A DNA stretch of 64,000 nucleotides from Candidatus Cryptobacteroides sp. (lineage in GTDB: Bacteria > Bacteroidota > Bacteroidia > Bacteroidales > UBA932). The position numbers were made by a program, and so were the translations under genes. Below are positions 1-64,000 of the stretch, one piece after another. Within the stretch, counting starts at the first letter, position 1; every line of letters begins with the position of its first letter. Location of the stretch: NCBI GenBank assembly GCA_045612265.1, contig JAZKYT010000018.1, positions 2,611 to 66,610 on the forward strand, in the 5' to 3' direction. The notes below the pieces were generated by a model. That model was not told where the DNA came from. It worked only from the letters and a program-made list of their open reading frames with translations, and ran no database searches.

Positions 1-1902
1 GGATTCATTTATGACGAATCGGCGACCGGAAAGACCGCATATATCGAGCCCGCTGAAGTTGTGGAGCTTGACAACCAGATCAAGGAACTCAAATTCTCGG
101 AGCAGAGGGAGATCCTGAAGATCCTTCTTGAGTTCAGCGAGTTTCTCAGACCATATCTGCCGGATCTCTTATCTGCAGCTAAATACCTTGGAGAGATTGA
201 TTTCCTCATGGCCAAGGCACAGGTTGCCCTGGATTTCATCGCAGGAATGCCTGTCATATCAGAAAATGGCGAGATGAACCTGCGCAAGGCCCGTCACCCG
301 CTTCTAGAGAAGGCTCTGAAGAAGGAGAAGAAGGAGATTGTGCCGCTGACTGCTACACTGACACCGCAGAAGCATATTCTTCTAATTTCCGGACCTAATG
401 CCGGAGGTAAGTCTGTGTGCCTGAAGACCGTGGGACTTCTGCAGTACATGTTCCAGTGGGGAATGCTGATTCCGACTTCAGAGACATCCGAAATGCTGGT
501 GTTCGACCGTATCATGGTGGACATCGGAGACGACCAGTCCATCGACAACGACCTCAGTACATACAGTTCGTTCCTTGTGAACATGAAGGACATGCTTGCA
601 AAGGCCGATTCCAGGACTCTCGTACTGATTGACGAGTTCGGTTCAGGAACTGAGCCTGCTGCCGGTGGAGCCATCGCAGAGGCGATTCTAAGCGAACTGG
701 ACGGACGTGGCGCTTACGGCGTGATCACTACTCACTATACAAACCTTAAGCTCTATGCCTCATCAGGAGAGACAGGGGTGATCAATGGAGCGATGATGTT
801 CGACGTGAAGAATATCGCGCCTATGTTCAAACTGGAAATGGGACTCCCTGGCAACTCGTTCGCATTTGAGCTTGCACGAAAGATGGGACTTCCAGAGCAG
901 ATCATCAAGGATGCTGAGAACAGGGCTGGAGAGGAGTTCGTCGGTATCGAAAGAAACCTCCGCAAGATCGCGCGCAACAGAAAGGCTCTCGACGAAAAGC
1001 TTGAAAGAATCAAGCACACGGACAGGACTCTTGAGAATATCACAGACAAATACCAGAAGGAACTCCAGCAGATCAAGCAGATGAAGAAGGAGATTCTTGA
1101 TGCTGCAAAGAAGGAAGCTGAGAGCATAATCAAGGGTGCAAACAAGCAGGTGGAGAACACCATCAAGACCATCAAGGAGTCACAGGCAGAGAAGGAGACC
1201 ACACAGGTGGCAAGAAAGGAGCTCCAGGGCTTCATGTCACTGCTTGCGGCCAAGAAGGAAAAGGAGCAGAAGGAAAAGGAGGACTACATCGAGCGCAAGA
1301 TCAAGCAGCTTGATGCCCGCAAGGAACGCCAGAAGCAGCGTAAGGCCCAGAAGGCAGATGACAAGGCTGCTCAGGAGTTGAGGGAGCAGATGGCAGAGCA
1401 GCAGAGAATCGAGGCATTCCGATCAGCACCGTTGAAGGTTGGAGAGAAGGTGCGCGTGAAGGATAACGGCATGGTAGGAGAGGTGCAGAAGGTTTCCCCT
1501 AAGGCTGTCGTGGTGGCAATCGGAAACATTTCAAGCAAGATGCCTCTAGACAAGGTGGAGAGAATCACTTCAAACGAGTTCAAGAATGCGGTGAAGGAGA
1601 CTGCCCGTCCGGCATCAGCCATCAAGGTGGATTCTGCCATCAGCGAGAGGAAGTTGAACTTCAGCACTGAGATGGATGTGCGTGGCGAGAGGTTGAACGA
1701 TGCTGTGGAGAAGGTGACCCGTTATGTGGACGACGCAGTGATGCTTGGGGTGAGCAGCGTGAGAATCATCCATGGAAAGGGCACAGGAGTCTTGAGAGAT
1801 GAGCTGCAGAAGCTGATCAGAACCATTCCTGGCGTGGCAAGCGTGCGAGATGAGCATATTCAATTCGGCGGAACCGGAGTTACGATTGTTACATTTGAAT
1901 AA
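1..1902 (+). CDS. mutS2: Endonuclease MutS2 (5'-truncated by window edge)
   Basis: Frame open from base 1 (GFIYDESATGKTAYIEP); Walker A GPNAGGKS, LIDEFGSGT, coiled coil, C-terminal Smr domain (IIHGKGTG). Confidence 0.95.
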   Translation, partial: GFIYDESATGKTAYIEPAEVVELDNQIKELKFSEQREILKILLEFSEFLRPYLPDLLSAAKYLGEIDFLMAKAQVALDFIAGMPVISENGEMNLRKARHPLLEKALKKEKKEIVPLTATLTPQKHILLISGPNAGGKSVCLKTVGLLQYMFQWGMLIPTSETSEMLVFDRIMVDIGDDQSIDNDLSTYSSFLVNMKDMLAKADSRTLVLIDEFGSGTEPAAGGAIAEAILSELDGRGAYGVITTHYTNLKLYASSGETGVINGAMMFDVKNIAPMFKLEMGLPGNSFAFELARKMGLPEQIIKDAENRAGEEFVGIERNLRKIARNRKALDEKLERIKHTDRTLENITDKYQKELQQIKQMKKEILDAAKKEAESIIKGANKQVENTIKTIKESQAEKETTQVARKELQGFMSLLAAKKEKEQKEKEDYIERKIKQLDARKERQKQRKAQKADDKAAQELREQMAEQQRIEAFRSAPLKVGEKVRVKDNGMVGEVQKVSPKAVVVAIGNISSKMPLDKVERITSNEFKNAVKETARPASAIKVDSAISERKLNFSTEMDVRGERLNDAVEKVTRYVDDAVMLGVSSVRIIHGKGTGVLRDELQKLIRTIPGVASVRDEHIQFGGTGVTIVTFE

Positions 1903-1912
1903 TATTTGGATC

Positions 1913-2332
1913 ATGTCAAGACTAAAAATATATGCTATTGTAATCGGCCTGGCTATCCTGACCGGATGCCGTAGTGGAGAGAAGAGTGTGGAGATGGGAC
2001 CGGTGGAGACAGTGGAGGCTTTCTGCAAGGCTGTTGCTGCATGCGATTGGGACAAGGCACAGGAACTATGCGACACTCTGAGCATGAAGGAATATATTGA
2101 TGGCTATAGAACTGCCGTGAACAAGCTTGAGAAGGAGGATGAGGGGGCAGCGAAGATTGCCATATCGCTCCTTGAAAACACAACCGTGAACGTAAACGAC
2201 GTCCACAAGCACGAGGACAAGAGAGTTGTCACATATACACTTGAGACAGACGGTCTCAGCAAGACAAGAAAAGCCACATTGAGAAAAGAGGAGGGAGCAT
2301 GGAGAGTGGAAGCAATTACAGAGGCAGACTAG
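1913..2332 (+). CDS. Lipoprotein, NTF2-like/DUF4878-like
   Basis: Start re-assigned to ATG 1913; lipobox LTGC; GPVETVEAFCKA...DWDKA and C-terminal LRKEEGAWRV pattern. Confidence 0.7.
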   Translation: MSRLKIYAIVIGLAILTGCRSGEKSVEMGPVETVEAFCKAVAACDWDKAQELCDTLSMKEYIDGYRTAVNKLEKEDEGAAKIAISLLENTTVNVNDVHKHEDKRVVTYTLETDGLSKTRKATLRKEEGAWRVEAITEAD

Positions 2333-2688
2333 GACGTCTTGGAGAGGATATCGCCTGCCGGCTGTTGGAAAGCATGGGCCATATGATCCTGGAAAGGAAC
2401 TGGCGCAGCGGGCATCTGGAAATTGATATCATCTCATATGATGCGGCTGGAATACATTTTGTGGAGGTGAAGACCCGGCGCGAAAACGTACAGGCTCCTC
2501 CACAGGAAAGCGTGGACTGGAGAAAGCAGAAAAGAATCGTGCATGCAGCACAAAGCTTTCTCAAAAGTGGCAAAGGGCGACCTTATGGCAGCCATGAGTG
2601 CATGTTTGATGTGGTGGCTGTGACTTTTTGCGGTGAAAAACACTCGACCGAGTGGATTCCGCAGGCGTTCATACCTTTATATAGATAA
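2299..2688 (+). CDS. yraN: YraN family (UPF0102) endonuclease-like protein
   Basis: GRLGEDIACRLL, ERNWR..HLEIDII, FVEVKTR, FDVVAV motifs. Confidence 0.9.
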   Translation: MESGSNYRGRLGRLGEDIACRLLESMGHMILERNWRSGHLEIDIISYDAAGIHFVEVKTRRENVQAPPQESVDWRKQKRIVHAAQSFLKSGKGRPYGSHECMFDVVAVTFCGEKHSTEWIPQAFIPLYR

Positions 2689-2727
2689 AACTACACGTCA
2701 TATTGACGAATTGAAATACACTAAACA

Positions 2728-3825
2728 ATGAACAGAGATAACAGATATTGTGTCATCCTGGCCGGAGGTCCCGGAAGCCGTTTCTGGCCTATAAGCAGAC
2801 TTGAGAAACCTAAGCAGTTCCTTGATGTCGCAGACACAGGCAAGACCTTCCTCAGAATGACATTCGAGAGATTTTCAAAGGTTGTACCGAGAGAGAATAT
2901 TCTTGTTGTGACAGCTGAAAAGTATCGAGACCTTGTTCTGGAGAACATTCCTGAACTTGACGAGAAAAACCTTCTGCTTGAACCGTATTCCCGCAACACA
3001 GCACCTTGCGTGGCGTATGCAAACTACACCATCCTTCAGAGAAATCCCGAGGCGCGAGTGGTAGTGACACCATCAGACCACGTGATCACTGACGAAGACA
3101 TGTTTGTGGACACCATCGCCAAGGCATTTGAATATGTAATCGAGAAGGATGTGCTCATGACCCTCGGTATCCCTCCTACAAGACCTGACTGCAACTACGG
3201 ATATGTGCAGGCATGCGGAGGTCGCGAGGCTATCTCCAAGGGTGAGCCGGTGCAGGTGAAGACCTTCACGGAAAAGCCGGAGAAGGAGCTTGCAAAGGTG
3301 CTTATCAACAGCGGAGAGTTCCTCTGGAATTCCAGCATATTCATCTGGAAGGCAAAGACCATCCGTAAGGAAATGAAGAAATATCTCCCGGAGATTCCAA
3401 GATGCTTCAAGGGTTGGGAAAGAGTGCTGGGCACAAGCCTGGAGAAGGAGTTTGTAGCTCACGCATACACAGAATGCAGAAATATATCGATCGACCACGC
3501 CGTGATGGAGAAGACCGAAAATGCGTGGGTATTCCCTGTGAAGTTCGGCTGGGTGGACATGGGTACCTGGGAGTCTCTCTATGACTTCATGCCGGAAAAG
3601 GACAAGGACGGCAACAGCATCACTGCAGAGAAGGCCCTGCTCGAAAACGACCGCAACCTGCTGGTTGTGAACCAGGAAAAGAAGAAACTTGTGGCAATCA
3701 GCGGACTTGAGAACTACATCGTGATCGACACAGATGACGTGCTGCTGATCTGCCCTAAGGACGACAAGAAATTCAAGGATTTTGTTTCAGGCCTCGCAAT
3801 GCCTGGATATGAAAAATACAGATAA
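2728..3825 (+). CDS. manC: Mannose-1-phosphate guanylyltransferase
   Basis: ILAGGPGSRFWP..PKQF, EPYSRNTAPC, PSDH, FTEKP, GW.DMGTW motifs. Confidence 0.9.
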   Translation: MNRDNRYCVILAGGPGSRFWPISRLEKPKQFLDVADTGKTFLRMTFERFSKVVPRENILVVTAEKYRDLVLENIPELDEKNLLLEPYSRNTAPCVAYANYTILQRNPEARVVVTPSDHVITDEDMFVDTIAKAFEYVIEKDVLMTLGIPPTRPDCNYGYVQACGGREAISKGEPVQVKTFTEKPEKELAKVLINSGEFLWNSSIFIWKAKTIRKEMKKYLPEIPRCFKGWERVLGTSLEKEFVAHAYTECRNISIDHAVMEKTENAWVFPVKFGWVDMGTWESLYDFMPEKDKDGNSITAEKALLENDRNLLVVNQEKKKLVAISGLENYIVIDTDDVLLICPKDDKKFKDFVSGLAMPGYEKYR

Positions 3826-3828
3826 ACT

Positions 3829-4281
3829 ATGGAATTGGAAAAGAGAATACAGGCCGACATGGTAGCGGCAATGAAGGCTAAGGAAGCCGTAAGACTTTCA
3901 TCACTCAGAGCTATAAAGGCAGCGATCATGCTCGCCAAGACAGCAGAGGGTGCAACAGGAGAGGTCAGCGATCAGGACATCGTGAAGATCATCCAGAAAC
4001 TCGTGAAGCAGCGCAAGGAAAGTGCTCAGCAGTACACCGACGCAGGCCGTCCCGAGCTTGCTGCAAACGAAGTGGCAGAAATGGAGGCAATGGAGGTATA
4101 CCTTCCGAAGCAGCTCACAGAGGCTGAGGTTGAGGCTGAACTCGTGAAGATCATCGCAGAGGTGGGCGCGACACAACCATCAGAAATGGGTAAGGTGATG
4201 GGCGTTGCCACCAAGCGTCTTGCCGGACTTGCTGACGGAAGAGTCATTTCAACACTTGTAAAGAAGCTTTTGACAAAATAA
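3829..4281 (+). CDS. GatB/YqeY domain protein
   Basis: AMKAK...LRAIKAAI, KQRKESA.QY..AGR.ELA, YLPKQL, MGKVMG. Confidence 0.93.
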   Translation: MELEKRIQADMVAAMKAKEAVRLSSLRAIKAAIMLAKTAEGATGEVSDQDIVKIIQKLVKQRKESAQQYTDAGRPELAANEVAEMEAMEVYLPKQLTEAEVEAELVKIIAEVGATQPSEMGKVMGVATKRLAGLADGRVISTLVKKLLTK

Positions 4282-4298
4282 CATCTCTTGACAGACCT

Positions 4299-4874
4299 AT
4301 GAAAAGATTTCTCTTGATGACGGCTGCATTGCTGTGCTTTGTCGGATTGTCTGGCCAAAGTAGAATAAAGGATATCCCTTTCAGGGCAGACCATAAAAAG
4401 GGCTTGTATATCGGCGTTGCTCCGGTAGCAAACATCCTGACAGGACAGCAGGAAGCTCTTGCAATGGCTTTGACAGACTTTTTGTATAACATGCAACAGA
4501 ACATTCACGTAAATTCTGTTGTCACAAGCACAGGAACAACAAGTACAACCGAATCAGCCCCATCTGACAGCTTTTCTGCAGTCAGTGAAAACTATTGTGA
4601 TATCAGAATTGTAGACAGAGCTACAATAGACGAGACAGAATTCATCCTGTTCAAGATTGTTTCAGGAGGAGATTACAACGTCAAGGTTAACAGTCGTATG
4701 GCAAGTATGTCAGACGGAAACATGTTCACTGAGACCTTAGATTTGAGTATCTCACTCACATTCAAAAACCAATCCGGTCAGGAAGTGCTTAAGTGGGATT
4801 GGACAGATTCGTCTTTTAGAGGGAACGACAGAGAACGCAGAAACATTTACAGTTCTGTCCTCCATCAGAATTAA
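4299..4874 (+). CDS. Secreted hypothetical protein
   Basis: 191-aa ORF with N-terminal signal peptide, tightly packed after YqeY; no family recognised. Confidence 0.7.
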   Translation: MKRFLLMTAALLCFVGLSGQSRIKDIPFRADHKKGLYIGVAPVANILTGQQEALAMALTDFLYNMQQNIHVNSVVTSTGTTSTTESAPSDSFSAVSENYCDIRIVDRATIDETEFILFKIVSGGDYNVKVNSRMASMSDGNMFTETLDLSISLTFKNQSGQEVLKWDWTDSSFRGNDRERRNIYSSVLHQN

Positions 4875-5944
4875 CCTCGTATGATACGCAGATATAATTT
4901 ATTGGTGACGAGATATTCAGGCAACTCCTCGTCAGCAGAATCATCATTTAAAGGAAGAAGGCGTGATGCCAGAGCTTTTGAAAGAGTCCACGAAGCATCA
5001 TCTCCTTCAATACTCCAATACATTGCGCCGAGCAGGCCTTTTGACTTGATATATTCTGCCTTGAGACCGACAGACTGTTCGTCGTCATAGGTCATGATCA
5101 TGGTTCCGGAATCATCAGCAAGATATGGAACCATAGCTTTTTCATCCCACATCTCCACGAATTCCCCTTCAGCCTTGATGTCGCGATAGTCCCTGTTCTT
5201 CATCACTGTGCCACCACGTCCATAGAAAGGAACTCCAAGAACAAGCTGTGCAGCAGGAACTCCAGCCTCAATATGTGCCTTTACTGCACCCTCCGATGTT
5301 CCCTTGGTGTTCTCCGACGCATAAAGCGGGCTGTGATGATAAGGCGCGTTGGCCATATCGTATGTCATTACATTCACGAAGTCAAGGTACTGCATACATG
5401 AATGGAAATCGATGTATTCAGCATAGGCAGAACTTGCAAGAGTGAGAAGTCTGTCTGCACCGAGAACGGTACGGAGATCCCTCATGAGGAGGTTGAAATT
5501 CTCCCTGTCATCCGGTGAAGATGAGATTCCAGCCATTGAGCTGGTCGGATATTCCCAGTCGATGTCGATTCCGTCAAGACCGAATTCCTCAACCACGCGC
5601 AGGCAGTCATTGGCAAAAGACATTCGTCTGTTGTCATCTGCAGCCATCTCGCTGAAACGGCCGCTACCCCAACCTCCGACAGAAAGCATGACATTAAGCT
5701 CAGGATTCTTTGCCTTGAGGGCAACGATACTTTCCAGACGGGAAGGATTATCAACTCTGACACCGTCAAAGGTGTCATTTACATGTCCGAAGGCATAGTT
5801 GATATGAGTCATTACGAATGGATCCGGCATTTCGTCGGTCCATGATGTGACGTAAGCAACCACAACGTGCTCACTGTCCTTCTTAAACGCGTGGCAGCCA
5901 CACATAAGCATGGCAGCCAGCGTTATAATTAAGTTTCTGAACAT
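4871..5944 (-). CDS. GH18 chitinase-like lipoprotein
   Basis: THINYAFG, LSVGGW, catalytic DGIDIDWEYP, MTYD; lipoprotein-like signal. Confidence 0.92.
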   Translation of the reverse strand: MFRNLIITLAAMLMCGCHAFKKDSEHVVVAYVTSWTDEMPDPFVMTHINYAFGHVNDTFDGVRVDNPSRLESIVALKAKNPELNVMLSVGGWGSGRFSEMAADDNRRMSFANDCLRVVEEFGLDGIDIDWEYPTSSMAGISSSPDDRENFNLLMRDLRTVLGADRLLTLASSAYAEYIDFHSCMQYLDFVNVMTYDMANAPYHHSPLYASENTKGTSEGAVKAHIEAGVPAAQLVLGVPFYGRGGTVMKNRDYRDIKAEGEFVEMWDEKAMVPYLADDSGTMIMTYDDEQSVGLKAEYIKSKGLLGAMYWSIEGDDASWTLSKALASRLLPLNDDSADEELPEYLVTNKLYLRIIRG

Positions 5945-5952
5945 GATTCAGA

Positions 5953-8463
5953 TTATTTATCGAGTTCAACCTTCACACCCTTCACACCAGCCTCGCAGGT
6001 AACTGTCTTGGTCTGGCCAGGAAGGAGTGGAAAGAAGTTGTCGCTCCAGTAAGCAGGAACCACCATATTGCCGGCAGCATCCTTAGCCTTGAGGATATTC
6101 ATATAAGAGATTACATCAGACTTGTTCACGAGAGTCACGGTATATGTTCCGTTGCTCTCCTTTACAGTCATTTCAACCTCTGCCTCTGGCTGAGCGAATG
6201 CAAACTTAAGGTCAGTAAATTCAGTGATAGGTGTCTGATACCAAGTGAAGTCTTTCCAGTTATATACATTCGGCTTCGCACCGATACAGTAGAAATTGTC
6301 AGTAATGCAGTTGCCGTCTACGTCAGCAAGCTCAAGAGCGATGAAGTGAGCTGCACCCTGGAACTTGGCGAGATCGAACACCTTCACGCTCTTGCGGTAT
6401 GCAGAAGCAACCGTACCTGTCTCTTCAGAAAGGAGCTTGGACTCAGCGTCGTAAACCCTTACTGTAGCAACAACGTCCTTATCTTCCATACCTTCGTTCA
6501 CAGCATATACCGCGTAGTCCTTGTAGTTGTAAATAAGCTGGATAGGCTCACAAGCCTTCTTTGTTCCGTAGTAAGCAGCACATGGAACGCCGTAGTAGTC
6601 ATAAAGCTGCCAGTAGATTGAAGGCCAAGCCGAGTTGAGCATCCACTGAACGATACCAGTAGAAACCGGAATGTTTACACGGAATGCCTCGAACATTGCG
6701 CGAGTTGCATCATAGTCCGCAGCGTGTGCCTTGCGAACATAGTCAACAAGGTCATCTGCCTCACCATATACAGCGCTGACTGTACGGGTAAGCTCCTCCA
6801 TGCTGTTCATCGCTGTAGAAGAAGTTGTACAGTGCATATCCCAGTACTCAGTGAGAGGCCAGAGCTTGTCTGCGGGAATCATCTTCTGGAGAGACTCGAG
6901 CTGAGGAATGTTGGCTCCGATACCAGTCTCAGTGTTGAAACCGAAACCACCACCGTTCTCAGTGTCAAGGTACCAGTAGTCAGGGCCGACATACTCATAT
7001 GGACCAGCCATCTTGCTGCCAGACCAGCCTGCGAGCTCGCTCTTGAGACTCTTGGCAGAAGATATGTATGGACGATACTCATATTTATTATAGATTTCCA
7101 TATAACGCTTCTCAAGCTCATAGATAGGAACGCAGTCACTACCTGTCATCCATGCGATAACTGAAGCGTGGTTGTGAAGTCTGATCACCTGGTCCTCGAA
7201 ATATCTCTCAGCAAGGTCAATCTCCTTAGGCTCATAGATACAGCCCACATGGTGGATCTCCGGGATACCGCAGTAGATCTCCCACTCCCACTGGCAGCTC
7301 CAGCCAACAAGAGCAAGCACACCATGCTTGTCGCAAAGATCATAGATTGTGTCATCCTTACCCCAGATGTTCTCAAAACGGATAAGGTTCATATTCATAT
7401 GCTTGACATACTTGACCTGTCTCTCAAGATCCTCCGGAGTATCTCTAAGGAAAATATCGTCCGTCCAGCCGGCACCCTTGAGAAGGATATCCTTGCCATT
7501 GAGAGTAAACTGCCTGTAACCATACTCGTTAAGGTAGCTCTTGATTTCTCTGATACCGAATGTAACGTTCATTGCATCTGAAGTCTTGCCATCTGCCTCG
7601 AATGTTACGTTCATATCATAAAGTTCAGGATTTCCGAGATCCCAGCTCCACCATACTCTTGGGTTCTCGACATGGAGGTTTGCTGCCTGCTCCGGAGTGA
7701 TGATGACAATTGTCTCTTCACCTGCTGCAAGCTCAACAGGAACTGAACATGTGCCGCAATCCTGAAGTGCAAGAACAACGTTTCCTGATACCGGCTGAGC
7801 CTCATTGTTCTTAAGGGTTACGCGAACCTCGAGATCAGCATCAGAGAAATCCTCTGTATCAAGGCTAGGGATAACATATACGTCGTTGATTGCAACCTCA
7901 GCAGAAGCACAGAGCTTTACTGTCTGAGTGATACCCATGCTCTCATCAAGAGGTCTTGGATTCCAGTCCACGAAACCGATGTTAAGGTCTCTTGAAACCG
8001 CTCTTCTTACCTTGACCTCAAGCTCGTTATTCTCCTGCAGAAGGTTTGTCACATCGTATACTCTCTTGATGAACACACCATAAGTTGTGTCTGAAGAAGC
8101 GATGCATGTACCATTGAGAGTGATGTCAGCATAGTAGTTGAGACCATTGAAAACGAGGTCATAGTGCTGGCCCTCAACCTTGTCAAGCTTGAAATCAGTC
8201 TTGTACACCCAAGGTGTGTCAAAGATTGTCTTGTCAACAGAATAATAATTATTGCTGTTGAGAAGATCCTCACCGAGAACACCTTGATCACAGAGTACAC
8301 CGGCTACAGTAGAAGGCACTTCTACATCATAGGTCTTGTCAGAACCCTCCTGATTGAGAGTCCACTTGTCAAAAGTGTACTCTTCTCCACTCTTGAGAGT
8401 AACGGTCTGAGAACACGCGCAAAACAAACTTGCTGCTGCAAGTAGAGTGAGCGTCTTTTTCAT
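5953..8463 (-). CDS. GH2 exo-beta-D-glucosaminidase (CsxA-like), lipoprotein
   Basis: GH2 architecture with WMTGSD (Asp acid/base) and FNTETG, as in CsxA-type enzymes; QWMLNSAWPS. Confidence 0.8.
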   Translation of the reverse strand: MKKTLTLLAAASLFCACSQTVTLKSGEEYTFDKWTLNQEGSDKTYDVEVPSTVAGVLCDQGVLGEDLLNSNNYYSVDKTIFDTPWVYKTDFKLDKVEGQHYDLVFNGLNYYADITLNGTCIASSDTTYGVFIKRVYDVTNLLQENNELEVKVRRAVSRDLNIGFVDWNPRPLDESMGITQTVKLCASAEVAINDVYVIPSLDTEDFSDADLEVRVTLKNNEAQPVSGNVVLALQDCGTCSVPVELAAGEETIVIITPEQAANLHVENPRVWWSWDLGNPELYDMNVTFEADGKTSDAMNVTFGIREIKSYLNEYGYRQFTLNGKDILLKGAGWTDDIFLRDTPEDLERQVKYVKHMNMNLIRFENIWGKDDTIYDLCDKHGVLALVGWSCQWEWEIYCGIPEIHHVGCIYEPKEIDLAERYFEDQVIRLHNHASVIAWMTGSDCVPIYELEKRYMEIYNKYEYRPYISSAKSLKSELAGWSGSKMAGPYEYVGPDYWYLDTENGGGFGFNTETGIGANIPQLESLQKMIPADKLWPLTEYWDMHCTTSSTAMNSMEELTRTVSAVYGEADDLVDYVRKAHAADYDATRAMFEAFRVNIPVSTGIVQWMLNSAWPSIYWQLYDYYGVPCAAYYGTKKACEPIQLIYNYKDYAVYAVNEGMEDKDVVATVRVYDAESKLLSEETGTVASAYRKSVKVFDLAKFQGAAHFIALELADVDGNCITDNFYCIGAKPNVYNWKDFTWYQTPITEFTDLKFAFAQPEAEVEMTVKESNGTYTVTLVNKSDVISYMNILKAKDAAGNMVVPAYWSDNFFPLLPGQTKTVTCEAGVKGVKVELDK

Positions 8464-8483
8464 TGTATGTTAGTTTGTTGTTA

Positions 8484-10574
8484 TTATTTTCTGTGACGGT
8501 AAGCAATGCCCATTGCCTCGTAGTAAGGCATCTCGTGGGCAACCACAACGCTATAATACTTGTCAAGAGCCTCCATAAAGAGAGGATCATCTGCCTTCTT
8601 TGTTCCCTCCCAGACAGGACTTGCATTCCATGCTCTTTCGTAAACACCGCAGACCTTAGGGAAGACATACGAAGTCACGTGGTCAAAGCCTCTCACGGTC
8701 TCTGTCCAGAGCTGAGCCTGAACGCCAACTATGTTCTGCGGCTTCTGGAGCTTTATCTTGCCGTTTGGAGATTTTGCGATATCGCAGATGTTGCCATAAT
8801 CATCCCAGCGTACAGAGCGGTAGATATCGAATGGAAGGAGAGAGAAGCTGCGGCGCTCGTCCACAAAGCCACCCCATGAAAGTCCGCGCTCAGTCTTGTC
8901 CGGGGTATATGCAAAGTCCATATATGTGTTGGTCATGTTCGAAAGAACCACAGGAACATCATCATTTGCATATTTGTATGGATATTCCGCCTGCGCTCCG
9001 CCTGTGTGCCAGAAATTGATGCTGTAGAGGCTCTTCTTCATCCTCTCATACACATGATCCTCAAGATCCATCACGAGTTCCTGCCAGCCGGCGATCTTCA
9101 CACCCTTAGCCTCAGCGAGGTCAAGAACGTGCTCGATGTAGTATGACTTAAGAAGCTCGACATTGTCCCAGCCGCGCTCTGCCATAACCTTCTGGCAAGG
9201 CTCTGAGCCAACCCAAGCACCGTGCGGAACCTCGTCTCCACCCACATGGATAGCCTCAAGCGGCGCACCAGCTGCCTGATGACAAGCGATGATGTGGTCA
9301 AACACCACGTCAATGAACTTGTATGTAGAAGGCATTGCCACATTGATGGCATTGTCTCTATAGTACTGCACAGAAACATACTCAGATGCATCCTGCGGAT
9401 CGTGAAGGATCACAGTGTCGTCACCTGTGCGCTTTGCATATGCCTCCATAGCCTTGATGGCGGCACGCGAGTGGCCTGGTGTATCGAACTCAGGGATAAC
9501 CTTGATGCGGCGCTCCCATGCATACTTCACAATCTCAACATAGTCCTCTGTTGTGAGGTAGCCGTTGGCTGTTGAAGTCATATCCTTAGGGTCGATGCTT
9601 CCGTTGTATGAAGGCATGAGATAGTCCACCTCCTCATATGTGCCGTCAGCCATCTTGACCGGCATTGCATGATGCGCGCCGAAGGAAGTAAGCTCAGGGA
9701 ACTGAGGAATCTCAAGTCTCCAGCCCTCGTCATCACCGAAGTGGAGGTGGAACACGCTTGCCTTGTAGTGGGCAAGGAGATCGATGAACTTGAGGATATT
9801 CTCCTTTGTTGTGAAGTTTCTTGAAATATCGAGCATGAAGCCACGGTACGCGAAGTCCGGCCAGTCCTCAATCACGAGGTTAGGAAGTTCGTTTGAACCG
9901 GCATTTCTCTTCATATTCTCGAGAGTAACCTGTGCATAGAAAGCGCCATCCTCGTCAGCAGCCTCAATGCGGCATTCTCCGTCGAGAGTGATTCTGTACC
10001 AGCCAGCCAAAGGAGCCTCGTCTATGATTACTGCCTCAGGAAGATCTGCAACGACTGTTGTTCCTTCTGTCTTCTGAACGTTCTTTAGTGACGGGATCAT
10101 ATCCCAGACATTGGTCTGAACCTGGTTGTATGGGAAGTCCGGGATATTCTCAGACGGGAGGAACTCATATGTCACCTTGAGCGGAGTCAGCTTGCCCTTG
10201 TGCTCAAGAACAAAACCCTCCGGAGCCCAGCAGTGACGCTGAAGCGGGCTGTCCTTATATGTCACTACAAGCTCATTACCCTCATGCTCATATGGAGTCA
10301 TATAGTAGAGGCAGCCATGAAAGAGAACGATTTCACCCTGTGTCCCTTCCACAGTTTCTCCTGTTCTGATATGATTTGAAGTAAGCCAGATCTTCCAATC
10401 TGCTCCTTCTGGTGCATTAACGACTCTGAGCATATGAATAGCACGGCCTGTTGCGGGATCCTTTTCACCCTCAGTCCACACAACACTGGTCCTTACACCG
10501 CAAGACGAAAAAACAAGCGCAGTCAGCAGAAAAAGTACGGCTGAGAAGATAGATTTTGTTCTAGGTAATTTCAT
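8484..10574 (-). CDS. GH20 beta-N-acetylhexosaminidase, lipoprotein
   Basis: DWPDFAYRGFMLDISRNF, PEFDTPGH, catalytic HVGGDEV, QLWTET; lipobox FSSC. Confidence 0.93.
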   Translation of the reverse strand: MKLPRTKSIFSAVLFLLTALVFSSCGVRTSVVWTEGEKDPATGRAIHMLRVVNAPEGADWKIWLTSNHIRTGETVEGTQGEIVLFHGCLYYMTPYEHEGNELVVTYKDSPLQRHCWAPEGFVLEHKGKLTPLKVTYEFLPSENIPDFPYNQVQTNVWDMIPSLKNVQKTEGTTVVADLPEAVIIDEAPLAGWYRITLDGECRIEAADEDGAFYAQVTLENMKRNAGSNELPNLVIEDWPDFAYRGFMLDISRNFTTKENILKFIDLLAHYKASVFHLHFGDDEGWRLEIPQFPELTSFGAHHAMPVKMADGTYEEVDYLMPSYNGSIDPKDMTSTANGYLTTEDYVEIVKYAWERRIKVIPEFDTPGHSRAAIKAMEAYAKRTGDDTVILHDPQDASEYVSVQYYRDNAINVAMPSTYKFIDVVFDHIIACHQAAGAPLEAIHVGGDEVPHGAWVGSEPCQKVMAERGWDNVELLKSYYIEHVLDLAEAKGVKIAGWQELVMDLEDHVYERMKKSLYSINFWHTGGAQAEYPYKYANDDVPVVLSNMTNTYMDFAYTPDKTERGLSWGGFVDERRSFSLLPFDIYRSVRWDDYGNICDIAKSPNGKIKLQKPQNIVGVQAQLWTETVRGFDHVTSYVFPKVCGVYERAWNASPVWEGTKKADDPLFMEALDKYYSVVVAHEMPYYEAMGIAYRHRK

Positions 10575-10638
10575 GTTCAACAAGACTTTTATATATTTAC
10601 ATATTATGCGAAGTTAATCAATTTCGGGTAAAATTATA

Positions 10639-10646
10639 TACATTTG
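10639..10646 (+). promoter_or_regulatory. Bacteroidetes -7 promoter element (TACATTTG) for SGNH-GH2 operon
   Basis: Matches TAnnTTTG about 25 nt upstream of ATG 10671. Confidence 0.6.
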
Positions 10647-10670
10647 CATGAAGTCGTAATCATTATCATT

Positions 10671-11327
10671 ATGAAAAGAATCATCTCCATCATTGCTGCA
10701 GGTATTCTGTTCCCGCTCGTCGCTTCCGCTCAGGATTGGGCGAACACTGCCAGATATGCTCAGGAAAACAAGCTGGTCACTGTGAAGCCAAAGGCTGTAT
10801 TCATTGGTGACAGCATCACCCAGTGCTGGCCGGACTCCGATCCGACATTCTTCACAGACAACAATTTCCTTTGCCGTGGTATATCTGGCCAGACCACTTC
10901 TCATATGCTATGTCGTTTCAGAAAGGACGTCCTGGCACTTGCTCCTGAGTATGTGGTGATTCTGGGAGGTACAAATGATATCGCTCTTAACAATGGTCCG
11001 ATGTCGGTGGAAGACATATATAATAATATCATCTCGATGTGTGAGATTGCCACCGTCAATGGTGTGGTGCCTGTCATATGCTCGGTTCTCCCAAGCAAGG
11101 GCTACCATTGGCGCCCTGAGGTCACTGATGTCGGTGATCAGATAATCAGGCTGAACAATATGCTCAAGGATTATGCATCGCAGAAGCATGTTCTCTATGT
11201 CGATTATCATTCTGTGATGAAGGATGCAGAGAATGGGCTTCCTGAAGACCTTTCATATGATGGATGTCATGCCACCTTGAAGGGATACAAGATAATGGAA
11301 GAAGTCGTATTAAGAGTATTGAAATAA
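10671..11327 (+). CDS. SGNH/GDSL esterase (putative carbohydrate acetylesterase)
   Basis: FIGDSIT, GISGQTT, GGTND, DGCH catalytic blocks; signal peptide. Confidence 0.9.
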   Translation: MKRIISIIAAGILFPLVASAQDWANTARYAQENKLVTVKPKAVFIGDSITQCWPDSDPTFFTDNNFLCRGISGQTTSHMLCRFRKDVLALAPEYVVILGGTNDIALNNGPMSVEDIYNNIISMCEIATVNGVVPVICSVLPSKGYHWRPEVTDVGDQIIRLNNMLKDYASQKHVLYVDYHSVMKDAENGLPEDLSYDGCHATLKGYKIMEEVVLRVLK

Positions 11328-13768
11328 TGAGAAATACGTTGGCGATATTAGCCTGCCTACTGATTACATTTGTATCTGGCGCACAGGTTTCACGCGAAAG
11401 AATCAATTTCGACAAGGGATGGGGATTTGCTTTCGGAGATGCATCCTCCCCTGCCAAAGATTTCGGCTGCGGCACAGAATACTTCAATTATCTGACAAAG
11501 GCTGCTTCCATTCATAACGAGGGACCATATTCAATGAAGTTCGATGCTTCAGGCTGGGCGGAGGTGGACGTGCCTCATGACTGGGTGGTGGACCTTCCAT
11601 ATGCTGAAGAGGCGAGCCATAGCCACGGATACAAGACTGTAGGCTACAAATACCCACAGACCAGCGTAGGCTGGTATCGCAAGACTTTCACCGTCCCGGA
11701 AGATGATAACGGAAAACATCTCTGGCTTCAGTTCGATGGCATTTTCCGCGATTCACGAGTGTGGGTGAATGGTTTCTATCTCGGTGGAGAGCCTAGCGGA
11801 TATGCAGTTCAGACATATGATATTTCTGAATATCTGAATTACGGCGGAGAGAACATCGTCTGTGTACGCGTGGATGCATCGTTGGAGGAGGGGTGGTTCT
11901 ACGAGGGAGCCGGAATATATCGTCACGTGTGGCTGAACAAGGCTTCTTCACTTCACGTTGCACCGTTCGGCACATTCGTCCGGGCAGAATTTCCGGGAGA
12001 TTCCGACAATTGTGATGATGTTTTCCTTGATATCGATACTGAAGTCCGTAATATGTCGGCTGCCACAACAGGAACTGCGTATATACTCAGACATACTCTG
12101 ATGGATGCCAGCGGCAGCAAGGCTGCATATTGCGAAGTGGAAGGAGAGACTCTTTCTGGCAAGGATTCCGATAACACTAACGCGAGAATGAAAGTTGAGA
12201 ATCCTCATCTATGGAGCTGTGAGGATCCGTATCTGTACACGCTTGTAACTGAGGTAACTCTGGACGGAAGGATTATGGATACGTATGAGACTGTGACAGG
12301 TATCCGCAAAGCCGAGTTCGACAAGGACAAGGGTTTTCTTCTGAACGGCAAACAGGTGAAGCTCAAGGGCGTGAATGTGCATCAGGACCACGCGGGAGTC
12401 GGAAGCGGCATCCCTGACGGACTTCAGGAGTGGAGACTGATGCAGCTCAAGAAGTTCGGATGCAATGCCTATCGTTCAAGTCATAACCCGATGACTCCTG
12501 AACTTCTGGACGCGTGCGACAGGCTCGGCATCCTGGTCATTGAGGAAAACCGTCTGACAGGTATCAATTCCATGCATACGGAGCTTTTGGAAAGGATGAT
12601 ACGAAGGGACAGGAACCATCCTTCCATTATCCTCTGGAGCGTAGGCAACGAGGAATGGGGGCTTGAGTGGAATGATTTCGGCCGTCGCATCGCTGAATCC
12701 ATGAGGGAATACTGCCACAGATTCGATCCGTCACGCCTTATGTCAGTAGCATCAAGCAGCGGTCCGAACATTCTTGTGCCGGCTGACGTCGCAGGTTACA
12801 ATTATATTCTCCAGAACCCTGTGGACAAGCATCGCGAGGATTATCCTGAACGTTGCGCAGTGGGATCTGAGGAGACCACCGGATGTGGAACGAGAGGTAT
12901 ATATTTCGATTCTGCCGAGGGTTCATCAGAGAGGGCTGCAGTGGACGCAGGAGGCGGCCGCATGGTGGCCTTGAACCGTAAGCCACATGGTCCTGACAGT
13001 CTGTTCAACTGCATTGAGAGAGGCTGGAAGTTCTATGCTGAACGTCCTTGGCTGGGAGGTCTGTTCTATTGGACCGGATTCGATTACCGTGGTGAACCGA
13101 ATCCTATGGTTTTCCCGGCTACAAGTTCTGAATTCGGAATCCTTGACTACTGCGGATTCCCGAAAGACGAGGCATATTATCTGAAGGCATGGTGGACAGA
13201 TGAGCCGGTTCTTCATATTCTTCCTCATTGGAATCTTAAAGGGCACGAAGGAGAAACTGTATCAATATGGGTATATAGTAACCTCGACGAGGTTCAGCTA
13301 GTTGTGAACGGAGTCAAGATGGAGCGCAAGGCGATGCCGGAGAACGGCCATCTTGAATGGACAGCCGAGTATCAGCCCGGATACGTTAAGGCAATCGGCT
13401 ACCGCGATAGCAAGAAAGTCATGGAGCGACGTCTGGACACAACAGGAGAGGCTGTCGATATCGTCTGGACCCATGAGGTGGTCGGCGAGACGATGATTGC
13501 ATGCGTCGTAATGCGCGACAGCAAGGGACGATTCGTACCTACAGACAATTCTGAAATTTCATTCAGTGCTCCTGCAGGATGGAGGATTCTCGGATGGGGC
13601 AACGGAGACCCTGCTTTCCAGTATGTCGAGCGCCCTGTAGTGTCTGGCAAATCCGCAAACGATAATGTCTGCACCCCTGCGCTTGACAAGGATGCAGACA
13701 CAATATCAGTTCACGTCTTTAACGGACTCGCGCAGGTTATTCTGCAGAAGATACAGCCCGCACTATAG
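11327..13768 (+). CDS. GH2 beta-galactosidase (GalA-like)
   Basis: ATG overlaps upstream TAA; [42 protein letters not shown]. Confidence 0.88.
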
Positions 13769-16252
13769 AACAACTAAGACCTTGTGGTCACCTGGCGAGA
13801 ACGGAACAAGATTTCCTTCAAGCGGAGAACCGTCGAGAGTAATTTCCTTGATGCCGCAGCTCACGCCAGACTGGTTCTGGACAGTGATTTCGTAGGATGC
13901 CCCTCTGAAGCGGCGGTTCACTGTATATTCCTTCCACTGCGAGCAGATACATGGTGCGATTTCGAGGCCGTCATATGCCGGCTTCACTCCAAGGATATAC
14001 TGGGTGATCGCATACCAGTTCCATGCAGCTGTACCTGTGAGCCAGCTATTCTTGGCTTCGCCTGGCACAGCAGCATCCTTTCCAGCTATCATCTGTGAAT
14101 ATACATAAGGCTCTACCTTATGCAGGGCACTGTTCTGCTCTGTGTATGCAGGGCATATCTTTCTATAATATTCCCATGCCTGGTCACCGCGGCCTAGGAC
14201 TGTCTCTCCGATGATCACCCAAGGATTGTTGTGACAGAAGATGCCGGCATTCTCCTTGTATCCGGCAGGATATGATGAGATTTCACCGTACTCAACGAAG
14301 TACTTTGTAAACGCCGGGTTGTTGAGAACAATACCATGTTCGCAGTCCAGACGCTCCTTCACAGAATCAAGAGCCTTCTGTACCATTCCCTCTTCCAGAC
14401 CGATTCCAGCCATAGAGCACCAGCCCTGCGACTCGATGAAGATCTGGCCTTCCTCATTCTCGTGTGAACCGATCTTGCGGCCGAAGAAATCGTATGCTCG
14501 GAGATACCAGTCACCGTCCCAGCCATGTTTCTTCACAGCCTCAACCATATTGTCTACCAATCTCTGGGCACGTTCTGCCTCCTCTGTCTTGCCGAGATAT
14601 CTGCAAAGCTCCACATAGTCCTTTCCGCAGACTACAAAGAGGCCTGCAATCATGAGGGACTCTGCCTGAGAGCCTTCAGTCTTGTTCTCAGTTGTCTGGA
14701 AGGACTCATTCGGATCCCAGGAGAAACAGTTGAGGTTCAGACAGTCATTCCAGTCGGCACGACCGATGAGAGGAAGCATATGAGGTCCAAGGTTATTCAC
14801 AACATGGTCGAACGAGATGCGGAGATGCTCCATCAAAGAGACCTCGCTGCCAGGCTCATTGTCAAATGGCACCGGTTCATCCAGAATGCTGAAATCGCCT
14901 GTTTCCTTGATATATGCCACTGTACCGAAGATCAGCCACATAGGGTCGTCGTTGAAACCGCCGCCGATATCATTGTTTCCGCGCTTGGTCAAAGGCTGAT
15001 ACTGATGATAACATCCGCCATCCGGGAACTGTGTGGAAGCAATGTCGATGATTCTCTCACGGGCACGTTCAGGAATCTGATGCACGAAGCCTACAAGGTC
15101 CTGGTTGGAGTCACGGAATCCCATTCCACGGCCGATTCCGCTCTCGAAGAACGATGCAGAACGGGACATGTTGAAGGTTACCATGCACTGATACTGATTC
15201 CAGATGTTCACCATTCTGTCCATCTTCTCCTCTGGACTCTTCACAGAATAGATACTCAAAAGATTATCCCAATACAATTTCAGTTCAGCAAATGCCTGAT
15301 CCACCTTCTCTGAAGTATCATATGCTGCAATTGCCGCCTGGGCCTTGATCTTGTTTATCACCGGAGAGCTTCCGCTATGAAGCAGACCCGGAACCTCATA
15401 CACGAGCTTTCCGTCCTGATCAAGCTGGAATTTTTCATCCTGCTCATTCTCCACATAACCAAGCACAAATACATAGTCCTTGCTCTCTCCTGCTGCAAGT
15501 TCCACCTCGATACAGTGGGAGGCCACAGGACTCCAGCCATGTGCCACACTGTTGCCTGAAGTGCCTGCCATCACCTGCTGAGGATCGCGGAACTCGTTAT
15601 ACAGACCGATGAACGTCTCCCTGTCTGTATCAAAACCGCAGATCTGTGCATTCACACTATAATATGCATAGTGGTTACGACGCTCCTTATATTCAGTCTT
15701 GTGATATATCACCGAACCATCCACCTCAACCTCACCTGTCGAGAAGTTGCGCTGGAAATTTTCCATATCGGTTGCGGCATTCCAAAGACACCACTCTGCA
15801 AAAGAATACAACTTGAACTTCTTATTCTGATCAGACGTATTGCGCAGAGTCATCTTCTGCACCTCGCACCAGGCTCCGAGAGGAACAAAGAAGAGGACAC
15901 TGGCCTCAACTCCGTTCTTGGCTCCAGTAATGCGCGAATAGCTCATTCCATGGCGGCACTCGTAGAAATCAAGCGGAGTCTTGCACGGTTTCCAGCCTGG
16001 AGACCAGACAACACCACCATCGTTGATATAGAAATATCTTCCACCATTATCCATCGGAACATTGTTGTAGCGATAGCGGGTAATGCGGCGGAACTTCGCA
16101 TCCTTGTAGAACGAATAACCACCGGCCGTATTTGAAATCAGCGAGAAGAAGTCCTCATTTCCAAGATAGTTGATCCATGGCCAAGGGGTCATGGGGTCAG
16201 TGATGACATATTCGCGATTTGCATCATCAAAGTATCCGAATGTATGTTTCAT
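13763..16252 (-). CDS. GH94 cellobiose (or chitobiose) phosphorylase
   Basis: [49 protein letters not shown]; no signal peptide. Confidence 0.9.
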
Positions 16253-16263
16253 AGATTATATAT

Positions 16264-18456
16264 TTATTCAGCTGTGAGATAAAGTACGCGGCTGCTCCAG
16301 TCATCCTGCTTGTGATAGTCGACCATATGCTTGAGAGGTATCTCAAGTCCGTTTTCCATCAGGAATCTGCCACTGAACGATAGTCCTTCATATGGAAGCG
16401 GCTCGTTGTCGATGCGGTTCAGCTCGCGGATCTTATATATCTTTTCTGGATCCAGTCCCGCCATTCTTACTCTAGGAAGATGGTCATCATAGAAGGTCTC
16501 CGTCTTCCACCAATAGAACACAGCCTGAGATTTCTCCTCAGAGACATACATCAGCGATGCCATATTATGTCCATCATATGGAGAGACCAGGCGATAGAGG
16601 TCTCCGAACTGCACGACAGGGCGGATTTCCTTATATTCCGCAATAGCATTACGACACAAGTCCTTCTCCTGCTCGGTCATATTCTTTGGCTGGATTTCCA
16701 TTCCGAGACGTCCGCTCATAGCCACATCGATACGATACTTGATGGAAGTAGTACGGAATACCGTATGGTTAGGGGTTGCACTTATATGTGAAGCCATAGC
16801 GATTGCAGGGAAGAAATATGAGGTTCCCCATTGCATATACACTCGTTGAAGGGCATCTGTATTGTCGCTCACCCAGAACTCATCGAACCAAGGGAGCACT
16901 CCCCAATTCGCACGACCGCCTCCTGAAGCACAGGCCTGAATGGTTACATCAGGATATTTAGCTCTGATTCTGTCGCATACTGCAGCAAATCCACGATGAT
17001 ATTCAATATACATATGGCTCTGCTTGTCCATAGGAAGATACTGGGATCCGTGATTTGAGATCGGCATATTCGCATCCCACTTGATATAGTCAATCTTCGG
17101 ATTCTCCGTCAGAAGGTCATCCACAAGATCAAAGATGAAATCCTGTACCTTAGGATTCGCTAGATCAAGCACCAGCTGAGTGCCACCACGGCCTGTCACA
17201 ACCTCACGCTCCGGTGCCTTGATAACCCAGTCCGGATGCTTTTCATAAAGTTCACTGACGGTGTTTGTCATCTCCGGCTCAATCCATATGCCGAACTTGA
17301 TTCCATGTGCATCAGCGCGCTCCACCAGCCAGCCTATACCATTGGGCAGCTTGTTGCGGTCAACCACCCAGTCTCCGAGGGAACTGTTATCGACCTTGCG
17401 TGGGTATTTTTCTCCAAACCAACCATCGTCCATCACAAAGAGTTCACCGCCCATCGAAGCGATATCGCCCATCATCTGGTCCATACCAGGTTCATTGATA
17501 TCAAAATATACTCCCTCCCAGCTATTGAGAAGAATCTTGCGTAGTTTGTCACCGTGGGCCAGCTTATATTTTCTACCCCACTTGTGAAAATTACGGCTCG
17601 CTCCGCTATGACCTTCTTCTGAATATGTCAGAGCCAGTTCAGGAGTCTTGAAGACCTCCTTCGGTTCAAGGATATATGAGGAGTTGTCAGGATTGATTCC
17701 AGCATAGAATTCGTGGTAATCCGTATCCTTGGTATCGATTCGAAGCTCGTAGTTTCCACTGTAGCAAAGAGCAGCTCCGATAACGCGTCCCTGATTTTCC
17801 TGAGGCTTTCCATCCAGTGAAAACATTACCTCAGAATGATCCGTGTGCGAATTTCGTGCTCCATCCTTGTTCTTGATTACCACCATTCCTCTCTCAAGAG
17901 GCTCCTGAATCAGTCTGCCTTCACTTGCCCAGGTTCCGTGAATGTGGCTCAACCATACATCTCCGACGCGAACAGGAAGATATCCCGAATCAAAACGGGT
18001 CAGTGTAACAGGTTTCTTTTCAAGGTTCTCGATCTCAGTCCAGGTTTCGATCATATCCACATCTTTATATGCACGATAGCACACAGTCACATAAAAAGGA
18101 TAAACAGTATCCTTGAGTTTGATGCGGGTAATCTTTGCTGAAGGTTCATCTGTATGTTCTACAGACTCAACCTTCAGGACTGTGGACATATTGCCATCTG
18201 CGTGAGTAAGGGCGACAGACGCCTCTCCTGCACAATAAAAACCATAAGCGGGATATGCATCGTGGTCTGGAACACCTGCAGACTGAAGGTTTGCAAAATC
18301 TACATCAGAGAGCAAGCCACCGAAATACTGAATCTTCAGCTGTGAACCGGGCTCGGCATTCAGTACCATTTCAATATTCGGTGTGGCAAGGCGGATCTGT
18401 GCGAGAGCAGAAAAAGCAACAGCCATTAAGGCAAACACAGAAATCACTCGTTTCAT
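16264..18456 (-). CDS. GH36 alpha-galactosidase
   Basis: LNSWEGVYFD, FVMDDGWFG, FGIWIEPEM, YIKWDAN, CASGGGR, WVSDNTD. Confidence 0.93.
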   Translation of the reverse strand: MKRVISVFALMAVAFSALAQIRLATPNIEMVLNAEPGSQLKIQYFGGLLSDVDFANLQSAGVPDHDAYPAYGFYCAGEASVALTHADGNMSTVLKVESVEHTDEPSAKITRIKLKDTVYPFYVTVCYRAYKDVDMIETWTEIENLEKKPVTLTRFDSGYLPVRVGDVWLSHIHGTWASEGRLIQEPLERGMVVIKNKDGARNSHTDHSEVMFSLDGKPQENQGRVIGAALCYSGNYELRIDTKDTDYHEFYAGINPDNSSYILEPKEVFKTPELALTYSEEGHSGASRNFHKWGRKYKLAHGDKLRKILLNSWEGVYFDINEPGMDQMMGDIASMGGELFVMDDGWFGEKYPRKVDNSSLGDWVVDRNKLPNGIGWLVERADAHGIKFGIWIEPEMTNTVSELYEKHPDWVIKAPEREVVTGRGGTQLVLDLANPKVQDFIFDLVDDLLTENPKIDYIKWDANMPISNHGSQYLPMDKQSHMYIEYHRGFAAVCDRIRAKYPDVTIQACASGGGRANWGVLPWFDEFWVSDNTDALQRVYMQWGTSYFFPAIAMASHISATPNHTVFRTTSIKYRIDVAMSGRLGMEIQPKNMTEQEKDLCRNAIAEYKEIRPVVQFGDLYRLVSPYDGHNMASLMYVSEEKSQAVFYWWKTETFYDDHLPRVRMAGLDPEKIYKIRELNRIDNEPLPYEGLSFSGRFLMENGLEIPLKHMVDYHKQDDWSSRVLYLTAE

Positions 18457-18479
18457 ATAGGGTTGATTAAGTTTAAAGT

Positions 18480-19448
18480 TTACAACTGGGATTTTACATA
18501 TTTACCCCAAGGCCTCAGATCATCTTCAGTCCAAGGACCTTCAGAGGTTGCTGTAGGATAGAGCATCGAACAAGTTTCCTCCTTATCTGAAATCGACCAG
18601 AATGCATAGCTTATATCATTAGCTTCCATCCAATCGATCCAATCCCTTGTGGACTCGTCGTCAATCGGGCCCTGTCCATCTGCATTCATTCCGCCGCACT
18701 CGGTAACAAAAAGCGCAAGACCTTTCGACATAGCATAATCGCCCTTTGCTCTCAGCCATTCCTTGTGAGTTCCGGCATAGAAATGTAGAGTATACATAAG
18801 ATTATCATAGCCGATGATAGGATCGTCAGCAGCATCGTCAACATTCTGAGACCAGCGAGGAGTGCCTACGACTATAACCGCATCCTTCTCGACAGCTCTG
18901 ATAGCCTTGATTACTTCAATAGAATATTCCTTGATTTCGGCCCAGGTGTAGTCAATCTGATTGATATGATCCTTATATGATGGCTCATTCCATATCTCAT
19001 ATATGACATTAGGTACGCCTTGGTACTTTGTCGCCATATATGTGAAGAATTCCACGGCTTCTGCTGTATGAAGTCCATGTGCGTGCCAATCAACAATAAC
19101 ATATACGCCATTTTCAATTGCCGCATCCACAATAGCACAGGCGGATTCCTTACCGAATGTCGGATCGTCCAGATAACATGGAGAGTTGTTCTCGCTTGCT
19201 CTCAGTTCAACTCCGACAGCAGCCCTCACAAACTCTGCCTTCCAATCATCGATCACATGCTTGACTGCGCCAGCATTATAGAAACGAGGCCATAGGCAGT
19301 TCCATCCGAAGCTCATGCCTTTCATCTGAACGACCTGTCCTGATTCATTAACCAATTTAGTTCCCTCGACATGCAGAGGTTCAACATCATTCTTCTGTCC
19401 GCAAGCGATGCAGCACAACAGAGACAATAAGAACAAAGCTCTTTTCAT
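18480..19448 (-). CDS. GH5 (subfamily 2-like) endoglucanase, lipoprotein
   Basis: YVIVDWH, YEIWNEP, TLHFYA, FVTECG; lipobox IAC. Confidence 0.88.
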   Translation of the reverse strand: MKRALFLLSLLCCIACGQKNDVEPLHVEGTKLVNESGQVVQMKGMSFGWNCLWPRFYNAGAVKHVIDDWKAEFVRAAVGVELRASENNSPCYLDDPTFGKESACAIVDAAIENGVYVIVDWHAHGLHTAEAVEFFTYMATKYQGVPNVIYEIWNEPSYKDHINQIDYTWAEIKEYSIEVIKAIRAVEKDAVIVVGTPRWSQNVDDAADDPIIGYDNLMYTLHFYAGTHKEWLRAKGDYAMSKGLALFVTECGGMNADGQGPIDDESTRDWIDWMEANDISYAFWSISDKEETCSMLYPTATSEGPWTEDDLRPWGKYVKSQL

Positions 19449-19484
19449 AACCAGAGTGTATTACATATTGTGATTATCAGATGA

Positions 19485-20891
19485 TTATTCTGCAGGATTC
19501 GAGCGGCGAGACGCCAATTCAACCTGCACTCCAGCCATCTTCTGCTTTGTCAGAGGATAGAACCATACGACTAGGATTGCTAACGCTGCTACAGCAGCAG
19601 GGATCCAGCTCATAAGGATTCTCAGACCCGTGATGGCTGTCTCGGTCTGAACTACTCCAGCAGTAGTGTCATATCCGAAGGCTGCGAGCATCCACATAAC
19701 GGCAGCACCACCAAAGGCTCCACCGAACTTCTGTGCCATAGATGCTGATGAGAAAATGAGACCGGTTGAAGCCGTTCCATCCTTAAGCTCTGAATAGTCA
19801 GCAACATCAGCATACATACTCCACACAAGTGGTGAAACCACGCCTGTGAAGATTGATATGAGAATCTGGAACGCAAGCATTGCCCAATATCCTCCTGTTG
19901 TGGCAGGAAGGAAGAAGAACATGATGCTGAGTCCGATGAGTATAGCCATCGAAAGGATATATGTGGACTTCTTTCCAAGATGTTTGGACATAGGTACCGC
20001 AAGCACAACTCCCACCATATTTGCAATCTCACCTATTGAGAGGAAGATGCTGGCCGACACAAGGAAAGCCCACTGCGGTGCCATTTCTACAGTCTTGACG
20101 ATATAGTCTGAGAAGAAATATGCTGTTGTTGTACCGCGGACTGTGTTGAAAAGATTCGAAGCAAGAGCAGCTCCGATCATGAGCCACCAAGGTTTGTTCT
20201 TGAGAAGAAGCTTAAGGTCCTGGCCTACAGATACAGTGGATTCACTCTTCACGTGCTCCTTTGTCATAAGGAAGCTGAGGATGAAGAAAATGAAGCAGCA
20301 TGAAGCAATCACAATCATCGCCTTGTTCCAAGCCTCAGGGCTTGTTGAAATTGCAGCGAGTCCGCTGGCTCCGGCTGTCACGACACGAGCCTTGTCAAAC
20401 ATATTGCAAAGCGGCTCCCATGCGAACAGGGCGATGAAGCTACCACCATATGCAAAGAACATTCTGAATGAAGAAAGCACTGACTTCTCATCAGAATCCG
20501 CTGTCATCACATTAAGAAGAGAACCGTAAGGAACATTGATTCCTGTATATACGGTCATCATAAGAATGTATGTCACATATGCCCATATGGTCTTGCCGGT
20601 CTCAGGAGTTGTGAAAAGAAGAACTCCACAAAGAGCGAACGGCAGAGCAAAGAACAGGAGATATGGACGATATTTTCCCCATCTTGTCTTCGTGCGATCG
20701 GCGATGATGCCCATCATCGGGTCCGAAACGGCATCCCAGATTCGAGTGACGAGCATAAGCACTCCCGCATCTGCCAGACTGAGGCCAAAGACATTTGAAT
20801 AAAAGAAAGGAAGGAAGTATGAGAAAAGCTTCCAGAACATCGATGAGGACATATCACCGAATCCGTAGCCTATTTTTTCGGTTAGTTTCAT
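19485..20891 (-). CDS. GPH-family (MFS) glycoside:cation symporter, likely mannobiose importer
   Basis: EKIGYGFGD, DAVSDPMMG..ADRT.TRWGKYRPY; multiple TM helices; adjacent to GH130. Confidence 0.9.
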   Translation of the reverse strand: MKLTEKIGYGFGDMSSSMFWKLFSYFLPFFYSNVFGLSLADAGVLMLVTRIWDAVSDPMMGIIADRTKTRWGKYRPYLLFFALPFALCGVLLFTTPETGKTIWAYVTYILMMTVYTGINVPYGSLLNVMTADSDEKSVLSSFRMFFAYGGSFIALFAWEPLCNMFDKARVVTAGASGLAAISTSPEAWNKAMIVIASCCFIFFILSFLMTKEHVKSESTVSVGQDLKLLLKNKPWWLMIGAALASNLFNTVRGTTTAYFFSDYIVKTVEMAPQWAFLVSASIFLSIGEIANMVGVVLAVPMSKHLGKKSTYILSMAILIGLSIMFFFLPATTGGYWAMLAFQILISIFTGVVSPLVWSMYADVADYSELKDGTASTGLIFSSASMAQKFGGAFGGAAVMWMLAAFGYDTTAGVVQTETAITGLRILMSWIPAAVAALAILVVWFYPLTKQKMAGVQVELASRRSNPAE

Positions 20892-20916
20892 AGTGTTATA
20901 AACGGGCGGTTATCTG

Positions 20917-22074
20917 TTATTTCAAATTCTTATCAATCAGGCGGTTGAGACGCTTTACAGTTTCACCTGTAGTGAAGCCGTCAGGCTCTGTATGGAGACA
21001 ATAGTCGACCAGACGGTCCACGGTCGAAGTCGCTACATGCATGCGCGTATCGCTAGACGCATAATAGATGAACACCTTGCCATCTTCGTCTGCAATCCAA
21101 CCATTAGTAAAGAGGACATTCATCACATCACCGATATATTCCTCTCCCTCCGGAGCCATAAAGAAACCTGCCGGTTCGGCGATCACCTTAGATGGATCTT
21201 CAAGAGATGTCATATATAGATAGAGAACATATCTAAGACCTGATGCGCAGCCACGTACGCCGTGCGCAAGGTGGAGCCATCCGCGGTCTGTCCTGATCGG
21301 ATGCGGACCTTCGCCATTCTTGGACTCCTTGATTGTGTGATAGTGGCGATGGTTGATGATCTTCTCATCAGTAATGACCACATGCTCCATGCTGTCCACG
21401 AGAGCCCAGCCTATTCCACCACCGTTTCCAGCATCTATGAATCCGTCCTGCGGACGTGTGTAGAGGGCATATTTACCATCCACGAACTCCGGATGAAGAA
21501 CCACGTTGCGCTGCTGCGAAGTCGATTCCATATCAGGAAGGCGCTCCCAGTTCACAAGATCCTTGGTGCGAGCAACACCGGCAGCGGCAACTGCAGAAGA
21601 AAGGTCACCTGGAGCCGCAGCGGGATCCTTGCGCTCTACGCAGAAGATACCATAGATCCAACCGTCCTCATGTGCAGTCAAACGCATATCATATACATTA
21701 GTCGCAGGTTCACCATATTCAGGCATAGTGATCGGACGGTCCCAGAAACGGAAGTTGTCCACTCCGTTAGGACTCTCTGCCACCGCAAAAAAAGACTTGC
21801 GGTCAGCTCCCTCGACACGAACTACAAGGACATACTTTCCATTCCATTTGATTGCTCCTGCATTGAAGGCTGCATGCACCTCAAAACGTTCCATAAGATA
21901 TGGATTTGTTTCCTTGTTAAGGTCATATCTCCAGAACAGCGGAGCGTGGGCTGCTGTGACAACCGGGTTCACATAGCGCTCATATACGCCATTACCTTCA
22001 ATCGGTTCGTTCTTTCTGGTAATGAGGGCCTCATGATGTGATTTGAGCCACTCAAGTCTTTCTTCAAAATTCAT
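20917..22074 (-). CDS. GH130 4-O-beta-D-mannosyl-D-glucose phosphorylase
   Basis: FNAGAIK, RVEGADRKSFFAVAES, YDMRLT.HEDG, YTRPQDGFI, KNGEGP, YYASSDTR. Confidence 0.92.
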   Translation of the reverse strand: MNFEERLEWLKSHHEALITRKNEPIEGNGVYERYVNPVVTAAHAPLFWRYDLNKETNPYLMERFEVHAAFNAGAIKWNGKYVLVVRVEGADRKSFFAVAESPNGVDNFRFWDRPITMPEYGEPATNVYDMRLTAHEDGWIYGIFCVERKDPAAAPGDLSSAVAAAGVARTKDLVNWERLPDMESTSQQRNVVLHPEFVDGKYALYTRPQDGFIDAGNGGGIGWALVDSMEHVVITDEKIINHRHYHTIKESKNGEGPHPIRTDRGWLHLAHGVRGCASGLRYVLYLYMTSLEDPSKVIAEPAGFFMAPEGEEYIGDVMNVLFTNGWIADEDGKVFIYYASSDTRMHVATSTVDRLVDYCLHTEPDGFTTGETVKRLNRLIDKNLK

Positions 22075-22092
22075 ATGATATATATTTATATT

Positions 22093-23181
22093 CTACAAAA
22101 ACATCATCTGATCCAATCCGGCGAATGCCTTGAAATCATCCGCAGAAACCTGTCCCGGGAACGGAGCATAATAGTGGTGCTCCATGTCGCAGGCATTTCT
22201 CCATGTGAGGACGTATGAGACAGGATAGTCCTTGATTGCCTCATAGAGAGTCTCTGTCCACCACTTAGGGTTAGGAATACTCTCATATCCGGTCTCTGTA
22301 ACAGCTGCAAGCTTGCCGTGCTTCTTCGCAAAAGCGCAAGTGATATCAAGCGCATTCTTCATATCAGCGATATATGAGGCATCATCACTATACTGATAGC
22401 AGTCAAAACCGACCATGTCAATAATATCATCGCCAGGATAACGCTCCTCGAAAAGCTCAGGAGTGAGTCCGCCGGCACCAGGAGAATATGACCAGATAAG
22501 GTGGTCAAGGCCACGCTCTACGGCCATATAGTCGTATGTCATTCTCCAAAGAGCCTTATACTGCTCTGTGGTGCAGAGTCTCTGACCCCACCAGAACCAG
22601 CTTCCGGTATGCTCATGCCAAGGTCTCCAGATGATTGGAACTGGAGTGCCGTCATCTGTCTTTATGGACTCCATAAAGTCTGCAGCATTCGAAAGCCATT
22701 TCATAAAATATTCGTGCTTCTCTCCGCCCGGAAGAATGGAAGCCACGACCTGGTCCGAAGTCACGTCCCAAGTGTCACCACCTGTCAAAGGGTTGCGAAG
22801 ATGCCATGAGAATGTCACAAAACCACCTCTTTCATGGTGGGCGATTGCAGCCTCACGTATATGTTTGAACGGATTCTTGTCCAGGCTTGCATCCCAGCAG
22901 AATTCAATACCGCCAAGGTCTGTTCCGAATACCGCAGGATAAGCATCAGTCACTGATTTCACATCAGATTGTACATACTCTGTAGCATCATCAGCCAGCT
23001 TCCAGGCGTGGCCATACATATAGTCATCCTGATGACCATACATAATCTTGCCATCCTCAACAAGGGTTGTAAGGCGATCTAAAAGAGCCTCAGCAGGAGT
23101 CTGCTGTCTTGAGGCGGAAGCGCACGATGCAAGTATAAGGGACGTCAGTGCAAATACGATTGAATAAAGTCTGGTTCGCAT
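22093..23181 (-). CDS. GH26 beta-mannanase/mannobiohydrolase, lipoprotein
   Basis: Start re-assigned to MRTRL; GHQDD, WRPWHEH.GSWFWWG, VTETG, LTWRNA. Confidence 0.9.
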   Translation of the reverse strand: MRTRLYSIVFALTSLILASCASASRQQTPAEALLDRLTTLVEDGKIMYGHQDDYMYGHAWKLADDATEYVQSDVKSVTDAYPAVFGTDLGGIEFCWDASLDKNPFKHIREAAIAHHERGGFVTFSWHLRNPLTGGDTWDVTSDQVVASILPGGEKHEYFMKWLSNAADFMESIKTDDGTPVPIIWRPWHEHTGSWFWWGQRLCTTEQYKALWRMTYDYMAVERGLDHLIWSYSPGAGGLTPELFEERYPGDDIIDMVGFDCYQYSDDASYIADMKNALDITCAFAKKHGKLAAVTETGYESIPNPKWWTETLYEAIKDYPVSYVLTWRNACDMEHHYYAPFPGQVSADDFKAFAGLDQMMFL

Positions 23182-23191
23182 AGTTATAATA

Positions 23192-24718
23192 TTAAAATGT
23201 TGGTGCTTGATTGTAGATATCCTCAAGAGAATAGTCGCTTCTGTAAGCTGTAGTCATAGCTCTGACCGCAGCCTCAGCTCCAGCAGAGCTATAATCGCCG
23301 GTCGCGTGATCAATGAATGCGTGGCACTCGTTGCCGGATCCCTTCGCACCATTGTCCCAGATGAAGCAAGGTACTCCATAACTCTTGGCGGCCTTTGTGA
23401 AATATTTAAGGTAGTACTGTTGGAATGCCTGCTCACGCTCGGTGGCACGGTTCACACAGCCGAACTCTCCCATATATACAGGTATACCCTTTTCAATGAA
23501 GTTCACATATATCTTCTCGAACATTGTTCTGATCTGAAGTTCATTATCTCCCGACACCTTATTAGACATATCAGCAGTATGACCCCATTCTGACTTAGTT
23601 GCAGAAAGCGCATAATCATATGGATCATAGCTGTGCACAGAAAGCATCAGACGATTCTCTGCTGCGTCTTCCGGCATGACAAAACTCTCGATTGCAATAT
23701 CAACATTTGTACAGTAAGCAGGGATACCGAGAATACGTGTCGAGTTGTTTCCTCCCGTAGATCTCACGGCATCAACAAATTTCTGATTCCACTCGTTGAG
23801 ACACTTGTACTGCTTTCCTCCATCTTCCCTGTTGGTGCCCCAACCCCAGCCACCGTCGTGAATCTCGTTGAAGGCCTCGAACACGAGGAAATCACCCTTA
23901 TCCTTGAACTTCTCCGCAATCTGAGTCCACATCGCCTCGATCTGCGCAAGAACCTGAGCCTGTATTTCTGCATTATTTGCTGCACCCTTGATGTTAAGCC
24001 AATATTTGCTGTCACCACCGTCATGATGCATGTTGATCACAGCATTCAAGCCTGCATTTTCAGCATAATCCACAAGCTCGGCAACACGATTCAGCCAAGC
24101 CTCCTCAATCTTATATTCTGGAGCATCTCCTATGTGGCCCATCCAGGTCACAGGAATGCGGACTGTAGTGAAACCTGCAGCCTTCACCTTATTGAATGTT
24201 GCCTGAGTTGCTTTAGGATTGCCCCATGCAGTCTCTCCTGACACGCCGTTGTTATGAGCATCCATCTGATTTCCGAGATTCCATCCGAGTCCGAACTTAT
24301 TCAGCATCTGCCAAGCCACACTTCCGTTGTTATCAGGAAGGATCGGATCATCTCCACCAGGTTCATCTTTCTTCTCAGCTGCTGCCTGTGTGACATCCAC
24401 ATATACCTTTTCATCTCCCGCCACCAGAGAAACCTTTACAACGCGCTCCTCCGCCTTATCATTAGCCGAGGCTGTGAAAGTCACAAGAATCTTATGATCC
24501 TCGCTCTTTGTTCCCTGCTTGGCAGTCAGCCACATGTCTGAAACAATATAAAGTTTCTCAGAAGCAGTCACTGTCACGGTCTGCTCACCTCCTTCGGCAG
24601 CAAACTCCAGGGCTGTCTTGTCTGCAGACAGCTTGACATGCTCAGGCTGCGGCTGCGGATCCTTGCCGCATGAAACAGCCAGAAATATGCTCAAAATGGT
24701 GAAAAGCATTACTTTCAT
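23192..24718 (-). CDS. GH5 (subfamily 4-like) endoglucanase with N-terminal BACON domain, lipoprotein
   Basis: GWNLGNQMDA, VRIPVTW, FEAFNEIH, YMGEFG, WDNG; lipobox AVSC. Confidence 0.88.
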   Translation of the reverse strand: MKVMLFTILSIFLAVSCGKDPQPQPEHVKLSADKTALEFAAEGGEQTVTVTASEKLYIVSDMWLTAKQGTKSEDHKILVTFTASANDKAEERVVKVSLVAGDEKVYVDVTQAAAEKKDEPGGDDPILPDNNGSVAWQMLNKFGLGWNLGNQMDAHNNGVSGETAWGNPKATQATFNKVKAAGFTTVRIPVTWMGHIGDAPEYKIEEAWLNRVAELVDYAENAGLNAVINMHHDGGDSKYWLNIKGAANNAEIQAQVLAQIEAMWTQIAEKFKDKGDFLVFEAFNEIHDGGWGWGTNREDGGKQYKCLNEWNQKFVDAVRSTGGNNSTRILGIPAYCTNVDIAIESFVMPEDAAENRLMLSVHSYDPYDYALSATKSEWGHTADMSNKVSGDNELQIRTMFEKIYVNFIEKGIPVYMGEFGCVNRATEREQAFQQYYLKYFTKAAKSYGVPCFIWDNGAKGSGNECHAFIDHATGDYSSAGAEAAVRAMTTAYRSDYSLEDIYNQAPTF

Positions 24719-24728
24719 ATTTTGTAGA

Positions 24729-26210
24729 TTATTTAAGAGAAGGCATATCCTCGCGGTTGATTACATTCTGGTCGGAAATGACCTGCTTCCAATATGTAGA
24801 TGTGTTGAGTTTGAAATTATTGTCTGACGGGGTCAGAAGGATATTGCCGTTTGAATCGGCATTAGGCCAGACCATGAACCAGGACCACTTGTTGCCGGCC
24901 GCCATGCACTTTGACGGATCCGGAATATTGCCGCACTCGCTCACGGTGACAAGTTTCTTTCCCTTGGTCATATCCACAAGCGCCTGATACTGGCGGGTCT
25001 TCGCATCTGTGTCTGGTGCATATATATCAACACCCACGATATCCACATATTCGTCGCCAGGATACCAATCAAGATACTGATCCTCTGCTCCGGCTGTCAC
25101 ATCCACGGTCCACACCCAGATGAGGTTGTCCAGACCATATACATTCACAAGCTGGTCATAGAGAAGCTTCCACAACTGCTTGCAAGGCTCCGCTCCATGT
25201 CTTCCCCACCAGAACCAGGCTCCGTTAGGACCATATAGGTTATAGTTTCCGGCTGCCTCATGAAGAGGACGCCAGATCACCGGGATATTCTCATCCTCAA
25301 GAAGCTGAAGATATCCGGCGACCTCCTCGATATCCTTCATGATGAAGTCATGCTGCCATGTGCCTTCCTTCAAGGCCTCTCTGATGTCGAAGGAAGTCTT
25401 GTCACAATAGAAAGCGTAGCCGTCGAAATTATAATTGTTCACACCGTTTTCCCAATCCGCCATGCTGCTGGGAACATTCCAGTGCCACATATAGTTTACC
25501 AGACCGTTTGCCGCCCACTGCTCCTTAGGAGCGGAAATGTCGTTGTAGTTCTGAATCCAACTCCAGTTATCCGGGGTAGGAGAGAACTGAAGGAAGAGGA
25601 AGTCGTAGCCTGCCAGAGCCGGGTGCTTTCCGGTGTGATTATAGACGGCGTCTATGAAGTCGTTCTTATGACAATGGCTTGACTGCACTCCTGACAACGT
25701 CTTCTTGCCGCTCTGCTCAAGCAGGAAGCTGTATACATTTCGAGCTTCCTTGGAGGCTTTTGGGTTGACAAGGGTCTTGACGGGATCAAGGTCAGATGGC
25801 ACATATGGCTCGACCTTCTTCATTGAGAATGTGAACTTAACTTCTTCAGAACCTTCCTGATTCGGACGATATCCCTGCACGGCTCCGGCCGGAACGGTCA
25901 GAACATAAGATCCGCCACCTTCCAGACCGGACACCTTTATTGTAAGGTCAGTCATGTAGGCGTTTACATTATCGACTGACGCTCCTCCATCTATCGAGAT
26001 CAAGACCTGCTTGTCAGAAGGACATTTGATGTTCTGGTCGAATGTCATCTTTACCGTGAGTTCACCACCGGTCAATCCCTGCGTTCCATCTGTCGGATCG
26101 CAGGACACCAGTTTCGGTCCGGCAGCCTTCTGCACGAGGGGCTCGACAGGCTCCTGACATCCCGCCAGGAGAAGACCAAGACCCAAAATTCCCAATAAAA
26201 GTTTCTTCAT
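24729..26210 (-). CDS. GH26 endo-beta-mannanase with N-terminal Ig-like domain, lipoprotein
   Basis: WRPLHEAAG, WFWWG, WYPGDEYVDIVG.D.Y, SECG, WSWFMVW; lipobox LAGC. Confidence 0.9.
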   Translation of the reverse strand: MKKLLLGILGLGLLLAGCQEPVEPLVQKAAGPKLVSCDPTDGTQGLTGGELTVKMTFDQNIKCPSDKQVLISIDGGASVDNVNAYMTDLTIKVSGLEGGGSYVLTVPAGAVQGYRPNQEGSEEVKFTFSMKKVEPYVPSDLDPVKTLVNPKASKEARNVYSFLLEQSGKKTLSGVQSSHCHKNDFIDAVYNHTGKHPALAGYDFLFLQFSPTPDNWSWIQNYNDISAPKEQWAANGLVNYMWHWNVPSSMADWENGVNNYNFDGYAFYCDKTSFDIREALKEGTWQHDFIMKDIEEVAGYLQLLEDENIPVIWRPLHEAAGNYNLYGPNGAWFWWGRHGAEPCKQLWKLLYDQLVNVYGLDNLIWVWTVDVTAGAEDQYLDWYPGDEYVDIVGVDIYAPDTDAKTRQYQALVDMTKGKKLVTVSECGNIPDPSKCMAAGNKWSWFMVWPNADSNGNILLTPSDNNFKLNTSTYWKQVISDQNVINREDMPSLK

Positions 26211-26235
26211 ACTGCTTTCGCCACTTGATTTTGGA

Positions 26236-26265
26236 TCCCAAGGAGGCGGTCAGGCCTCCCTGGGA
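26236..26265 (-). other. Intra-operon stem-loop without U-tract (mRNA stabiliser/processing site)
   Basis: Minus strand UCCCAGGGAGGC-cugacc-GCCUCCUUGGGA, 12-bp stem with one G-U. Confidence 0.6.
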
Positions 26266-26275
26266 AATATAGGTT

Positions 26276-28708
26276 TTATGGGAGAATGGTTATTTCATCA
26301 ATAATCCAATCCTGACCCTGGATTACGAAGGCAACTCTGGTGTCACCATTCTTATAATCCGCATTCTGTCCCCAATAATCACCAGGCGTCGCCTTCAGAT
26401 GGTCGAGAAGTTCCTGAGTGAGAGTGAGTTCAACTCTTGTAACATCCTTTCCTCCTGCATTATCTGTATTGAGGTAAGCGCCTCCGAGTTCAGGGAAAGA
26501 TACAGTAGTATTTGCCCACCATCCGTCATTGAACTGCACCTGTCCCCAGGCATCTGTCTGAGTGCAATAGATGATCATTTTAGCACCAGCATTGAGACCC
26601 TCAAAATAATTCATTGCAAGACCGAAACGTCCACTGTCATCCCAAGTCAGTGCAGTTGGACCCTTATAGATTGTTATCTCCTGAGAAATCTCATTTGTGA
26701 GAGTAACCGATGACACAGTAAAGAATGTACCGGTAATCACGAGACCACCCTGGTTCACAAGAGCATCAATATCGGCTGCAGCGAGCTTGATTGCACAATA
26801 TGTTGCACCTGGATCAAGCATGATGTTGCCGTCACCGCCACCTGCGATTTCGAGAGGAGTAGGAAGAGATGCCCAGCTTCCGTTTGCGATACGGATCTGT
26901 GGAGTATATTCAGGGTTCTCATCCTGAGTGAAGTATACAGTAAGGGTTGTTCCCGGTTTTACTGTTGACCAGTCATAACCGCCCCACGCAAGAGTCTGCA
27001 TTCCTGTCCATGCAATATGCTCGCTACCTTCCCAGATGGTCTTGATGTCAAGCTCGAGACCCACCTCGATCTGAGTTGCAACAGTCTCTGTGTCACCATC
27101 AAAGAGGAGGAAGCTCATGTTGTACATACCGGCCTTGTTCCAAGGCATGAGGAAACGAACCTCGGTGTCTGTACGTACGCTGTACTGTGTAACCTTCACG
27201 TCGCCGATGAAGATGTTCTCAACAAGACCGAAGTTAGATCCCTGGAGAACAACCTCCTGACCGATGTGCTGCATTGCAGGCATTGAAGTGATGATCACCT
27301 TAGAGTGATAGTTCACCTTAACCTCATCCGCAGACTCTACGACAACACCATTTGCGAGAGTAAAGGCAACCTTACCTGAAATAGATGAAAGAGTCGTCTT
27401 TACAGTGATCTGACCGTCAGCATACTCGAACTCAGCATCACGGCCACCAAGAGTAGCAGAAACAACGAGGTCGAGATCCTCACCTGTCACAACGATATTC
27501 TCATCACCGGCATAAAGCTCGAGAGGAGAAACAGCAGTGATGACAGGCTTCACAATTTCGATAGCTGCAGTCTCGACAGTCTTGCCGTTTGCAAGAGTGA
27601 GAACAACAGTTCCGTCCACTGCTTCTGCAGGGATGGTAAAAGTGATCTTATTGTCAACATATGCATACTCAAGAGCTGTACCTGCGAGGGTAGCACCTGT
27701 CACGAGGTCGAGGTCCTTACCTGTAACAACAGCATTGAGACCAGCCTTGTAGCGAGACTCTGGAGCAATTGCAACTTCGGTAGGAACCACTGTTGTATAA
27801 GCACCAGCAACAAATTCTTCTCCAGCATATGTAGTGAGGACTACCTCTCCCTCAACCACAGAAGCAGGAAGAACAACAGTAACAGACTTATGATCCTCTG
27901 CAAGTGTAAAATCAACATCTGTATATGCCACGGCGTCATCAGCACCTGTCTTGAATGCAGCCTTCTCAATCATATCGAGGTACGCACCCTCAACCTTGAT
28001 TGTAGCACCAGCCTTAAGCATACCTCTATCAACAGTCTTAACAGTAGGAGATCCTATTGTAAGGACATCCTTCGAAGGCACATTGTTAGGAATAAGGCCA
28101 TCCGGATTGTTGTTCTCGTCAACGTCACCGATAGTCACAGGACCTGTCACAGCATTTGAAGGAACGATGAACTTGAGTTCACGACGGCTCTTCTCAGTGA
28201 TCTGATTGCCATTCACATAGACTCCATTATTAAGAACGATCTGCTGAACATTGTAGAGATAGTCACCCTTAACTGTAACTACGTCACCCGGCATTGCAGA
28301 AGACGGAGTGAATGATTCCAGGACGATACCTTCTGTGAAAGAAAGCTCTGTCATACTCTCATATACATTTCCAGCGTCATCAACAATCACAACTGGACCG
28401 GTCACAGAAGCATCTTCTGCTCCAGCAGCAGGTGTCACCACGCGAATCTCACTGACTCTGCCTGATGATACGACTTCAATCTCAGTGATAGGCTCTGCGC
28501 CCGGAATCTGTACCTCGACGATCTTGTCGAGATTGCTACCCAAAATACGAAGCTCGGCTCCACGGACAATTGGATTCGGTGCAAATGCGCCAAATACTAC
28601 AGCATCATCCGAAAACTGATCTGTCGACAGCTCCTCAGGAGCACACGACACCAGTCCTACAAGAGAGCAGAGGGCAAGAAGTATTGAATATCTGAATATA
28701 TTTTTCAT
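26276..28708 (-). CDS. Surface glycan-binding lipoprotein with tandem IPT/TIG (Ig-like) domains
   Basis: Lipobox LVSC; repeated G.(N/D)L..V units; Trp-rich C-terminal modules; downstream of SusD. Confidence 0.75.
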   Translation of the reverse strand: MKNIFRYSILLALCSLVGLVSCAPEELSTDQFSDDAVVFGAFAPNPIVRGAELRILGSNLDKIVEVQIPGAEPITEIEVVSSGRVSEIRVVTPAAGAEDASVTGPVVIVDDAGNVYESMTELSFTEGIVLESFTPSSAMPGDVVTVKGDYLYNVQQIVLNNGVYVNGNQITEKSRRELKFIVPSNAVTGPVTIGDVDENNNPDGLIPNNVPSKDVLTIGSPTVKTVDRGMLKAGATIKVEGAYLDMIEKAAFKTGADDAVAYTDVDFTLAEDHKSVTVVLPASVVEGEVVLTTYAGEEFVAGAYTTVVPTEVAIAPESRYKAGLNAVVTGKDLDLVTGATLAGTALEYAYVDNKITFTIPAEAVDGTVVLTLANGKTVETAAIEIVKPVITAVSPLELYAGDENIVVTGEDLDLVVSATLGGRDAEFEYADGQITVKTTLSSISGKVAFTLANGVVVESADEVKVNYHSKVIITSMPAMQHIGQEVVLQGSNFGLVENIFIGDVKVTQYSVRTDTEVRFLMPWNKAGMYNMSFLLFDGDTETVATQIEVGLELDIKTIWEGSEHIAWTGMQTLAWGGYDWSTVKPGTTLTVYFTQDENPEYTPQIRIANGSWASLPTPLEIAGGGDGNIMLDPGATYCAIKLAAADIDALVNQGGLVITGTFFTVSSVTLTNEISQEITIYKGPTALTWDDSGRFGLAMNYFEGLNAGAKMIIYCTQTDAWGQVQFNDGWWANTTVSFPELGGAYLNTDNAGGKDVTRVELTLTQELLDHLKATPGDYWGQNADYKNGDTRVAFVIQGQDWIIDEITILP

Positions 28709-28725
28709 AATCTTTCCCTATTAAA

Positions 28726-30024
28726 TTATTTCACTGGTACTGCACGGAGGTTGTCGATTCTGAAGATCGGTGTACACTCAACTCCGTTCACGCCACCTGA
28801 CCAAGGCCAGATCACAAATGTTGCAAAGTCTTCAGGTCTCTCCAATCTAACCTTGCCGTCTGTTCCATCCGAATTATACTTAAAGTCTGAGAATGGAACT
28901 GTCACTGTAATCCACTTGTCGCCAGTATCGAATGAGCCTGTAGCCTCCCATGGACGATAGAGTCCGCGGCAGAGGTCGAGACCGGCAGGATCGCTTGATG
29001 ATGCGTGAACGAAAGTATTGTTCTGCCAAGAATCGTTTGCTGCCTTGTCTGAGCTACAGAAGATAAGCTGCATTGCACCTGACATCCAAGGGTTGCTTGA
29101 TGGAATGAAGAGCTCAAACTTAAGGGCCATATTCTGGAAATTTGTAAAATCGACGATATGGCAGATAGGAGTTCCCGGACCTGATGTAACGCTCATAGGA
29201 TCACCGTTCCAGTTTCCGCACCAGAAGTCGATCTTGAAATCTTCGTTCCATGCACCGTCAGCAGAAAGAGGATTTGCACTCTTAAGCTCAACATAGTTAC
29301 CCATGATACCACCATCCGACTTGTACTCACCTCTATAGTTCCATCCCTGAGGAACGATATCGGTTGTACCGTCAAAGTCAGTGATGAGACCGCCGCAGAA
29401 ATCATAGTATGAGAATGGTGAGCGTGCAAGTCCCGACTCTGTCTCGAGCTTGATCTTACCTGGCTTTGCATCGGCAGGGATTGTGAAGGTTGCCTCTGTC
29501 ATTGAAAGATTCTTGAACTCAGTCACCGAAGGACCATTTCCATCCTCGAATGTGATGGTCATAGGCTCCTTGAAATAGTTACCATATACAGTAACCTCCT
29601 CACCTGGCTTCTGGAACTCGCAAGACATCGACTTAAGCTGCGGAGCAGGAAGCATTACCTTGAAATCATAAGTTACTGTATCCTTGGCTGCAGTAATCAT
29701 GTAGATCTTGTCTGTCTGAACTTTTGGAAGCTCCTTCGGAACAGATACCACAAGGGTGTTTTCTGTCATGAAGCTGGTGTTAAGCACCGCCTGCTGATCG
29801 TTGAACCAGAGCTGGTTGATACTGCGAAGGTTCTGACCGACAATGCAGATAATCTCCTGCATATATGCTGCGTCAATGACAACGTCCTTGTCAGCATATC
29901 TTATGAAATCCACTGATGGTACGCCTTCTGTTGGCACGAAGGCATCTGGCTGATCCTCACAAGAAACTGCAAGAAATCCGACAGATATCGCCATAGCGGT
30001 CAATATTCTATTTAGGTATTTCAT
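28726..30024 (-). CDS. SGBP-B-like surface glycan-binding lipoprotein
   Basis: Lipobox AVSC; two TIG domains and C-terminal LKFE...W.TVTVPFSDF glycan-binding module. Confidence 0.8.
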   Translation of the reverse strand: MKYLNRILTAMAISVGFLAVSCEDQPDAFVPTEGVPSVDFIRYADKDVVIDAAYMQEIICIVGQNLRSINQLWFNDQQAVLNTSFMTENTLVVSVPKELPKVQTDKIYMITAAKDTVTYDFKVMLPAPQLKSMSCEFQKPGEEVTVYGNYFKEPMTITFEDGNGPSVTEFKNLSMTEATFTIPADAKPGKIKLETESGLARSPFSYYDFCGGLITDFDGTTDIVPQGWNYRGEYKSDGGIMGNYVELKSANPLSADGAWNEDFKIDFWCGNWNGDPMSVTSGPGTPICHIVDFTNFQNMALKFELFIPSSNPWMSGAMQLIFCSSDKAANDSWQNNTFVHASSSDPAGLDLCRGLYRPWEATGSFDTGDKWITVTVPFSDFKYNSDGTDGKVRLERPEDFATFVIWPWSGGVNGVECTPIFRIDNLRAVPVK

Positions 30025-30038
30025 AATACTGTCTTCGA

Positions 30039-31811
30039 TTAAAAGTTATACACATAAGTTGCACGGACGTCAACATCCACAGCTGGCTGAAGAAGGTTCG
30101 GATTGAACACCACATCCTCCTGCGGGAATGGAAGAGTGAATACAGAAGCTGTTACGTTAGGTGCAGGTGTAGTATTGTTATAATATGTTACTGAAGGATC
30201 CGGATTCCACTCACAAGCGGAGTAATCCATCTTGCCGGCAGCATTCAGAGTTGCTCCCTCAAAATAATCCAAGCAAGCAGCGTCATATGAGTACACCTCA
30301 TTTCTCTGCTGTGCTTTAAGCTCTGCAATTGTTGCGTCCATCTCATAGTATGAGCGACGTACGAAGTCGTACCAATAGTCTCCCTCTCCTGCGAGCTCAA
30401 GACGACGCTCTTTCCAGATATCCTTGATAGTCACACCCTTAAGAGCCTCAGCACCAGCGCGCTCACGAATCTTGTTCACATATGCAAGTGCCTCTGCATC
30501 ATTTCCAGTAAGGAACGAAGCTTCAGCATAAACAAGATATACATCGCCAAGACGAAGGATATGAGTTGGGAGTTGGTAGCACATATTACCCGGTGTCAGA
30601 CCTGTCTCAGCTTCGTGGTCTGCAGTGTTTCCGTAAAGATGCTTGCAGTTCTGTCCGCCGCAAGGACCCTGGAAAACATCCGGACCACCCTTGCCATACT
30701 CATCGTCATAGATATAACGGAGAAGGTCGAAACCGCCCTTGTCACGCCAGAAATACTCATACTCGTCTCCAGCCATCATGATTGTAGACTTGCGGCGAGT
30801 GTCTTTTTCACTGCTTGCTCGTTCACGAGGGTCAACCAAAGGATCTGCTCCAAAAGCCATCATCAAATCATATGAAGGACCACCCCAACCTCCCCAGAGG
30901 TCACCGGTCTCTGAAAAGCCCTCACCCATAAGGTCAGACTGAAGAGTGTTCTGCTGAGTCCAAGGGTCACGACCTGCAGCCCAGAGCCATGAAATCATTG
31001 GTTCACCTGTCTGGTTGTAAGTTGCAGGAGCAAGGCGGAAGATGTCAGAGAACTTAGGAGTCAGTGTTCGACCTGAGTTGTCGATCACATCCTTAGCATA
31101 CTGAGCAGCCTTGGTAAGATCATCGCTGTTAAGTGTGCCTGTTACACCAGCCTTTGTAAGATATGTCTTTGCGAGAAGTCCCTCTGCAGCATAATAGTCG
31201 ATACGTCCGTCCCAGCCTGAAGTCTTCTTAGGAAGGAGCTCCATCGCCTTCTCGAGAGTGAGGATGATATACTCGTAAACATTCTCTTTAGTCACCTTGT
31301 TGACATCGTTGTACTTACCTGAAGTAAGGACCTCGTTATTATCATGAATGATAGGAACCTCACCGAAAGTACGTACCATGAAGAAGTATGCAAGAGCCTT
31401 GAGGGTCAAAGCCTCACCGATGCACTGGTTCTTGACTTCCTGAGAAGGGCCCTCAGAGTTCAGTATGTTCATGATTACAGTGTTGGCATGACCATTTACA
31501 GCCCAAAGCGAGTATGACATGTACACAAGGTCAGTATCAGTACTGTTGGTTGTGAATGTCAGATATGGAGAAGATCCCCAATACATGTTTCCTGACATAA
31601 CTTCACCGATCTTGATGAAGGCACGCTGGAAATCATACCAAGGAGAGTTGTAAAGGTAGTTTACACCTTGGATACACTGGGCGTCATTCTGGTAGAAATT
31701 ATCTGTGTTGTAGTTGTCTTCACCTGGACGGTTAAGAAACTCCTGGCAAGAGCAGAAGCTCAATGCAAGCACTCCTACCACTACACCTTTGATTATATTA
31801 TTAAGTTTCAT
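30039..31811 (-). CDS. susD: SusD/RagB family glycan-binding lipoprotein
   Basis: GEAL.LKALAYF.MVRTFGEVP, LLAKTYLT, LRLGDVYL.YAEA, ERRLELAGEG..WYD. Confidence 0.95.
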   Translation of the reverse strand: MKLNNIIKGVVVGVLALSFCSCQEFLNRPGEDNYNTDNFYQNDAQCIQGVNYLYNSPWYDFQRAFIKIGEVMSGNMYWGSSPYLTFTTNSTDTDLVYMSYSLWAVNGHANTVIMNILNSEGPSQEVKNQCIGEALTLKALAYFFMVRTFGEVPIIHDNNEVLTSGKYNDVNKVTKENVYEYIILTLEKAMELLPKKTSGWDGRIDYYAAEGLLAKTYLTKAGVTGTLNSDDLTKAAQYAKDVIDNSGRTLTPKFSDIFRLAPATYNQTGEPMISWLWAAGRDPWTQQNTLQSDLMGEGFSETGDLWGGWGGPSYDLMMAFGADPLVDPRERASSEKDTRRKSTIMMAGDEYEYFWRDKGGFDLLRYIYDDEYGKGGPDVFQGPCGGQNCKHLYGNTADHEAETGLTPGNMCYQLPTHILRLGDVYLVYAEASFLTGNDAEALAYVNKIRERAGAEALKGVTIKDIWKERRLELAGEGDYWYDFVRRSYYEMDATIAELKAQQRNEVYSYDAACLDYFEGATLNAAGKMDYSACEWNPDPSVTYYNNTTPAPNVTASVFTLPFPQEDVVFNPNLLQPAVDVDVRATYVYNF

Positions 31812-31829
31812 AATGTTCCTGATTTAATG

Positions 31830-34800
31830 TTAGAAAGTAATGTTCAGGCCAAATGAATAAGTTGTAGGAGTAGGATAACGACCGTTGTCCAAACCATAAG
31901 TAAGTCCGGTAGCATCCTGTGTTGAAGCTCCCACCTCAGGATCATAACCTGTGTACTTTGTGAAAGTATAAAGGTTCTGGATGTTGGCGTAGAGACGAAG
32001 GTTATCTATCTTAGCCTTGCTTATCCATTTCTTAGGGAAGGTATATCCGAGAGCGATATTCTTTATACGGATATATGAACCATCCTCCACAAAGCGGCTG
32101 CTGATACGGTCATTGTCGTTAGGGTCTGACAATGTAGGACGTGGAGTCTTTGTATCGCTGTTAGCAACCCTGACGTTTGTGATATCATTAAACCAGAGTT
32201 CATCCTGAGCAGCCTTTTCGGCATCGATAGGAACGAGCTGAGCATGATTCGCAGTAGCAGTCTTATTCTGGTTCACCCAAGCAGATCTCATTGTACCGAT
32301 ACCACCGGAACCTCCAGAAAGAAGAGTATAGTTCATCACCTTGTTGCCATAAGAACCGTTAATGAAGATATTGAGATCGAAGTTCTTATAACGGAAAGTG
32401 TTGTTCCATCCGAATGTGAACTTAGGAAGCGGGCTACCGAGATCGGTACGGTCCTTTGTGTCAATCACGCCGTCACCTGCATCAGGAATTCCATCACCAT
32501 CTGTATCCTCAGTGAGCTGATCCTTGAACTTAAGGTCACCTACCCACACTGTGTTCGAGCGGTTGAACACGCCGTCAGCAGGGAATTTCTCTGCCTTTGG
32601 TGAATTCATGATATCCTCAAGAGACTCATAAACACCGACAACCTCATAACCATAGAAGTTATAAAGAGACTTGCCGACCTCTGAAACGCAGACAACGTCG
32701 CTCCACTGGCCATAACCTACAAGGTTGGCATTCTCAGTACCAGAGAGAGAGAGCAGCTTATTGCGGTTGATTGAAACCTGAAGATTTGAATCCCACTGGA
32801 ATTCACCTACGAACGGATGTACATCGAGAGTAATCTCAAGACCCTTGTTCTCAATGCTACCGTAGTTACCCTTTGGTGCTTCAAGCTTTGATGATCCATT
32901 ACCCTGAGTACCCATATAAGATGGGAGCTGCATAGACATGAGCATGTCATCAGATCTCTTATAATATGCATCGACAGTAAGATTGAGTCTATCCTCAAAG
33001 AATCCGAGATCGAGACCGAGGTTATACTGTTCCTGCTTTTCCCATCTGATTGCTGTGTTTGCGATGTTTGCAGGACGATATCCCATACCAAGAGCAGAAG
33101 GCATACGGCTGATTGATGATCCCCATGCATAGCCACCGATGTTCGAGTTACCTGTCTGACCCCAACCAAGACGGAGTTTACCGTTGCTGAGCCACTCGAC
33201 ATCCTTAAGGAAGGACTCGTTATTGAATCTCCACGATCCTGCAAGTGAGTGGAAGCCAGCCCAACGGTTATCAGGACCGAAGTTTGAAGATCCGTCGTAA
33301 CGGTATGTATATGTCAGATAGTATCTATTGTCATAGTTATAATTTTCACGAGTGAAGAACGAAGCCATTGATGCGCTGCCGAAACCAGCACCGATCTTAG
33401 GGTCTCCTGCTCCGAGAGCTGGATTGTGTACATCATCAGACGGAAGCTTCGTATTGAACGTACTTGCGTACTCCCAGCTTGATTCCCAGGCCTCCTGACC
33501 AACCATAGCTGTCAAGTTGTGCTTTCCCCAGGTATTTGAATAAGTCAAGTAGTTCTTGATCTGCCAGAAGAGGTTGCGGTTGTACTGGATGCTGCTCTCG
33601 TTTGTTCCGCGCACCCAGCCACCGAGATCCACCATCGGTTTGTAACGCTCACCCTTGCTGTTGCTGATGTCGAAACCGACCTCAGTATGCCAAGTAAGGT
33701 TCTTGACAGGAGTGATGTCTGCGAAGATGTTTCCATTGAGTTTCTGACGATTGAGGAGAATATCATCCATCATTGCAAGAGCAACCGGATTAGGATTGGT
33801 AAAGCCCTCGCGTGAAGTAGATGAATAATTACCGTTTACGTCATAGATAGGAATATCTGGAAGAGTTGTGAGGGAGTAGTTGATAAGACCCTGCTCAGAG
33901 TCAGCAAGTTTAAGGTCATCATTAGTGTTTGTGAAAGATACGTTAACACCCATCTTCATCCACTTCTTAACCTGAGCATCGATATTTGAGCGAACGCTGA
34001 AACGATCGAAGTTAGAACCGATGATTGTTCCTTCCTGATCCATATAAGATCCAGACACATAGTACTGTACCTTATCTGTACCACCTGCAACAGAAAGCTG
34101 ATGCTGCTGCTGAAGAGCTGTCTGGAAAATAGCGTCCTGCCAGTTTGTTCCGACACCAAGAATCGAAGGATCCGAATAAAGGAGATCAGGGTCACCGATT
34201 TCACCGATTCTTGTCATCTCATTATAGAACTCAGCATATTCACGCAAGTTCATCATATCGAGTCTGCGTGTCTGCTGTGAGAGTGCCAACATTCCATCAT
34301 AGCTGATTTTTGCATCGCCGGCCTTACCACGCTTGGTAGTAATGAGAACGACACCGTTTGCACCCTGTGCACCGTAGATCGCTGTTGCAGAAGCATCCTT
34401 GAGGATCTCCATGCTGACGATGTCGGCAGGGTTGATGGTAGAAAGTGGAGAAATTGTCGAAACCTTACCGTTTCCAAGGGCATCACCAAGACCGAATGAC
34501 GCTCCGGAATTTCCGCCACCCTGAACGATGACACCGTCAATCACATAGAGAGGCTCTGCGTTAGCATTGATAGTAGCCTGTCCACGTACACGGATTGATG
34601 ATGAAGAACCAGGAGCACCTGAAGTCTGAACAGCGGTCACACCGGCTGCACGACCCTGGAGAGTCTGGTCGAGTGATGTTACGATCGAACCCTTGAGGGA
34701 CTCTTCTGTCATAGAAACTGAAGCACCCGAGAGGTCGCTTCTCTTCATTGTACCGTAACCGACAACGACAACCTCATCGAGGAGCTGTCGGTCTTCCTGA

Positions 34801-35075
34801 AGTTTGGCGCTGTAGCTGTCCTGGCTGCCGACTACGATTTCGACATCCTTGTAGCCAATGGAAGTAATCACCAATGTAGCTCCTTGAGGAACGTTGATGC
34901 TATACTTACCATCCAAATCAGTAATGACACCATTCTGTGTGCCCTTTTCAATGACGCTGGCTCCGACTACAGGTCCCAAATCATCAGTGATTGTTCCACT
35001 GACACTCTTAGTCTGTGCCATGAGCGAGACACTCATAATGAGCAGCGTCAAGCAAGTAAATAGTTTACTTTTCAT
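31830..35075 (-). CDS. susC: SusC/RagA TonB-dependent transporter
   Basis: LDEVVVVGYG, PLYVIDG, ILKDASATAIYGAQGANGVVLITTKRG, C-terminal FGLNITF. Confidence 0.97.
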   Translation of the reverse strand: MKSKLFTCLTLLIMSVSLMAQTKSVSGTITDDLGPVVGASVIEKGTQNGVITDLDGKYSINVPQGATLVITSIGYKDVEIVVGSQDSYSAKLQEDRQLLDEVVVVGYGTMKRSDLSGASVSMTEESLKGSIVTSLDQTLQGRAAGVTAVQTSGAPGSSSSIRVRGQATINANAEPLYVIDGVIVQGGGNSGASFGLGDALGNGKVSTISPLSTINPADIVSMEILKDASATAIYGAQGANGVVLITTKRGKAGDAKISYDGMLALSQQTRRLDMMNLREYAEFYNEMTRIGEIGDPDLLYSDPSILGVGTNWQDAIFQTALQQQHQLSVAGGTDKVQYYVSGSYMDQEGTIIGSNFDRFSVRSNIDAQVKKWMKMGVNVSFTNTNDDLKLADSEQGLINYSLTTLPDIPIYDVNGNYSSTSREGFTNPNPVALAMMDDILLNRQKLNGNIFADITPVKNLTWHTEVGFDISNSKGERYKPMVDLGGWVRGTNESSIQYNRNLFWQIKNYLTYSNTWGKHNLTAMVGQEAWESSWEYASTFNTKLPSDDVHNPALGAGDPKIGAGFGSASMASFFTRENYNYDNRYYLTYTYRYDGSSNFGPDNRWAGFHSLAGSWRFNNESFLKDVEWLSNGKLRLGWGQTGNSNIGGYAWGSSISRMPSALGMGYRPANIANTAIRWEKQEQYNLGLDLGFFEDRLNLTVDAYYKRSDDMLMSMQLPSYMGTQGNGSSKLEAPKGNYGSIENKGLEITLDVHPFVGEFQWDSNLQVSINRNKLLSLSGTENANLVGYGQWSDVVCVSEVGKSLYNFYGYEVVGVYESLEDIMNSPKAEKFPADGVFNRSNTVWVGDLKFKDQLTEDTDGDGIPDAGDGVIDTKDRTDLGSPLPKFTFGWNNTFRYKNFDLNIFINGSYGNKVMNYTLLSGGSGGIGTMRSAWVNQNKTATANHAQLVPIDAEKAAQDELWFNDITNVRVANSDTKTPRPTLSDPNDNDRISSRFVEDGSYIRIKNIALGYTFPKKWISKAKIDNLRLYANIQNLYTFTKYTGYDPEVGASTQDATGLTYGLDNGRYPTPTTYSFGLNITF

Positions 35076-35131
35076 GTTACATGATTTTAGTGTGATTAAT
35101 TAAGTATAATGGCTGTTATATTTATTTCGTG

Positions 35132-37630
35132 TTAGTTATGTGCGGTTGAAGCTTGTCTGAACCAGTTTTCCACCTCCTGCGGCCAGCTCTCCTCTCTCCA
35201 CACATCGTGTCCTCTGTATGGATAGCATATCCAGCGCTTAGGAGCCTTGATCATATTATATCCGGCAAAATTAGTATGAGGAGGGCATGTCACATCCTGA
35301 AGTCCAAAGCCCATCAGCACCGGACACTGAATGCGGTCCGTAAAGTTCTTTACGTCAAAATAGCTGAGAGTATTGTATAGTTCCTCATCGCAGATCCCCT
35401 TCTGCTGAGCAGCCTCAAGAATCCAGTTGCCTGGCCATTCGACGATCTGGAAATAGTCCTTGTAATCACTGAGGAACGGGACTGAAGGAGTGATGGCATC
35501 GATGCGCGAATCGAGAGATGCCGCAACCAGTGTAATGGCTCCTCCCTGACTTCCTCCCTCAGCATATAATCTGTCCTGATCCACCTTTGGACGCGAGCAT
35601 ACGAAATCAATGGCTCTTACCGCATCTGCAAATACACCTCTATAATAGTATGTTTCCTTGGACTCAAGACCTCTTGTGCACCAGAGATTATCCTCGCCAG
35701 GTTTGCGGTTGAGACACTGGTTGCGGTTGCAGAGGATAAACTGAACTCTTTCTGGGGCATCGGATGGATTTGGGTACCAGATTTCAGCACCGTATCCCAT
35801 ATAATGAACAACGGTTTCGTAGCAGCCCTCAGCCACGGGTTCCACAAGGATACCGCAGGTTGGCTCACCACCGAAACCGGTCATATCGACTCTATATGTT
35901 CTACGCACGTCGTCAGAGTATTCTTTCAAGAGAGTAAGTCTGTATTCAGGATCTGTCGCACGAAGTTCTGTCAAGGTCTGGGCCCAGAACTCATCGAAAT
36001 CCTCCTGCTTGTCCTGAGGAGACTGAATCTTCTCGGGCTCAAAGCCGATGTTTGTTCTGGCAAGCTCTCGTCTTGTCCCATCCTGATCCACCATCTCGAG
36101 CACCGCCTCATAGAAACCTGGAACAAGTTTCAGGTCATATTCAAGTCCGGTTTCTCCTGCTGCGAGGTTAACCTTCTTCACATATTTTTTTACAGGGACC
36201 TTCATATCTGTGTTGAGGGTCATGACTACCTGCACCTTCATATCCTGACGGGAGTTGACTTTTGCCTTGAGAATCTGCGGCGCACCTTCAAAATACAGGC
36301 CACTATTTTCAAGACAGAAACGGGCAGTCGGTTTCTGAGCCTCCTGCATCTGCTCAGCCGCATTGCGGATGATTGCGATTGTCGTTTCGTCAGAAGCATA
36401 TACAGAATTCAGTCCCTGCTGCTCCTGTGCCGGATCGCCACAATAGTCATCACCTGGCTGCCAATAAATATTGGTTGCAGACTGCTCAGCGAATCCGCCC
36501 CAGCTCCAGAAATTCAATCCTGCAAACAATCCACCCTCATTTGCAGACTGTACGATTCTCTGCAGCACGTGCTCATAGTATGTGTCTCTGCAGGTTGTAG
36601 GAGTTCCTTTGGCAAACAGGAAGCTGTCACGAGGGAAACCGAACTCCTCAAGCACAACAGGCTTGCCGTGTCTTGCCGCAATCTCCAGATGAGCATCGAT
36701 ATATGCATCAGTATTGGATATAGCCTTATCGAGATTGGTTGCAAGAGTCTTTTCGCGAACCCAGCTCCAGTTGTACGGCCAGATATGGATATTCATGTAA
36801 TCGATGTCCGGACATGAGTGGATCTTTTCAAAGAGGTCGAAGTTCTGCTCGCAGCCGTGGTAGCCCTCACTTCCAGACGAAACCATATGATTAGGGTCGA
36901 TTGACTTGATCAGCGCCGCTGTTTCCCACATCCAATCCGCAAACATCTGCTGGTTCACAGGATCGTGAGAGAAACATCTTGGCTCATTGCCGATCTGCCA
37001 AGAGAAGATGGCCGGATCATCCTTGTACGGCTTTCCTGTCACCGTGTTGGTTCTTGAGACCACGTGCTTGACGTGATTTGCAAACAGCTCCTTTGCCTTG
37101 TCGCTGGTGATGAATCGTGAAACTGACTTGATATATTCCTGATATCCCACCACAGATGGAAGGACAGCTTCACCTTCGCCTGCCCACTCAAGGTACATTC
37201 CATAACCTCCCGACCATTCCCAGGAATTATTAATATAAAGTACAGCCTTCATATCTCTCTTGCCAAGCTCTGCAAGAAGATAGTCAAGACCCCAGAAAAT
37301 GGTGTCGTTATATACGCCGGGGGCCTTCTGAAGAGTCGGACATATACGCTGCTGAACGCCATCCGGACCATCACCGCCCACCAAGACGCGGAGATTGACC
37401 ATTCCATTCTCCTTAAGGAAGTCTAGTTCCTTCGCAAGACGCTCACGATCCCCCCCCTGGCCTTCACTGCCAAGGATTGCTCCATACCAGAAGTTGGTAC
37501 CTGCAAAATATGACGGATAATTATCCGAAACAAACTTTCCATCCTCAACCTTAACGAAGGAAGGGGCGGAAGTGTGACAAGAAGACAGCAATAACAAGAA
37601 TGCCATTGCCCAAAAACATAGTTTTTTCAT
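35132..37630 (-). CDS. Bifunctional GH5_7 beta-mannanase / CE7 acetylesterase fusion, lipoprotein
   Basis: N-term GTNFWYG, NSWEWSGG, WQIGNEPR, LEEFG; C-term DFDEFW, GGSQGG, LSYFD..NF, QDVTCPP, GHD. Confidence 0.88.
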   Translation of the reverse strand: MKKLCFWAMAFLLLLSSCHTSAPSFVKVEDGKFVSDNYPSYFAGTNFWYGAILGSEGQGGDRERLAKELDFLKENGMVNLRVLVGGDGPDGVQQRICPTLQKAPGVYNDTIFWGLDYLLAELGKRDMKAVLYINNSWEWSGGYGMYLEWAGEGEAVLPSVVGYQEYIKSVSRFITSDKAKELFANHVKHVVSRTNTVTGKPYKDDPAIFSWQIGNEPRCFSHDPVNQQMFADWMWETAALIKSIDPNHMVSSGSEGYHGCEQNFDLFEKIHSCPDIDYMNIHIWPYNWSWVREKTLATNLDKAISNTDAYIDAHLEIAARHGKPVVLEEFGFPRDSFLFAKGTPTTCRDTYYEHVLQRIVQSANEGGLFAGLNFWSWGGFAEQSATNIYWQPGDDYCGDPAQEQQGLNSVYASDETTIAIIRNAAEQMQEAQKPTARFCLENSGLYFEGAPQILKAKVNSRQDMKVQVVMTLNTDMKVPVKKYVKKVNLAAGETGLEYDLKLVPGFYEAVLEMVDQDGTRRELARTNIGFEPEKIQSPQDKQEDFDEFWAQTLTELRATDPEYRLTLLKEYSDDVRRTYRVDMTGFGGEPTCGILVEPVAEGCYETVVHYMGYGAEIWYPNPSDAPERVQFILCNRNQCLNRKPGEDNLWCTRGLESKETYYYRGVFADAVRAIDFVCSRPKVDQDRLYAEGGSQGGAITLVAASLDSRIDAITPSVPFLSDYKDYFQIVEWPGNWILEAAQQKGICDEELYNTLSYFDVKNFTDRIQCPVLMGFGLQDVTCPPHTNFAGYNMIKAPKRWICYPYRGHDVWREESWPQEVENWFRQASTAHN

Positions 37631-37659
37631 CTGTATAGCGCTATAATTATGTGGTATTG

Positions 37660-37667
37660 CAAAATTA
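37660..37667 (-). promoter_or_regulatory. -7 promoter (TAATTTTG) of the main PUL operon
   Basis: TAnnTTTG on minus strand about 30 nt upstream of the GH5_7-CE7 start. Confidence 0.65.
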
Positions 37668-37689
37668 CCAAATGACTATCGGCTAAACA

Positions 37690-37711
37690 AATACAATTTT
37701 ATCTATTTATA
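37690..37711. promoter_or_regulatory. Candidate AraC operator, copy 1
   Basis: AATACAATTTTATCTATTTATA; 20/22 identical to 38652-38673. Confidence 0.5.
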
Positions 37712-37718
37712 GTATAAA

Positions 37719-38606
37719 TTAAACAATAATATTATTTTTTCTGAACATCGCTCTGAATTCACGCGGGGTATAGTTGCGCTTAGCCTTGAACGTTCGATTG
37801 AAATTCGAGAGGTTGTTGAAGCCACACTCATAGCATATTTCCGAGATGTTCTTCTCGGAATCGACAAGCATCCTGGCAGCATATCCGAGACGGATATCCA
37901 CGATATATTCCGACAGCGTACGGCTCGTCCTCTGATGAAAGAAACGGCTGAACGAGACAGGACTCATACCCACAAGATCAGCCATCTGCGAGAGCGACAA
38001 AGGCTCCGCATAATGCTCATCGATATACTGCTTTACCTTCTGCACTCGCCTGCTTTCCTCGGTGCCTCCATGCCTTGCAAACGAGCTTGATGCAAGCACC
38101 CTGGCACCTTTCGAAACAGACAGTTCATACAAAATGTAAAGGAATTTTAAGAATTGCATAAATCTCTCACCTTCAGACGTTTCCAGAGCCAGTTTATCCA
38201 ACACGTGATATACTTTCATAATGGTATCCATCGGGAAAGATATGCCATATTGGGCATTGTCAAGCATCCTTCTGATTGAGGCAAACTGATTCTTTGAAAG
38301 CATCTCTCCCTCGAACAGATTCTGGGAGAACTGTATGGTGATCTCCCTGATGTCCGAGGATGCGCAGGAGCCTTGCTCCCAAACGTGCTCAAGTCCTCCG
38401 GATCCCACCAGAACCAGATCATATTCGCCGATTTCCTCGACACTGTCGCCAACAATCCTCCTTACCCCTTGTGCGTGCTCCACAAAGTTAAGTTCAAACT
38501 CCTCGTGCTTGTGGAGAGGATAGTCAAACTTTGTCTTATGACGCTCTACAATATGGAAACAATCCTTTTCTGACAGTTTGCAGATTTCCGTGAAAACTTT
38601 GCTCAT
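37719..38606 (-). CDS. AraC family transcriptional regulator (cupin + HTH)
   Basis: YPLHKHEEFELNF cupin; ISEICYECGFNNLSNFNR.FK HTH; start moved to MSKVF because a -7 box (38627-38634) overlaps the longer start. Confidence 0.93.
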   Translation of the reverse strand: MSKVFTEICKLSEKDCFHIVERHKTKFDYPLHKHEEFELNFVEHAQGVRRIVGDSVEEIGEYDLVLVGSGGLEHVWEQGSCASSDIREITIQFSQNLFEGEMLSKNQFASIRRMLDNAQYGISFPMDTIMKVYHVLDKLALETSEGERFMQFLKFLYILYELSVSKGARVLASSSFARHGGTEESRRVQKVKQYIDEHYAEPLSLSQMADLVGMSPVSFSRFFHQRTSRTLSEYIVDIRLGYAARMLVDSEKNISEICYECGFNNLSNFNRTFKAKRNYTPREFRAMFRKNNIIV

Positions 38607-38651
38607 CCGATATAAATTTAGCGACACAAAAATACTAAAAATATTAATACT

Positions 38652-38673
38652 AATACTATTTTAACTATTTATA
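38652..38673. promoter_or_regulatory. Candidate AraC operator, copy 2 (araC/epimerase divergent region)
   Basis: AATACTATTTTAACTATTTATA between -7 boxes at 38627-38634 (-) and 38716-38723 (+). Confidence 0.5.
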
Positions 38674-38742
38674 CATAAAAATCGCAAGAAAACCTTTAGA
38701 AAGGATTTATCTACTTATATTTGTGGAAAAGAGAAAAACACT

Positions 38743-39978
38743 ATGAATCACAGCCAAAAGACACCAGCTGAAATTTTCGCATCCAAGGCCCTTGCATCAC
38801 AGATGCGTAGGGAACTGACAGGAAACATACTTCCATATTGGATGGAGAAAATGACCAATCCTTCAGGAGGATTTCACGGCAGGATTGACGGCAGAGAGCA
38901 CCTCGACACACAGGCTCCTGTGGGAGGTATAATGACTGCTCGTGTGCTCTGGACCTTTGCTTCAGCATACCGTGTTCTCAGCGCCTCTACAACCACTTCT
39001 GCAGCTGATCTCGAGGGTTATCTCCAGATGGCCATGCGCGCAAAAAAGCTTCTGTTGGATTCATTTGTCGACCCTGAATTCGGCGGAACCTATTGGTCAT
39101 TGACTGCCGACTTCAAGCCCCTTGACACTAAAAAGCAGATCTATGCAATCGCTTTTACAATTTATGGACTTGCTGAACTCTATCGTGCCTGCGGAGATCT
39201 TGAAGCTCTTGAGGCTGCCATAAACCTTTTCAATTCCATCGAGGAGCATAGCTATGATCCTGTTGGCGGAGGATATTTCGAGGCGTTCACACGTTCTTGG
39301 GAACCGATCGAGGACATGCGTCTGAGCGACAAGGATGCCAATGAAAGCAAGACCATGAACACACACCTTCATGTGCTTGAGGCATATACATGCCTATACC
39401 GTGTATGGAAGGATAACCTGCTTGAGGAGAGACTCCGCAACTTGATTGAAGTCTTTGAAAATCATATACTTGGAACAGATGGTCACCTCAAGTTGTTCTT
39501 TGATGATTCATGGAAATGTGGATATGACATCGTTTCCTATGGACACGACATAGAGGCTTCCTGGCTGATCCATGAAGCAGCTCTTGTGCTGGGAGACGCG
39601 GCTGTACTTGACCGTATCGAAAAACTTGTTCCTTCTATCGTTGAAGCAGCTGCCGAAGGTTTCACTCCATCAGATGGACTTATATATGAAAAATCTTCCG
39701 AGGAAGTGGACCGCGACCGCCACTGGTGGGTACAGGCCGAAGCCGTGGTGGGATTCTTCAACCTCTGGGATCATTTCGGAGTGCAGTCCGGACTCGAAAA
39801 TGCCCTCGTTTCATGGGAGTTCATCAAATCATCCCTCATAGACTGCGAGAACGGCGAATGGTTCTGGAGCGTACGCGCAGACGGAACTGTCAACCGCGAT
39901 GACGACAAGGCCGGCTTCTGGAAATGTCCGTACCACAACGGACGTATGTGTATGGAGATCATTGAACGTACACGATAA
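38743..39978 (+). CDS. Cellobiose/mannobiose 2-epimerase (AGE family)
   Basis: ARVLWTF, KQIYA.AF.IYGL, KTMNTHLHVLEAY, SYGHDIEASWL, WWVQAE, WKCPYHNGR. Confidence 0.93.
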   Translation: MNHSQKTPAEIFASKALASQMRRELTGNILPYWMEKMTNPSGGFHGRIDGREHLDTQAPVGGIMTARVLWTFASAYRVLSASTTTSAADLEGYLQMAMRAKKLLLDSFVDPEFGGTYWSLTADFKPLDTKKQIYAIAFTIYGLAELYRACGDLEALEAAINLFNSIEEHSYDPVGGGYFEAFTRSWEPIEDMRLSDKDANESKTMNTHLHVLEAYTCLYRVWKDNLLEERLRNLIEVFENHILGTDGHLKLFFDDSWKCGYDIVSYGHDIEASWLIHEAALVLGDAAVLDRIEKLVPSIVEAAAEGFTPSDGLIYEKSSEEVDRDRHWWVQAEAVVGFFNLWDHFGVQSGLENALVSWEFIKSSLIDCENGEWFWSVRADGTVNRDDDKAGFWKCPYHNGRMCMEIIERTR

Positions 39979-40018
39979 TTATTTTAGGGGAATATCAGAG
40001 AAGTATCATAAATATACT

Positions 40019-40026
40019 TATATTTG
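40019..40026 (+). promoter_or_regulatory. -7 promoter (TATATTTG) of accessory cassette
   Basis: TAnnTTTG; predicts a transcript start near 40031 and a ~220-nt leader. Confidence 0.65.
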
Positions 40027-40030
40027 CATA

Positions 40031-40229
40031 TAGCCTTACGGCTAAAGACATATAACCATAGCGTTTGCTATTTGTCCGTTTCACGCTGAAACCTAGGAAA
40101 TTTCATTGCATGTGATCAAGAAAGGACAAGTCGTGAGCGTCTGCGTGCATTGTACGCGGGCGTGACTTGCCTCTTGATTGGTTTTCCTAGGACCACAGCG
40201 TGAGCAAGTGATGCTCGCGTTTTTTTTGT
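40031..40229 (+). ncRNA. Structured cis-regulatory leader RNA (candidate riboswitch/attenuator)
   Basis: Two small hairpins, a ~123-nt multi-stem hairpin (40081-40203) and an overlapping intrinsic terminator. Confidence 0.65.
40198..40229 (+). terminator. Leader intrinsic terminator
   Basis: GCGUGAGCA-aguga-UGCUCGCGU followed by a U-run, about 22 nt before the first ATG. Confidence 0.75.
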
Positions 40230-40251
40230 TAACCCTATAAAACCAGACGAC

Positions 40252-40854
40252 ATGAAAAAGTTTTTTGTTATGATGGCAGCAGCCACAATGATTCTTTCAG
40301 GATGCGGCGCTTCTACGCAGGTTGCATCTACTAAAAAAAGTGTAAATCCCGATGGACAGCTTTTAGAAAATAATCCTTGCATCGAATACGCAATGATGAA
40401 GCCTAAGACAAGAGCATATGGTGACGGCACGCATTTCAAGGAATCAACCGCAACTAATATTGCTGAAGCGCAGGCAAGAGGAAAATTCGCCAGAAGAATT
40501 GAGGCTGCTGTATTAAGTGCAACAGAAGAAATCGGCATCAGTCTTGAAAAATACTCAGGTGATGCAATGGGTGGATCAAGCGCTACCGATCAGTCCGCTG
40601 AAGCAAATGATATGGTAAGCAGTATTGCTGCACAGTGTATCAAAAACACTTATATCGTAAAAATATCTCGATATTACACCGAAAATCAGCAATATAAAAT
40701 TTATGTATGCCTCGAATTCGGCGGTAGCGAAGACGAAATGGCGGACCAGATCGTGCAATCGGTTGTTGATAAAATTTCTGAAGCCGATCGAGCAAAAATC
40801 GAAGCTCGCCACGATGATTTCCGCAACAGAGTATACAACAACCTTAAGGACTAA
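40252..40854 (+). CDS. Hypothetical lipoprotein (LPP20-like)
   Basis: Lipobox LSGC; RAYGDG....ATNIAEAQARGKFARRI pattern reminiscent of LPP20 folds. Confidence 0.7.
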   Translation: MKKFFVMMAAATMILSGCGASTQVASTKKSVNPDGQLLENNPCIEYAMMKPKTRAYGDGTHFKESTATNIAEAQARGKFARRIEAAVLSATEEIGISLEKYSGDAMGGSSATDQSAEANDMVSSIAAQCIKNTYIVKISRYYTENQQYKIYVCLEFGGSEDEMADQIVQSVVDKISEADRAKIEARHDDFRNRVYNNLKD

Positions 40855-40859
40855 TCCGG

Positions 40860-41681
40860 ATGAAGAAACTTGCTCTACTATTGATCTTGTGTGCAACGAC
40901 TGGCATGCAATCCTATGGAAAAGGGGAGCTTAAACCTAAATGGTGCGGAAATGTTCCTGCCGCAAACAGCAAGTTTTATTTTGTGGAAGTAACAACGGAT
41001 GCCGCATCTTCGTTGAGCGGTGCCCGCACTTATGTCTTGAAGGACTTGGCCTCTAATGTAGAGAGAACCGACAACGTAAATGTAACGGAGTGCTATGAGG
41101 ATAATTCCAGCCAACAATATAAAGGTGGGCAAGTTGACTTTAGCGGGAGCGACTCATATCAACTCAAATTGAATGTCGAGGGTTCCGCTCAACCCATATT
41201 GTCAAGAAGAATTGATGAGTATTGGGTAGGAACGCAACGAGGTAATATAGATGTGTTGGAATATTCTGCCCTTTATGCTGTTGCAAGAAAGGGAGCAAAA
41301 CCGGACTTTTCTTCTATACGCATCACCTCTTCGTATGGTGTTCACGGTCTGTGGCGTTCAATGATAGTACCCGGCTGGGGACAGATGCACAAAGGATCAT
41401 ATGCCAAAGGTGGTGTCATCCTCGGTGGAACCATTGCTCTTGCCGGCGGAATAATATTCACAGAAAGCATGAGGCAGACTTGCCTGGCTCAAATCAGTCA
41501 GACACATAGCTCGACTGTAATCAAACAACTTTATGCCAATATGAGTAATTGGGCCATTGGCAGAAATGTCTGCATTGGAGCTGCAGCAGCACTCTATGCC
41601 TATAATATAGTAGATGCCATTGTCGCACCCGGTGCCAGACGAGTGGTGGTGACACCAGGATATATGGCTGTCCGCTTTTAA
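40860..41681 (+). CDS. Secreted/membrane protein, LPP20-like N-terminus + DUF5683-like C-terminus
   Basis: Signal peptide; SMIVPGWGQ..KG, hydrophobic helices, LYAYNIVDA; terminal Phe. Confidence 0.65.
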   Translation: MKKLALLLILCATTGMQSYGKGELKPKWCGNVPAANSKFYFVEVTTDAASSLSGARTYVLKDLASNVERTDNVNVTECYEDNSSQQYKGGQVDFSGSDSYQLKLNVEGSAQPILSRRIDEYWVGTQRGNIDVLEYSALYAVARKGAKPDFSSIRITSSYGVHGLWRSMIVPGWGQMHKGSYAKGGVILGGTIALAGGIIFTESMRQTCLAQISQTHSSTVIKQLYANMSNWAIGRNVCIGAAAALYAYNIVDAIVAPGARRVVVTPGYMAVRF

Positions 41682-41685
41682 TATT

Positions 41686-41717
41686 TACCTCATGCCCTTT
41701 GATCGGGGTATGAGGTA
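41686..41717 (+). other. Intergenic stem-loop without U-tract
   Basis: UACCUCAUGCCC / GGGUAUGAGGUA 12-bp stem. Confidence 0.6.
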
Positions 41718-41738
41718 CAACTATAAAATTTATACACT

Positions 41739-44546
41739 ATGAAAAAATCCTTTATCTGCCTACTATTAACAATATTTTATATTGCATCCTGTACTCAACC
41801 GGTGGTGGAAGTATTCGGAAGTATTTCCGGATATGTAGTAGATGAAGACTCAGGAGCCGCTATTGGCGGAGCTCGAGTGACATTGACTCCGACCGGATCA
41901 TCTCAGGTAACATCCACCGATGGCGAGTTTCTTTTTGACAATCTGGACGCACAAGAATATACTTTATCGATCAAGAAAGACGGATATAAAGATCTGTCGC
42001 AGAAAGTTTCCGTTAAGGCTGGCGTAACCTCAAGCGTACAAGTGGCGATGTCACCGATACAGCCTGTGCTTAAAGTGGAGCCTGAAGTACTTGATTTCGG
42101 AGGTGAGGCAACATCACTCGCTTTAGATATTACCAACTCCGGAAAAGGAACGCTTGAGTGGACAATTGACGAAGAGATCAAGTGGATCACATGCAGTGCT
42201 GCCAGCGGAGAAACAACCGACAAAGTCGCCTCTGTCGTCGTGAAGGCATCAAGAGAAGGCATGGAGAAGGGTTCATATACCGAAACCATCGTGATTTCTT
42301 CTAATGGTGGTAGCGCCATAGTAAAAGTAAAGATGTCGGTGGGAAGTGCCATCAAACTTTCTGTAAATCCTGACGAACTGGATTTCGGAACTGCTGAGTC
42401 ACAGATTCAAGTGACAATCATCAATAACGGTGAAAAGGCCGTGCAATATACGGCATCGACAGCAAATAACTGGCTTACACTCGACAAAGCCTCGTCATCA
42501 GTCCATACCACTGATTATATCAATGCTATCGTATCACGTGAAGGACTTGATGCGGGACCATATACCTCATCAATAACACTTTCGACAGACGGCGGTGATA
42601 TCATCATTCCCGTGAAGATGACCGTGGCTCATAAGTGTGCCCCTACTGTTACAGCAGAAAGTGTGGAGGATATCACATATAACTCTGCATTTGTAAACGG
42701 AACAATTGTGGATATCGGAAGCTCCAAAATTACCAGACACGGATTCTGCTATAGTTCATCCAACAAGCAGCCTTCAGTGGATGATAATGTCGCAAATCTC
42801 GGTGATTGCTCTGCGCCAAAGGCATTCAAGGGCGTTATTACTAACCTTGGTAACATGACGACCTACTATGTCCGCGCATTTGCTGAAAATCAGGAAGGAA
42901 TAAGCTACAGCAGCACTCTGTCGTTCACAACAAGCGACCTGCCTAAATTGGCAGAGGTCGAGACCGGAGAAGTGACAGAAATTACGGCAAAGACTGCAGT
43001 GGCAACAGGTGTTATTAAGCATCTCGGCAACATGAGCACACTGACGGCACATGGTCATGTATGGAACACCACAGGCAATCCATCTCTCTCAACAGGAAAT
43101 AGTACTGATCTGGGAGAATGTTCTGAAGCAACCGTATTCACCAGTGAACTGACCGGACTTAAAGGTGGTACAACTTATTATGTCCGCGCATATGCGACCA
43201 ATGAGAAAGGTACCGCTTACGGTGAAGAGGTTACGTTCACCACAAGCGACCTGCGTAAATTGGCAGAGGTCGAGACCGGAGAAGTGACAGAAATTACGGC
43301 ACAGACTGCAGTGACAACAGGTGTAATTAAGCATCTCGGCAATGTGAGCACACTGACAGCACATGGTCATGTATGGAACACCGCAGGCAATCCATCTCTC
43401 TCATCAGGAAATAGTACTGATCTGGGAGAATGTTCTGAAGCAACCGTATTCACCAGTGAGCTGACCGGACTTGAAGGTGGTACAACTTATTATGTTCGCG
43501 CATATGCGACCAATGAGAAAGGTACCGCTTACGGTGAAGAGGTTACGTTCACCACTGAAAAGGCACCAGTAGAGCTTGGAGACATCATTATTTCCGACGT
43601 AACACGCAGTTCTGCCACTGTAACGGCAGAACTTCTGTCTGAAGCAGGACACACAATTGTGGAAAAAGGCTTCTGCTATTATAAAGACGGAACCGAGGAT
43701 TATATGTTTGCGGAAGCGGACAAGAACTTTACTGCCACATTGACCGGCCTGGAAAGCAAGACCAAATATTGGGTATCGGCTTATGTAGTAAACTCTGAAG
43801 ACAAATCTTTCTGGACAGAATATATCTATTCCTTCACAACACTTGAAGGTCCTAAAAATCCAACAAACGGACTGTATGCTTACTATACTTTTGAAAACAA
43901 CACGACAAACACCGTATCGGGTGCTCCGAATGCCTCGGGCATCAATACTTCGTATGTTGATGGAGTACAGGGTGGTATAGCGTTGCAGTTCAGCTCGTCA
44001 AAAAGCAGATTGAATATTTCCGAAGCCATTATAGATAACGGAACATTCTCAACAGCATTCTGGATCAAGGACTGCAGCGATGGACACATATTCAGTGTAA
44101 GGACTTCAGACAGCGATTATGAATATGCTTTTGTATTCAGTATTCGAGACGGAATGTTCACCTTTGTTCCTGGAACCTTCTATTACCATAAATACTATTT
44201 CAGTGATTATGGACTGACGCCTTCATTTGAGCATTCAGACCTGAACGCATCAAAATGGTATCATTTGGCATTGACTTCACAATATAATTCTGTAAGCGGA
44301 AAACTCTCTGTTAAATTCTATGTAGATGGAGAGCCTGTTGATGCCATCACATGCAGCACATATGGTGGACGTGATATCAATAAGGGAGTGAAACTCTTGT
44401 TTGGAGGAACTCTTACAACACAGAATTACATGTTTGACATGTCATTAAACTGGATGAACATGTCACTTGACAACGTGAGAATATACAAAAACAAGGTTCT
44501 TTCTGATGATGAAGTTCAGCAGATCTACGAATACGAGAAACAATGA
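41739..44546 (+). CDS. Large surface lipoprotein: carboxypeptidase-regulatory-like + 2 BACON + 4 FN3-like + LamG/ConA domain
   Basis: Lipobox IASC; GSISGYVVD..SG..I.GARV; LDFG...W; TTYYVRAYA.N..G..YG repeats; GLYAYYTFE, WYHLALT, LDNVRIY. Confidence 0.8.
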   Translation: MKKSFICLLLTIFYIASCTQPVVEVFGSISGYVVDEDSGAAIGGARVTLTPTGSSQVTSTDGEFLFDNLDAQEYTLSIKKDGYKDLSQKVSVKAGVTSSVQVAMSPIQPVLKVEPEVLDFGGEATSLALDITNSGKGTLEWTIDEEIKWITCSAASGETTDKVASVVVKASREGMEKGSYTETIVISSNGGSAIVKVKMSVGSAIKLSVNPDELDFGTAESQIQVTIINNGEKAVQYTASTANNWLTLDKASSSVHTTDYINAIVSREGLDAGPYTSSITLSTDGGDIIIPVKMTVAHKCAPTVTAESVEDITYNSAFVNGTIVDIGSSKITRHGFCYSSSNKQPSVDDNVANLGDCSAPKAFKGVITNLGNMTTYYVRAFAENQEGISYSSTLSFTTSDLPKLAEVETGEVTEITAKTAVATGVIKHLGNMSTLTAHGHVWNTTGNPSLSTGNSTDLGECSEATVFTSELTGLKGGTTYYVRAYATNEKGTAYGEEVTFTTSDLRKLAEVETGEVTEITAQTAVTTGVIKHLGNVSTLTAHGHVWNTAGNPSLSSGNSTDLGECSEATVFTSELTGLEGGTTYYVRAYATNEKGTAYGEEVTFTTEKAPVELGDIIISDVTRSSATVTAELLSEAGHTIVEKGFCYYKDGTEDYMFAEADKNFTATLTGLESKTKYWVSAYVVNSEDKSFWTEYIYSFTTLEGPKNPTNGLYAYYTFENNTTNTVSGAPNASGINTSYVDGVQGGIALQFSSSKSRLNISEAIIDNGTFSTAFWIKDCSDGHIFSVRTSDSDYEYAFVFSIRDGMFTFVPGTFYYHKYYFSDYGLTPSFEHSDLNASKWYHLALTSQYNSVSGKLSVKFYVDGEPVDAITCSTYGGRDINKGVKLLFGGTLTTQNYMFDMSLNWMNMSLDNVRIYKNKVLSDDEVQQIYEYEKQ
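42923..43546 (+). repeat. Tandem 312-bp duplication (FN3-like domain)
   Basis: 42923-43234 vs 43235-43546; 13 mismatches counted by eye (~96% identity). Confidence 0.92.
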
Positions 44547-44568
44547 TGCACATTTAGTTCCAATAAAC

Positions 44569-44606
44569 ATTAAGGGTACACGGAGTTATTTCCATGTACC
44601 CTTAAT
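44569..44606. terminator. Terminator hairpin between convergent cassette and aspS
   Basis: ATTAAGGGTACA...TGTACCCTTAAT perfect 12-bp inverted repeat. Confidence 0.75.
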
Positions 44607-44625
44607 ATTATCCAGTGCTTTTGAA

Positions 44626-46398
44626 TTACTCCTTGCGCTCTGCAGTAGAGTTGAGGAAGAGCTCGTCCATCTGCTCCTGGTCGATGTATGAAGGAGAGTC
44701 GATCATCACGTCGCGACCCTGGTTGTTCTTAGGGAATGCGATGTAGTCACGGATTGTCTCCTGGCCACCGAAGAGTGAACATACGCGGTCGAAACCGAAT
44801 GCAAGACCACCGTGAGGAGGTGCACCGAACTTGAAGGCATTGATGATGAAGCCGAACTTGTACTCTGCATCTTCCTTGCTGATGCCGAGAACCTCGAACA
44901 TACGCTCCTGCATTGTTGCCTCGTGGATACGGATCGATCCACCACCGAGCTCTGTACCATTGAGAACGAAGTCATATGCGTTGGCGCAAACCTTCTCGAG
45001 GTCTTCCTTCTTGTCGCTGTAGAAGAGTTCAAGGTGCTCTGGCTTAGGAGCTGTGAACGGATGGTGCATTGCATAGAAACGCTGGGTCTCGTCATCCCAC
45101 TCCACGAGAGGGAAATCAACCACCCAGAGAGGTGCGAAGTTGAACGGATCACGGAGACCGAGGCGGTTACCCATCTCGATACGGAGTACTCCGAGCATAT
45201 TCTGAGTCTTTCTCTTTGCGCCGCAGAGTACGAGGAGCATATCACCCTTCTTAGCACCAAGACGGTCTGCAACTGCCTGAAGCTGCTCAGGAGTGTAGAA
45301 CTTGTCGATTGAAGACTTGATGCTGCCGTCCTCATTGATCTTGATGTATACAAGACCCTTTGCGCCGACCTGAGGTCTCTTCACCCACTCAGCGAGCTCG
45401 TCGATCTGCTTACGGGTGTAGTTTGCAGTGCCCTCAACGTTGATTGCACCGATATAGTCTACGCTATCGAATACTGAGAATCCGCAGCCCTTCACGAGGT
45501 CTGTGATCTCATGAATCTTCATGTCGAAACGGATATCCGGCTTGTCGCTGCCGTAGAAATCCATTGCGTCGTACCAGCTCATGCGCGGGATACGCTCTGC
45601 AATCTCCACATTGAGTACGTTCTTGAAGAGGGTTCTCATCATTCCCTCGAATGTGCCCAGAACGTCCTCCTGCTCCACGAATGACATCTCGCAGTCGATC
45701 TGAGTGAACTCAGGCTGACGGTCAGCACGGAGGTCCTCGTCACGGAAGCAGCGTACGATCTGGAAGTAGCGGTCGTAACCAGCCACCATGAGAAGCTGCT
45801 TGAATGTCTGAGGAGACTGTGGAAGAGCATAGAACTGACCTGGGTTCATGCGTGATGGAACCACGAAGTCACGTGCTCCCTCAGGAGTTGACTTGATGAG
45901 GTATGGTGTCTCGATCTCAAGGAAGTTCTGAGCGTCGAGATAGTTGCGTACCTCGTGTGCGATCTGGTGACGGATCTTGAGTGCTCTCTGGAGCGGACCT
46001 CTTCTGAGGTCAAGATAACGATACTTGGCTCTGAGCTCCTCACCGCCGTCGCTATCCTCCTCGATTGTGAATGGAGGTGTGTTTGCCTTGTTAAGCACCT
46101 TGATCTCGCTGAGGCTGATCTCAACGTCTCCAGTAGGCATCTTAGGGTTCTTGCTCTGGCGCTCGATGACCTCACCGGTCACCTGAATCACCCACTCACG
46201 ACCAAGTGATGCTGCTGTCTCCACGAGCTCTGCTGCTGCGTGAGCATCCACCACGAGCTGAGTGATGCCATAGCGGTCTCTGAGGTCAACGAAAGTCATA
46301 CCGCCGAGCTTTCTTGACTTCTGTACCCATCCGGCCAAGGTCACTGTCTGACCTACATTTTCAATGCGGAGTTCTCCGCAGGTGTGTGTTCTGTACAT
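44626..46398 (-). CDS. aspS: Aspartate--tRNA ligase
   Basis: [66 protein letters not shown]. Confidence 0.98.
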
Positions 46399-46432
46399 GT
46401 ATGTATTATTTTATTTTCTTCGTAAAAACTTA

Positions 46433-46469
46433 CAAAAGTACGAAATAAATGATAATTGCGCTACATTTG
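46433..46469. promoter_or_regulatory. Divergent -7 promoter boxes for aspS (46433-46440, -) and DMT gene (46462-46469, +)
   Basis: TACTTTTG and TACATTTG match TAnnTTTG. Confidence 0.6.
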
Positions 46470-46492
46470 CAGCCCTAAAATGACATTTAACC

Positions 46493-47419
46493 ATGTGGCT
46501 TGCGTTAGCATTTGTTTCAGCGATATTCCTCGGACTATACGACACATCAAAAAAGGCATCCTTGAAGGACAACGCCGTACTCCCGGTCCTGTTGCTGAAC
46601 ACTATATTTTCGACTATCATCTTTTTGCCGTTTCTGATTGACTATGTCGGTGGATTCGGCTGGTTTGCAGGTACATTTCTAGACACTGCCCCGGGTACTG
46701 ACTTCTCCGGCCTCACCCGTCCTGCACTGAGGGCACACCTTCTCGTGGTGCTGAAGGCGTTCATCGTGCTGTCGTCATGGATCTGCGGATATTTCGGACT
46801 GAAGCATCTGCCGCTGACCATCGTGGGTCCGATCAATGCCACACGCCCGGTGCTCGTGCTGGTGGGAGCCATGCTGATTTTCGGTGAGAGACTCAACGCT
46901 TATCAGTGGGTCGGAGTCGTGCTGGCCATCGCATCAATCTTTTTGATGAGCCGCGCCGGCAAGAAGGAAAACATTGATTTCAAGCGCAACAAGTGGATCT
47001 GTTGCGTAGGCTTGGCCACCCTGATGGGTGTGATCAGCGGACTATACGACAAGCACATCATGAGGTCACTGAACCCGATGTTCGTACAGAGCTGGTTCAA
47101 CTTCTACCAGATGATCATCATGACCTTCATCTGCGCCTTCCTGTGGTACCCGAAGCGCCACACGACCACCCCATTCACATGGCGTTGGACCATCCTGCTG
47201 ATCTCACTTTTCATCTGCATGGGTGACTTCGCATACTACACTTCACTAAGCGATCCGGACTCACTCATTTCTGTCGTATCATTGGTTCGCCGCAGCTCGG
47301 TAATCATTTCATTTGCATGCGCGGTGATATTCTTCAAGGAGCGCAACCTCAAGGCCAAGATCCTCGACCTGGCCATCCTGCTGGTCGGAATGGCCTTCAT
47401 CTGGATGGGTACCAGATAA
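46493..47419 (+). CDS. DMT/EamA family transporter
   Basis: About 10 TM helices in two EamA repeats; LIFGERL, FFKERNL. Confidence 0.85.
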   Translation: MWLALAFVSAIFLGLYDTSKKASLKDNAVLPVLLLNTIFSTIIFLPFLIDYVGGFGWFAGTFLDTAPGTDFSGLTRPALRAHLLVVLKAFIVLSSWICGYFGLKHLPLTIVGPINATRPVLVLVGAMLIFGERLNAYQWVGVVLAIASIFLMSRAGKKENIDFKRNKWICCVGLATLMGVISGLYDKHIMRSLNPMFVQSWFNFYQMIIMTFICAFLWYPKRHTTTPFTWRWTILLISLFICMGDFAYYTSLSDPDSLISVVSLVRRSSVIISFACAVIFFKERNLKAKILDLAILLVGMAFIWMGTR

Positions 47420-47476
47420 CAATATTGGGAGTTTACCGGAAAGAGGTTATATTTGTAGGAATTTATACGAGAATAT

Positions 47477-48310
47477 ATGGAAGTAAGAGCGAAGAAGGCA
47501 CTTGGCCAGCACTTTTTGACTGATCTGTCGATTGCACAGCGAATTGCAGACGCACTGATCGTACCTTGTCCAGGAACCGACATCCAGAACGACGCCAGCA
47601 ATCCTATGCCGGCACTTGAGGTCGGCCCGGGAATGGGAGTCCTCACACAGTACGTACTCCAGAGACCTGAGGTGGATCTGCGCATGGTGGAAATCGACAC
47701 AGAATCTGTGGAATATCTCCTCATCCATTTCCCGCAGGTAAACGGCAAACTCATTGAAGCTGACTTCCTTAAGCTAAAGCTTGAAAACTTCTTCTCCGAC
47801 AAGTTCTGCGTGATCGGAAACTTCCCATATAATATCTCATCACAGATCTTCTTCAAGATTCTCGACTACAAGGAGCAGGTGCCTCAGGTGGTCTGCATGA
47901 TTCAGAAAGAGGTTGCCGAGCGTATCGCCGAGAAGCCAGGAACCAAGACATATGGCATCCTTTCAGTGCTCCTTCAGGCCTGGTACGACATCGAATATCT
48001 CTTCACCGTGGGCGAAGGCGCATTCAACCCGCCACCAAAAGTAAAGTCGGCTGTCATCAGACTCGTCCGCAACAAGCGAACAGACCTCGGTTGCGATGAG
48101 GCTCTCTTCAAGACTGTCGTTAAGACCGGATTCAACCAGCGCCGCAAGACCCTCCGAAACTCCCTCAAACCGCTCATCCGTGCCAAGGCTGACCGCTGCG
48201 GATGGAACGAGGAACAGCTTGCAGAATTCGTTGCCGACCCGGTATTCGAGCTCCGTCCAGAGCGCCTCAGCGTGGAGGATTTCATCGCACTTACGCTTAA
48301 ACTGGCATAG
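47477..48310 (+). CDS. rsmA: 16S rRNA m6,2A dimethyltransferase
   Basis: [51 protein letters not shown]; -7 box at 47448-47455. Confidence 0.97.
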
Positions 48311-48324
48311 ATAATGCTCCTGTC

Positions 48325-48837
48325 ATGGGCATGAAACACTCATATATATTCAATATCGCAGTTGCTGTTTTCATGCTCTGCATGCCTCTTTACGCCAGTG
48401 CCGGACAAGAGGAAGAAAGCCGTGTATTGGAAGTGCTTGATTCTTATAAGGAAGCCAAGAAACTTGATGGTGCCAAACTGAAGATTGCACGCCCATTTCT
48501 GAAAAGGACTCCGATGGGTGTCATCGTGGATGAGATAAACATGCTGGTGATCTGTCCGATGGATACAACCGGAGTAAAGAAGGACCAGATATCAGCAGAC
48601 AAGGCCCTCAAGACACTCAAGGAATATAATCTGGTCAGGGAGATCGATGATGAAATGTCCACCATGACCATATATATAGATACGCCTCAGGATAACAGAT
48701 TTTCCGAAATTGTGCTATATAACACAAGACCGGAGACATCTGTAATGCTATTCATGGGAGATTTCACAGTGGAATCCCTGATAAAGGTAGGAGAGGCGTC
48801 GGAACAGGAAAGAAAACACCTGAAGAAAAACAAATAA
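48325..48837 (+). CDS. Secreted hypothetical protein (DUF4252-like)
   Basis: Signal peptide; FSEIVL...VMLFMGDFT pattern. Confidence 0.55.
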   Translation: MGMKHSYIFNIAVAVFMLCMPLYASAGQEEESRVLEVLDSYKEAKKLDGAKLKIARPFLKRTPMGVIVDEINMLVICPMDTTGVKKDQISADKALKTLKEYNLVREIDDEMSTMTIYIDTPQDNRFSEIVLYNTRPETSVMLFMGDFTVESLIKVGEASEQERKHLKKNK

Positions 48838-48847
48838 ACTGTAATAT

Positions 48848-49492
48848 ATGAAAGTACTATTGGTAAACGGTAGCCCTCACAAGGAGGGTTGTACATACAC
48901 TGCCTTGAAAGAGGTGGAGAAGGAACTTAACGCAGCTGGAGTCGAGACTGAGATCTTCTGGCTTGGTGTAAAGCCGATTTCAGGTTGCCTTGGCTGCGCA
49001 AAATGTATCAAGAGAGGCCCGAATGGTGAGCCTGCATCGCTTCGCTGCTGCATCGATGACGTGGTCAACGAGTTCCTCGACAAGGCTGAGCAGATGGACG
49101 GCTTCGTATTCGGAAGCCCTGTTCACTATGCAGCCCTCTCCGGAGCCCTCACTTCATTCATGGACCGCGCATTCTATGGTAAGGGCAAGGTCTATCGTTA
49201 CAAACCAGCAGCAGGTATCGTGAGCGCACGTCGCGGAGGTACAACAGCAGCATTCGACCAGATCAACAAGTATTTCACAATTTCGTCAATGCCAGTTGTA
49301 TCGTCAAAGTACTGGAATATGGTTCACGGCAACACGCCTGAGCAGGTCCTCCAGGACGAGGAAGGCATGCAGGTGATGCGCGAACTCGGCCGCAACATGG
49401 CATGGCTCCTCAAATGCATCGAGGCAGGCCGTGCAGCCGGTATCCCTGATCCTGTGAAGGAGAAGCCGGTGATGACCAACTTCATCCGATAA
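48848..49492 (+). CDS. Flavodoxin family / iron-sulfur flavoprotein
   Basis: NGSPHKEGCT, CxxCxxC...C, GSPVHY, RRGG. Confidence 0.88.
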   Translation: MKVLLVNGSPHKEGCTYTALKEVEKELNAAGVETEIFWLGVKPISGCLGCAKCIKRGPNGEPASLRCCIDDVVNEFLDKAEQMDGFVFGSPVHYAALSGALTSFMDRAFYGKGKVYRYKPAAGIVSARRGGTTAAFDQINKYFTISSMPVVSSKYWNMVHGNTPEQVLQDEEGMQVMRELGRNMAWLLKCIEAGRAAGIPDPVKEKPVMTNFIR

Positions 49493-49520
49493 TCCGATTC
49501 TTATCCGGAACAGATAACAA

Positions 49521-49546
49521 AGAGGCGACCCGTTTGGGCCGCCTCT
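49521..49546. terminator. Intrinsic terminator between convergent flavoprotein and EF-G2 genes
   Basis: AGAGGCGACCC-gttt-GGGCCGCCTCT; U-rich tail on minus strand; second hairpin 49561-49576. Confidence 0.75.
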
Positions 49547-49592
49547 GTTCGTATTGTAATCCCCGGACGAACCGGGGTGGATGGTTGACAGA

Positions 49593-51746
49593 TTAGTCTT
49601 CTTTCTCCTCCTCGAGGTAAGCCTTGAGAAGCTTCTCCTGAACATCCGCAGGAACTGGCTGGTAGTCAGCGAAGTCCATTGTGAATGTTGCGCTACCTGA
49701 TGAGAGGGAGCTGAGAGTTGTCGAGTAGCGGTAGAGCTCTGCAAGTGGAACGCGCGCCTTGATTGTGTCGAATCCCTTGTCTGTACCCATACCCTCGATG
49801 ATTGCACGACGGTTCTGGAGATCTGACAAACATGCACCCATGTACTCGGTTGGAGTCATCACCTCAACAGTGTAGATAGGCTCCATGATCTTAGGACCAG
49901 CTACGCGGAATGCCTCCTTGAATGCGTTACGAGCTGCAAGAACGAATGAGATTTCATTTGAATCTACTGGATGCATCTTACCATCGTAAACGTAAACGCG
50001 GATATCACGTGCGAGTGAACCTGTAAGAGGACCTTCGCTCATCTTCTCGTTGATACCCTTGAGGATAGCTGGCATGAAGCGTGCGTCGATAGCACCACCT
50101 ACGATACAGTTGTAGTACTCGAGCTTACCACCCCATGGAAGGTCGAACTCTTCCTTACCCTTGATGTTGAGAACGAGCTCCTTACCATCAACCTTGAAAC
50201 GGTTGCCTGGATCCTCACCCTCATGATAAGGTGCGATAAGGAGGTGAACCTCACCGAACTGACCAGCACCACCTGACTGCTTTTTGTGACGATAGTCTGC
50301 AGTAGCAACCTTAGTGATTGTCTCACGGTATGAAATCTTAGGAGCTGAGAACTCGATCTCAAGCTTGTTCTCGTTCTGGAGTCTCCACTTGAGAGTGTTA
50401 ACATGCTGCTCACCCATACCCTTGAGGATAGTCTGCTTCTGCTCCTTATGGTACTCGATAACGTATGTTGCATCCTCAGCAGCGATCTTAGCCATTGCCT
50501 CGCTCACCTTCTCCTCATCCTTAGCATCCTTAGCCTTCACAGCGCAACGATACTTGTAGTGAGGGAATACGATATCCTTATAGCAGATTTCAGAACCTGG
50601 AGCGCAAAGAGTTACGTTAGTCTTTGCTGCACGGAGCTTAACTGTACATCCGATATCACCGGCGATAAGGTCAGTCACCTTCTCCTTCTTCTTACCGGCA
50701 ACTGCATAGATTGCAGAAATTCTTTCCTTGTCGCCAGTCTCAGGATTCTCAAGGTCCATACCCTCTGTAAGCTCACCTGACATCACCTTGAAGTAAGCAA
50801 CCTCACCAAGGTGTGGCTCAACAGCGGTCTTATATATGAAGAGTGATACAGGAGCCTCCTGCTTGCACTCAATTGTCTTCTCGTCCTTAGTTACACCGAT
50901 GCGCTCTGCTGGAGAAGCTGCTGTACGGATTGTGAACTCCATAAGACGCTTAACTCCGATATCCTTCTTAGCAGAGAGACAGAAGATAGGCATAACCTTT
51001 CCTTCACGGATACCTACGCCAAGACCCTTTCTGATCTCATCCTCAGAGAGTGAACCCTGCTCGAAGAATGTCTCCATCAATGTATCGTCATACTCAGCAG
51101 CACGCTCGATGAGTGCATTTCTGAGCTCTTCAGCCTCCTCAAGACGGTCTGCAGGGATCTCGAGATCCTCACGCTTTCCGTTTTCGTCAAGGAAGTGATA
51201 ATATTTCATCTTGAGAACGTCGATGAAACCGTCGAAGCCAGGACCTACATTTACAGGATACTGAACAACAACCGGCTTGCTACCGAATGTCTCCTTCATA
51301 GACTCGAGAGTAGTCTCCCACGAAGCCTTCTCGCCGTCGAGCTGGTTGACAGCCACGATGAGAGGAATCTTATATTCTCTTGCATAGCGAGAGAAGATCT
51401 GAGTACCAACCTCAACTCCCTGCTGTGCGTTTACAACAAGCACTCCTGTGTCGCATACCTTGAATGCAGATACTGCACCGCCAACGAAGTCGTCAGCACC
51501 CGGAGTGTCAATGATATTGAACTTTGTATCCATGAACTCTGCGTAAAGCGGAGTAGCATAGATCGATCTCTGGTTAATCTGCTCAATCTCAGCATTGTCA
51601 GAAACAGTGTTCTTTGCTTCTACTGTACCTCTTCTGTCAATTACCTTACCTTCGTAAAGCATCGCTTCAGACAATGTGGTCTTACCTGACTTGGTGCTAC
51701 CAAGCAGAACCACATTACGGATGTTTTGGGTTGAATAAGCTTTCAT
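49593..51746 (-). CDS. fusA2: Elongation factor G paralogue (EF-G2)
   Basis: EF-G domains (YRETI, HKKQSGGAGQFG, EPIY.VEV) with divergent G motifs GSTKSGKTT, DTPGADDF, NQLD; -7 box 51808-51815. Confidence 0.92.
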   Translation of the reverse strand: MKAYSTQNIRNVVLLGSTKSGKTTLSEAMLYEGKVIDRRGTVEAKNTVSDNAEIEQINQRSIYATPLYAEFMDTKFNIIDTPGADDFVGGAVSAFKVCDTGVLVVNAQQGVEVGTQIFSRYAREYKIPLIVAVNQLDGEKASWETTLESMKETFGSKPVVVQYPVNVGPGFDGFIDVLKMKYYHFLDENGKREDLEIPADRLEEAEELRNALIERAAEYDDTLMETFFEQGSLSEDEIRKGLGVGIREGKVMPIFCLSAKKDIGVKRLMEFTIRTAASPAERIGVTKDEKTIECKQEAPVSLFIYKTAVEPHLGEVAYFKVMSGELTEGMDLENPETGDKERISAIYAVAGKKKEKVTDLIAGDIGCTVKLRAAKTNVTLCAPGSEICYKDIVFPHYKYRCAVKAKDAKDEEKVSEAMAKIAAEDATYVIEYHKEQKQTILKGMGEQHVNTLKWRLQNENKLEIEFSAPKISYRETITKVATADYRHKKQSGGAGQFGEVHLLIAPYHEGEDPGNRFKVDGKELVLNIKGKEEFDLPWGGKLEYYNCIVGGAIDARFMPAILKGINEKMSEGPLTGSLARDIRVYVYDGKMHPVDSNEISFVLAARNAFKEAFRVAGPKIMEPIYTVEVMTPTEYMGACLSDLQNRRAIIEGMGTDKGFDTIKARVPLAELYRYSTTLSSLSSGSATFTMDFADYQPVPADVQEKLLKAYLEEEKED

Positions 51747-51834
51747 TAGTTTGTGTGTTATTGTGTTTGTATTATGTGCTTTCAGCGTCTGAAAAGACGC
51801 ATCCTTGCAAATCTAATAAAACAAACTCAGATTA

Positions 51835-52065
51835 TCAATAAGTTGAGCTATGTTTTTGATTGCAAGCCTCTCTCTTCTGCGCCCTGAGTTGAGATAGGAC
51901 CTCACTCGCGGACATCCCGAAATGAGCATAAAACTCATTGTCCAGAGAGGCATCTGCACTCCATCCGAAAGACGGAGCATCCATCATCATCTGACACAAT
52001 ACACTGAACTTGTCGCCGGCACTGACCTTGCCCTTCTTTCCGAAATCAAAATTCAAAAGTTTCAT
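51835..52065 (-). CDS. Small hypothetical protein (76 aa)
   Basis: ATG 52065 with AT-rich upstream region; LDNEFYAHFGMS.SEVL resembles a partial AraC-type HTH end; divergent from XRE gene. Confidence 0.55.
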   Translation of the reverse strand: MKLLNFDFGKKGKVSAGDKFSVLCQMMMDAPSFGWSADASLDNEFYAHFGMSASEVLSQLRAQKREACNQKHSSTY

Positions 52066-52280
52066 ATTTAATCGTCGTTTTCTACAGGCAAAGCTGACAC
52101 ATACCATCAGAATATCCAAGTCCACAAGCAAAAAACCACCGGAAATTTCGTCACATTTTTCTCTTTTTTATGATTATTGCTTTTTCTTAGTCAGTTTTTC
52201 TTGCTTTTCGTCGGTTTTTCTTGTTTAACCTGCGCCGGAGCATCGGATAATTTTGCGCCAGGATCACAAAAACAAGGGTT

Positions 52281-52667
52281 ATGGACAATCTTACCATCAA
52301 ACAGAACATCCGAAAAGCACGAAAGAAACGCAATATCACCCAGGAGGAAATGGCGGACCGACTCGGCATCTCCCTGACAGCCTATCGCGACCTTGAAAAA
52401 GGAGGAACTTCTGTGGTGCACGGCAAGGTCATAAAGATGGCAGAACTGCTTGAAACCTCCACAGAGGAAATAGTACTCGGATATCGTCCGTCGCAGCTGG
52501 AAAGCGGAACCCTTGAAGACGTCCGCGCGCAGTACGGAAATCAGATATGTACACTCGAGCAGAGGGTCGGTGACCTGGAAAAGCTCGTATGCTCACTCGA
52601 AGGCCAGGTGGCCAGCAAGGACGAAATCATTAAAATGCTTAAGAAAAGACTTGATGAGGTAGAATAG
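52281..52667 (+). CDS. XRE-family HTH regulator with C-terminal coiled coil
   Basis: NIRKARKKRNITQEEMADRLGIS..AYRDLEKG; -7 box TAATTTTG 52248-52255. Confidence 0.9.
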   Translation: MDNLTIKQNIRKARKKRNITQEEMADRLGISLTAYRDLEKGGTSVVHGKVIKMAELLETSTEEIVLGYRPSQLESGTLEDVRAQYGNQICTLEQRVGDLEKLVCSLEGQVASKDEIIKMLKKRLDEVE

Positions 52668-52687
52668 ATTGTGTATTTTTGCATGAT

Positions 52688-53299
52688 ATGCGCAATGAAA
52701 CACATCTATTGAACTTTCTCAACGCAGACCTCATTGAGGCAGGATGCGACGAAGCCGGAAGAGGCCCATTGGCCGGCCCCGTTTTCGCCGCTGCCGTCAT
52801 CATGCCCAAGGACTTCCATCATCCGCTGCTTAACGACTCCAAGAAGATGACGGAAAAGGCGCGCGAACTCCTTCGTCCGATCATCGAGAAGGAGGCAATC
52901 GCATGGGCTGTCGAAGAGGTGAGCGCAGAGGAGATTGATACCATTAATATATTGAATGCGTCAATCAGCGGGATGCAGAGGGCTGTGAGAAAGCTGAGTG
53001 TGAAGCCGGAATATCTGCTCATCGACGGCAACCGCTTCAAGCCGTTCGACGGATATGCATATCAGTGCGTCGTGAAGGGAGATGCCAAGTTCACATCAAT
53101 CGCCGCCGCATCAGTGCTCGCAAAGACATATAGGGACGAATATATGAGAAAGCTTGCACTGGAATATCCTCAGTACGGATGGGACAGAAATATGGGATAT
53201 CCGACCAAGGAACACGTTGCTGCCATCATCGAGCATGGATATACCCCGCATCATCGCAAGAGTTTTCATCTGAAGCAACTGGAACCGACATTATTTTAA
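52688..53299 (+). CDS. rnhB: Ribonuclease HII
   Basis: GCDEAGRGPLAGPV, DSKK, IDGN, KGDAK..SIAAAS.LAK, HRKSF; -7 box 52674-52681 supports ATG 52688. Confidence 0.96.
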   Translation: MRNETHLLNFLNADLIEAGCDEAGRGPLAGPVFAAAVIMPKDFHHPLLNDSKKMTEKARELLRPIIEKEAIAWAVEEVSAEEIDTINILNASISGMQRAVRKLSVKPEYLLIDGNRFKPFDGYAYQCVVKGDAKFTSIAAASVLAKTYRDEYMRKLALEYPQYGWDRNMGYPTKEHVAAIIEHGYTPHHRKSFHLKQLEPTLF

Positions 53300-53311
53300 C
53301 AGCACTATACT

Positions 53312-55426
53312 ATGAAAAGATTTTTTGCAATACTGACCGTTCTGACCGTATTCACCGGCAGAGTGATGGCAGACGAGGGAATGTGGCTGCTGCCGCTGAT
53401 CGAGAAGATGAACGGCAAGGCAATGCAGGAGGTGGGCTGCGAACTCACTCCTAAGCAGATCTATGACATCAACAACACATCGCTCAAGGATGCGATCGTG
53501 CAGTTCGGCGGCGGTTGTACTGGAGAGATCATCTCGGCAAACGGACTTCTCGTGACCAACCACCACTGCGGATATGGCAACATCCAGAAGCTCAGCACCG
53601 TGGAGCACGACTATCTCAAGGACGGATATTGGGCAATGAAGAACAGCGAGGAACTCCCTTGCGAGGGACTCACCGTTAAGTTCCTCGAGTCCATGAGCGA
53701 CGTGACCAACGTGATCAAAAAGGCACAGAAAGGCGGAGAGGAAGCTGTCCAGGAAGCGATTGCAAAGCTCGAGAGAGATGCTGAAAAGGCTAATCCTCAC
53801 TGCAAGGCAACTGTGACATCGTTCTACGACACCAACGTATATTACCTTATTGTATATAAGATCTACCGCGACGTGAGATTCGTGGGTGCACCACCTTCAT
53901 CAATCGGAAAGTTCGGTGCTGACACAGACAACTGGATGTGGCCACGTCACACCGGTGACTTCTCAATGTTCCGTGTATATAGCGCTCCGGATGGAACACC
54001 TGCTGATTATTCACCAGAGAACGTTCCGTTGAAGGCGAAGAACCACCTCAAGATCTCACTCAAGGGCGTACAGGAGGGAGACTACACCATGATCATGGGA
54101 TACCCTGGACGCACAACCCGTTTCCAGACATCTCCTGAACTCAAGTTCCAGATCGAGCAGAATGACGTTCGTATCGCAGCACGTACACTCAGACAGAGCG
54201 TTCTCCTCGAGGATATGCTTGCAGACCCTAAGGTGAAGATCCAGTATGCCAGCAAATATTCAAGCTCATCCAACGGATGGAAGAAGTGGCAGGGAATGAA
54301 GCTCGCCTTCGACAAGCTCGGTATCATCGCACGTGCGGAGCAGGAGGAAGCCGATTTCCAGGAATGGGTGAATGCAAACAAGAAGCGTCAGGCAAAATAT
54401 GGAACTGCTGTTGCAGACCTCAAGGCTGCTGTAGAGGCTGGCAGAGAGGCCAGTCTTGCTGCTACAGTTGCAATCGAGTCAATCTACAAGATCGAGCTCC
54501 CTGTAATTGCAGCAACCATGAGAAATGCATTCAGAGCCAACCTCAAATCCACAACAGACACAACCGCAGCTCTCAACGCAGCTTATGAGAAGATGCTTGG
54601 CGAGTATAAGGACTACTCTGTCTCAACCGACAGAAAGGTAGCCAAGGCGATGCTCAGATTCTACAAAGAGAACGCAGCACCGGAGAACTACCCTACAGGA
54701 CTTGGTGAGGACTTTGCAACCATGGACATAGACGCTTATGTGGACAGACTCTTTGACAACAGCGTGTTCTGTTCTGCCGAGTCATTGAAGGCAGCTATGG
54801 ACGAGGTGGGCGTGAAGATCTTTGAGGACCCTGCATACGTGGCAGCCAAGTCTCTTGTCAACAAGACATACGACCTTAATCAGCTTTCAGGCAAGTCAAA
54901 CGGAAAGCTCGCAGCAGCACGTCAGAACTACACTGCAGGCCTGCTCGAGTGGAAGGAAGGCCAGCCATCATACCCTGATGCAAACTTCACAATGCGTCTG
55001 ACCTATGGTACTGTCAAGGGGTATTCACCAAAGGATGCCGTGGTCTACAGACACTATACAACATTGGACGGCGTGATGGAGAAAGAGGATCCGGACAACT
55101 GGGAGTTTGTGGTTCCTGCCAAGCTTAGAGAGCTTTGGGAGAATGAGGATTTCGGTCAGTACGCAATGCCTGACGGCAAGATGCCTGTGGCCTTCCTCAG
55201 CAACAACGACATCACCGGAGGTAACTCAGGAAGCCCTATCATGAACTCACGTGGAGAACTCATCGGTCTTGCCTTCGACGGTAACTGGGAGTCTATGAGT
55301 AGCGATGTGATGTTTGAACCAGATCTTCAGAGATGTATTAATGTAGATATCAGATATGTCCTCTTCATCGTCGATAAGTTCGGTGGAGCGGAATGGCTGA
55401 TCAATGAAATGGATATTGTCAGATAG
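53312..55426 (+). CDS. dpp7: S46 dipeptidyl peptidase, DPP7-type
   Basis: DEGMWL, TNHHC, NWMWPRHTGDF, DITGGNSGSP; FDGNWE (Gly rather than the DPP11 Arg). Confidence 0.88.
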   Translation: MKRFFAILTVLTVFTGRVMADEGMWLLPLIEKMNGKAMQEVGCELTPKQIYDINNTSLKDAIVQFGGGCTGEIISANGLLVTNHHCGYGNIQKLSTVEHDYLKDGYWAMKNSEELPCEGLTVKFLESMSDVTNVIKKAQKGGEEAVQEAIAKLERDAEKANPHCKATVTSFYDTNVYYLIVYKIYRDVRFVGAPPSSIGKFGADTDNWMWPRHTGDFSMFRVYSAPDGTPADYSPENVPLKAKNHLKISLKGVQEGDYTMIMGYPGRTTRFQTSPELKFQIEQNDVRIAARTLRQSVLLEDMLADPKVKIQYASKYSSSSNGWKKWQGMKLAFDKLGIIARAEQEEADFQEWVNANKKRQAKYGTAVADLKAAVEAGREASLAATVAIESIYKIELPVIAATMRNAFRANLKSTTDTTAALNAAYEKMLGEYKDYSVSTDRKVAKAMLRFYKENAAPENYPTGLGEDFATMDIDAYVDRLFDNSVFCSAESLKAAMDEVGVKIFEDPAYVAAKSLVNKTYDLNQLSGKSNGKLAAARQNYTAGLLEWKEGQPSYPDANFTMRLTYGTVKGYSPKDAVVYRHYTTLDGVMEKEDPDNWEFVVPAKLRELWENEDFGQYAMPDGKMPVAFLSNNDITGGNSGSPIMNSRGELIGLAFDGNWESMSSDVMFEPDLQRCINVDIRYVLFIVDKFGGAEWLINEMDIVR

Positions 55427-55437
55427 CATTTTACGCA

Positions 55438-56496
55438 ATGGAAAAAAATATTTTAAATTGGCTCCAGGAAGTGGAGCACCCTGCGAAGGGAGACAAGAAT
55501 ATAGTTGAGCTGGGAATGGTGGAGAATGTTGAGGTGGCAGAGGGCAGCGTGACTGTGACCCTGGCCTTCTCAAAGCACCGTGACCCACTTGCGGAGTACC
55601 TCATCGGAAGCGCGAAGGCAGCGCTTATCCGCAACACTCCAGCCGGTACAAAGGTGGAGGTGAAGACCATCATCAAGAATGAGGCGCCAAAGAAGAAACC
55701 TGGCCTTGATCTCGGTTTTGAAGAAATCGCCGGCGTGAAGCACATCATCGGTATCGCTTCCGGTAAAGGTGGAGTCGGTAAGTCAACCGTATCGGTAAAT
55801 CTTGCAGTGGCACTTGCCCGCCTTGGATATAAGGTTGGTCTTGCAGACGCGGACGTGTACGGTCCATCTGTTCCTAAGATGACCGCTACTGAAGGTCTGA
55901 TGCCGGATGCAATCATGGAGGGAGAGAAAGAGGTGATTATGCCTATGGAAAAGTATGGCGTGAAGTGGATGTCCATCGGCTATTTCGCACGCCCTGAGCA
56001 GGCACTCATCTGGCGTGGTCCTATGGCCTGCAACGCACTCAAGCAGATGATTCTCCAGGTTCGCTGGGGTGAGCTCGACTTCCTTCTCATCGACATGCCT
56101 CCGGGAACAGGAGATATCCATATCAGCCTTGTGCACGACATTCCACTCGAAGGAGCAGTGATCGTGAGCACACCTCAGGATGTGGCCCTCGCTGACGTGG
56201 AGAAGGGCGTGAACATGTTCCGCAACAAGGATGTGAACAAGCCTATCTTCGGTCTTGTGGAAAATATGGCATGGTTTACTCCAGCAGAACATCCTGACGA
56301 AAAATATTATATCTTTGGACGCGACGGAGGTCTGCGCATGGCAGAGAAGTACCAGATTCCTCTCCTTGGACAGATTCCTATCGTGCAGAGCATCCGTGAA
56401 GGAGGAGACGCAGGTGAGCCTGCTGCACTTTCTACACGCCCGGACGGCCTTGCATTCGTTGCCCTTGCTGAGAAACTGGCAGCAGCATTGAAATAA
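55438..56496 (+). CDS. mrp: Mrp/NBP35 (ApbC) ATP-binding protein
   Basis: N-terminal DUF59-like domain; SGKGGVGKST, DADVYGPS, WRGPM, DMPPGTGD, ENMAWF. Confidence 0.93.
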   Translation: MEKNILNWLQEVEHPAKGDKNIVELGMVENVEVAEGSVTVTLAFSKHRDPLAEYLIGSAKAALIRNTPAGTKVEVKTIIKNEAPKKKPGLDLGFEEIAGVKHIIGIASGKGGVGKSTVSVNLAVALARLGYKVGLADADVYGPSVPKMTATEGLMPDAIMEGEKEVIMPMEKYGVKWMSIGYFARPEQALIWRGPMACNALKQMILQVRWGELDFLLIDMPPGTGDIHISLVHDIPLEGAVIVSTPQDVALADVEKGVNMFRNKDVNKPIFGLVENMAWFTPAEHPDEKYYIFGRDGGLRMAEKYQIPLLGQIPIVQSIREGGDAGEPAALSTRPDGLAFVALAEKLAAALK

Positions 56497-56542
56497 GCTG
56501 GTAACGTAACTTTGTGAGATAACCTGGTGAAGTGATATTAGT

Positions 56543-56588
56543 AAAAGTGCTGGTGACACCCATTTTCAAGGGCATTACCAGCACTTTT
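56543..56588. terminator. Bidirectional terminator mrp/tnaA
   Basis: AAAAGTGCTGGT...ACCAGCACTTTT inverted repeat with A/T flanks. Confidence 0.75.
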
Positions 56589-56630
56589 CTATTGTTCGTA
56601 TACAATGAAGCCTAAGACTTCACTGTAGGA

Positions 56631-58004
56631 TTAGAGTCTCTCAAGCTTAACTGTGAAGTGACGCATGAGCTCAGTCTCCCAAACGATCTTCACACCGCGA
56701 GTGATCTCGTGACGACGGTCGTATACGTTCTTGAGAGCAGCTGCGATCACGTCCATGTGGTTGTTTGTATAAACACGACGAGCGATGCAGAGACGGAGAA
56801 GGTCAAGACCACCGAAACGGTTCTCACGAGTTACAGGATCACGGTCAGCAAGGATGTAACCGATCTCGCAACCACGTACACCAGCCTCGATATAGAGCTC
56901 GATAGCAAGTGTCTGAGCTGGGAACTCCTCCTTAGGGATCTGGTCGAGAACGCGGTCAGCGTCTACGAAGATTGCGTGACCACCTACAGGACGCTGGTAA
57001 GGGATACCGTACTCATCGAGCTTAGCAGCGAGGTACTGTACCTGCTTGATACGAGTCTCGATTGTAGGAAGCTCTGTATTCTCGTCGAGACCTACTGCAA
57101 GAGCAGCCATGTCACGACCGTTCATACCACCATAAGTAAGGAAGCCCTCGAATGGGATACAGAATCTCTTTGCACCCTCGTACCAGTCCTCATGACGAGT
57201 AGCGATGAAACCACCCATGTTAACGAGACCGTCCTTCTTTGAAGACATTGTCATACCGTCAGCGTAAGAGAACATCTCCTTGCAGATCTCCTTGATAGTC
57301 TTGTCAGCATAACCTTCCTCACGAGTGCGGATGAAGTATGCGTTCTCAACAAAACGAGCTGAGTCGAAGATCACGCGCTTGCCATACTTATCAGCAACTG
57401 CGCGAACCTCGCGGAGGTTCTGCATTGATACAGGCTGTCCTCCTGCTGTGTTGTTAGTTACAGTAACGATTACGAAAGGAACGAGGTCGGCGTTCTCTGC
57501 AAGAACCTTCTCAAGCTTCTTAGGATCAACGTTACCCTTGAAAGGAACCTCGAGCTGAGTGTTCTTAGCCTCATCAACTGTGCAGTCGATTGCGAATGCC
57601 TTGCGGCTCTCGATATGACCCTTTGTTGTGTCGAAGTGTGAGTTACCTGGAACGATAGCGCCAGCCTTTACGAGGTGGCTGAAGAGAACGTTCTCAGCAG
57701 CACGACCCTGGTGAGTAGGGATAACATACTCGAAGCCTGTGATCTTTGTGATTGTCTCCTTGAGCATGAAGAAAGATGATGAACCAGCGTAGCTCTCATC
57801 ACCCATCATCATAGCTGCCCACTGACGGTCGCTCATTGCGCCTGTACCTGAGTCTGTGAGACAGTCAATGTAAACCTGGTCTGACTTGAGCTGGAAGAGG
57901 TTGTAATCAGCTTCCTTGATCCACTGCTCACGCTCCTCACGAGTACTCATGCGAAGAGGCTCAACCATCTTGATCTTGTACGATTCTGCAAAAGGTAATT
58001 CCAT
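56631..58004 (-). CDS. tnaA: Tryptophanase
   Basis: TDSGTGAM, GDESYAG, THQGRAAE, PLP lysine region SSKKDG, C-terminal RHFT (His; tyrosine phenol-lyases have RFFT). Confidence 0.9.
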   Translation of the reverse strand: MELPFAESYKIKMVEPLRMSTREEREQWIKEADYNLFQLKSDQVYIDCLTDSGTGAMSDRQWAAMMMGDESYAGSSSFFMLKETITKITGFEYVIPTHQGRAAENVLFSHLVKAGAIVPGNSHFDTTKGHIESRKAFAIDCTVDEAKNTQLEVPFKGNVDPKKLEKVLAENADLVPFVIVTVTNNTAGGQPVSMQNLREVRAVADKYGKRVIFDSARFVENAYFIRTREEGYADKTIKEICKEMFSYADGMTMSSKKDGLVNMGGFIATRHEDWYEGAKRFCIPFEGFLTYGGMNGRDMAALAVGLDENTELPTIETRIKQVQYLAAKLDEYGIPYQRPVGGHAIFVDADRVLDQIPKEEFPAQTLAIELYIEAGVRGCEIGYILADRDPVTRENRFGGLDLLRLCIARRVYTNNHMDVIAAALKNVYDRRHEITRGVKIVWETELMRHFTVKLERL

Positions 58005-58096
58005 GATTATAAATATTTTAAAAGTTATTAATTATATTCTTGAACTTTTCAACCGATAAAGGTAATGATTTTTAATTGAAAACAAGTCTTTTTATT

Positions 58097-59212
58097 TTAG
58101 AAAGACAGTTCAACCACAGGATGCACGTCCTTTCCGCAGAACATGTTCAATACTGAGAACTTGCGCATTCCGTCGAGTCTGATGGTTGTGAACGGATCAA
58201 GGTGCATCTGATTCGCTCCATCTGCCTTGATCACATAAGGCACACAGGTGTTGTTTGTGAGCATATATGCGGTGCCAGAAAGTTTCTGAACAGTTACGGA
58301 TGCCTTGAAGAACTCCACAAGCAGAGCCTCGCTGCCGCATAGTGTATTGAAGCCGAATGCAATAGTCCTGTCTGCTTCCAGGGCCTCACGAATACCCTTC
58401 TCTGTTCTTTCTGTTGCAAGGATCAAGGTCATCGGGCGCATATATCCATTCGCATTGAAGTGCTCGGCTGAGCTTGCGTGGATATCCGTATTCGCCGAGA
58501 TGAAAAGACCAAGTTCACGAACACGGTCAACGATACCTGGGTAGAACTCTGTGTCGTTCATCACCTCAACACCGTCGATCAGGCCCTCGCCGTAGGCTGC
58601 CTTCTCGGTTTCAGTGAAGTTGATGCTTGTTCTCCACCAACCTGGGTGATTATGCATGACCAAAGCACCCTGAGCCTTGGCATTCCTGATTGCCTGCACC
58701 GGATCCGGATCATAGACCTTGTTGTTGTCAACTGTAAAAAGGGCATTGAAATGTCCGACATCAGTACCATCGCGGGTGATCTCAGTACCAGGAATCAGGA
58801 AGAGATCCCAATATTCCGCCTCCTTCTGAGCAAGTCTCACAGGAGTGTTAAGGTCTGTCTCCACCTTTCCTTCAACATTCAGATAGGCGGCGAATTCCTC
58901 CTCTGCAGGTCTCCACTCGATATGGTCAGTGATTGCGATGATGTCCAGACCCTCAAGCCAGGCTTCCTTCATACGGAACTCCGGAGTAACACTTCCGTCC
59001 GAATATATCGTATGGGTATGAAGGTCTGACTTATAGACATTGAAGCCCGCCACCTGTTCCGGCATAATGAGTTCCTTTCGTGCTGAGCCATGAAAGTCGG
59101 CAAATCGCAGTATCTCGGGATTCTCTGCATCCACATAATAGTTCTGAGCAATGGCTGTCGATGCGCAAAGGGAAGAAAGCATCACAACCAGGATGGTCAT
59201 CAGTCTATTCAT
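58097..59212 (-). CDS. Secreted PHP-domain phosphoesterase (Sb-PDE-like)
   Basis: DLHTHT.YSDG, ITDHIE, GHFNAL, NHPGW, NTDIH. Confidence 0.85.
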   Translation of the reverse strand: MNRLMTILVVMLSSLCASTAIAQNYYVDAENPEILRFADFHGSARKELIMPEQVAGFNVYKSDLHTHTIYSDGSVTPEFRMKEAWLEGLDIIAITDHIEWRPAEEEFAAYLNVEGKVETDLNTPVRLAQKEAEYWDLFLIPGTEITRDGTDVGHFNALFTVDNNKVYDPDPVQAIRNAKAQGALVMHNHPGWWRTSINFTETEKAAYGEGLIDGVEVMNDTEFYPGIVDRVRELGLFISANTDIHASSAEHFNANGYMRPMTLILATERTEKGIREALEADRTIAFGFNTLCGSEALLVEFFKASVTVQKLSGTAYMLTNNTCVPYVIKADGANQMHLDPFTTIRLDGMRKFSVLNMFCGKDVHPVVELSF

Positions 59213-59221
59213 GTTCCTATG

Positions 59222-61255
59222 TTATTTTTTAATGATTTCTGCCACAAATCCGCCTCCTGGAGCCATCTGAGCGGAAAGGGAACCGTCTGAAAGAATGGTG
59301 GAATTCGAATATATCCTTCCATCCGCCACCTTAAACCCAAGAATCATCTTGCGATAATCCCTGCCAGCCCTATGGGCATTGGCTCCATCCAAATATATCT
59401 CCATCTCATAATCCCCGTCTGCAAGGAAATCCAGAGGGATATTCAAGGTTCTGGCCGACCAGTCTGTCATACCTCCGACATACCAGATATCCCCGCTTCT
59501 GCGTGCAATGGTAATATATTCTCCAACCTTGCCATCCAGACCACGGGTCTCGTCCCAGACCGTCGGTACAGAGGATATGAAATCAAGACATTCCTGCTCA
59601 GCCATATAGTTTGAAGGGGAGTCGCAAAGCATATTCAGAGGGGAGTCAAAGACCACATACTCGGCAAGCTGACGACAGCGTGTTCCCTGGCTCATCGGCT
59701 CGTCATTCACCGGACGGTAGCTTCCACGGGCGGCATTGCGCATGGCACCCTGGGTGTAATCCATCGGACCGGCCATCATACGGATGAACGGAACTGTCAC
59801 ATCGTAGGTGACCTGATCGACCTCCGGAGCACTCCACTTCATCTGCTCAAGGCCGTGCACACCCTCATAATTTATGACATTAGGATAGGTTCTGTGAAGA
59901 CCGACAGGCTTATATGTGCCATGGAAATCCACGAGCATCCTATATTTTGCAGCAGTCTGGGCAGCACGGGTGTGGAAGGATGTCATGTACTGATCGTCGC
60001 GATCCATGAAGTCTATCTTGAAACCCTTGATTCCCATCTGGGAATAATGCCTGCAGACCTCCTCCATATCACGGTCAAAGGCCCAATAACCAGCCCACAG
60101 AATCAGGCCCACATTACGTTCTGATGCATATTTTACAAGCATCTCAAGGTCGATTTCTGGAACGACCTTGAACAGGTCTGCCTCACCGTTCACAGACCAG
60201 CCTTCGTCAAGGATAACGTATTCGATTCCGTTGGCAGAAGCAAAATCTATATAGTATTTATATGTCTGGTTATTGATTCCAGACTCGAAGTCCACACCAT
60301 AGATATTCCATGCATTCCACCAGTCCCAGGCAACCTTTCCAGGCTTCACCCAGCTCCAGTCCGTCTGAGAATCAGCCGGATCGGCAAGACGGTAAACCAT
60401 GTCGTTGTCTGCCATCTGGACATCATTTTCCGACACAGCTATGATTCGCCATGGGAATTCCTGAGGTCCTTCAAATTGTGCTATAAAGCTTTCTGTTGAC
60501 TGCACCTCCATCTGAAGATTGTTATGACCTCCCTGCTTCACATCTTTGGGATACGGAGCAAAACGTGCATTCAACCTGGTCTCGGAACGTCCGTTGTAGA
60601 GATACATTCCAGGATAGTCGGTCACATCGGATTCCGCAATCACGATCTTCTTTCCGTGCGGAGCATCGACCATCAAAGGAAGAAAAGCCAGACGACCCTT
60701 GTTCCACTGTGAGATCGGATGGTATGCATAAGTGTTTTCAAAGGAATTATAGAACTGAGAGTTCAGCGTTTCGGTATGCTGGCACACATAAGCAGACCAG
60801 ACATTCCAGTCTTCCGGAAAGCCGAAGTCAGCCATCTCCTGCTCAATCTGGTACTGACCCTTGAGATAAGAAACGAACCTATAGGCCATACCGTCATCAT
60901 ACGCCCTGAATACCACTGAAAAGTTCTTGAATTTGAGAGTCAGCTCATTGAACGTATTCTCAACTTGTGCTTTCTTATATACGACTGTCGGAATTGTCTC
61001 ACTGACACTTCTGCGTGTTGCCTTCACAACTGGCTGTACGCCTCCGAAGACCACACCATCTGTAGTAAACATTCCGATATTGGAATTCGTCAGCAGCAGA
61101 TCGCCGTCATGCTCAAGAGAATATTTCACCCCCTCTCCTGCCTCAATACTTACCTTCATGCGTCCGTCAGGGGATTTCAAATCATACGATTTAGGGGCTG
61201 CAGACGCACAGAATACGGTGAGCATCACAGCCAGGGTGGTTATCAGTCTTCGCAT
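59222..61255 (-). CDS. GH97 glycoside hydrolase, retaining type (alpha-galactosidase-like)
   Basis: SWVKPGKVAWDWW, LDEGW, GFKIDFMDRDDQ, DFHG, GPMDYTQG. Confidence 0.88.
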   Translation of the reverse strand: MRRLITTLAVMLTVFCASAAPKSYDLKSPDGRMKVSIEAGEGVKYSLEHDGDLLLTNSNIGMFTTDGVVFGGVQPVVKATRRSVSETIPTVVYKKAQVENTFNELTLKFKNFSVVFRAYDDGMAYRFVSYLKGQYQIEQEMADFGFPEDWNVWSAYVCQHTETLNSQFYNSFENTYAYHPISQWNKGRLAFLPLMVDAPHGKKIVIAESDVTDYPGMYLYNGRSETRLNARFAPYPKDVKQGGHNNLQMEVQSTESFIAQFEGPQEFPWRIIAVSENDVQMADNDMVYRLADPADSQTDWSWVKPGKVAWDWWNAWNIYGVDFESGINNQTYKYYIDFASANGIEYVILDEGWSVNGEADLFKVVPEIDLEMLVKYASERNVGLILWAGYWAFDRDMEEVCRHYSQMGIKGFKIDFMDRDDQYMTSFHTRAAQTAAKYRMLVDFHGTYKPVGLHRTYPNVINYEGVHGLEQMKWSAPEVDQVTYDVTVPFIRMMAGPMDYTQGAMRNAARGSYRPVNDEPMSQGTRCRQLAEYVVFDSPLNMLCDSPSNYMAEQECLDFISSVPTVWDETRGLDGKVGEYITIARRSGDIWYVGGMTDWSARTLNIPLDFLADGDYEMEIYLDGANAHRAGRDYRKMILGFKVADGRIYSNSTILSDGSLSAQMAPGGGFVAEIIKK

Positions 61256-61275
61256 AATATGATGGTTTTAAATGG

Positions 61276-63948
61276 TTATATTCCGAGTTGTTCCTTCATG
61301 CTGCGCAACAGGTCAAAGGCCTGAAGAGGGGTCATGTTGTTAAGGTCGGCCTTATCAAGTTCCTCCTTAAGGGATGACAGAAGCGGATCCTCAAGCTGGA
61401 AGAACGAAAGCTGGATCGAACCGTCGCTCTCCACTCGGCCTTCCTTGACGTTGTGTGGTTTGATTGTATGCTTTTTCTTTGAAGATCTCTTGGCAATTGC
61501 ACTCTCTACTGCTCCTGAATGACCTGCAATCTCTCCGCTTTCCAGTGCTGCAAGTGTCTTCTCCGCAGACTCAAGCACCTGGCGCGGCATTCCGGCCATG
61601 CGGGCAACGTGAAGACCGAAGCTGTGGGCGACACCACCCTCAACCAGCTTGCGGAGGAATATGACATTCTTGCCGACCTCCTTCACTGCAATATGGAAGT
61701 TCTTCACACGTGAATACAGGTCTTCAAGATCGTTGAGTTCATGATAGTGGGTAGCGAAAAGGGTCTTGGCTCCGTCGCCATATTCATGTACATATTCCAC
61801 GATTGCGCGGGCTATTGACATACCGTCATATGTCGAGGTTCCTCGTCCGATCTCGTCAAGAAGAACAAGGGAGCGGGACGAAAGGTTGTGAAGAATCATC
61901 GAAGTCTCGAGCATCTCCACCATGAAGGTAGACTCTCCGCGGGAAATATTATCAGAAGCACCCACGCGGGTGAAAATCTTATCGCAATAGCCAAGCTTTG
62001 CCTCTGTTGCAGGCACAAAACAGCCAACCTGCGCCATAAGGACGATAAGCGCAGTCTGTCTCAAGAGTGCTGACTTACCGGCCATGTTAGGACCAGTGAG
62101 GATGATGACCTGCTGGCTGTCGTTATCCATGAATATATCGTTCGGAACGAACTCTTCTCCAGCCTGCATCATGGTCTCGATCACCGGATGACGACCCTGC
62201 TTGATGTCAAGCACCTTGCTTTCGTTCATCTGAGGACGGCAGTAGCGATTGCTCACAGAGAGCTCCGCAAAGCCAGAAAGCACATCAAGGCGTGCAATGA
62301 TGCGGCAGTTCTTCTGGATCAGCGCGATATTCGACTGAATCCTTGCAACAAGCTCTGCATATATCTGTGCCTCAAGTGCATATATTCTTTCCTCTGCTCC
62401 AAGGATCTTCTGCTCATATTCCTTGAGCTCCTCTGTGATATAGCGCTCTGCGTTCACGAGGGTCTGCTTTCTGATCCACTCGGCCGGCACGCTGTCCTTA
62501 TGGGCATTACGTACTTCGAGATAGTATCCGAAGACATTGTTGAAACCGATCTTGAGTGAGGATATTCCAGTGCGCTCCACCTCGCGCTGCTGCACTTCGA
62601 GAAGGTAGTCCTTTCCATGGCGGGCAATCTTTCTCAACTCATCAAGCTCCTCGTTGACACCGGCTGCGATGACATCACCCTTGCCCAAAGCTGCAGCTGT
62701 CTCAGGGTGCATGGTCTTGCCGAGATAGTCGAGAAGTTCTGCGCAGTCACCCATCCTGCCGATGAGTTCATCGAGAGCCTGGACTCCCTTGCCCTGGCAG
62801 AGGTTCATGATAGGAGCAGTCTGGCCGAGTCCTCTCTTGAGCTGCATCACCTCGCGCGGCATGATCTTGCCTGCTGCTGCACGGGAAATGATTCTTTCGA
62901 GGTCACCGATGTCTCCGATCATTGCCTGAAGACGCCTCAAGTCATCCTGATTGTCCACAAAATGCTGAACAACGGAATATCTTGTCTCCAGTTCCTGCAG
63001 ATCCATCACCGGCATTGCCAGCCATACCCTGAGCATACGCGCTCCCATAGGCGAAGAACATCTGTCCATCACATCAACAAGGGAAGTTCCCTCTTTTCCC
63101 GCAGTCGAGGCAAAGATTTCCAGGTTGCGGAAAGTGAAGCGGTCCATCCACACGAATGCACCCTCGTCAATTCGTGAAATAGAACATATATTCTTGAGGT
63201 CTGTGTGCTGAGTCTGCTCCAGATAGATGAGCAAAGCACCGGCAGAAGTGATTCCAAGCGGGAAATTATCAATGGCAAAGCCCTTGAGCGAGTCCACTCT
63301 GAGCTGCCTTTTGAGTCTCTCCACCGAGCTCTCATAAACGAAGGCCCATTCCTCGAGAGTGGAAATATAATACTGGTCTCCGTATCTCTCCTTGGTTCCT
63401 TTTTCAAAGCCACGGGCCACGAGTAGCTCCTTGGGAGCAAAAGATGCGAGAAGAGTACCGATATAGTCAAGCGAGCCCTCTGCCACCTGGAAAGTACCTG
63501 TGGAAACATCAAGGAAGGCTGCACCGCACTTGTCCTTGTGATATGTGAGTCCGGCGATATAGTTATGCTCCTTCTGCTCAAGAAGCTGGTCGCTGAATGC
63601 CACACCCGGTGTCACAAGCTCAGTGATTCCGCGCTTGACGATCTTCTTCGTGAGCTTCGGATCCTCAAGCTGGTCGCACACCGCCACCTTATAGCCTGCG
63701 CGGACAAGTCTCGGAAGATAGGTTTCAAGGGAATGATGAGGGAAACCGGCCATCGGAATTGCTCCCGGAGTGGCGCTGGAACGCTTTGTGAGCACGATTC
63801 CAAGAACCTTGCTCGCTGTCAGCGCATCTTCGCCGTAAGTTTCATAAAAGTCTCCACACCTAAACAGAAGCACAGCCTCAGGATGCTCCGCCTTCATGGC
63901 GAAATACTGCTTCATCATAGGGGTTTCGGTCGGTTTCTTCTCTGCCAT
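61276..63948 (-). CDS. mutS: DNA mismatch repair protein MutS
   Basis: TPMMKQY, FRCGDFYE, TGPNMAGKS, FTRVGASD, STFMVEM, DEIGRGTST, FATHYHEL; -7 box 63971-63978. Confidence 0.98.
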   Translation of the reverse strand: MAEKKPTETPMMKQYFAMKAEHPEAVLLFRCGDFYETYGEDALTASKVLGIVLTKRSSATPGAIPMAGFPHHSLETYLPRLVRAGYKVAVCDQLEDPKLTKKIVKRGITELVTPGVAFSDQLLEQKEHNYIAGLTYHKDKCGAAFLDVSTGTFQVAEGSLDYIGTLLASFAPKELLVARGFEKGTKERYGDQYYISTLEEWAFVYESSVERLKRQLRVDSLKGFAIDNFPLGITSAGALLIYLEQTQHTDLKNICSISRIDEGAFVWMDRFTFRNLEIFASTAGKEGTSLVDVMDRCSSPMGARMLRVWLAMPVMDLQELETRYSVVQHFVDNQDDLRRLQAMIGDIGDLERIISRAAAGKIMPREVMQLKRGLGQTAPIMNLCQGKGVQALDELIGRMGDCAELLDYLGKTMHPETAAALGKGDVIAAGVNEELDELRKIARHGKDYLLEVQQREVERTGISSLKIGFNNVFGYYLEVRNAHKDSVPAEWIRKQTLVNAERYITEELKEYEQKILGAEERIYALEAQIYAELVARIQSNIALIQKNCRIIARLDVLSGFAELSVSNRYCRPQMNESKVLDIKQGRHPVIETMMQAGEEFVPNDIFMDNDSQQVIILTGPNMAGKSALLRQTALIVLMAQVGCFVPATEAKLGYCDKIFTRVGASDNISRGESTFMVEMLETSMILHNLSSRSLVLLDEIGRGTSTYDGMSIARAIVEYVHEYGDGAKTLFATHYHELNDLEDLYSRVKNFHIAVKEVGKNVIFLRKLVEGGVAHSFGLHVARMAGMPRQVLESAEKTLAALESGEIAGHSGAVESAIAKRSSKKKHTIKPHNVKEGRVESDGSIQLSFFQLEDPLLSSLKEELDKADLNNMTPLQAFDLLRSMKEQLGI

Positions 63949-64000
63949 ATCTTATCTTGCTTAAATCTCACAAATTTACTGATTTTTTTCGAGTTGGCAA

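What the first reader, a model, noticed from the sequence alone, without database searches (positions are those of the whole stretch)
40031..40229. Candidate undescribed riboswitch/attenuator with three mutually exclusive folds
Seen: directly after a TAnnTTTG promoter come hairpins UAGCC-uuac-GGCUA (40031-44) and AUAGC-guuu-GCUAU (40058-71). A long hairpin follows: UCACGCUG 40081-88 / CAGCGUGA 40196-203; CCUAGGAAA 40092-100 / UUUCCUAGG 40183-91; AUCAAGA / UCUUGAU; CAAGUC / GACUUG; apical CGUCUGCGUGC / GUACGCGGGCG with G-U pairs. Its 3' strand overlaps the 5' arm of an intrinsic terminator (40198-40229), so it acts as an antiterminator. An earlier alternative fold (UUGUCC 40072-77 / GGACAA 40124-29; UCAC / GUGA; UGAAA 40087-91 / UUUCA 40101-05) would sequester the antiterminator 5' strand. 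G-U pairs fit the + strand, and no leader peptide is evident. Inference: a ligand-, protein- or antisense-controlled transcription switch. I do not recognise it as a known Rfam family.
Basis: partly seen in the sequence, partly recalled or inferred. Interest (0 to 1): 0.85.

Follow-up and report, generated by a model that had tools for sequence, protein, structure and literature searches.

The report
Address-coded leader RNA switch in Bacteroidota
This stretch is one copy of an uncatalogued, phylum-wide leader in front of restriction-modification and surface-protein genes of Bacteroidota; three short segments differ from copy to copy yet always match a partner segment, and it likely works like the phage P1/P4 immunity RNAs, with a piece cut from its own terminated transcript predicted to shut off only that copy.

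Summary
In detail: every helix is at the stated coordinates (z -5.8), and Rfam has no match. It is one member of a large uncatalogued family, found in 45/151 Bacteroidales and 14/151 phylum genomes searched, with up to 15 copies per genome. Covariation in 100 homologues supports two folds: two hairpins (40061-140, 40154-220) with complementary loops, or one long antiterminator hairpin; plus an intrinsic terminator. Three segments (c, a, b) differ between copies but keep their cis partners. All 55 parsed paralogues in seven genomes had unique triples, which diverge faster than synonymous sites of near-identical downstream genes. Loop sequences and spacing resemble phage C4/CI RNAs, but the Rfam C4 model, cloverleaf and phage context are not met. 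First genes were methyltransferase/defence (70/123) or exported proteins (35/123; biased sample). Best reading (0.55): a C4/CI-like self-antisense attenuator, not a metabolite riboswitch. Trans action, processing and termination are untested. The scan apparently met this family before in another genome (e1-9846657), which gave me the C4/CI lead.

The parts
40019..40026 (+). Bacteroidota -7 promoter element TAnnTTTG (consensus recalled); start of transcription inferred near 40031
   Evidence: motif within 130 nt upstream in 154/205 distinct members vs 10 for the reversed motif and 26 on the opposite strand
40031..40044 (+). 5' hairpin P1, sequence variable between members
   Evidence: hairpin of -3 kcal/mol or better in 89/150 leaders
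40058..40077 (+). Conserved framework: local hairpin P2 (40058-71) whose 5' strand later pairs with 40134-140 (Px), then the P3 5' strand (40072-77)
   Evidence: Px 97.8% and P3 97.7% of cells paired in 100 members; pair 63-138 paired in 100/100
40081..40088 (+). Address segment c; pairs with c' (40196-203) as antiterminator
   Evidence: cognate -7.6 vs non-cognate -3.3 kcal/mol; differs between paralogues
40087..40105 (+). Hairpin P5 whose loop (40092-100) is address segment a, equivalent to the C4 a1 / P4 seqA target loop; near-invariant U at 40094
   Evidence: P5 94.7% paired; loop complementary to a' in 110/115 members; loop repertoire shared with C4
40106..40122 (+). Address segment b (b1-like); pairs with b' (40171-179)
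   Evidence: cognate -9.5 vs non-cognate -2.7 kcal/mol
40124..40148 (+). Switch strand: pairs upstream (P3, Px) in fold A or downstream (P6a 127-132/164-169, P6b 138-148/152-162) in fold B
   Evidence: position 127 covaries with both 74 and 169
40152..40227 (+). Second hairpin H2, the predicted antisense RNA: base helix 154-163/211-220, helix 165-170/204-209, apex P7 180-183/191-194; displays b' (171-179), a' (183-191) and c' (196-203)
   Evidence: this stretch alone folds into H2 at -33.4 kcal/mol; 157-217, 169-205 and 183-192 covary; release as a separate RNA is inferred, not shown
40198..40227 (+). Intrinsic terminator 40198-205/40213-220 plus U tract
   Evidence: 7 of 8 pairs with changes on both sides in 34 members
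40252..40854 (+). First controlled gene: 200-aa predicted lipoprotein (signal peptide with LSGC lipobox), no Pfam or NCBIfam family
40860..44546 (+). Rest of the likely operon: 273-aa DUF5683 protein (40860-41681) and 935-aa CarboxypepD_reg/BACON/fn3 surface protein (41739-44546)
   Evidence: co-transcription inferred from orientation and short gaps

Best explanation
It is a promoter-linked leader with two covarying folds and a terminator, and it likely works as a self-antisense transcription attenuator of the P1 C4 / P4 CI type, in which a hairpin RNA predicted to be cut from terminated transcripts would bind new transcripts of the same copy and make them terminate. Shown: helices, covariation, copy-specific segments c/a/b with cis partners c'/a'/b', gene context. 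Inferred step 1: with no antisense RNA present, the nascent leader passes from P2 through P3+Px into the long hairpin, c pairs with c' and the operon is read through (equilibrium per length in this copy). Inferred step 2: terminated RNA holds H2, which displays b', a' and c' unpaired; a nuclease would free it from the 40141-153 linker. Inferred step 3: free H2 would kiss the a loop of a nascent leader and pair with b and c; c' and the 3' strand then fold into the local terminator or into H2, both ending at the U tract. The expected output is a burst on arrival in a new cell and then feedback damping, insulated between copies by the address triple. In restriction-modification copies a third complement after the terminator would also mask the start region.
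For: Covariation: fold A plus loop-loop pairs 92.8% paired, 32/41 pairs with double changes, 0/500 shuffles; fold B 92.7%, 16/24. The top de novo MI pairs are the loop-loop pairs and both loop-closing stems. 110/115 members have 6 or more Watson-Crick loop pairs, vs 20.6% for non-cognate loops. In seven multicopy genomes 55/55 parsed copies have unique c/a/b triples and their own target is the best partner (cognate -29.5 to -34.3 vs paralogue -10.2 to -13.8 kcal/mol). L400/L401 are 97% identical downstream but 39% in the address segments. In 61 pairs with 85% or more identical first genes, address identity is 0.45 vs 0.60 at four-fold sites, lower in 47/61. C4 target loops from 68 phage RNAs share cores with this family (7 of 11; 6 of 11 in a first register), and the three commonest classes are the same by my reading of the counts. 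Blocking c+a+b in silico raises members with a helix abutting the U tract from 65 to 93 of 100 (control block 70); this copy goes from 0.00 to 0.97. One genome keeps a lone c+a+b target right before a start codon 10 kb downstream. The post-terminator complement is in 63/70 RM-type vs 3/36 exported-type loci. P4 CI and C4 mechanisms: passages of PMC4825925 and PMC5320573.
Against: No transcript end, processed RNA or trans effect was observed; RNA data are contigs only, with one 229-nt metatranscriptome contig across the terminator at depth 2.9. The Rfam C4 model does not match and my model does not match the P1/P4 immunity regions. In this copy the released terminated RNA would favour fold B, which hides a', b' and c', so a processing step is required, and no GGW RNase P motif sits at the H2 base. 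The terminator already wins in 60/100 homologues without any block. Lone targets are rare: 1 of 9 long loci, none in G000, none among 6 extra pattern hits. Some paralogues share addresses: L429/L430 are near-identical (L430 was dropped before the count), three G353 copies share the a loop, and so do L090/L106. The overlap with C4 loops is weak if purines are forced (p 0.005-0.07). Tree-aware pair tests were underpowered. Downstream flanks may not be neutral, and the pairs are not independent.
Confidence: 0.55

Rival explanations
1. A cis-only kinetic attenuator: the race between loop kissing and strand exchange into fold B and completion of the terminator sets read-through, tuned by polymerase speed, pausing, temperature, Mg2+ or RNA chaperones; the address segments simply drift because each has one partner.
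For: All partners lie in cis; an ordered folding path ends in the antiterminator; antiterminator and terminator differ by only 3.6 kcal/mol here; lone targets are rare.
Against: Address segments diverge faster than unpaired flanks and synonymous sites, while single-partner stems P5 and P7 stay conserved. Conserved H2 helices are not needed for a cis race. The loop repertoire is shared with trans-acting C4 RNAs.
Confidence: 0.22
2. A riboswitch or protein-bound leader: a metabolite or global RNA-binding protein stabilises fold A (or a kissing four-way junction) and so sets termination.
For: Phylum-wide conserved framework; a conserved folding intermediate (Px+P3); terminator/antiterminator platform.
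Against: Nearly all bases conserved at 95% or more are in helices; the loops are hypervariable; first genes fall into 59 unrelated clusters with no common pathway; no shared upstream regulator among 75 upstream proteins scanned.
Confidence: 0.12
3. The released RNA mainly acts on other molecules (incoming elements with the same address, or distant targets), as an exclusion or regulon RNA, and attenuation is secondary.
For: Lone target in G019; copies on plasmids; chromosomal C4-like sRNAs with variable a' loops reported in A. baumannii (PMC5320573 passages).
Against: Every address matches its own upstream copy best (55/55); no second target in G000; no match in viral contigs or phages.
Confidence: 0.08
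4. A MITE, REP-like repeat or DNA-level palindrome rather than a regulatory RNA.
For: Long inverted repeat; multicopy in some genomes; unrelated upstream neighbours.
Against: Single copy in G000; fixed promoter-leader-terminator-gene orientation; G-U pairs kept on the + strand, including strain variants C40148T and A40154G; mutually exclusive helices both covary.
Confidence: 0.03

Closest known systems
C4 antisense RNA of phages P1/P7 (Rfam RF01695, targets RF03163) and CI RNA of satellite phage P4 with seqA/seqC
   Same: Target hairpin loop plus a second target 8-13 nt downstream, followed in the same transcript by b'-GGY-a' complements; overlapping loop repertoire; variable loops as specificity code; second target near the start codon in the RM-type copies; control by termination (PMC4825925 passages).
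   Different: No model match either way; one irregular hairpin instead of the three-stem cloverleaf; a third address segment (c/c'); terminator lies after the antisense part, not between target and antisense part, and has a cis antiterminator; mostly chromosomal, before RM and exported-protein genes rather than icd/ant/kil; Bacteroidota rather than Proteobacteria and their phages (PMC2864571 table).
IsrK of Gifsy-1 (RF01394) and the chromosomal C4-like Group 1 sRNAs of Acinetobacter baumannii
   Same: Leader that is both terminated sRNA and mRNA 5' end (PMC4825925); multicopy C4-like RNAs with variable a' loops in a host genome (PMC5320573).
   Different: Those match C4-type models; this family does not, and it has its own framework and gene context.
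Antisense-controlled attenuators of plasmids pT181/pIP501 and CopA/CopT or RNAI/RNAII kissing systems (recalled, not read)
   Same: Loop-loop kissing with a U-turn-like loop, helix propagation, termination as outcome, loop variants as specificity groups.
   Different: Those antisense RNAs come from the opposite strand; here an opposite-strand promoter motif was seen in only 15/205 members and the complement is in the same transcript.
FopS sRNA family of Bacteroides
   Same: Multicopy Bacteroidota RNA ending in an intrinsic terminator.
   Different: FopS is a single-stranded seed plus terminator with a shared seed, deposited in Rfam (PMC11697453 passages); no Rfam match here and a different anatomy.

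Membership tests
C4 / P4 CI antisense RNA | Match to Rfam C4, c4-a1b1 or isrK models | tested here: not met
   No hit in the window, 20 homologue loci, L009 alone or G000; the same library finds P1 and P4
C4 / P4 CI antisense RNA | Three-stem cloverleaf with tetraloop and b' in a hairpin loop | tested here: not met
   H2 is one irregular hairpin with a' at the apex and b' in an internal loop
C4 / P4 CI antisense RNA | Variable a' and b' complementary to upstream a1/b1 in the same transcript | tested here: met
   110/115 for a; b:b' -9.5 vs -2.7 kcal/mol; 55/55 cognate best
C4 / P4 CI antisense RNA | Target loop repertoire of C4 type | tested here: met
   7 of 11 C4 five-base cores among 17 of ours (6 of 11 among 20); p 4e-7 to 0.07 depending on the null and register
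C4 / P4 CI antisense RNA | Second target (a2/b2, seqC) beside the start codon | tested here: inconclusive
   Present in 63/70 RM-type loci, 3/36 exported-type loci, absent in this copy (z -1.6); one lone target in G019
C4 / P4 CI antisense RNA | Terminator between upstream target and antisense part | tested here: not met
   Present in P4 and the IMG/VR C4 loci shown; here the only terminator follows the antisense part
C4 / P4 CI antisense RNA | Phage immunity context (icd/kil/anti-repressor) | tested here: not met
   No match in viral contigs or phages; first genes are RM/defence or exported proteins
C4 / P4 CI antisense RNA | Processing (RNase P) to a ~77-nt RNA that acts in trans | not testable with these tools
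   Only contigs available; no GGW motif at the base of H2 in this copy
Metabolite riboswitch | Conserved unpaired ligand pocket and metabolically coherent genes | tested here: not met
   Nearly all conserved bases lie in helices and the loops are hypervariable; 59 gene clusters among 123 first genes
Metabolite riboswitch | Expression platform with terminator and antiterminator | tested here: met
FopS / GibS sRNAs | Single-stranded shared seed plus terminator; Rfam model | tested here: not met
MITE / REP element | Many near-identical dispersed copies, no strand polarity | tested here: not met
   One copy in G000; promoter-to-gene polarity; G-U pairs on the + strand; target-site duplications not tested

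The most novel reading that the evidence does not exclude
Because terminated transcripts would make the RNA that causes more termination, while read-through transcripts hide it, each copy could be a bistable, heritable ON/OFF switch. The three-segment address would let up to 15 loci per genome flip independently: RNA-only phase variation of restriction-modification and surface-protein operons across Bacteroidota, descended from or convergent with phage C4/CI immunity RNAs.
Probability: 0.22. Interest if true: 0.93.

Novelty: new variant of a known kind. Interest (0 to 1): 0.78.

Why it matters
About three in ten Bacteroidales genomes searched carry this leader, mostly before defence and surface genes, the two classes these bacteria are known to phase-vary by DNA inversion (abstract of PMC7641763). 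If it acts as inferred, it explains how newly acquired restriction-modification and surface cassettes control their own timing and dose without a regulator protein. It would extend C4/CI-type control to a new phylum and to host genes, and supply a natural set of mutually orthogonal RNA switches for Bacteroidota engineering. The key prediction, address-specific repression in trans, is a simple reporter test.

Tried and rejected
Rfam scans found nothing. My model R1 did not score the P1/P4 immunity regions. No copies in viral contigs by two patterns, no relative of the first gene's protein there, and none in phages; the window sequence had no real plasmid hit, nor did L059. FopS was rejected. 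A resemblance between hairpin P2 and the P4 seqC region was chance (1 of 106 C4 loci). No shared upstream regulator (75 of 121 upstream ORFs scanned). No conserved opposite-strand promoter (15/205). Leader peptide: the two AUGs in this leader (40110, a start-stop; 40211, 9 codons) lie in variable or terminator sequence; conservation was judged from alignments, not counted. Lone targets: none in G000, 1 of 9 long loci; of 6 extra pattern hits one was a missed full element and five looked like chance. Tree-aware covariation tests had 2-5 supported pairs each in the part of the output shown and could not reach significance. Read laying gave contigs only, so no ends, strand or level. The protein Atlas gave no answer. 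Literature: ten searches showed no description. The alignment files of Fremin and Bhatt 2021 (PMC8040213) could not be read, so a fragment of this family may be among their candidates; the rows shown from their table did not point to it. PMC11109978 has no mention of Bacteroid*, Flavobacter*, Prevotella, restriction, c4 antisense or kissing in its main text.

Full report
Observation. The 199-nt leader folds at -76.9 kcal/mol on the + strand (z -5.78, 0/200 shuffles) and -64.2 on the - strand. Rfam 15 gives nothing above noise. The leader lies between an epimerase gene and a three-gene unit starting at 40252: a predicted lipoprotein with no family, a DUF5683 protein and a BACON/fn3 surface protein. 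It is single-copy in this 85.7% complete genome.

It is a family. BLAST found it in 43 of 401 genomes of the genus. A covariance model from 34 members found it in 47/151 further-filtered genus genomes, 45/151 order genomes in 43 of 142 genera with up to 15 copies, and 14/151 phylum genomes, two outside the class; these counts include G000. Named carriers are plasmids of Chryseobacterium and Rhizosphaericola. It was not found in viral contigs or phages. TAnnTTTG lies within 130 nt upstream in 154/205 distinct members, against 10 and 26 for two controls.

Structure. Fold A is two long hairpins, H1 (40061-140) and H2 (40154-220), with complementary apical loops: 92.8% of cells paired, 32 of 41 pairs with double changes, 0/500 shuffles, slid controls 33-49%. 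Position 40127 covaries with both 40074 and 40169. Without alignment, 110 of 115 distinct members have six or more Watson-Crick loop pairs, against 20.6% for non-cognate loops; eight members were left out as short or unparsed. A strain in run X6 carries C40148T and A40154G, both keeping G-U pairs. These counts are of sequences, not events; tree-aware tests were underpowered.

Folding. Equilibrium folding by length in this copy runs P2, P3+Px, P6b, P6a, loop-loop, antiterminator; the terminator fold is 3.6 kcal/mol less stable. Across homologues the local terminator wins at full length in 60/100, so read-through there would need a kinetic trap. Forcing c, a and b unpaired, as a bound RNA would, raises members with a helix abutting the U tract from 65 to 93 of 100 (control 70), and this copy from 0.00 to 0.97. 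The stretch 40152-227 alone folds into H2. That H2 can itself terminate is inference from recalled work on hairpin mimics.

Address code. In multicopy genomes the framework is nearly uniform while three segments change and keep their partners: c/c', a/a' and b/b'. Of 60 copies fetched from seven genomes, 2 were dropped (one truncated, one near-duplicate with the same address) and 3 did not parse. All 55 parsed copies have unique triples and pair best with their own target. Mean identity is about 0.50 in c, b' and c', 0.67 in a and 0.76-0.85 in the framework; L400/L401 are 97% identical downstream but 39% in the address segments, near the shuffled level of 0.29-0.36. Among 61 pairs with first genes at least 85% identical, address identity is 0.45 against 0.60 at four-fold sites, lower in 47; the pairs are not independent. 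Counter-examples exist: L429/L430, three G353 copies and L090/L106 share the a loop. Faster-than-neutral change points to selection for copy identity, which a purely cis switch does not need.

Genes. Of 147 distinct members, 123 had a readable first gene, in 59 clusters. I classed 70 as DNA methyltransferase, RM or defence helicase (15 clusters; NCBIfam and Pfam hits on representatives; the largest cluster is linked by BLAST to members with hits, and one five-member cluster was assigned from recalled motifs), 35 as lipoprotein or exported (signal-sequence pattern and by eye) and 18 as other. The sample leans towards RM because the pattern came from that subtype; in multicopy genomes most first genes look exported by eye. 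RM-type copies carry a further complement between terminator and start codon (63/70, against 3/36 exported-type, this copy lacking it). Upstream neighbours are unrelated housekeeping or defence-island genes.

Comparison. I tested the lead. Rfam finds C4, c4-a1b1 and isrK in P1 and P4 but not here, and my model does not score those regions. Yet 68 distinct phage C4 RNAs use target loops that overlap ours: 7 of 11 cores, 6 of 11 in a first register, p from 4e-7 to 0.07 depending on the null; by my reading of the counts the three commonest classes are the same. The spacing of a and b, and of b' and a', also agrees. Passages of PMC4825925 state that P4 CI is processed from the primary transcript and causes termination by pairing with seqA and seqC; passages of PMC5320573 give the C4 cloverleaf, RNase P processing and loop-based specificity. 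So it likely works like C4/CI but is not a member: no cloverleaf, a third address, terminator placed after the antisense part, host genes. One genome keeps a lone c+a+b target just before a start codon 10 kb downstream, a hint of trans action seen in only 1 of 9 long loci.

Expression. Only contigs were available. One 229-nt contig from a gut metatranscriptome spans 40137-40365 across the terminator at depth 2.9; DNA in that library is not excluded, so this is weak.

Literature seen: passages and outline of PMC11697453 (FopS, different); passages of PMC2864571, PMC4825925 and PMC5320573; abstract and outline of PMC7641763; term search of PMC11109978 (no occurrences); part of the supplements of PMC8040213, whose alignment archives could not be read and may bear on novelty. 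Ten searches showed no description. The TAnnTTTG consensus, U-turn loops and plasmid antisense attenuators are recalled.

Verdict. A real, widespread, uncatalogued leader RNA. Attenuator anatomy is well supported; the trans-acting self-antisense mechanism is my best inference (0.55), with a cis kinetic switch (0.22) and a ligand- or protein-controlled switch (0.12) as rivals. New variant of a known kind; interest 0.78.

Noticed in passing
L352:10062-10133 (G019:C11): A lone copy of the target (c, a hairpin and b kept, spacer diverged) fills the gap before a lipoprotein start codon 10 kb downstream of a full leader with the matching address.
   Followed up: partly
L344:877-1226: Two leaders in tandem, the second degenerate, before a methyltransferase gene.
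   Followed up: no
L395-L408 (G632): Fourteen of 15 copies in one 2-Mb genome; four precede paralogous exported proteins with a shared N-terminus, each with a different address.
   Followed up: partly
L089/L120 and L110/L093: Otherwise near-identical cassettes differ mainly in the b/b' segment, as if it were swapped as a block; the same leader type also occurs before different genes (L038, L311).
   Followed up: partly
L007, L068, L076, L136, L328, L339: Truncated or internally deleted leaders; L069 and L314 have mismatched a and a' segments and may be switching address.
   Followed up: no
L048, L060, L341, L342: Long variants with 40-70-nt insertions in the middle hairpin; in L048 and L060 the Px helix extends to 9-12 pairs.
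   Followed up: no
L050, L056, L059: In non-Bacteroidales Bacteroidia the leader precedes SusC/RagA-type genes after a ~230-270-nt gap.
   Followed up: no
L092, L099, L103: Three copies sit in records titled as Bacillota MAGs; misbinning or transfer was not resolved.
   Followed up: no
window 31830-39978: Upstream lies a mannan-type utilisation cluster: SusC-like gene, glycoside hydrolase/esterase-like protein (by eye), AraC regulator and GlcNAc/cellobiose 2-epimerase; unrelated to the leader.
   Followed up: no
window 44555-44556: Run X6 shows a 42-base insertion just after the end of the 935-aa gene.
   Followed up: no
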